A DNA stretch of 4,491 nucleotides, taken from the IMG/VR virus record IMGVR_UViG_2526164628_000009; one strand, written 5' to 3'. Both the position numbers and the translations under genes were made by a program. The stretch comes from a virus (Duplodnaviria > Heunggongvirae > Uroviricota > Caudoviricetes). The notes under the pieces were generated by a model, which saw only the letters and a program-made list of their open reading frames with translations, had not been told where the DNA came from and made no database searches. Below are positions 1 through 4,491 of the stretch, in pieces (positions within the stretch are counted from its first letter, which is position 1; every line of letters begins with the position of its first letter).

Positions 1-51
1 GAAACTCCTTTCAGTCAGAGGCGACGCACTGCGCCGCCTGCATATTACTTA

Positions 52-564
52 TCAGCCAAGCCCAAGCGCGGAACGGATGCGATCGGGCACAATGTCCTTG
101 CCGTCCTTCCGGTAAATGAAGTTCAGCAGGTCAATCTCCCACAACGGGCGATCGTTAACACTCAGCTTGTAGTAGGTGTTTTTAATGGCGTAAGTGTGTG
201 ATGTGGCTTCGCCCTGTTTGGCTTCCCCCATATCAATTTCCGTCACACGTCCGCGCATCTCGATTTCATACAGATCGCTTTCTGCATCGGTGTAGTATTC
301 ACCCGCAAAACGCAGCAGCGTGCCGTCAATCGTGCCGCCATATTTAAGGAACAGCGCACGAACAGCTCCCCCCATAACAAAACTCGCATCAAGCGCGGAG
401 TCGTCCAGACCGAGATCAATACTTACCGCACCCATCATGCCACCACCACGATAGCTGTCGGTTTTGCGCGTCAGTTTAGGCAGGGTGACGGACGTCACCT
501 TACCCACTTCGTTTTCACCATCCACAAACAGACGTAAAAAGCGAAGATGTTTTGGTACAGCCAT
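52..564 (-). CDS. FII: P2-like phage major tail tube protein (gpFII family)
   Basis: 170-aa ORF. The translation (MAVPKHLRFL...LPKLTRKTDSYRGGGMMGAVSIDLGLDD...) resembles P2 FII as I remember it (conserved LPKLxRKTxxYRxGGMxGAVxIDLGLDD block). The ATG at 564..562 overlaps the FI stop in a TGATG arrangement, and the minus-strand sequence just upstream reads GGGAGG, a good RBS. Sits immediately downstream of the sheath gene, as in P2. Confidence 0.9.
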   Translation of the reverse strand: MAVPKHLRFLRLFVDGENEVGKVTSVTLPKLTRKTDSYRGGGMMGAVSIDLGLDDSALDASFVMGGAVRALFLKYGGTIDGTLLRFAGEYYTDAESDLYEIEMRGRVTEIDMGEAKQGEATSHTYAIKNTYYKLSVNDRPLWEIDLLNFIYRKDGKDIVPDRIRSALGLG

Positions 565-1748
565 CAGACACCTCCCAGCACCGCAAATGCGGGACCAAAG
601 AATTCATCAGTAAACGACTGGTAAAGCTCCATGTCTTCCAGCGGGGGAACAGGCGTATATTTGTAGCGAATACGCACACGCCCCTGACGTAAATTCGTGG
701 TGCCGTTATCCACCACGTCATACCAGCACGACGCCCCAATCAGTTTCCCGGCAGTAACCAGTGAATCCAGTTTTGCCCTGATGGCACTGATAACATCTTT
801 CACGTTCGCAGGCGTCACTGGACTGTCGATGGTTTCAAACTGCGCTTCCGCAATTGAATCAGCCAGCACCTGTGCGGTTCGGGTATACACCTCAAAGATG
901 TAGGCGTTCGTTTCCGGTGTGCGGTTGCCCCAGAAGCGGAACCCGTTGCGACGAATAATGGTCGTGATTTCTTTGTTGTTGAGGCTGTTGGCATCGCTGT
1001 CTTCGGCCTGCAACGACCAGAACACATGCCTGGACATCCCCAGCACATTTTTAACCGGAACGTTGGACAGCGATTTGTGCCAGCCCTGTTCATGGTCAAT
1101 GTACGCACGGAGGCCGCACGCATAGGCAGGCGCGGGGAACGTTTCGTTTTTGCCACTTTTGGGGTTGTAGGCGATGAAGTCCGGCCATAAGAGCATTACC
1201 TCACGTTCGTTGAATTTCTGGCGGTAGGTAATCGCCTCAGCCATCGTGTTACAGCCGTGACATGAGGCATACACAAACGCGCGCAGTTTACCTGCAATCA
1301 CGCACAGGGATTTTGTTACAGCCTCCGTGTCCAGCTCCGGCGCGGCCAGAATACGCGGACGGTATCCGATGCTTTCATCCTGCTCTGCAACAAGCAGCGC
1401 ATACATCCCCGTATAGCTGCCGTCAGATTCAGAACCACCGATAACCAGTTGATCCTGCGTCTTTCCGTCTTCTTCTTTGTGTTCAGCCACGCGAACGACG
1501 ATCACCTTTGTGCTCACCTGGTCTGCGATGGCCTTAAGCGCACGATAAAGCGTCCCCGTTGTCCCGCATTTTCCCAGCACGTCATTGACGCGGGTCAGCA
1601 GTGTGGGCTTGTTCAGCGGGAACAGCTTCGCGTCCGCATCATCCGCCGTTGCCACGATACCGATAACGCTGGAATCAACATCGTTAATCGCTGTTACCAG
1701 GTCGGTATTTTCCGTAACACGGGCACCATGAAAACGAGTTTCACTCAT
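564..1748 (-). CDS. FI: P2-like phage contractile tail sheath protein (gpFI family)
   Basis: 394-aa ORF, close to the 396 aa I recall for P2 FI. Shared blocks include FPLNKP near the N-terminus, LRAFxYxSxxGCxT...YRQxFxxRExMxxWPDF, EQGWHK(S/T)LSNV, RRxGFRFWGNRT, YTRTAQVxAD and the C-terminal YxYTPVPPLE. An RBS-like AAGGGG lies upstream on the minus strand. Its stop overlaps the FII start, indicating translational coupling. Confidence 0.95.
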   Translation of the reverse strand: MSETRFHGARVTENTDLVTAINDVDSSVIGIVATADDADAKLFPLNKPTLLTRVNDVLGKCGTTGTLYRALKAIADQVSTKVIVVRVAEHKEEDGKTQDQLVIGGSESDGSYTGMYALLVAEQDESIGYRPRILAAPELDTEAVTKSLCVIAGKLRAFVYASCHGCNTMAEAITYRQKFNEREVMLLWPDFIAYNPKSGKNETFPAPAYACGLRAYIDHEQGWHKSLSNVPVKNVLGMSRHVFWSLQAEDSDANSLNNKEITTIIRRNGFRFWGNRTPETNAYIFEVYTRTAQVLADSIAEAQFETIDSPVTPANVKDVISAIRAKLDSLVTAGKLIGASCWYDVVDNGTTNLRQGRVRIRYKYTPVPPLEDMELYQSFTDEFFGPAFAVLGGV

Positions 1749-1905
1749 AGCTTTAGCCCCTTGTATCCGTTAAATGATTCGGCAACAATCATCACCCACC
1801 ACGCGCGTAATCTCACCCCTGTGCCGTTCTCCCGATCCGGCGACAACAAAAAGCAGTAACCCCCTCCGCACGCACATGCGACCATGCCGCACAGGGAGGG
1901 AACAG
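1749..1905. promoter_or_regulatory. Divergent intergenic region between the FI and D start codons; expected site of late promoter(s)
   Basis: 157-bp non-coding gap between two head-to-head tail genes, each with its own Shine-Dalgarno sequence (AAGGGG for FI, GGGAGGG for D). I found no exact TGT-N12-ACA Ogr box by eye, so promoter positions are not assigned. Confidence 0.4.
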
Positions 1906-3015
1906 ATGACCGATACCACCATGCAATTGCTCAGTCAGGGCACAGACCCCGTGAAAATGCCGGATTTTGATATTCTCGCGGAGGGTAAAACGCTGTCAGG
2001 CGTGGCAGAGCGCCTGATGAGCCTGTCACTGACCGACAACCGGGGATTTGACGCGGACCAGCTCACCATCACGCTGGATGATGCGGATGGTCAGTTGCAG
2101 CTACCGCCACGGGGCGCGCGCCTGACGGTTCTCATTGGCTGGAAAGGAGAACCGCTGACAGAAAAAGGCACTTACATTGTTGATGAAATCGCTCACGAAG
2201 GACCGCCGGACAGGCTGACTGTTTCAGCCAGAAGCGCAGATTTTCGGGATGAATTTAACGTTAAACGTGAGGTGTCCTGGCATGATGTGACCGTTGAGCG
2301 TGTGGTATCCGCCATCGCTCATCGGTATGGTCTGAAACCGCAAATCAGCGAAATGCTGATGGATATCGAAATCGACCACGCCGACCAGACCGAAGAAAGC
2401 GACATGTCCTTCCTTACGCGCATGGCGGAAATGCTGGGCGCAATCACCACGGTAAAAAGCGGTAATCTGTTATTCATTATGCCAGGCGGTGGCGTGAACG
2501 CACAGGGCCAGCCGTTGCCATCGTTCGCCATCACGCGCAGCAGTGGCGATCGCCATCAGTTCCGCATTGCTGACCGCGAAGCGTATACGGGGGTACGCGC
2601 TTACTGGCTTGATCTTAATTACGGGAAAAAGAAAAAAGTCAGCGTGAAACACCGCAAACCGCCAAAACCCAAAAAGGAGAAAAGCAGCAGCCGCGAAGGT
2701 GATTATATGGAAGGCGCGGAAGGCAATGTGTTTGTGTTACGCAAGACTTATCAGAACGAGCAGGCAGCAAGACGCGCAGCGGCGGCAAAGTGGCAGCAGC
2801 TACAACGCGGAGCCGCATCATTCTCCATCACGCTGGCATGTGGTCGTGCAGAACTCTACCCCGAAATGCATGGCACGGTAACAGGATTTAAAAGCGAGAT
2901 TGATAATCAGGACTGGATTATTGCAAAAGCCGAGCACACCATCGATAACAGCGGCTTTACCACGCAGCTTGAGCTTGAGGCAAAAATCCCGGAATGGATA
3001 GCAGAAACAGAGTGA
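1906..3015 (+). CDS. D: P2-like phage tail protein D (gpD, late control gene D family)
   Basis: The ORF track gives 1774..3015, but the upstream extension has no RBS. The ATG at 1906 is preceded by GGGAGGG at about -7 to -13. The 369-aa product has the gpD-like C-terminal half (AYTGVRAYWLD, a Lys-rich linker, NVFVLRKTYQNEQAARRAAAAKWQQLQRGAASFSITLA) and lies directly upstream of ogr as in P2. Confidence 0.88.
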   Translation: MTDTTMQLLSQGTDPVKMPDFDILAEGKTLSGVAERLMSLSLTDNRGFDADQLTITLDDADGQLQLPPRGARLTVLIGWKGEPLTEKGTYIVDEIAHEGPPDRLTVSARSADFRDEFNVKREVSWHDVTVERVVSAIAHRYGLKPQISEMLMDIEIDHADQTEESDMSFLTRMAEMLGAITTVKSGNLLFIMPGGGVNAQGQPLPSFAITRSSGDRHQFRIADREAYTGVRAYWLDLNYGKKKKVSVKHRKPPKPKKEKSSSREGDYMEGAEGNVFVLRKTYQNEQAARRAAAAKWQQLQRGAASFSITLACGRAELYPEMHGTVTGFKSEIDNQDWIIAKAEHTIDNSGFTTQLELEAKIPEWIAETE

Positions 3016-3057
3016 GCAACTTAGAATAGCAGCAGCACCACGTTAAGGGAGGTCGCT

Positions 3058-3318
3058 ATGTTCCGTTGTCCGCTTTGTGGCGCATCTGCCCGTATCCGCA
3101 CCAGTCGTCCGGAAAATGATTCAAACACCGTGCGGCAAAAGTATTACCAGTGTAACAACCTGGAATGCGGCGTATGCTTCTCAACACTGGAAGCTTTCCA
3201 TAAATTCACATCAAAACACACCTCCGGCGTTCACTCTTCAGAAGGTATCCCGTGGCATGAGCTGCCAGCTTCACACAGGGGAAACAATCAGATGAGTTTG
3301 CCTTTACCTCAGAATTAA
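3058..3318 (+). CDS. ogr: Ogr/Delta-family zinc-finger late transcription activator
   Basis: 86-aa ORF starting MFRCPLCG...RTSR...YYQCNNLECGVCF, matching the CPxC...C-x4-C zinc-finger layout and N-terminal MFHCPLC...ARTSR signature of P2 Ogr and 186 B as I remember them. Strong RBS (AAGGGAGG) upstream. It is about 14 residues longer than the 72-aa P2 Ogr I recall. Confidence 0.85.
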   Translation: MFRCPLCGASARIRTSRPENDSNTVRQKYYQCNNLECGVCFSTLEAFHKFTSKHTSGVHSSEGIPWHELPASHRGNNQMSLPLPQN

Positions 3319-3509
3319 CAGGCAGAATTGCCGGAGTAACAAAAAAGCGATAGATTACGCGCGGGTGCCTTTCGGCTGATGGTCGGAGGGAATACCCGAA
3401 GGCCAGATGTGGAAAGGCCCCGGAAAACATTTCTGTTTAACCGAGGCCCTAACATATCTACCTTAAGCAAGTGATAGGTTAGCGCCTCTCCAACAAAGGA
3501 GCAAGCGCT

Positions 3510-3650
3510 ATGTCGCAAAAATCGCTTACGGCCATCACGTTCTGCGTGACGGTAATCCTCATCATCTGGATGCTACACGGTTCGCTGTGTGAAATACGGA
3601 TGAGCTTCTGGGGAGCGGAGTTTGCGGCGTTCTTACAGTGTAAGCAGTAA
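3510..3650 (+). CDS. Hok/Gef-family type I toxin (small membrane-active host-killing peptide)
   Basis: Absent from the ORF track, probably below its length cutoff. ATG at 3510 is preceded by AAGGAG (3496..3501). Hand translation gives 46 aa, MSQKSLTAITFCVTVILIIWMLHGSLCEIRMSFWGAEFAAFLQCKQ, with a single N-terminal transmembrane helix followed by the SLCEIR motif and the E-x-AAF motif characteristic of Hok/Gef/RelF peptides. TAA stop at 3648..3650. Confidence 0.8.
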   Translation: MSQKSLTAITFCVTVILIIWMLHGSLCEIRMSFWGAEFAAFLQCKQ

Positions 3651-3659
3651 GGAAACCGC

Positions 3660-3681
3660 GACGGGGGAGCAATCCCCCGTC
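3660..3681 (+). other. Stable stem-loop in the hok-like 3' UTR (9-bp GC-rich stem, GCAA tetraloop)
   Basis: GACGGGGGA (3660..3668), loop GCAA, then TCCCCCGTC (3673..3681), a perfect inverted repeat. It is not followed by a U-tract, so it is probably an mRNA stability or folding element rather than a terminator. Confidence 0.6.
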
Positions 3682-3738
3682 AATCGGTTGCTAAGGTTGG
3701 CTGAAGTGGCACCCTATCTCACAGACATGAACAACAAA

Positions 3739-3770
3739 CCCGCAGCGTAAGAACTGCGGGTTTTCTTTTT
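3739..3770. terminator. Rho-independent terminator, plausibly bidirectional, between the convergent hok-like gene and the minus-strand cargo gene
   Basis: CCCGCAG (3739..3745), 8-nt loop, CTGCGGG (3754..3760), then TTTTCTTTTT (3761..3770) on the plus strand. On the minus strand the same stem is followed by TTTGTTGTT, so it could terminate transcripts from both directions. Confidence 0.75.
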
Positions 3771-3838
3771 GGAACTATCACTAGCTAGTGTACCGTTAAC
3801 GGCACATAATGCTCGCACAACAAACCTGTTAAAAGAGA

Positions 3839-4120
3839 TTACTCAGCATTCTCCTGCTTCCATTGCCGGATCATTTCATCGGTAACATCACCCTCATAAC
3901 ATACCACGTCATACCCTCCATTACGGCTATATGCACTGCGTCCACCACATCTACTACCATTCCTTGCATGATTATAAGGACACGCACAATTGCCTGGATA
4001 AGATTCAATGGATTCTTTAATTATTTCTTTTTTGATCTGAGCATCAGACTTTCCTGTTGCTGCATATCCGCTAAAAGATACTAAACAAAGGCAGATTGCC
4101 ATTAATAAACCACATCGCAT
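3839..4120 (-). CDS. Small exported cysteine-rich protein of unknown function (predicted signal peptide, about 70-aa mature part)
   Basis: The 131-aa ORF-track entry starts at a TTG with no RBS. The more plausible start is the ATG at 4120..4118, giving 93 aa: MRCGLLMAICLCLVSFSGYA|ATGKSD..., with a basic n-region, hydrophobic core and an AxA-like cleavage site. The mature part has four Cys (GNCACPY...SRCGG...VVCY). The gene is clearly more AT-rich than the flanking phage genes. Start choice and function are uncertain. Confidence 0.5.
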   Translation of the reverse strand: MRCGLLMAICLCLVSFSGYAATGKSDAQIKKEIIKESIESYPGNCACPYNHARNGSRCGGRSAYSRNGGYDVVCYEGDVTDEMIRQWKQENAE

Positions 4121-4264
4121 ACCGATACACTCTATTACTAACCAATCATAGCCCACATCATAAAATCGAGATGAGGAGTACAATACCTTTAACAAGAAGG
4201 TGTCATAACGATAATATGTCGTGCAATTCATCAAAAAAAAGATCTATATCAAAGAGATAGAACT

Positions 4265-4491
4265 TGGATTTGCCCCTATATTTCCAGACACCTGTTATCA
4301 CTTAACCCATTACTGGCCTGCTGCCGCAGATATTCCCGTGGCGAGCGATAACCCAGTGCACTATGCGGATGCCATTCGTTATAATGCTCGAACGCCTCTG
4401 CAAGGTTCTTTGCTGCCGTTAACCCGTCTGGTTTAGGCATGATACTGATGTAGTCACGCTTTATCGTTTTCACGAAGCTCTCTGCTATGCC
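4265..4491 (-). mobile_element. IS2 (IS3 family) insertion sequence, terminal 227 bp, truncated by the window edge
   Basis: From 4265 the plus strand reads TGGATTTGCCCCTATATTTCCAGACACCTGTTATCACTTAACCC, the reverse complement of the IS2 terminus (...GGGTTAAGTGATAACAG.TGTCTGGAAATATAGGGGCAAATCCA) as I remember it. The adjacent minus-strand frame encodes the IS2 OrfB C-terminus. Confidence 0.85.
4276..4491 (-). CDS. insD: IS2 transposase OrfB (InsD) C-terminal fragment; the 5' part lies beyond the window
   Basis: The minus-strand frame is open to the window edge: [71 protein letters not shown]. The [15 protein letters not shown] block is the typical IS3-family integrase-core C-terminus. The ORF-track M at 4473 is a GTG inside this frame, not a true start. 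Confidence 0.8.

Follow-up and report, generated by a model that had tools for sequence, protein, structure and literature searches.

Head-to-head arrangement of the tail genes FI and D in P88-like prophages and a putative bidirectional late promoter between them

Results

Genes and Features of the Window

The window analyzed here is a 4,491-nucleotide stretch of DNA from the IMG/VR virus record IMGVR_UViG_2526164628_000009. On the minus strand it encodes the 170-residue tail tube protein FII (positions 52 to 564; PF04985, E = 6e-46) and the 394-residue tail sheath protein FI (564 to 1748; PF04984, PF22671, and PF17482), which are 98% identical to gp48 and gp49 of phage P88, respectively. The FI stop and the FII start overlap by 1 nt. 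The plus strand carries D, encoding a 369-residue tail/baseplate hub protein (1906 to 3015; PF05954, E = 2e-17) with 98% identity to the D protein of P88 and 50% identity to that of P2, and ogr, encoding an 86-residue late-gene activator (3058 to 3318; PF04606, E = 5e-14). Ogr has the motif CX2CX24CX4C, and all four cysteines are common to P2 Ogr. Matches to PF04984/PF17482, PF04985, PF05954, and PF04606 exceed the Pfam gathering scores, and the FII, FI, D, and ogr reading frames are all intact. The homologues of FI, FII, D, and Ogr place the window in the contractile-tail late module of the P2-like phages (Peduoviridae). The D start at 1906 agrees with the P88 annotation and is preceded by a ribosome-binding site (GGGAGGG, 1894 to 1900, plus strand). 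Reading frames and Pfam matches agree with the arrangement described in a first-pass annotation of this DNA, in which FI-FII on the minus strand and D-ogr on the plus strand are separated by 157 bp between the FI start at 1748 and the D start at 1906.

At the left edge of the window, the same annotation had taken a minus-strand AAAGGAG for the ribosome-binding site of a further gene, possibly E. The site is real but lies at 5 to 11, one nucleotide away from the 4 to 10 that had been given. The ATG of the E homologue is 7 nt beyond it, to the left of window position 1. In P88 and in Escherichia coli AR_0013, which is 99.7% identical to the window, the E-like coding sequence begins at what would be window position -3, and the gene maps place E', T, and U after it in the same orientation. 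E does extend to the left of the window, as had been suspected. At the other edge an IS2 end occupies 4265 to 4491, near the prophage end. A search of Rfam at gathering thresholds gave no match across the whole window, the hok region included.

Identity with P88-like Phages and Comparison with the P2 Map

Positions 1 to 3770 align with P88 as a single collinear piece at 97.4% nucleotide identity. The phages phiSM and PhiR44_2 are similarly close to the window, each being collinear in one piece. By its high nucleotide identity to the type phage P88 and its synteny with it, this 4.5-kb part belongs to the genus Xuanwuvirus (Peduoviridae), and the window represents the right-hand end of a P88-like E. 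coli prophage. P88 is mitomycin-inducible and forms plaques (PMC5285337), and the Citrobacter phage phiSM is temperate and fully functional (PMC6456863).

In P88 the minus strand carries U, T, E', E, FII, and FI, and the plus strand carries D. In the P2 record, by contrast, FI, FII, E, E', T, U, D, and ogr all run in one direction, as the first-pass annotation had said. Set against P2, precisely the FI-to-U block is inverted, with D-ogr and the remainder keeping their orientation; the proposal that this block had been inverted relative to D-ogr was therefore well founded. The window lacks the canonical single-operon order FI FII E E' T U D of P2 and 186. Neither the P88 paper (PMC5285337) nor the SEN4/5 papers discuss the FI-U inversion or the gene order, which is visible in the deposited annotations.

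Occurrence of the FI/D Junction

Close relatives were retrieved from IMG/VR by their D protein; all were 98-100% identical, which makes them suitable for counting junctions and not for footprinting. FII and FI on the minus strand with D on the plus strand were found in 80/80 of these, and the FI-D gap was 157 bp in 75 loci and 156 bp in the other 5. A 451-bp probe spanning the junction, required to match over at least 80% of its length, detected the junction in 1356 of 5426 complete E. coli genomes (about one quarter). Because the same junction recurs independently in complete genomes, in IMG/VR contigs, and in phage genome records, the head-to-head FI/D arrangement is neither chance nor an assembly error. 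We found nothing in favor of an artefactual junction, which the first-pass annotation had entertained and which is scarcely conceivable given its recurrence in independent assemblies.

Sister Genera and a Single Inversion

The FI-to-U block is also inverted in Senquatrovirus, Reginaelenavirus, and Reipivirus, and the order in SEN5, Kp4871-3, and Kp4847-1 is that of P88. Neighbor-joining trees of D and of FI both recover Xuanwuvirus and these three sister genera as monophyletic. The P2 order is kept in the other eight genera sampled (P2 and Kapiecee-, Wadgaon-, Fira-, Citex-, Baylor-, Aptres-, and Vhmlvirus). From the shared order and the single clade in both trees it follows that the FI/D head-to-head arrangement goes back to one old inversion, which became fixed in a known lineage. 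This order is standard and functional in P2-related E. coli prophages that are common and have been sequenced before, and as such is ordinary. Gene order does not define the Peduoviridae as classified, in which four recognized genera have the inverted order.

These results bear on the view, raised in the first-pass annotation, that the window represents an unusual lineage or a rearranged remnant. That this genome alone has been rearranged recently, or carries a P2-like remnant in decay, might be suspected from the IS2 end near the prophage end, from the insertion sequences or disrupted D genes of some related E. coli prophages, and from the fact that just 4.5 kb of this prophage copy is visible. 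However, FII, FI, D, and ogr are intact, the junction recurs with its 157-bp spacing unchanged in viable phages and more than 1300 genomes, and it is kept across genera whose D proteins are only 62-72% identical. We regard a remnant as very improbable. Indeed, the annotation itself allowed that the order would be ordinary if closely related functional P2-like phages had it, and it is common to the 97%-identical functional phages P88 and phiSM and to three further Peduoviridae genera.

A DNA invertase gene directly adjoins U in P88 and its E. coli relatives, which raises the question of whether FI-to-U is a reversible segment flipped by a neighboring enzyme of the Gin/Cin type, the window showing one of two states. 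The features of a Gin/Cin/Hin-type invertible segment, namely inverted crossover sites and both orientations, were not found: the block in P88 has no flanking inverted repeats, only short matches at chance level, and a single orientation was seen in 80/80 relatives. Furthermore, the tail-region loci retrieved from SEN5, Kp4871-3, and Kp4847-1 contain no invertase homologue, yet have the same order, and the P88 invertase adjoins a duplicated, oppositely oriented pair of tail-fibre/assembly genes, its usual target. We regard a reversible switch, too, as very improbable, and a single ancestral inversion remains our reading of the gene order.

A Candidate Ogr-type Dyad in the FI-D Gap

The 157-bp region between FI and D (1749 to 1905) is a putative bidirectional late promoter, as judged by sequence comparison. 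The P2 late-promoter consensus is TGT-N12-ACA, and in phage Smp131 PP' and PO' are described on one shared dyad (PMC3931495). A strict search of the FI-D gap for TGT-N12-ACA found none. The gap does contain a TCT-N12-ACA dyad at 1828 to 1845 (GTTCT-N12-ACAACAAAAAG), the only such element in it and a candidate site for an Ogr-type activator that would act on both promoters. On the left, TCT takes the place of the canonical TGT half-site, which stands at the same position in two sister genera. In all four genera the FI/D gap and the P/O gap each contain a single T(G/C)T-N12-ACA dyad, and the two gaps of any one genus have the same half-site variant: TCT in Xuanwu- and Reipivirus, and TGT in Reginaelena- and Senquatrovirus. 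P88's own P/O gap has the same TCT variant as the window. Within P88 intergenic DNA the extended motif T(G/C)T-N12-ACAAC is confined to the FI/D and P/O gaps. The loose pattern T(G/C)T-N12-ACAA is no rarer in P88 than in shuffled sequence (8 observed versus 7.1 expected); the case for the dyad therefore rests on its position and its conservation across genera.

Two other elements were considered and rejected. A pair of TGT-N20-ACA dyads (1761 to 1788 and 1820 to 1848) would provide one activator site per promoter, but the sister-genus alignment conserves only the T(G/C)T-N12-ACA element at 1828 to 1845; the unconserved 1761 to 1788 dyad would also straddle the predicted FI start and lie mostly within the predicted 5' leader. 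Alternating (CG)n sequence between the dyad and the -10 position looked conserved but is not claimed as an element, because GCGCGC turns up roughly once in every kb of these genomes.

Predicted Promoters on Either Side of the Dyad

Ogr-dependent late promoters of the P2 type have a -10 but no -35 element and need both Ogr and the RNA polymerase alpha subunit for transcription. In the P2 record a single activator site serves pP and pO, whose starts (3016 and 3127) are each 55.5 nt from the dyad center, and the -10 position of both falls in dyad columns 53-58. In the window these columns hold GATGAT on the FI side (1788 to 1793, minus strand) and GACCAT on the D side (1880 to 1885, plus strand), with predicted starts near 1781 and 1892, respectively. 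The corresponding hexamers in the sister genera are GAATAT, GATGAT, and AATGAT for FI and AATCAT, AACCAT, and GACGAT for D. A NANNNT hexamer is found at the P2-defined distance on 16/16 promoter sides of the clade against a background of 0.10, a figure that comes from related sequences and is not an independent-sample probability. A scan of 1749 to 1905 for σ70 consensus promoters gave no site. We infer the start sites, the Ogr dependence, and the sharing of one site in the FI-D gap from the sequence. The geometry suggests that the 157-bp gap resembles the P/O control region of P2 and that a single Ogr site may drive divergent FI and D promoters. The first-pass annotation had reasoned that D would need its own promoter; D does appear to need one, and the dyad and -10 geometry predicts that it has one.

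Between D and ogr there is a candidate ogr promoter with a -10-like TAGAAT at 3022 to 3027 (plus strand). It was not called by the consensus promoter scan. A -10-like hexamer (CATAAT or TATACT) is likewise found between D and ogr in the sister genera, and the P2 record has an annotated ogr promoter in the D-ogr gap.

The dyad might instead serve the FI promoter only, with D-ogr transcribed from an Ogr-independent promoter or just from the small promoter before ogr. The asymmetry of the half-site ACAACAAAAAG, the very short predicted D leader (∼14 nt), and the TAGAAT ahead of ogr are all consistent with this. However, D is an essential late tail gene for which late expression is required, no σ70 consensus promoter precedes it, and in three of the four genera the spacing of the -10-like hexamer, the ribosome-binding site, and the D start from the dyad does not vary despite diverged surroundings, which mirrors the P2 pP/pO geometry. 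The exception is SEN5, where the D start codon is 7-8 nt further out. A dyad serving FI only is thus possible but rather unlikely.

Discussion

We consider the explanation as a whole, a P88-like lineage order produced by ancestral inversion together with a putative Ogr-dyad promoter mechanism, to be very probably correct. In this reading, an ancestor of the lineage inverted a cassette comprising the F promoter and FI-FII-E-E'-T-U, which severed D from the end of the tail operon and brought FI and D to lie head to head. According to the putative mechanism, the symmetrical Ogr-binding dyad of the F promoter would thereby have been placed beside D. The gap may now act like the P2 P/O region, with the site at 1828 to 1845 some 55 bp upstream of two divergent late promoters that lack a -35 element. 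The leftward promoter would transcribe FI to U and the rightward one D, continuing into ogr, which seems to retain its own small promoter besides. Re-use of the symmetrical dyad by the inversion, giving a second bidirectional late control region that fires FI to U and a new D-ogr transcript with the P2 P/O geometry, is the part of which we are less sure, although on balance we favor it.

The FI/D head-to-head order in E. coli, Salmonella, and Klebsiella is no sign of rearrangement or prophage decay and is mainly of value for annotation. It marks one clade of the Peduoviridae, which some quarter of complete E. coli genomes contain. What the analysis adds, modestly, is the putative bidirectional Ogr-type promoter in the FI-D gap. 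If real, it would explain how D and late read-through into ogr stayed under late control after the operon was split, and it would provide a second natural test case, besides pP/pO, of one Ogr site activating two divergent promoters. It would also show cleanly, in a natural case, how a symmetrical activator site lets an inversion split an operon while regulation is kept.

The closest known systems are P88 and phiSM, which match the window in gene content, order, orientation, and the 157-bp FI-D gap, followed by a hok/gef gene. The window differs from them in running beyond the phage end into host DNA and the IS2 copy, and the P88 RefSeq record leaves ogr unannotated, though the reading frame is present. 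The Salmonella and Klebsiella prophages of Senquatrovirus (SEN4/SEN5), Reginaelenavirus, and Reipivirus have the same block inversion head to head with D-ogr, whereas the proteins are only 28-73% identical, no invertase was found beside U, and two of the genera have the canonical TGT dyad. With the F operon of P2 and 186 the window shares a homologous gene set, ogr after D, and attP/int beyond, at 45% (FI), 43% (FII), 46% (U), 50% (D), and 36% (Ogr) identity to the P2 proteins. There, in contrast, D is the last gene of the operon; here the FI-to-U inversion has removed it from that position, and D has no overlap with U and has its own ribosome-binding site and upstream control region. The putative FI/D promoter region resembles P2 pP/pO in its divergent late genes around one TGT-N12-ACA-type dyad with -10-like hexamers at the same distance on both sides and no -35 element. 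The differences are that the pair here is FI/D rather than P/O and that the left half-site is TCT.

Gene Content and Phage Identity

Gene calls from an ORF list and a Pfam scan placed the tail tube gene FII (52-564, minus strand; PF04985) and the tail sheath gene FI (564-1748, minus strand; PF04984, PF22671, and PF17482) head to head with the tail hub gene D (1906-3015, plus strand; PF05954) and the late-gene activator gene ogr (3058-3318, plus strand; PF04606). The FI-D gap is 157 bp (1749-1905), as given by the first-pass annotation. A minus-strand AAAGGAG ribosome-binding site, previously located at 4-10, is present but lies one base away at 5-11, and the E-like gene that it was taken to announce leftward of FII does exist: in the Escherichia coli AR_0013 prophage its start lies 7 nt past this site, immediately left of window position 1. 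The FI stop and FII start share one base (TGATG, minus strand, 562-566); the P2 pair is 12 nt apart. The Ogr protein of the window has 86 residues and the arrangement CX2CX24CX4C, and P2 Ogr has 72 residues and CX2CX22CX4C. The longer C-terminal tail, also present in sister genera, ends with a conserved PASH(Y/R)G..Q(L/M)SL motif.

A megablast search of phage records matched window 1-3770 to Escherichia phage P88 in one collinear piece at 97.4% identity, followed at 94-97% by PhiR44_2, Citrobacter phage phiSM, Xuanwuvirus P884B11, and others. The window belongs to a phage genus already known, sequenced, and classified. In the P88 record (Peduoviridae, Xuanwuvirus), plus-strand H and G precede an invertible fiber segment and a DNA invertase; the minus-strand genes U, T, E', E, FII, and FI come next, ahead of D (plus strand) and hok. 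The AR_0013 prophage, 99.7% identical to the window, has the same order. Annotation of its D gene (locus L002, 22162-23015) begins only at the equivalent of window position 2215, beside a pseudogene fragment, and its portal gene has an internal stop, which indicates that this copy is decaying; D in the window, by contrast, is intact. The P88 RefSeq record (NC_026014) lacks an ogr annotation, although a 98% identical ORF exists at 34476-34733.

The point where phage genome matches stop falls within 3722-3772, an interval that surrounds a bidirectional terminator-like hairpin (3736-3763) and is probably the attR/prophage boundary. The AR_0013 prophage adjoins the leuZ-cysT-glyW tRNA cluster. At the prophage end, a hok/gef toxin gene (3510-3650, plus strand; PF01848) lies within a region (3342-3714) that is 84% identical to one in many Stx-converting phages and in which no Rfam family, such as Sok, reached the gathering score. 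Just beyond the phage end is an ORF without a Pfam family (3839-4234, minus strand; annotated as 3839-4120 in E. coli, where it is called "hypothetical protein") with a signal peptide-like N terminus and several cysteines. The end of an IS2 element (IS3 family) occupies 4265-4491 and encodes the transposase C terminus (4276-4473, minus strand; PF13683). E. coli matches without the element all end at 4264, and no complete E. coli genome of the collection contained the exact IS2 insertion in one uninterrupted match.

Inversion of the FI-to-U Block

In the P2 record, FI, FII, E, E', T, U, D, and ogr share the same strand. Comparison of the P88, AR_0013, and P2 records bore out the suggested inversion of an FI-to-U block: exactly that block is inverted and nothing else. 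The first-pass annotation had also considered a rearranged remnant or an assembly artifact. However, all 80 close relatives fetched from IMG/VR carry minus-strand FII and FI and plus-strand D, as well as plus-strand ogr wherever the contig extends far enough; their FI and D genes are separated by 157 bp in 75 loci and by 156 bp in 5. A 451-bp probe spanning the junction reached 80% coverage or more in 1356 of 5426 complete E. coli genomes, and 80% or more of the entire window was present in 1060 genomes. P88 was induced with mitomycin C and produces plaques, and its burst size has been measured (PMC5285337); the P88-related temperate phage phiSM is described as fully functional (PMC6456863). 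The order is therefore neither an artifact, a remnant, nor a peculiarity of one genome. That closely related functional P2-like phages share it is the very outcome that the first-pass annotation had named as refuting its finding.

A block that switches reversibly between orientations is unlikely, because no inverted repeats were found flanking it in P88, a single orientation occurs among the 80 IMG/VR relatives, and no invertase homologue was found among the tail-region loci fetched for the sister phages SEN5, Kp4871-3, and Kp4847-1.

A tblastn search with D returned 524 phage records, from which examples of high to low identity were chosen. In Salmonella phage SEN5 (Senquatrovirus; D 63% identical) and in Klebsiella phages Kp4871-3 (Reginaelenavirus; 70%) and Kp4847-1 (Reipivirus; 73%), minus-strand U, T, E, FII, and FI lie head to head with D and ogr. 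The order is collinear in the sampled P2, Kapieceevirus, Wadgaonvirus, Firavirus, Citexvirus (phiCTX), Baylorvirus, Aptresvirus, and Vhmlvirus. Because neighbor-joining trees of D and of FI each unite the four inverted-order genera in one clade, a single ancestral inversion is the simplest account.

A Candidate Activator Site Shared by FI and D

P2 late promoters are Ogr-dependent and carry a TGT-N12-ACA dyad (PMC3931495). In the P2 record one activator site (3057-3087) is annotated for both divergent promoters pP and pO, whose starts (3016 and 3127) are each 55.5 nt from the dyad center. Each of the four inverted-order genera has exactly one T(G/C)T-N12-ACA dyad per FI/D gap and one per P/O gap, with a half-site constant within the genus (TCT in Xuanwuvirus and Reipivirus, TGT in Reginaelenavirus and Senquatrovirus). 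The window dyad is GTTCT-CCCGATCCGGCG-ACAACAAAAAG (core 1828-1845) and that of the P88 P/O gap is GTTCT-GGCCGTTTTCTT-ACAACAAAAGC. By itself, the loose pattern is no less frequent in P88 than chance would give (8 observed, 7.1 expected), and the argument is instead one of position, the extension ACAACAAAA, and conservation across genera.

All promoter regions were aligned by their dyads. On either flank, columns 53-58 or 54-59 then hold a hexamer whose second base is A and whose sixth is T; this was so in 16 of 16 cases, which are related sequences and not independent samples (background frequency 0.10). These columns coincide with the -10 elements of P2 pP, pO, and pF. The predicted -10 hexamers of the window are GATGAT on the FI side (1793-1788, minus strand; predicted start ∼1781) and GACCAT on the D side (1880-1885, plus strand; predicted start ∼1892). 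The distance from dyad to D start codon is fixed (columns 78-81) in three genera despite diverged flanks, and the predicted D leader is short. A promoter scan detected no σ70 consensus promoter in 1749-1905, as expected for activator-dependent promoters lacking a -35 element. Most likely, the inversion moved the F promoter, together with its symmetrical activator site, up to D and would thereby have created a P/O-like bidirectional late control region between FI and D.

Small ORFs annotated within the FI-D gap, at 33155-33286 in P88 and at 8800-8952 of locus L084 in SEN5, are probably spurious and overlap the predicted promoter region. Most of the late promoters predicted for the clade have an alternating (CG)n run separating the dyad from the -10-like hexamer (window 1802-1807; L084 and the further fetched loci L086, L087, L088, L089, and L090); the longest such runs of the two fetched SEN5 segments fall there, although GCGCGC is common genome-wide.

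All four inverted-order genera have a -10-like hexamer between D and ogr (TAGAAT, 3022-3027, in the window), and the D-ogr gap of P2 contains the annotated ogr promoter, so ogr probably retains an Ogr-independent start, which would avoid a bootstrapping problem.

Relation to Known P2-like Phages

The gene order is already visible in public annotations and drew no comment in the P88 paper (PMC5285337) or the SEN4/5 paper. It would not surprise a P2 specialist, since gene-block rearrangements have been described among P2-like phages, Smp131 being an example (PMC3931495). The sole addition to what is known is the putative activator site common to FI and D.

Follow-up and report, generated by a model that had tools for sequence, protein, structure and literature searches.

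The R1 hok/sok (parB) locus is the paradigm of antisense control exerted through a leader ORF: saturation mutagenesis has shown that translation of this ORF, mok, is mandatory, and either mutation of the mok start or stops placed before the hok SD abolish Hok production (PMC9841398). In this system, the mechanism of which is described in PMC9841398 and PMC4147584, mok starts a few nucleotides after a GAGG SD and stays open at least to the hok SD, coupling the translation of hok to its own. Here we analyse a window of 4,491 nucleotides from a virus of the Caudoviricetes (IMG/VR record IMGVR_UViG_2526164628_000009), in which a hok gene starts 192 nt downstream of the stop codon of ogr. The locus shares with R1 a Hok peptide with the SLCEIR motif, a long structured leader, a predicted tac/fbi fold-back with a 3' end that would cover the Sok target, an AAGGAG SD placed in predicted secondary structure, and a predicted antisense Sok of about 60 nt, which would have an unpaired 5' tail and match, as its complement, leader sequence that precedes hok. 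It differs from R1 in having no mok, the aligned start being ATC and the frames being closed before the SD; in its peptide, which has 46 instead of 52 residues and is only distantly similar; in the match of its leader to the Rfam model, which lies below the gathering score; and in belonging to a subfamily that is prophage-borne and rare on plasmids.

The nearest named Hok is HokA of Escherichia coli, with 43% peptide identity to the K-12 protein. The two have in common the pattern WM..SLCE...AAFL.CK, the layout of the leader, and the Sok -10 TAACCT. Yet, the window protein is not HokA, because its best NCBIfam match, to HokA at 35.8 bits, is far below the equivalog cutoff of 89 (NF007290), and the intact hokA of O157 retains a GAGG-N8-ATG mok in frame with hok. 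Another prophage-borne hok/sok cargo locus, hokW-sokW of the Stx2 prophage Sp5 (PMC8621323), is an earlier example of a prophage Hok that acts upon induction, and the public name "MokW-like host killing" derives from its family. This name is misleading for the window gene, which encodes a Hok peptide in a locus without mok. Identity of the two loci was considered and rejected: HokW has 51 residues (MKQQKAM...), is HokC/Gef-like, and comes with a canonical mok, as judged from the published primers and peptide. Apart from it, Stx2a phages have another hok locus beside lom, which belongs to the mok-less subfamily (83.6% identity). A likeness of mechanism only is found in tisB/istR-1, where an antisense RNA binds a long way ahead of the toxin RBS, itself structured; by sequence and family this pair is unrelated to the window locus. 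The ribosome standby control of this pair is said to have been described by Darfeuille and colleagues in 2007. IstR-1 is trans-encoded and divergent. Processing of the mRNA activates translation in this system (summarised in PMC4147584), and we hypothesise, by analogy, that standby binding might also take place at the window locus.

The ORF translates into MSQKSLTAITFCVTVILIIWMLHGSLCEIRMSFWGAEFAAFLQCKQ, in which a hydrophobic N-terminal helix precedes the SLCEIR and E-F-AAF motifs. The first-pass annotation had described a 46-codon ORF with an RBS, encoding a Hok/Gef-family protein, and had proposed a search with the Pfam profile HOK_GEF (PF01848). This search gave 30.1 bits, above the gathering cutoff of 22 (E 3.7e-7), residues 7-44 matching profile positions 5-42 of 42, and the ORF is preceded by the SD AAGGAG (3496-3501), 8 nt before the ATG. 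The match to PHROG 251 ("MokW-like host killing", category "moron") scores 82.8 bits. In the peptide alignment, residues L26, C27, and E28 have their counterparts in HokA and HokC; the leucine and the glutamate do not vary, and HokB has a tyrosine at the position of the cysteine. These residues match the conserved L30/C31/E32 of Hok homologues (preprint 10.1101/2025.08.07.668861). In the same study 42 of 45 diverse homologues were toxic, the present cluster not being confirmed among the 45. The gene is thus a member of the Hok/Gef family, with a match far beyond chance; a chance ORF is ruled out by the family matches and by conservation.

The first-pass annotation had called the gene unlisted, which does not hold: an identical 471-bp stretch is found in numerous complete E. 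coli genomes, where RefSeq lists the product as "Hok/Gef family protein" (WP_000078920.1), and the gene is also annotated in P88-type phages. Phage P88 itself carries the identical stretch between ogr and attP/int, its circular order being gpD - ogr - hok - gp53 - record end/start - int - C - cox, with attP presumably at the record end/start. The upstream neighbour is annotated as "ogr/Delta-like zinc finger family protein" in E. coli 55989 and AR_0013. Among 75 related viral contigs, 49 have ogr upstream of the cassette and 18 have lom of lambdoid phages; with the latter, homology extends from the promoter to fbi and no further. The earlier suggestions that the gene sits where P2 has attP/int after ogr, and that it is prophage cargo, agree with these data. 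We conclude that the cassette is a non-essential cargo (moron) lying between ogr and attP in E. coli prophages of the P88 type (Xuanwuvirus, P2-like). About 1,500 of 5,426 complete E. coli genomes carry the mok-less subfamily (1,545 are positive, with roughly 2,000 copies), against only 34 of 72,556 plasmid records; Hok has been reported to be enriched in prophages (preprint 10.1101/2025.08.07.668861).

Table 1. Features of the hok locus and its surroundings, in window coordinates.
Feature	Position	Strand	Basis or details
ogr (late-gene activator)	3058-3318	+	Pfam Ogr_Delta, 52.4 bits
Putative hok promoter	-35 TTGCCG 3328-3333; -10 TAGATT 3351-3356	+	17-nt spacer; inferred from sequence
hok mRNA body	3363-3714	+	predicted 5' end to end of fold-back element
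tac-like 5' element	3363-3377	+	MFE partner 3699-3714, 15 bp
Predicted Sok-like antisense RNA	3407-3468	-	about 62 nt; by homology to sokB/sokC
Lost mok start and closing stops	3456-3482	+	alignment to relatives, frame analysis
Sok 5'-tail target (mok-TIR-equivalent)	3460-3475	+	MFE helix with 3683-3697, 14 bp
Putative Sok promoter	-35 TTGCTC 3504-3499; -10 TAACCT 3481-3476	-	17-nt spacer; inferred
hok SD-sequestering hairpin	3480-3510	+	MFE 3480-3491 with 3498-3510, 11 bp
hok CDS	ATG 3510 to TAA 3648-3650	+	46 codons, 46 aa
GC-rich 3' stem-loop after stop codon	3660-3681	+	9-bp helix
3' fold-back region	3683-3714	+	3683-3697 with Sok target; 3699-3714 (fbi-like, GGCACCC core) with tac
Bidirectional intrinsic terminator-like hairpin with T-runs	3736-3770	both	terminator scan

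Around the hok gene lies what is predicted to be a full RNA cassette of the hok/sok type, about 390 bp long (about 3328-3714). Its leader aligns clearly with those of hokA, hokB, hokC, and R1, and the Rfam model RF01794 ("sok", built on the strand of the hok leader) aligns over its full length (positions 1-157) to plus-strand 3363-3520. Its 47.9 bits (E 8.7e-9) fall short of the gathering score of 59, which is why annotation pipelines miss the Sok RNA. The putative hok promoter corresponds, in the alignment, to the sequence ahead of GGGTGC in K-12 hokB and hokC and in the Stx-phage copy. Both this promoter and that of Sok have 8 of the 12 consensus positions, a match below the threshold of the promoter scan, which therefore reported neither. 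The hok promoter also forms the left edge of the mobile cassette. At the right edge, the similarity between P2-like and lambdoid copies ends directly after GGCACCC. The terminator-like hairpin beyond it is kept in the P2-like copies and missing from the lambdoid ones; transcription of hok probably ends at 3736-3763.

The predicted fold of 3363-3768 has an energy of -178.1 kcal/mol (z -8.6). In an alignment of 61 distinct family sequences, which are close relatives and not independent observations, 92.9% of the cells of the cassette structure are paired, against about 42% in slid controls. Compensatory pairs occur in the apical stem of Sok, in the helix between the Sok target and the 3' UTR, where two adjacent pairs change from GC to AU in 15 relatives, and in the 3' stem-loop, which has two such pairs and 100% of its cells paired. 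In the tac/fbi helix, 93.7% of the cells are paired over the 61 relatives, variation being one-sided (G-C to G-U) or leading to unpaired positions, with no compensatory changes; the tac-like element itself has a pairwise identity of 99.6%. The hairpin that sequesters the hok SD, with an anti-SD CUCUCC at about 3486-3491, is likewise paired in 93.7% of the cells. Folds predicted for nascent or 3'-truncated RNA (3363-3530 and 3363-3684) pair tac with 3381-3397, and truncation lowers the predicted cost of opening the Sok target from 16.9 to 7.4 kcal/mol. The 3' stem-loop is positionally equivalent to the last stem-loop of the truncated R1 hok mRNA (PMC9841398), and likely acts as the end-protecting hairpin of a processed, active mRNA; by the same analogy we assume that processing would occur at about 3684.

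The ends of the predicted antisense RNA come from alignment: those annotated for K-12 sokB and sokC both map to 3468 (5') and 3407 (3'). Its predicted layout comprises a single-stranded 5' tail, a long hairpin, and a short U-tract (UUUCC); a slightly longer minus-strand segment (3405-3471, 67 nt) folds into a 12-nt free 5' tail and a hairpin at -26 kcal/mol (z -4.8). The putative Sok promoter, the -35 of which overlaps the hok SD, coincides with AGGTTAGCGCC, invariant in the 62 aligned relatives, and in its columns hokA, hokB, R1-type hok, and gef have the sequence that lies directly upstream of GCCTCTTAC. At the equivalent columns of hokW-sokW, the -10 of sokW has been mutated (primer YO-421, PMC8621323). 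With tac/fbi, a predicted Sok-like RNA and its putative promoter, and the SD hairpin all present, the locus is not simply a decayed remnant.

What the cassette does not contain is mok. In the alignment, ATC 3456-3458 takes the place of the mok ATG found in hokA, hokB, and gef, after which stops close all three frames before the hok SD (TAA 3464-3466, TGA 3472-3474, TAG 3475-3477, and TAG 3480-3482, the last of these ending the frame of the ATC). The first two of the earlier observations on this point, that there is no mok-like frame and that stops lie at 3464-3466 and 3472-3477, were reproduced, with the in-frame TAG at 3480-3482 as an addition: no leader ORF starting with ATG, GTG, or TTG within -150..-12 of the hok start reaches the hok SD. 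Equally confirmed was the third, that ATG, GTG, and TTG are all absent from the sole frame that stays open over the start of hok, which runs from 3467. A start-free open stretch of 14 codons arises by chance in an estimated 50% of cases and is statistically ordinary, so that the missing start acquires meaning only because the homologous mok ATG aligns to the ATC. As the final criterion we required a start codon and an open frame reaching the hok SD. No part of the cassette varies more than the surrounding segment (3451-3468), which has 64.5% pairwise identity and 1-nt indels. We dropped these indels as strong proof of a non-coding segment, given that classical mok frames also differ, mok being in frame with hok in mokC and pMTY1886 and out of frame in mokB. 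A 31-aa ORF (3379-3474) was rejected as a substitute for mok: it ends 22 nt before the SD, lacks an SD of its own, begins within the tac-partner hairpin, and stops after only 6 codons in the copy from the Stx phage.

The absence of mok is the majority state in the subfamily: in 49 of the 79 viral loci related to it, no leader ORF extends as far as the hok SD, and more distant relatives in Salmonella enterica subsp. diarizonae and Citrobacter braakii likewise have no canonical mok. The 79 loci were drawn from IMG/VR by an exact 26-mer inside the hok CDS, which biases the sample towards close relatives and conserved copies. A profile search of genome contigs with the peptide alignment retrieved only seven loci, three of which (in assemblies of Planococcaceae, Vagococcus, and Xanthomonas) are probably E. 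coli contamination. The hok ORF is intact in 78 of the 79 viral loci and frameshifted in the remaining one, and its variability over the three codon positions is 0.071/0.038/0.123. The pN/pS ratio is 0.23 overall and 0.22 in the mok-less loci, where 26 synonymous and 14 nonsynonymous variants are found (P 3e-9). Hence, the Hok peptide is under purifying selection in copies that have no mok. The first-pass annotation had left the choice between a different control mode and a decayed locus; selection favours the former, and a decayed remnant is too simple an account.

Predicted opening energies of the hok TIR suggest what this control mode might be. Over the 61 relatives, the cost is 12.1 kcal/mol in the full-length RNA, 7.3 when it is truncated, and 12.6 when the Sok target is masked, with the same direction in 60 of the 61. 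Unlike the window TIR, predicted to open after 3' truncation, the TIRs of mok-bearing R1-type hok (17.5/16.9/16.5 for full length/truncated/masked), hokB (15.5/13.9/15.5), and hokA (20.5/20.5/20.5 kcal/mol) stay closed. The gef/hokW-like control, which bears a mok, shows a similar drop, from 13.2 to 8.5. The separation of mok-less from mok-bearing loci by these modelled energies is thus suggestive, three of the four controls differing and gef not. The hokC gene of K-12 was excluded as a full-length control because IS186 lies 20 nt after its stop.

We lean towards the view that the locus is a functional type I toxin-antitoxin cargo, in which Hok is translated from its own SD under direct control by mRNA folding and Sok. 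That Hok is made from its own SD had been proposed before and is still the most likely reading; the strength of the SD is no argument for independence from mok, because the mok-dependent hokB, hokC, and R1-type hok share the same AAGGAG. The mechanism would involve 1) a stable and inert full-length mRNA, predicted to be closed on itself by pairing of tac with fbi and of the 3' UTR with the Sok target; 2) slow 3' trimming, which would strip 3683-3714, free 3460-3475, and make the hok SD and AUG cheaper to open; 3) as long as the prophage is present, pairing of the unstable Sok with 3407-3468, which would keep or re-close the hok TIR and mark the duplex for RNase III; 4) loss of Sok upon prophage loss, induction, or shut-off of transcription by an infecting phage, whereupon Hok would be made from its own SD, possibly assisted by ribosomes loading on the freed single-stranded stretch, with no leader ORF involved; and 5) damage to the inner membrane by Hok. 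Candidate payoffs are prophage retention, phage exclusion, or help in lysis.

The main rival is that the locus is silent or domesticated, a descendant of hok/sok that makes its RNAs and never its toxin, and that persists by hitch-hiking with the prophage. Under the R1 paradigm, which demands translation of mok up to the hok SD (PMC9841398), a locus with ATC in place of the mok start and stops in all frames after it should be untranslatable, and this counts against the reading that we favour. So does the SD hairpin, which persists in every predicted form of the RNA, even in the MFE structure after truncation. Inactivated chromosomal hok genes are moreover common, K-12 hokA and hokC being examples in which IS elements flank or disrupt the locus. 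However, a toxin that is never made would not account for purifying selection on the peptide specifically in the mok-less copies, nor for the near-universal integrity of the ORF. The mok-less state also extends across diverged lineages (P2-like, lambdoid, and S. diarizonae), the promoters, tac/fbi, and Sok elements are fully conserved alongside it, and a silent toxin has no need of a conserved antitoxin promoter. We therefore consider silence unlikely, if worth serious attention.

A second rival concerns the role of the gene: Hok might be mainly lytic, expressed by read-through from the late D-ogr transcript and speeding up lysis as hokW does, with no part in addiction or defence. The stretch from the stop of ogr (3318) to the promoter of hok (3328) would allow this, a plus-strand scan of 3318-3360 having detected no terminator, and hokW-sokW of Sp5 raises phage release about two-fold, HokW appearing only on induction (PMC8621323). 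Yet, the hokW studied there is a different, mok-bearing locus encoding 51 residues, and in lambdoid phages the cassette lies in another transcriptional context, after lom. A predominantly lytic role is in our estimate improbable, and it would in any case be compatible with the mechanism that we propose. Least probable of all is a cryptic leader ORF that couples translation through a non-canonical start, an upstream ATG, or a short ORF ending beside the hok start. In its favour, 13 of the 79 relatives have a TTG at -46 (after ATT) in the one frame that is open across the hok start, and in 15 others an open frame contains upstream ATGs (-130/-103); C. braakii has an ORF of 15 codons, TTG...TGA, that shares nucleotides of its stop with the ATG of hok (UGAUG), and the mok frame of classical loci is flexible. 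Against it, the 49 loci named above have no candidate at all, the 31-aa ORF fails as a substitute, the window ORFs from ATC 3456, ATA 3454, and ATG 3379/3407 all end by 3482, at least 14 nt before the SD, and the only near-cognate codons in the open frame of the window are AGG and AAG.

The gene and its family were already known, Hok toxins of prophages having been catalogued, and the architecture without mok is a modest variant. In searches of the open-access literature we found no description of a mok-less hok, or of hok in P88 or P2-like phages. More tentatively than for the single locus, and with somewhat less than even confidence, we propose that a natural and widespread Hok subfamily has dispensed with mok, and that Sok, binding 30-100 nt upstream of the hok SD, controls translation directly, either through opening of the RBS in the processed mRNA or through competition with standby ribosomes on 3460-3475. 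A P88 lysogen or E. coli 55989 would be an easy natural system in which to test direct control. If the proposal is true, coupling to mok is not a universal requirement of hok/sok systems, and a large, selected, mok-less subfamily would show that the same RNA scaffold works with direct control of the toxin RBS.

The window comprises the right end of an E. coli prophage of P2-like type. P2 genes run in the order FI-FII-E-T-U-D-ogr, and in the window a divergent 157-bp intergenic region (1749-1905), an arrangement common to phage P88, separates the sheath and tube genes, read leftwards, from gpD and ogr, read rightwards. The circular P88 map reads gpD, ogr, hok, gp53, record end/start, integrase, C and cox; with hok thus lying between ogr and the integrase, the first-pass annotation rightly placed it where P2 has attP/int after ogr. 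A second cargo gene, the small Cys-rich ORF, lies between hok and the prophage end and is the positional counterpart of P88 gp53. It matches PHROG 27544 (193.7 bits), whose function is uncharacterised, and E. coli genomes annotate it as hypothetical; of 66 related viral contigs, only 12 have a counterpart following hok. Just past the last prophage ORF lies the inserted IS2 end; among the complete E. coli genomes of the collection, none has IS2 at this exact site, and the best full-length matches either lack it or have it nearby, at 95-99% identity. The P88 RefSeq record (NC_026014) has no CDS for ogr, though the sequence is present at its positions 3739-3999, and in RefSeq E. coli genomes (comparison loci L001 and L135) gpD appears as an 801-nt 'VgrG/Pvc8 family' CDS plus an opposite-strand pseudo fragment.

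Genes of the window and predicted helices of the hok RNA
Feature	Positions	Strand	Remarks
Tail tube	52-564	minus	
Tail sheath	564-1748	minus	
gpD	1906-3015	plus	intact 369-codon ORF
ogr	3058-3318	plus	
hok	3510-3650	plus	46-codon ORF
Small secreted-looking Cys-rich ORF	3839-4120; longer TTG-started form to 4234	minus	signal-peptide-like N-terminus (MRCGLLMAICLCLVSFSGYAA...)
End of IS2 copy (IS3 family)	4262-4491, start approximate; ORF 4276-4473	minus (ORF)	Pfam rve_3, 52.9 bits
tac/fbi fold-back	3363-3377 with 3699-3714		predicted fold, as in R1 paradigm
3' UTR arm helix	3460-3475 with 3683-3697		predicted fold
Local SD hairpin	3480-3491 with 3498-3510		predicted fold
Intra-CDS helix	codons 2-6 with codons 35-40		predicted fold

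As a gene, hok is known: it had been called unlisted, but RefSeq annotates the identical sequence (WP_000078920.1, "Hok/Gef family protein"), PHROGs classifies it, and prophage Hok toxins are well documented. The ORF and its SD (AAGGAG, 3496-3501), which stands 8 nt from the ATG, agree with the first-pass annotation. The peptide passes the Pfam HOK_GEF cutoff (30.1 bits vs 22), which bears out the proposed family, and matches PHROG 251 (82.8 bits). It belongs to a separate Hok subfamily, because the nearest named protein, HokA, is only 43% identical and the HokA equivalog score is 35.8 bits vs a cutoff of 89. The 471 bp at 3320-3790 recur unchanged (100% identity) in numerous complete E. coli genomes, where they adjoin the leuZ-cysT-glyW tRNA cluster; 1,545 of 5,426 complete E. 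coli genomes hold a related copy, and P88 (genus Xuanwuvirus) has the same cassette at 99.1% identity. Hok is reported to be four-fold enriched in prophages and encoded by 9.3% of Escherichia phages, in a study that left Mok unanalysed as hard to predict (preprint 10.1101/2025.08.07.668861), and T1TAdb records leader ORFs only where already described or annotated. Searches of the open-access literature yielded no account of a hok subfamily lacking mok, which is weak evidence of absence.

What the locus lacks is mok, the leader ORF coupled to hok translation. In hokA (intact O157 copy), hokB, hokC and the gef/hokW-like phage locus, the mok ATG follows GAGG by ~7-10 nt; it aligns with ATC (3456-3458) in the window, and with non-start codons also in an Stx-phage copy and a Salmonella diarizonae relative. 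The stops reported at 3464-3466 and 3472-3477 are present, together with an additional in-frame TAG (3480-3482), and no ATG, GTG or TTG ORF anywhere in the window leader is open to the hok SD, as the first-pass annotation had it. The loss is real, no sequencing error of the window, and the majority state of the subfamily. Of the 79 full loci taken from IMG/VR, such an ORF is missing in 49, copies identical to the window among them; 13 have a TTG at -46 in the sole open frame, 15 have ATGs situated within upstream hairpins, and 2 have a replaced leader. Within the cassette, variability peaks at 3451-3468 (64.5% pairwise identity vs 92% for the CDS), which fits a role in Sok recognition rather than coding. 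The most distant relative found (63% amino-acid identity) is from Citrobacter braakii ATCC 51113 (L133, ~1309-1358). Its leader ORF starts with TTG, spans 15 codons and ends in a TGA that overlaps the hok ATG (UGAUG), a layout of the termination-reinitiation type that neither classical mok nor the window shows. In the R1-type hok of pMTY1886_IncFII (L136, 345-559), the mok ATG shares the frame of hok and so opens a fused frame of 71 aa, of which RefSeq lists no more than a truncated Hok CDS of 34 codons (458-559). In R1, mok is out of frame with hok; the reading frame evidently varies even among close plasmid relatives. The R1 mok residues are Q15 G16 E17 E18 (PMC9841398).

The first reading weighed coding potential only, and the rest of the hok/sok apparatus is present around the ORF. 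The Rfam model of the hok leader strand, RF01794, aligns in full with 3363-3520 (E 8.7e-9), but its 47.9 bits fall below the gathering score of 59, and for this reason no Sok RNA is annotated. The RNA 3363-3768 is predicted to fold with z = -8.6. In an alignment of 61 distinct relatives, standard pairs fill 92.9% of pair cells vs ~42% with slid partners, and three helices have compensatory changes; since the relatives are close and the structure derives from one of them, this supports the fold without proving it. The 3'-truncated RNA is predicted to form an alternative 5' hairpin (3363-3377 with 3381-3397), which resembles the tac stem of processed R1 hok mRNA (PMC9841398). Transfer of the ends of annotated K-12 sokB and sokC places a putative Sok-like antisense RNA at 3468 to 3407 (minus strand), and minus-strand 3405-3471 (67 nt) has a predicted 12-nt free 5' tail and long hairpin. 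Its putative -10, TAACCT (3481-3476), is invariant among relatives and shares alignment columns with the -10 region of other sok genes.

The main rival explanation is a translationally silent descendant of hok/sok. In R1, mok start-codon mutations or premature stops upstream of hok abolish Hok production (PMC9841398), so the paradigm predicts a dead locus here. Several observations count against this. First, 78 of the 79 loci retain hok as an intact ORF, with variability of 0.071, 0.038 and 0.123 at the three codon positions. Second, pN/pS is 0.22 among loci without a leader ORF, whose distinct variants are 26 synonymous and 14 nonsynonymous, with synonymous sites making up 21% (binomial P 3e-9, ignoring ts/tv bias and relatedness). 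Third, the putative promoters, tac/fbi and Sok elements are likewise conserved, which a never-made toxin would not need. We regard silence as unlikely, if worth keeping in mind. A cryptic leader ORF serving this window is very improbable.

We lean towards a functional type I TA cassette, in which 3' processing and Sok would act directly on hok's own ribosome-binding site, bypassing mok, possibly via ribosome standby on the freed 3460-3475. As computed over the ensemble for 61 unique sequences of the family, opening the hok initiation region (-14 to +4) costs on average 12.1 kcal/mol in the full-length RNA, 7.3 without the 3' fold-back region and 12.6 with the Sok target unavailable, and 60 of the 61 agree in direction. 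Among the mok-bearing controls, three remain closed (R1-type, 17.5/16.9/16.5; hokB, 15.5/13.9/15.5; hokA, 20.5/20.5/20.5), and one, gef, is partly like the window family (13.2/8.5/10.4). With the processing site assumed and family sequences not independent, this modelled pattern is suggestive, though not decisive, as evidence of direct control of the initiation region.

Similarity between P2-like copies and those adjoining lom in Stx2a and other lambdoid phages spans only putative hok promoter to fbi end, which delimits a mobile unit of ~3328-3714. The lom-adjacent mok-less copies (e.g. L003, 1670-1810; 83.6% identity) are unannotated in many records and distinct from the studied, mok-bearing hokW-sokW of Stx2 prophage Sp5. 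An E. coli genome has up to seven subfamily copies, among which the variable Sok-target stretch may perhaps prevent cross-talk. In one P2-like contig (IMG/VR 2713896902_000002; L039, 12168-12305), an additional Hok-like ORF (MSSNNIFILIICIIITLSIWILYGSLCELRALMWGDEFTDFLQCK), rich in AT, immediately follows ogr and precedes the standard cassette; neither a hok-type leader nor tac/fbi nor a Sok region is recognisable for it. Identical or near-identical E. coli-type cassettes in assemblies labelled Planococcaceae MAG (L127, 4.2 kb), Vagococcus sp. (L128, 226 kb) and Xanthomonas pisi (L131, 0.9 kb), the first and last being short contigs, are most likely enterobacterial contamination.

The cassette could help to retain the prophage, keep other phages out or assist lysis, the last shown for hokW, a different locus (PMC8621323). 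A mok-less hok would be mildly surprising to the type I TA specialist and is easy to test, and it opens no new category.

Follow-up and report, generated by a model that had tools for sequence, protein, structure and literature searches.

A probable mok-less hok/sok-type cassette next to ogr in a P88-like Escherichia coli prophage

The window analysed here, a stretch of 4,491 nucleotides from the Caudoviricetes record IMGVR_UViG_2526164628_000009 of IMG/VR, comes from the end of an E. coli prophage that is P88-like and belongs to the P2 family. We found that bases 3319-3509 are likely to form the control leader of a self-standing hok/sok-type cassette, a type I toxin-antitoxin unit spanning 3328-3770, and we are fairly confident that this cassette is a moron at the ogr end of the prophage. 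The element is of a well-known kind, Hok/Sok, unusual only by missing the mok helper frame, and is probably a mok-less variant; as a hok/sok leader the region is ordinary. Its family identity, the positions of its elements, their conservation and the absence of mok are established by sequence, homology or folding.

Identity, spread and promoter of the cassette

The spacer between the end of ogr (3318) and the ATG of the Hok/Gef ORF (3510) is 191 bp long, as the preliminary description of this DNA had given it. The encoded toxin matched Pfam PF01848 (HOK_GEF) with 30.1 bits, above the gathering score of 22 (E 3.7e-7), and PHROG 251, a family named 'MokW-like' (E 2.5e-23), and it is 45% identical to K-12 HokA. 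The best match in NCBIfam was the HokA equivalog NF007290, yet with 35.8 bits the cut-off of 89 was not reached. RefSeq labels identical copies of the toxin 'Hok/Gef family protein'. On the hok strand, the hok-leader model 'sok' of Rfam (RF01794) aligned over its full length (1-157) at 3363-3520 with 47.9 bits (E 8.7e-9), which is below the gathering score of 59; five or six relatives scored 42-51 bits, and an R1-like positive control reached 87.2 bits, also on the hok strand. The full-length match upstream of a HOK_GEF protein agrees with the earlier proposal of a hok-type leader.

For all counts we used 75 distinct cassettes among the matches listed, sampled by a pattern inside the hok coding sequence from E. 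coli genomes and IMG/VR; they are mostly from E. coli prophages and closely related. Among these 75 listed cassettes, Hok was exactly 46 codons long in 74, its dN/dS was 0.11-0.52 with clades up to dS>1 apart, and conservation at the three codon positions of hok was 0.87/0.94/0.83. Copies of the same cassette were found to follow ogr or lom, to lie between gpJ and a tail-fibre gene, or to adjoin ykgM/rpmE. About a third of the complete E. coli genomes (1755/5426) carried it, with up to 9 matching places per genome. When genome contigs were scanned for a 25-nt pattern of the leader, 3 loci matched, of which two are probably on contaminant contigs. In the RefSeq and phage records inspected, only the Hok ORF was marked, while the sok gene and the mRNA elements were unannotated; their coordinates are now supplied (Table 1). 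We found no literature on hok together with ogr and P2-like phages, and none on the 46-aa Hok type, for which only hokX and hokA turned up. P88-like prophages would have, next to ogr, a self-contained module for addiction or for the timing of lysis.

The promoter hexamers and spacing noticed earlier (TTGCCG-N17-TAGATT) are present, and only their coordinates needed correction by one base, from 3327-3355 to 3328-3356. Homology among cassettes of the four unrelated genomic contexts begins at the -35 box, so that the proposed promoter coincides with the conserved start of the cassette. Conservation was 0.88-0.90 within the hexamers versus 0.57 upstream of the -35, where the sequences of the different contexts are unrelated. 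The spacer was 17 nt in 72 of the 75 listed cassettes, and the TA-A-T positions of the -10 were invariant in 7 relatives found by BLAST. The -10 stops 6 nt before G3363, the first base of the Rfam model; in the R1-like control, the mapped +1 of R1 aligned to model position 2. By consensus both promoters are weak, the hok promoter matching at 8/12 positions and the predicted sok promoter at 6/12. A consensus promoter scan of 3000-3900 called no promoter, because the hexamers of both are too weak for its 9-of-12 rule, and promoter support therefore rests on conservation. The loose pattern TTG-N20-TA-N3-T occurred twice in the window versus 2.0 times expected by chance, and the two matches are the hok promoter on the plus strand and the predicted sok promoter on the minus strand (3476-3504), both conserved in homologues. 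Taken bare, the listed motifs are not beyond chance; their significance comes from context.

These data bear on whether hok lacks its own promoter and is expressed solely as the 3' part of the late-gene transcript of ogr, with the hexamers as chance matches. No terminator was predicted between the end of ogr and 3363, so some read-through is likely, and the low consensus score and the silence of the scanner would fit this explanation as well. However, where the cassette lies behind lom, gpJ and ykgM/rpmE, with no ogr present, it still has this -35, the 17-nt spacer, this -10 and GGGTGCC as its start, conservation falls away upstream of the -35, and the perfect complementarity of the 5' and 3' ends starts exactly at 3363. 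Since the cassette has the same promoter wherever it is placed, read-through from ogr as the sole source of the mRNA is very improbable. A candidate Ogr-dependent late promoter (TGT-N12-ACA near -55) was rejected: only TTT-N12-ACA (3303-3320) is present, and it is absent from the other contexts.

Fold-back elements and the predicted sok gene

Table 1. Features of the cassette (positions in the window; counts refer to the 75 listed cassettes)
Feature	Position	Strand	Basis or remark
hok promoter -35, TTGCCG	3328..3333	+	Homology onset; TTGC near-invariant, majority fraction 0.88
hok promoter -10, TAGATT	3351..3356	+	Conservation; 17-nt spacer from -35
Predicted hok mRNA 5' end (start 3363 or 3364) and tac element (GGGUGCCUUUC)	3363..3373	+	Rfam position 1; conservation 0.96
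31-codon ORF, judged incidental	3379..3474	+	No SD; begins 16 nt from predicted 5' end
19-codon uORF, SD GAAGG 3398-3402, frame overlapping hok, closed by TAA 3464-3466	3407..3466	+	Vestigial mok-like frame or short uORF
Predicted Sok-like antisense RNA, about 58 nt, start 3468, 3' end uncertain	3411..3468	-	Fold, hairpin conservation, position
ucb-like box (GAAAGGCCCC); partner tac (processed mRNA) or CCGAGGCC arm (full-length mRNA)	3412..3421	+	Inverted repeat I3
GAGGC, equivalent of R1 mok SD, without following start codon	3443..3447	+	Rfam alignments of window and R1-like control
Predicted Sok-target hairpin of processed mRNA	3443..3488	+	GAGGC:GCCUC, CUAAC:GUUAG; loop 3459-3472 complementary to Sok 5' tail
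Long-range helix, 5' arm	3460..3475	+	Partner 3683-3697; predicted in full-length fold
Predicted sok promoter -10, TAACCT	3476..3481	-	Identical in 73/75; conservation 1.00, highest in cassette
Local hairpin predicted to sequester hok SD	3480..3510	+	Anti-SD CUCUCC 3486-3491 vs AAGGAG 3496-3501; in every MFE fold
Predicted sok promoter -35, TTGCTC, overlapping hok SD of other strand	3499..3504	-	TTG kept in 73/75
hok, 46-aa Hok/Gef toxin, HokA-like	3510..3650	+	Pfam, PHROG, HokA identity, conservation
Stable 3'-UTR hairpin, likely 3' end-protecting hairpin of processed mRNA	3660..3681	+	Role by analogy with R1
Long-range helix, 3' arm	3683..3697	+	Partner 3460-3475; predicted in full-length fold
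fbi-like fold-back element, GGCACCC 3708-3714 and extension	3700..3714	+	Pairs kept in 67-74/75
Intrinsic terminator of hok mRNA	3736..3770	+	10-bp stem then T run; common to ykgM/rpmE copies

The sequence and the folding models point to a tac/fbi fold-back with an alternative tac/ucb pairing. GGGTGCC at 3363-3369 and GGCACCC at 3708-3714 are a perfect 7-nt complement, and 3364-3373 is 90% complementary to 3412-3421. Pairing of the two mRNA ends, which the preliminary description had named as a point to be checked by folding, is predicted for the full-length hok mRNA, whose MFE structure (-178 kcal/mol, z -7.9) is closed by fbi. Across the 75 listed cassettes, the tac/ucb pairs were kept in 59-75 and those of an alternative ucb pairing (3416-3423 with 3441-3448) in 49-75. 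The long-range helix contained nine pairs with compensatory changes, and the 3'-UTR hairpin four, its 9 bp being kept in 74-75 cassettes. The outer 6 pairs of the anti-SD hairpin were kept in all 75, and the outer and middle pairs of the Sok-target hairpin in 63-75. When forced, the latter conformer lay +2.1 kcal/mol above the MFE in mRNA cut at 3683 (range +2.1 to +5.4). Nowhere in the leader is variation greater than in the target loop and its 5' arm (conservation 0.74). The inner stem of the Sok hairpin, like the long-range helix and the 3'-UTR hairpin, shows compensatory changes; most conserved helices are invariant rather than covarying, and they could therefore be kept for other reasons, including the overlapping antisense gene. 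Two further candidates were set aside. The MFE helix 3405-3411/3453-3459 (AGAUGUG:CAUAUCU) was poorly kept (16-69 of the 75) and was not relied on, and a YUNR U-turn motif in the target loop, present in 73 of the 75, holds too little information to count as evidence.

An antisense RNA had been expected in this region from the first description, and a conserved candidate minus-strand promoter followed by a conserved hairpin does lie where R1 and hokA have sok. The predicted promoter (TTGCTC-N17-TAACCT, 3504-3476) kept its 17-nt spacer in 70 of the 75 listed cassettes, with TTGCTC, TTGCCT, TTGACT and TTGTCT as variants of the -35. The predicted RNA would consist of a single-stranded 5' tail and a hairpin, read from the complement of 3416-3448, with UUUCC after it; the calculated folding energy of the RNA is -22.7 kcal/mol (z -3.4). 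The pairs of this hairpin are conserved among the 75, and its inner stem carries the compensatory changes mentioned above. The terminator scan did not call the hairpin, which is followed by UUUCC only, as a terminator. The positions of both RNA and promoter are equivalent to those of the R1 and hokA sok genes, and the sequence indicates that the leader holds, 5' of the toxin ORF, a putative cis-encoded sok gene together with a promoter for it.

From analogy with R1 and from folding models we infer transcription, 3' processing, Sok action and mok-independent translation, in the following order. The sigma-70 promoter of the cassette would start an hok mRNA of about 408 nt at about G3363. In the full-length RNA, tac (3363-3377) would pair with fbi in the 3' UTR (3699-3714) and ucb with the CCGAGGCC arm, and the hok SD would be locked in its local hairpin; we propose that the mRNA is therefore inert and hard for an antisense RNA to reach. 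Slow 3' trimming back to the 3660-3681 hairpin would remove fbi, whereupon the 5' end would pair with ucb (3412-3421) and free GAGGC for GCCUC (3484-3488), a pairing that would expose the Sok target loop and the hok SD. The minus-strand promoter would make a short unstable antisense RNA starting at about 3468 and ending at about 3411, and its pairing with 3411-3468 would return the mRNA to the SD-closed form and mark it for RNase III. Sok would probably control the hok ribosome-binding site through this structural relay.

We calculated opening energies in silico, all folding energies given here being thermodynamic predictions only. The predicted energy for opening the Sok target dropped from 14.9 to 4.9 kcal/mol on truncation. 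For the hok RBS, the models gave 14.9 kcal/mol at full length, 10.6 after truncation and 16.0 after truncation with 3411-3468 masked. The direction was identical in 11/11 clade representatives, and a sliding-mask control peaked exactly at 3411-3468.

Upstream reading frames and the absence of mok

In plasmid R1, Hok cannot be made unless ribosomes translate mok as far as the hok SD (PMC9841398), and it is this translation that Sok blocks; by the R1 rule the hok gene of the window would be silent. In the Rfam alignments, AUC at 3456-3458 aligned with the R1 mok AUG. No ATG, GTG or TTG ORF reaches the hok SD in the window, and such an ORF is absent from 42 of the 75 listed cassettes. Judged by sequence, the cassette does not have the three-gene architecture (hok, sok, mok) of R1. 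The mok-less state is common to several clades and to the inducible phage P88 itself.

The first description had listed a stop in the hok frame and two short ORFs, all of which we recovered: TAG at 3480-3482, a 31-codon ORF from ATG 3379 to TGA 3472-3474 with no SD, and a 19-codon ORF from ATG 3407 to TAA 3464-3466 with AAGG (3399-3402) four nt upstream. Its suggestion that either might be a leader peptide replacing mok was not supported, since neither is conserved in length or in reaching hok, their lengths running from 1 to 87 codons across the 75 listed cassettes. In our model, which has no mok frame, unlike R1, the two would be incidental or vestigial. The 67-aa minus-strand ORF (3315-3518, TTG start), which had been described as perhaps just marking the place of an antisense transcript, is only a by-product: it is not conserved, staying open in 18 of the 75 listed homologues. 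It is hardly conceivable that this frame or the 31-codon ORF encodes a real small protein. Both ORFs do exist in the sequence, but the 31-codon ORF, besides lacking an SD, varies from 4 to 87 codons and has lost ATG 3379 in 9 of the 75 listed cassettes, and neither ORF has a Pfam match.

The 19-codon uORF might be the functional mok substitute of the 46-aa subfamily: Sok, binding just 3' of the uORF start, would block its translation, and translating ribosomes would melt the helices 3405-3411/3453-3459 and 3460-3475/3683-3697, allowing hok initiation 43 nt downstream. ATG 3407 is kept in 69 of the 75 listed cassettes and GAAGG in 68, so the uORF may matter; both are also present in 7/7 relatives that BLAST picked out independently of the leader. 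Its frame overlaps that of hok, some relatives have an intact mok-like ORF of 61-79 codons, the predicted Sok duplex (3411-3468) would start 2 nt past the ATG, within the ribosome footprint, and the predicted opening energy of the uORF RBS falls from 19.3 to 13.6 kcal/mol upon 3' truncation. However, the ORF ranges from 1 codon (ATG-TGA, in 11 cassettes) to 78 codons among the 75, overlaps hok in only 6, and ends over 20 nt short of the hok ATG in 60, and six listed cassettes with an intact Hok have no ATG 3407. In R1, toxicity is lost when mok carries nonsense codons ahead of the hok SD (PMC9841398). Moreover, this ATG lies inside the predicted tac/ucb hairpin and adjoins the Sok terminator, and it may therefore be conserved for structural reasons. 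On balance we regard a mok-like role of the uORF as unlikely.

A decaying, translationally silent hok gene, in which mok has been lost (TAA 3464, no start at the R1 position) and Hok is never made, would explain the same absence. In favour of this, the window has no upstream ORF extending to the hok SD, the R1 rule demands mok translation (PMC9841398), K-12 hok loci are reported inactive (PMC7232551; PMC1635323), and a single TAA separates the uORF from a 61-codon mok-like frame: AZ161-type relatives have TCA in its place, and their ORF ends 83 nt past the hok ATG. Against decay stand the constant 46-codon length and the dN/dS range of Hok, the retention of the promoters, tac, fbi, ucb and the sok -10, and the occurrence of the mok-less state in several clades and in inducible P88. 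Of 45 Hok homologues from chromosomes and mobile elements, 42 proved toxic on overexpression (bioRxiv 10.1101/2025.08.07.668861). We consider a dead locus unlikely.

A bolder reading, which we put forward tentatively, is that the 46-aa prophage Hok subfamily may be a mok-independent hok/sok variant whose toxin RBS is switched by a four-step RNA relay. The steps may be tac with fbi or ucb, ucb with the GAGGCC arm, GAGGC with GCCUC, and the anti-SD with the hok SD. It is conceivable, if somewhat doubtful, that Sok silences hok by reversing this relay from at least 27 nt upstream, without blocking a leader ORF. Equally tentative is the idea that the fast-evolving segment 3449-3468, containing the Sok 5' tail and the target loop, gives co-resident cassettes separate specificities.

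The missing mok is the useful lead of this analysis: the cassette is widespread, and purifying selection maintains its Hok, with the frames upstream free to drift. Should cassettes of this kind produce Hok, RNA structure must be the sole means of antisense control. If this is true, the generality of the mok model would need revision, and the result would help to annotate the thousands of catalogued hok loci left mok-unassigned by recent surveys (bioRxiv 10.1101/2025.08.07.668861).

Comparison with known systems

The hok/sok/mok (parB) system of plasmid R1 is the type I toxin-antitoxin paradigm, and both it and the window cassette encode a Hok/Gef toxin. The window leader aligns over the whole Rfam model, and the tac/fbi fold-back, ucb, the GAGGC box and the GCCUC (dcb) box follow in the same order. 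The sok promoter lies at the same place over the hok SD (R1 TTGCGC-N17-TATCCT, window TTGCTC-N17-TAACCT), and the antisense RNA of about 60 nt in R1 (PMC9841398) resembles the one predicted here. In contrast to R1, the window has no mok, with AUC for the mok AUG and no ORF reaching the hok SD; its leader is shorter (hok AUG at about +148 versus about +175), its toxin has 46 rather than 52 aa, it is borne by a prophage rather than a plasmid, and it matches RF01794 below the gathering score, far from the 87.2 bits of the R1-like control.

The closest named toxin belongs to hokA/sokA of the E. coli chromosome, at the 45% identity given above. The two share the sok -10 TAACCT and the GGGTG...GCACCC complementarity of the ends. 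However, intact hokA keeps the SD GAGGCCCC-N4-ATG at the R1 mok position, and this ATG is in frame with hokA and opens a 70-aa ORF, whereas the window has no such start; hokA has no ATG at the equivalent of 3407, and the window toxin scores far under the HokA equivalog cut-off.

The experimental precedent in a prophage is hokW/sokW of the Stx2 prophage Sp5 in E. coli O157:H7 Sakai, shown to be a type I system, in which 71 nt of the 5' UTR can pair with the sokW antisense RNA, RNase III and Hfq are needed, and Hok is made on prophage induction and aids phage release (PMC8621323). Like the window cassette, it is prophage-borne and belongs to PHROG 251, but HokW, a toxin of 51 aa (MKQQKAM...), is HokD/Gef-like and its leader differs in sequence. 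A second, separate cassette of the 46-aa type occurs in the Stx phages as well, with 84% identity to that of the window.

In the type I systems tisB/istR-1 and zorO/orzO, no leader ORF is involved and the site of antisense action lies upstream of the toxin RBS. They are not homologous to the window cassette: their toxin fold-back design is another one, and their antisense genes are divergent, not fully overlapped. If the mok-less reading is right, the window cassette would resemble them in that its antisense RNA binds at least 27 nt upstream of the toxin SD and exerts indirect control via RNA structure or ribosome access.

The leader, its toxin and the prophage setting

The 191-bp spacer between the ogr stop (3318) and the hok ATG (3510) had been described as a hok-type leader, and the Rfam search is consistent with this: model RF01794 ('sok') aligned over its full length to plus-strand positions 3363-3520 (E 8.7e-9; 47.9 bits, below the gathering score of 59), upstream of a HOK_GEF protein. 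Relatives of the window scored 42-51 bits, and the R1-like plasmid control 87.2 bits. Although named 'sok antitoxin', RF01794 represents the leader of the hok mRNA itself, in the sense orientation, so strand calls made from it can mislead; in the control (L004 432-603), the match is to the strand that encodes hok and extends as far as the hok AUG. The TAG in the hok frame (3480-3482) and the short ORFs listed for the spacer were also found.

The 46-aa ORF at 3510-3650 exceeds the gathering score of Pfam HOK_GEF (30.1 bits; threshold 22) and matches PHROG 251. Its nearest toxin is HokA (45% identity), which is also its best NCBIfam match at 35.8 bits, far under the equivalog cut-off of 89; the toxin is not a HokA equivalog. 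A 46-aa hok cassette sharing 84% identity with the window is also present in Stx2-converting phages (L003 1501-1875; Stx2a phage records); it is distinct from the HokW of 51 aa that has been published.

The window corresponds to the right end of a P88-like prophage of E. coli (Xuanwuvirus, P2-family). Many complete E. coli genomes contain identical DNA, phage P88 is 98% identical, and the Hok ORF is the sole annotated part of the cassette in the records inspected. Copies 73-95% identical follow ogr in other P2-like prophages or follow lom; in lambdoid prophages copies lie between gpJ and a tail-fibre gene, and further copies lie beside ykgM/rpmE. In every context homology starts at the -35 hexamer and ends at the fold-back element or a shared terminator. 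Of 5426 complete E. coli genomes, 1755 have the cassette at least once, and a single genome can have as many as nine matching places. The cassette is a mobile, self-contained unit.

Downstream on the minus strand, a 93-aa Cys-rich ORF (3839-4120) matches PHROG 27544 (E 7e-58), a family of unknown function; its match to a moron family labelled 'membrane associated protein' is weaker. RefSeq labels the ORF hypothetical, and it is possibly a second moron. In strain AR_0013, an identical hok cassette is followed by this same gene and then by tRNA-Leu/Cys/Gly and pgsA. The window ends within an IS3-family transposase gene (4276-4491, minus strand; Pfam rve_3, E 3e-14), of which it takes in the C-terminal part. 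An exact 25-nt E. coli hok-leader pattern was also seen in assemblies bearing the names of unrelated genera, Vagococcus sp. WN89Y (L011 5837-5861, 226-kb contig), together with an identical Hok, and Xanthomonas pisi (L010 219-243, 857-bp contig); both contigs are probably contaminant or mislabelled.

Window positions of genes, promoters, short ORFs and RNA elements
Feature	Position	Strand	Details
Tail tube and sheath genes		-	
gpD		+	Pfam Phage_GPD
ogr	ends 3318	+	Pfam Ogr_Delta
hok promoter	-35 3328-3333, -10 3351-3356	+	predicted start G3363 or G3364
tac	3363-3373	+	predicted mRNA 5' end
31-codon ORF	ATG 3379 to TGA 3472-3474	+	no SD
19-codon ORF	ATG 3407 to TAA 3464-3466	+	AAGG four nt upstream; frame overlaps hok
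ucb	3412-3421	+	90% complementary to tac
Sok-side arm pair	3416-3423 / 3441-3448	+	hairpin; opposite strand, same hairpin in predicted antisense RNA
GAGGC	3443-3447	+	aligned with R1 mok SD
Long-range helix	3460-3475 / 3683-3697	+	predicted fold
Predicted Sok RNA	start ~G3468, ~58 nt	-	single-stranded 5' tail, hairpin, then UUUCC
sok promoter	TTGCTC 3504-3499, TAACCT 3481-3476	-	17-nt spacer; predicted RNA start ~G3468
GCCUC	3484-3488	+	counterpart of R1 dcb box
CUCUCC	3486-3491	+	anti-SD
hok SD AAGGAG	3496-3501	+	8 nt before ATG; shut in local hairpin 3480-3510 in all MFE folds
Stable 3'-UTR hairpin	3660-3681	+	predicted fold
fbi GGCACCC	3708-3714	+	perfect complement of tac
Terminator	3736-3770	+	

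Promoters and conservation across 75 cassettes

The motif TTGCCG-N17-TAGATT noted in the preliminary description is present, one base to the right of where it had been placed, at 3328-3356. The consensus promoter scanner did not call the hok promoter, and the loose pattern TTG-N20-TA-N3-T has two matches in the window, where chance alone would give 2.0; the two are this motif and minus-strand 3476-3504. As bare motifs the listed features are unremarkable, and the position of the two matches is what counts. At the place of the second, R1 has TTGCGC-N17-TATCCT and hokA has TTGATT-N17-TAACCT. Since no terminator lies between ogr and the cassette, late transcripts that read through may contribute to expression; read-through as the sole source of expression is very improbable. 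Within the hok promoter spacer, an A-tract (3341-3346) has a core AAAA (3343-3346) that does not vary among the seven contexts found by BLAST, and the rest of the spacer is variable; the tract could be a spacer or curvature effect, or a U-tract for longer antisense transcripts.

We compared 75 distinct cassettes among the matches listed, anchored by a 22-nt pattern; because it sits inside the hok CDS, the leader columns are unbiased. Upstream of the -35, conservation was 0.57; within the promoter hexamers and tac it reached 0.88-0.96. No element is better conserved than the sok -10 (1.00), which has the same sequence in 73 cassettes, and in each promoter the 17-nt spacer is kept in at least 70. 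Within the leader, conservation is lowest (0.74) at 3449-3468, which comprises the hairpin loop and the stretch complementary to the 5' tail of Sok, a variability that fits a specificity determinant. The tac/fbi and tac/ucb pairs and the Sok, target and anti-SD hairpins are kept in most or all cassettes. Compensatory substitutions were seen in several CDS helices as well as in the long-range helix, the 3' hairpin and the inner stem of Sok. Many helices of the leader do not vary at all, a pattern that agrees with the structure and is no proof of it. The 67-aa minus-strand ORF proposed to mark an antisense transcript does exist (3315-3518, TTG start), but its frame is open in just 18 cassettes.

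Predicted folding and a proposed relay without mok

The full-length RNA (3363-3770) folds at -178 kcal/mol (z -7.9) with both ends paired, the pairing that the preliminary description had proposed to look for. Its expectation that fold-back elements and an antisense RNA act in the leader is likewise supported, at the level of prediction, by the complementarity of tac, fbi and ucb and by the conserved minus-strand promoter. The predicted Sok RNA folds at -22.7 kcal/mol (z -3.4). A 12-nt inverted repeat (3466-3477 / 3775-3786, 92% complementary), linking the Sok start region to just past the terminator, is probably due to chance, since it is not conserved in the AZ161 relative.

In the R1 model (PMC9841398), pairing of tac with fbi keeps the full-length mRNA inert. 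By homology, the full-length cassette mRNA would be inert in the same way, and 3' trimming would free tac for pairing with ucb, whereupon the antisense RNA would gain access. When the RNA was cut back to 3683, the opening energy of the Sok target (3449-3468) fell from 14.9 to 4.9 kcal/mol, and an R1-like open conformer (tac/ucb plus GAGGC:GCCUC, hok SD essentially free) lay 2.1 kcal/mol above the MFE. The hok RBS opening energy was 14.9 at full length, 10.6 after truncation and 16.0 with 3411-3468 masked as if Sok-bound; both shifts kept their sign in all 11 clade representatives, and a sliding 58-nt mask had its largest closing effect exactly at 3411-3468. These folding results favour a relay in which Sok would control the hok RBS via RNA structure, followed by RNase III cleavage, with no mok step. 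The energies are thermodynamic predictions; transcription, processing and Sok action of the cassette are inferred.

Short ORFs and comparison with classical loci

The two short ORFs had been put forward as leader peptides replacing mok, and neither proved conserved, given their variable lengths and missing start codons. ATG 3379 is absent in nine of the 75 cassettes and opens 4 to 87 codons elsewhere. ATG 3407 is present in 69 (its GAAGG in 68) and missing from six, and its ORF ranges from 1 codon (ATG-TGA) to 78, overlapping hok in only six. In AZ161-type relatives this frame is a 61-codon mok-like ORF, closed in the window by one TAA (TCA there). It is unlikely that the 3407 uORF is a short functional stand-in for mok. 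In 42 cassettes, the window included, no ATG/GTG/TTG ORF extends as far as the hok SD.

Under the R1 rule, a locus without mok would be predicted silent. Such silencing is equally doubtful here, as every other element is retained and Hok is under purifying selection with or without an upstream frame: its length is exactly 46 codons in 74 of 75 cassettes, dN/dS between clades is 0.11-0.52, and codon-position conservation is 0.87/0.94/0.83.

At the R1 mok start position, the window has AUC (3456-3458) and then TAG 3480. The intact hokA locus retains an SD and ATG there, in frame with hokA; in ATCC 25922 hokA (L156 323-535) this ATG gives a 70-aa N-terminally extended ORF. In the R1-like plasmid pMTY1886 (L004 544-603), the ATG at this position precedes that of hok by 57 nt, in the same frame and with no intervening stop. 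In both loci the ATG is in frame with the toxin, so the mok frame is variable even between classical loci. A survey (bioRxiv 10.1101/2025.08.07.668861) and T1TAdb leave mok largely unassigned. Because mok is absent, the cassette falls outside the three-gene definition drawn from R1; on sequence grounds, its toxin domain, leader homology, fold-back design and antisense gene position place the region in the hok/sok family. As the regulatory leader of a known system it is ordinary, with one non-trivial feature, a widespread and apparently mok-less architecture, which merits experiment.

Follow-up and report, generated by a model that had tools for sequence, protein, structure and literature searches.

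Classical prophage morons, such as old, tin and fun(Z) of P2 and bor and lom of lambda, are single extra genes that occupy a variable slot between conserved modules of the phage genome. They have a deviant, low G+C content, are followed by a terminator and differ as cargo from one relative to the next. The gene considered here resembles them in all of these respects, its terminator being a predicted hairpin. It differs in having no recognisable promoter of its own and no similarity to those proteins, and its slot, which runs from the terminator of a hok module to attR, is specific to P88-like phages, unlike the slots of the classical examples.

For the product of the gene, the nearest described systems lie in the cell envelope. 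Excalibur (PF05901) is likewise a small, cysteine-containing, extracytoplasmic module that is found appended to SNase. Spackle (Sp) of phage T4 is a phage-encoded periplasmic protein of ~70-80 amino acids with a signal peptide and one or more disulfides; it blocks superinfecting phage by inhibiting a lysozyme or tail-associated muralytic enzyme. The ComEA-type (HHH_3) proteins are also small and exported.

Throughout, the window means the whole 4,491-nucleotide stretch of DNA that was analysed. As a prophage cargo gene, the open reading frame considered here is an ordinary kind of feature; the exported-domain family to which its product belongs is large, mobile and uncharacterised.

The cargo slot of a P88-like prophage

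The window covers the right end of a P2-like prophage with a P88-like backbone (genus Xuanwuvirus, Peduoviridae); in a megablast search of deposited phages, P88, PhiR44_2 and others were 94-97% identical to it from position 1 to approximately 3720-3770 and unrelated beyond. Its features are as follows.

52-564, minus strand: tail tube
564-1748, minus strand: tail sheath
1906-3015, plus strand: gpD
3058-3318, plus strand: Ogr/Delta zinc-finger activator
3363-3650, plus strand: hok/sok-type type I toxin-antitoxin locus, made up of a sok-like RNA (3363-3520) and the Hok/Gef coding sequence (3510-3650)
3736-3763, no strand assigned: G+C-rich hairpin at the 3' end of the hok module, with a terminator score
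3771-4264, no strand assigned: AT-rich cargo (moron) segment, delimited by G+C content and loss of P88 identity, its far end cut by IS2
3839-4120, minus strand: coding sequence of 93 amino acids plus stop, predicted precursor of a small exported four-cysteine protein
4121-4264, minus strand: 5' untranslated/upstream region, G+C 0.33, split by IS2 from the rest of the native upstream DNA
4265-4491, minus strand: right end of IS2, with the terminal repeat from 4265 and the transposase C terminus at 4276-4473

The AT-rich segment was acquired horizontally, as a cargo (moron) cassette, and fills the variable slot that separates the hok terminator from the attachment site. The alignment with P88 is identical through the T-run of the hok terminator, and past approximately 3770 the two sequences are unrelated. 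In P88 itself the slot contains an unrelated 80-amino acid gene, and in PhiR44_2 it contains two other genes; since related phages fill the slot differently, it is a cargo (moron) locus. The G+C content of 3771-4264 is 0.389 and that of the open reading frame 0.408, compared with 0.530 for the backbone at 1-3770, in which the lowest value among 494-bp windows is 0.474 (sd 0.020). At third codon positions the frame has a G+C content of 0.287, as against 0.49-0.70 in five neighbouring phage genes. The first-pass annotation of this DNA, made from the letters alone, had described a sharp drop in base composition relative to the flanks and had read it as separately acquired DNA. On both counts it was right, the deviation being far beyond the scatter of the backbone, but it had set the start of the island at 3830, which is too far in: the foreign DNA begins at approximately 3771, right behind the T-run of the hok terminator.

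In the neighbouring hok module, the Hok/Gef product matches Pfam HOK_GEF with 30.1 bits (cut-off 22) and NCBIfam HokA with E = 6e-9; the Rfam sok match at 3363-3520 scores 47.9 bits (E = 8.7e-9), under the gathering score of 59. The cargo gene had been described as convergent with the hok-like gene and as sharing its terminator. The convergent arrangement is as described, with Hok/Gef on the plus strand at 3510-3650 and the cargo frame on the minus strand at 3839-4120. The hairpin does score as a terminator on both strands, but it is part of the conserved hok module, and it can be assigned to the phage backbone because it is conserved in phage P88; its shared use by the cargo gene is plausible, and it is likely to provide the stop for that gene as well.

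An uninterrupted form of the prophage is available in E. coli 55989, where it is integrated at a tRNA-Leu gene (leuZ) and flanked by copies of a 124-bp direct repeat, part of which is the 3' half of the tRNA. The repeats lie at positions 28-151 and 35672-35795 of that locus (L082) and the cargo gene at 34921-35202, which places the gene inside the prophage, 470 bp from attR. Without IS2, the foreign segment extends by ~410 bp more and reaches attR. Of 5,426 complete E. coli genomes, 1,179 have the ogr-hok backbone and 576 have the cargo DNA without IS2, many of the latter being O157:H7; carriers include many pathogenic E. coli (O157:H7, O145:H28, O55:H7 and 55989).

The element next to the segment had been taken for an IS2 end, and this identification is borne out by the terminal sequence from 4265 and by the 65-amino acid C-terminal frame, which matches positions 237-301 of the 301 of NCBIfam "IS2 transposase TnpB" with E = 1e-40. 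IS2 is multicopy in E. coli. In the window it lies 145 bp upstream of the cargo start codon, outside the open reading frame, and its transposase reads towards the cargo gene. This junction occurs in none of the 5,426 complete genomes, which argues for a recent insertion.

The 93-residue precursor and its family

The translation of the cargo frame (MRCGLL...QENAE) is encoded by identical DNA in RefSeq, where it is WP_001303543.1, a "hypothetical protein" of E. coli 55989, and the 93-amino acid frame that had been described earlier does stand here, at 3839-4120 on the minus strand. We place its start at 4120 because the homologs begin with a signal peptide at this point. A longer frame of 130/131 amino acids (TTG at 4234, ATG at 4231), which many metagenome gene callers prefer, was rejected, its 5' extension having no counterpart in other genera. 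The possibility that the frame might be a fragment of a larger disrupted gene was likewise put aside: it is full length for the family, whose members are typically 90-106 amino acids, and IS2 lies outside it. Comparison with allele L117, which is 74% identical, gave a dN/dS of 0.125 for the whole frame and 0.069 for the mature part. By these sequence comparisons the gene is shown to be intact and under purifying selection, and we regard it as very probably a real exported cargo gene. The parts of the precursor are listed below.

4061-4120, minus strand: predicted signal peptide, residues 1-20 (MRCGLLMAICLCLVSFSGYA), with likely cleavage between GYA and AT, from a heuristic n/h/c analysis
3842-4060, minus strand: mature 73-amino acid domain, modelled as helix, basic four-cysteine loop and helix (AF2 model)
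3884-4000, minus strand: conserved core, residues 41-79 (YPGNCACPYNHARNGSRCGGRSAYSRNGGYDVVCYEGDV)
3986-3988, 3980-3982, 3947-3949 and 3899-3901, minus strand: cysteine codons of the conserved core

Export to the periplasm by a Sec-type signal peptide is strongly indicated. In the heuristic analysis, the N terminus has a single basic residue (R2), a core with a mean Kyte-Doolittle value of 3.2, and the sequence G-Y-A followed by A after residue 20. An N terminus of this kind, defined as a hydrophobic 9-mer with a Kyte-Doolittle value of at least 1.8 ahead of the domain, is present in 104 of 106 homologs, and the partner domains that can be identified in longer relatives are all extracytoplasmic. 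The earlier reading of the product as an exported, cysteine-rich precursor is thereby strengthened. A lipobox ([LVI][ASTVI][GAS]C) is absent from the window protein and occurs in just one of the 106 homologs, and a lipoprotein reading was rejected on this ground.

The mature part contains exactly four cysteines, C45, C47, C58 and C74, all invariant in the 106 aligned homologs, as are S37, Y41, P48, G55, G59, R61, S62, A63 and G69. The family motif can be written YPGxCxCPY...NGSxCGxRSAxS..GG....CY..DV, and the window protein has every one of its invariant columns. The AF2 model (mebf3596cebe1; pLDDT 84.7, pTM 0.72) predicts helices at mature residues 6-20 and 61-71 on either side of the loop, whose basic residues are R53, R57, R61 and R66. 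The net charge of the loop is +3 in the E. coli copy, as against a family median of +4. The domain is basic in most members, with a median pI of 8.9; the E. coli copy is acidic overall, with a pI of 5.3.

The family to which the protein belongs is extensive and nameless. A word-indexed search recovered 235 clusters at E <= 1e-3, all named "hypothetical," and a profile search of 1.84 billion representatives gave 2,307 at E <= 1e-3 and 1,477 at E <= 1e-10; in a species-genome collection with one genome per species there are at least 338 matching stretches. The family spans Proteobacteria and cyanobacteria, with soil, water and plant bacteria among its carriers, and its hosts include Acinetobacter, Pantoea, Klebsiella, Kosakonia, Pseudomonas, Xanthomonas, Sphingomonas, Caulobacter and cyanobacterial MAGs, among others. 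The protein matches PHROG 27544 (E = 7e-58) with residues 13-93, over the whole 81-position profile; the weaker PHROG matches are phrog_14503, a "membrane associated protein," and phrog_3117. The members of these families are encoded by prophages. Membership of PHROG 27544 explains nothing because this PHROG has neither name nor function. Its profile starts within the signal peptide, whereas the family alignment favours the ATG at 4120.

Scans of the protein against Pfam (E <= 1) and NCBIfam gave no usable match, and a scan of PADLOC-DB gave no family at E <= 1. A match to the cystine-knot/Sclerostin family (PF05463) was rejected, as its 18 bits (E = 0.0024) fell short of the cut-off of 27 and there was no cystine-knot structure among the fold matches. 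Searches of PDB sequences with phmmer and with the profile returned chance-level matches or none, Foldseek found no match in BFVD, and fold comparison with solved structures, T4 Spackle included, found none that is similar. A literature search for the protein or any family member yielded no report, experiment or expression datum. The initial statement that the product could not be placed in a family was therefore correct, the unnamed PHROG being its sole match and Pfam, NCBIfam and PDB providing none.

A candidate binding module and its alternatives

The explanation that we favour overall, and to which we would give an even chance of being right, is that the gene product is a periplasmic, cysteine-stabilised, basic-loop binding module carried as prophage cargo. 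Signal cleavage would free a protein of ~73 amino acids into the periplasm. Here, its four invariant cysteines (CxC...C...C) would be cross-linked, or possibly would hold a metal, and would stiffen a conserved positive loop (R53, R57, R61, R66; "CGxRSAYSR") clamped by the two helices. The protein would be the free-standing form of a module that elsewhere is tethered to membrane anchors, wall-binding domains or secreted nucleases. Its ligand would be an anionic envelope polymer, most likely DNA, and what the lysogen might gain is an altered fate of DNA or envelope on contact with a mobile element, i.e. exclusion-type protection. The balanced judgement attaches to the periplasmic binding module; DNA as its ligand, or an exclusion role, is offered far more tentatively and is on the unlikely side.

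The domain architectures of the relatives bear on the nature of the ligand. Among the 150 best representatives, 48 are 150 amino acids or longer, and in these long members the Pfam partners are SH3_3 (12), SH3_4 (7), PG_binding_1 (3) and SNase (3), with PG_binding_2, TonB_C, GmrSD_C and CBS occurring once each. Wall-type architectures comprise membrane anchor - SH3_3 - domain, signal peptide - domain - PG_binding_1 and signal peptide - domain - TonB_C. Nuclease architectures comprise signal peptide - SNase - domain, signal peptide - domain - SNase and signal peptide - domain - GmrSD_C nuclease. The domain can stand at either end of SNase (P0127 and P0175), and one protein (P0121) has tandem copies.

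The best surviving alternative to the favoured explanation is suggested by the same counts, according to which wall-binding domains (SH3_3, SH3_4, PG_binding_1, PG_binding_2 and TonB_C) are the commonest fusion partners of the 48 long members. The product would in this case be a factor directed at the cell wall, its domain binding or modulating peptidoglycan or an enzyme that acts on peptidoglycan; an example would be a periplasmic inhibitor of lysozyme or of a tail-associated muralytic enzyme, with the prophage copy protecting the wall of the lysogen. Proteins of the types signal peptide - domain - PG_binding_1 and membrane anchor - SH3_3 - domain offer no further domain to which a function could be assigned, and a small, exported, prophage-borne protein suits such a role. 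We consider this alternative unlikely. Because the wall-binding partners outnumber the nucleases, peptidoglycan or another envelope ligand is as defensible for the binding module as DNA.

The case for DNA as the ligand of the binding module comes from the company kept by a minority of the family. Of 80 genome loci, 6 have secreted nuclease genes, of three unrelated folds, at most 2.6 kb away: SNase genes in L006, L063 and L069, PLDc_2 genes in L018 and L063, and Endonuclease_NS genes in L007 and L066. None is found in the outer 3-6 kb of the same 80 loci. With 4 of the 48 long proteins, these 6 loci make up the nuclease association. In L063, the gene order is SNase, family gene, ComEA-like HHH_3 gene, PLD nuclease, and in L069 the SNase protein ends in an Excalibur domain, at the position that is held by the family domain in P0127. 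None of 79 viral loci has a nuclease gene nearby. More generally, there is no conserved operon partner: BLAST clustering of 1,288 neighbouring open reading frames revealed only within-genus synteny, and Pfam scanning of 148 neighbours, drawn from 37 genera, found 91 families, none above two occurrences.

Carriage on mobile elements is, by comparison, a recurrent property. Relatives are encoded on 171 IMG/VR viral contigs, where the E. coli allele is always ~0.4-2.3 kb from the contig end if its flank is resolved, and other alleles stand mid-contig among Rha, Doc and tape-measure genes or AAA-ATPase genes; some family copies adjoin Abi, AAA-ATPase, Rha or Doc genes. A 48%-identical allele beside a hiuH-like gene (~36 IMG/VR contigs) was considered as a second prophage lineage and set aside, as it may sit in a host flank. 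A tblastn search of 50,697 deposited phage genomes found no copy, and the phage evidence therefore comes entirely from prophages. Approximately 110 plasmids encode relatives, including 35 conjugative plasmids of Xanthomonas and 30 megaplasmids of Pantoea, and at the other extreme of size a 4.7-kb Cobetia plasmid encodes one among just five genes. A relative is also present on seven small plasmids of the ColE1 type, from E. coli, E. marmotae and Shigella. In three colicin N plasmids that were inspected, the gene immediately upstream of the 100-amino acid homolog encodes an "Exc2 family lipoprotein"; a fourth plasmid inspected (CP057771.1, 5.6 kb) has no Exc2 gene annotated beside the homolog.

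It is from this exc2 adjacency on colicin N plasmids, together with carriage on mobile elements, that an exclusion-type benefit is suggested; the evidence is circumstantial and the benefit is our best guess. The same term applies to the step from binding module to DNA, since both steps draw on minority associations. A bolder version, which we hold to be very improbable, is that the domain is an unrecognised periplasmic DNA-binding fold, that bacteria join it to secreted nucleases and wall anchors, and that its free prophage and small-plasmid copies intercept or divert DNA as it crosses the envelope. Were this true, it would constitute a new type of superinfection or entry exclusion, with incoming nucleic acid as its target rather than a receptor.

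All of these proposals presuppose that the gene is expressed. It could instead be a silent passenger, intact and contributing nothing, as a result of silencing of AT-rich DNA by H-NS, separation from its promoter by IS2, or both. No consensus sigma-70 site was found on the cargo strand, either in the window or in the uninterrupted prophage of E. coli 55989, the Shine-Dalgarno sequence upstream of the frame is weak, the upstream DNA has the low G+C content given above, and the nearby IS2 appears to be a recent arrival. Against this, alleles within E. coli are under strong purifying selection, the gene has been kept in 576 of the 5,426 genomes, and transcription from IS2 is directed at the gene and could equally drive it. 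IS2 may thus either have severed upstream signals or drive the cargo gene by read-through, and we judge the silent passenger to be a decidedly unlikely explanation.

The possibility that the cysteines hold a metal leads to another alternative, in which the four residues coordinate zinc or copper and the protein acts in the buffering or delivery of metal within the envelope, for example for secreted nucleases. The presence of exactly four invariant cysteines, with a knuckle-like CxCP motif and then CG, would fit such a site, as would the fact that, on SNase proteins, the domain stands where calcium-binding Excalibur is found. But the oxidising periplasm is an uncommon setting for Cys4 metal sites, the domain offers no conserved His, Asp or Glu ligands, its loop is Arg-rich, and the list of the 25 most frequent Pfam families of the 148 neighbours contains no genes for metal resistance or transport. 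A function in periplasmic metal handling is accordingly most improbable.

The initial suggestion of a lysogenic-conversion or host-interaction factor, in the sense of a protein secreted to serve virulence in, or colonisation of, an animal host, starts from an exported, cysteine-rich prophage moron product that is present in many pathogenic E. coli, but it gains no support and is the least credible of the readings, since members are frequent among bacteria from soil, water and plants as well as in cyanobacterial MAGs, which makes a general envelope role likelier, relatives are tethered to membrane or wall, a Sec signal by itself takes a protein of E. coli no further than the periplasm, and there are no secretion-system genes nearby.

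The gene matters beyond this one prophage. Roughly a tenth of the complete E. coli genomes contain it, O157:H7, O145 and enteroaggregative strains among them, and the family has thousands of members on chromosomes, prophages and plasmids with no Pfam model, structure, fold match or literature. Mobile elements have captured it repeatedly, and secreted nucleases, wall-binding domains and an exclusion lipoprotein recur beside it. This mobility and these recurrent partners provide a concrete and cheaply testable hypothesis of periplasmic function. A phenotype, if found, would annotate thousands of "hypothetical proteins" together; without one, the gene would be an ordinary uncharacterised moron.

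Comparison with known systems

Set beside the envelope proteins with which we began, the family domain is distinct in each case. It has no Pfam match to Excalibur (E <= 1) and lacks the DxDxDG calcium loop, and it is basic where Excalibur is acidic. With T4 Spackle it shares no similarity of sequence or fold, and the family described here is mostly non-phage and widely distributed, so that any likeness would be one of analogy. In the case of the ComEA-type proteins, one family member adjoins a ComEA-like gene and two secreted nucleases; sequence and predicted fold are wholly different, and DNA binding by the family domain is something that we infer. By analogy with these systems, the domain may act as Excalibur and ComEA do, as an accessory to proteins that handle extracellular DNA, or it may act in the manner of T4 Spackle.

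Flanks of the cargo gene and the IS2 junction

The cargo gene, which encodes the exported four-cysteine protein, is accompanied in the uninterrupted prophage of E. coli 55989 (L082, which lacks IS2) by a second ogr 3' end/sok/hok region, decayed and with an internal deletion. This remnant (L082 ~35395-35562) retains ~72% identity to window positions 3286-3308, 3342-3450 and 3579-3606. It is located between the cargo gene and attR, on the side that falls beyond the end of the window owing to IS2. Because of this decayed copy, the cargo has an intact hok locus on one flank and a hok remnant on the other, an arrangement of sequence that suggests arrival via recombination between two related phage ends.

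Features of the window
3793-3802: perfect 10-bp palindrome, CCGTTAACGG
4265-4491: IS2 end, with the junction at 4264/4265

The palindrome is at the beginning of this segment of cargo DNA, in the interval from the hok terminator to the cargo gene's stop codon. At the opposite end, IS2 is inserted upstream of the cargo gene at a distance of 145 bp, and it is transcribed toward that gene. Judged by the absence of the junction from all 5,426 complete E. coli genomes, the insertion is recent or strain-specific.

The E. coli 55989 prophage

Features compared
Window 1906-3015: gpD reading frame, full 369 aa (counterpart in E. coli 55989, L001 4463-5316)
L082 26516-27088: serine acetyltransferase gene of this prophage, in a part not covered by the window

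The gpD counterpart in E. coli 55989 is annotated as an 801-bp CDS with an adjoining pseudogene fragment, whereas the window holds the full-length frame, and the prophage copy in E. coli 55989 may therefore be defective. The serine acetyltransferase gene, flanked by a tail-fibre assembly gene and an inverted tail module, is likely a second moron of this prophage, which also bears the cargo gene. A rare fitness-promoting gene of a CFT073 genomic island has reportedly been described in one study (PMC3573123), in which P2-like elements are mentioned.

Relatives of the cargo gene

Loci with family members
L063 5488-7221: cluster of four consecutive genes, each encoding an exported protein, Proteobacteria MAG
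L121 3460-3756 and ~4992-5288: two family-gene copies in one viral contig
L128 4974-5267: example of a 97-aa allele (48% identical) in IMG/VR contigs L128-L163
L165 60-1814, L167 369-2123, L169 4933-6687: four-gene row, colicin N plasmids

The order in the MAG is SNase, Cys-domain protein, ComEA-like HHH_3 protein and PLD-family nuclease, which resembles a cluster for processing DNA in the periplasm or outside the cell. The two copies in L121 are separated by 1.2 kb, and the family also includes tandem-domain proteins, such as P0121. On small ColE1-type (colicin N) plasmids, a row of four genes is kept. Its products are an HTH-like protein (146 aa), an Exc2 family lipoprotein, a homolog of the cargo protein (WP_024139129.1, 100 aa) and a hypothetical protein of the cytoplasm (104 aa). 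The 97-aa allele is found 1 kb from the contig end in ~36 near-identical prophage contigs of 45-52 kb, a site in either the prophage or its host flank. It adjoins a hiuH-like transthyretin gene and closely resembles the allele of the colicin N plasmids.
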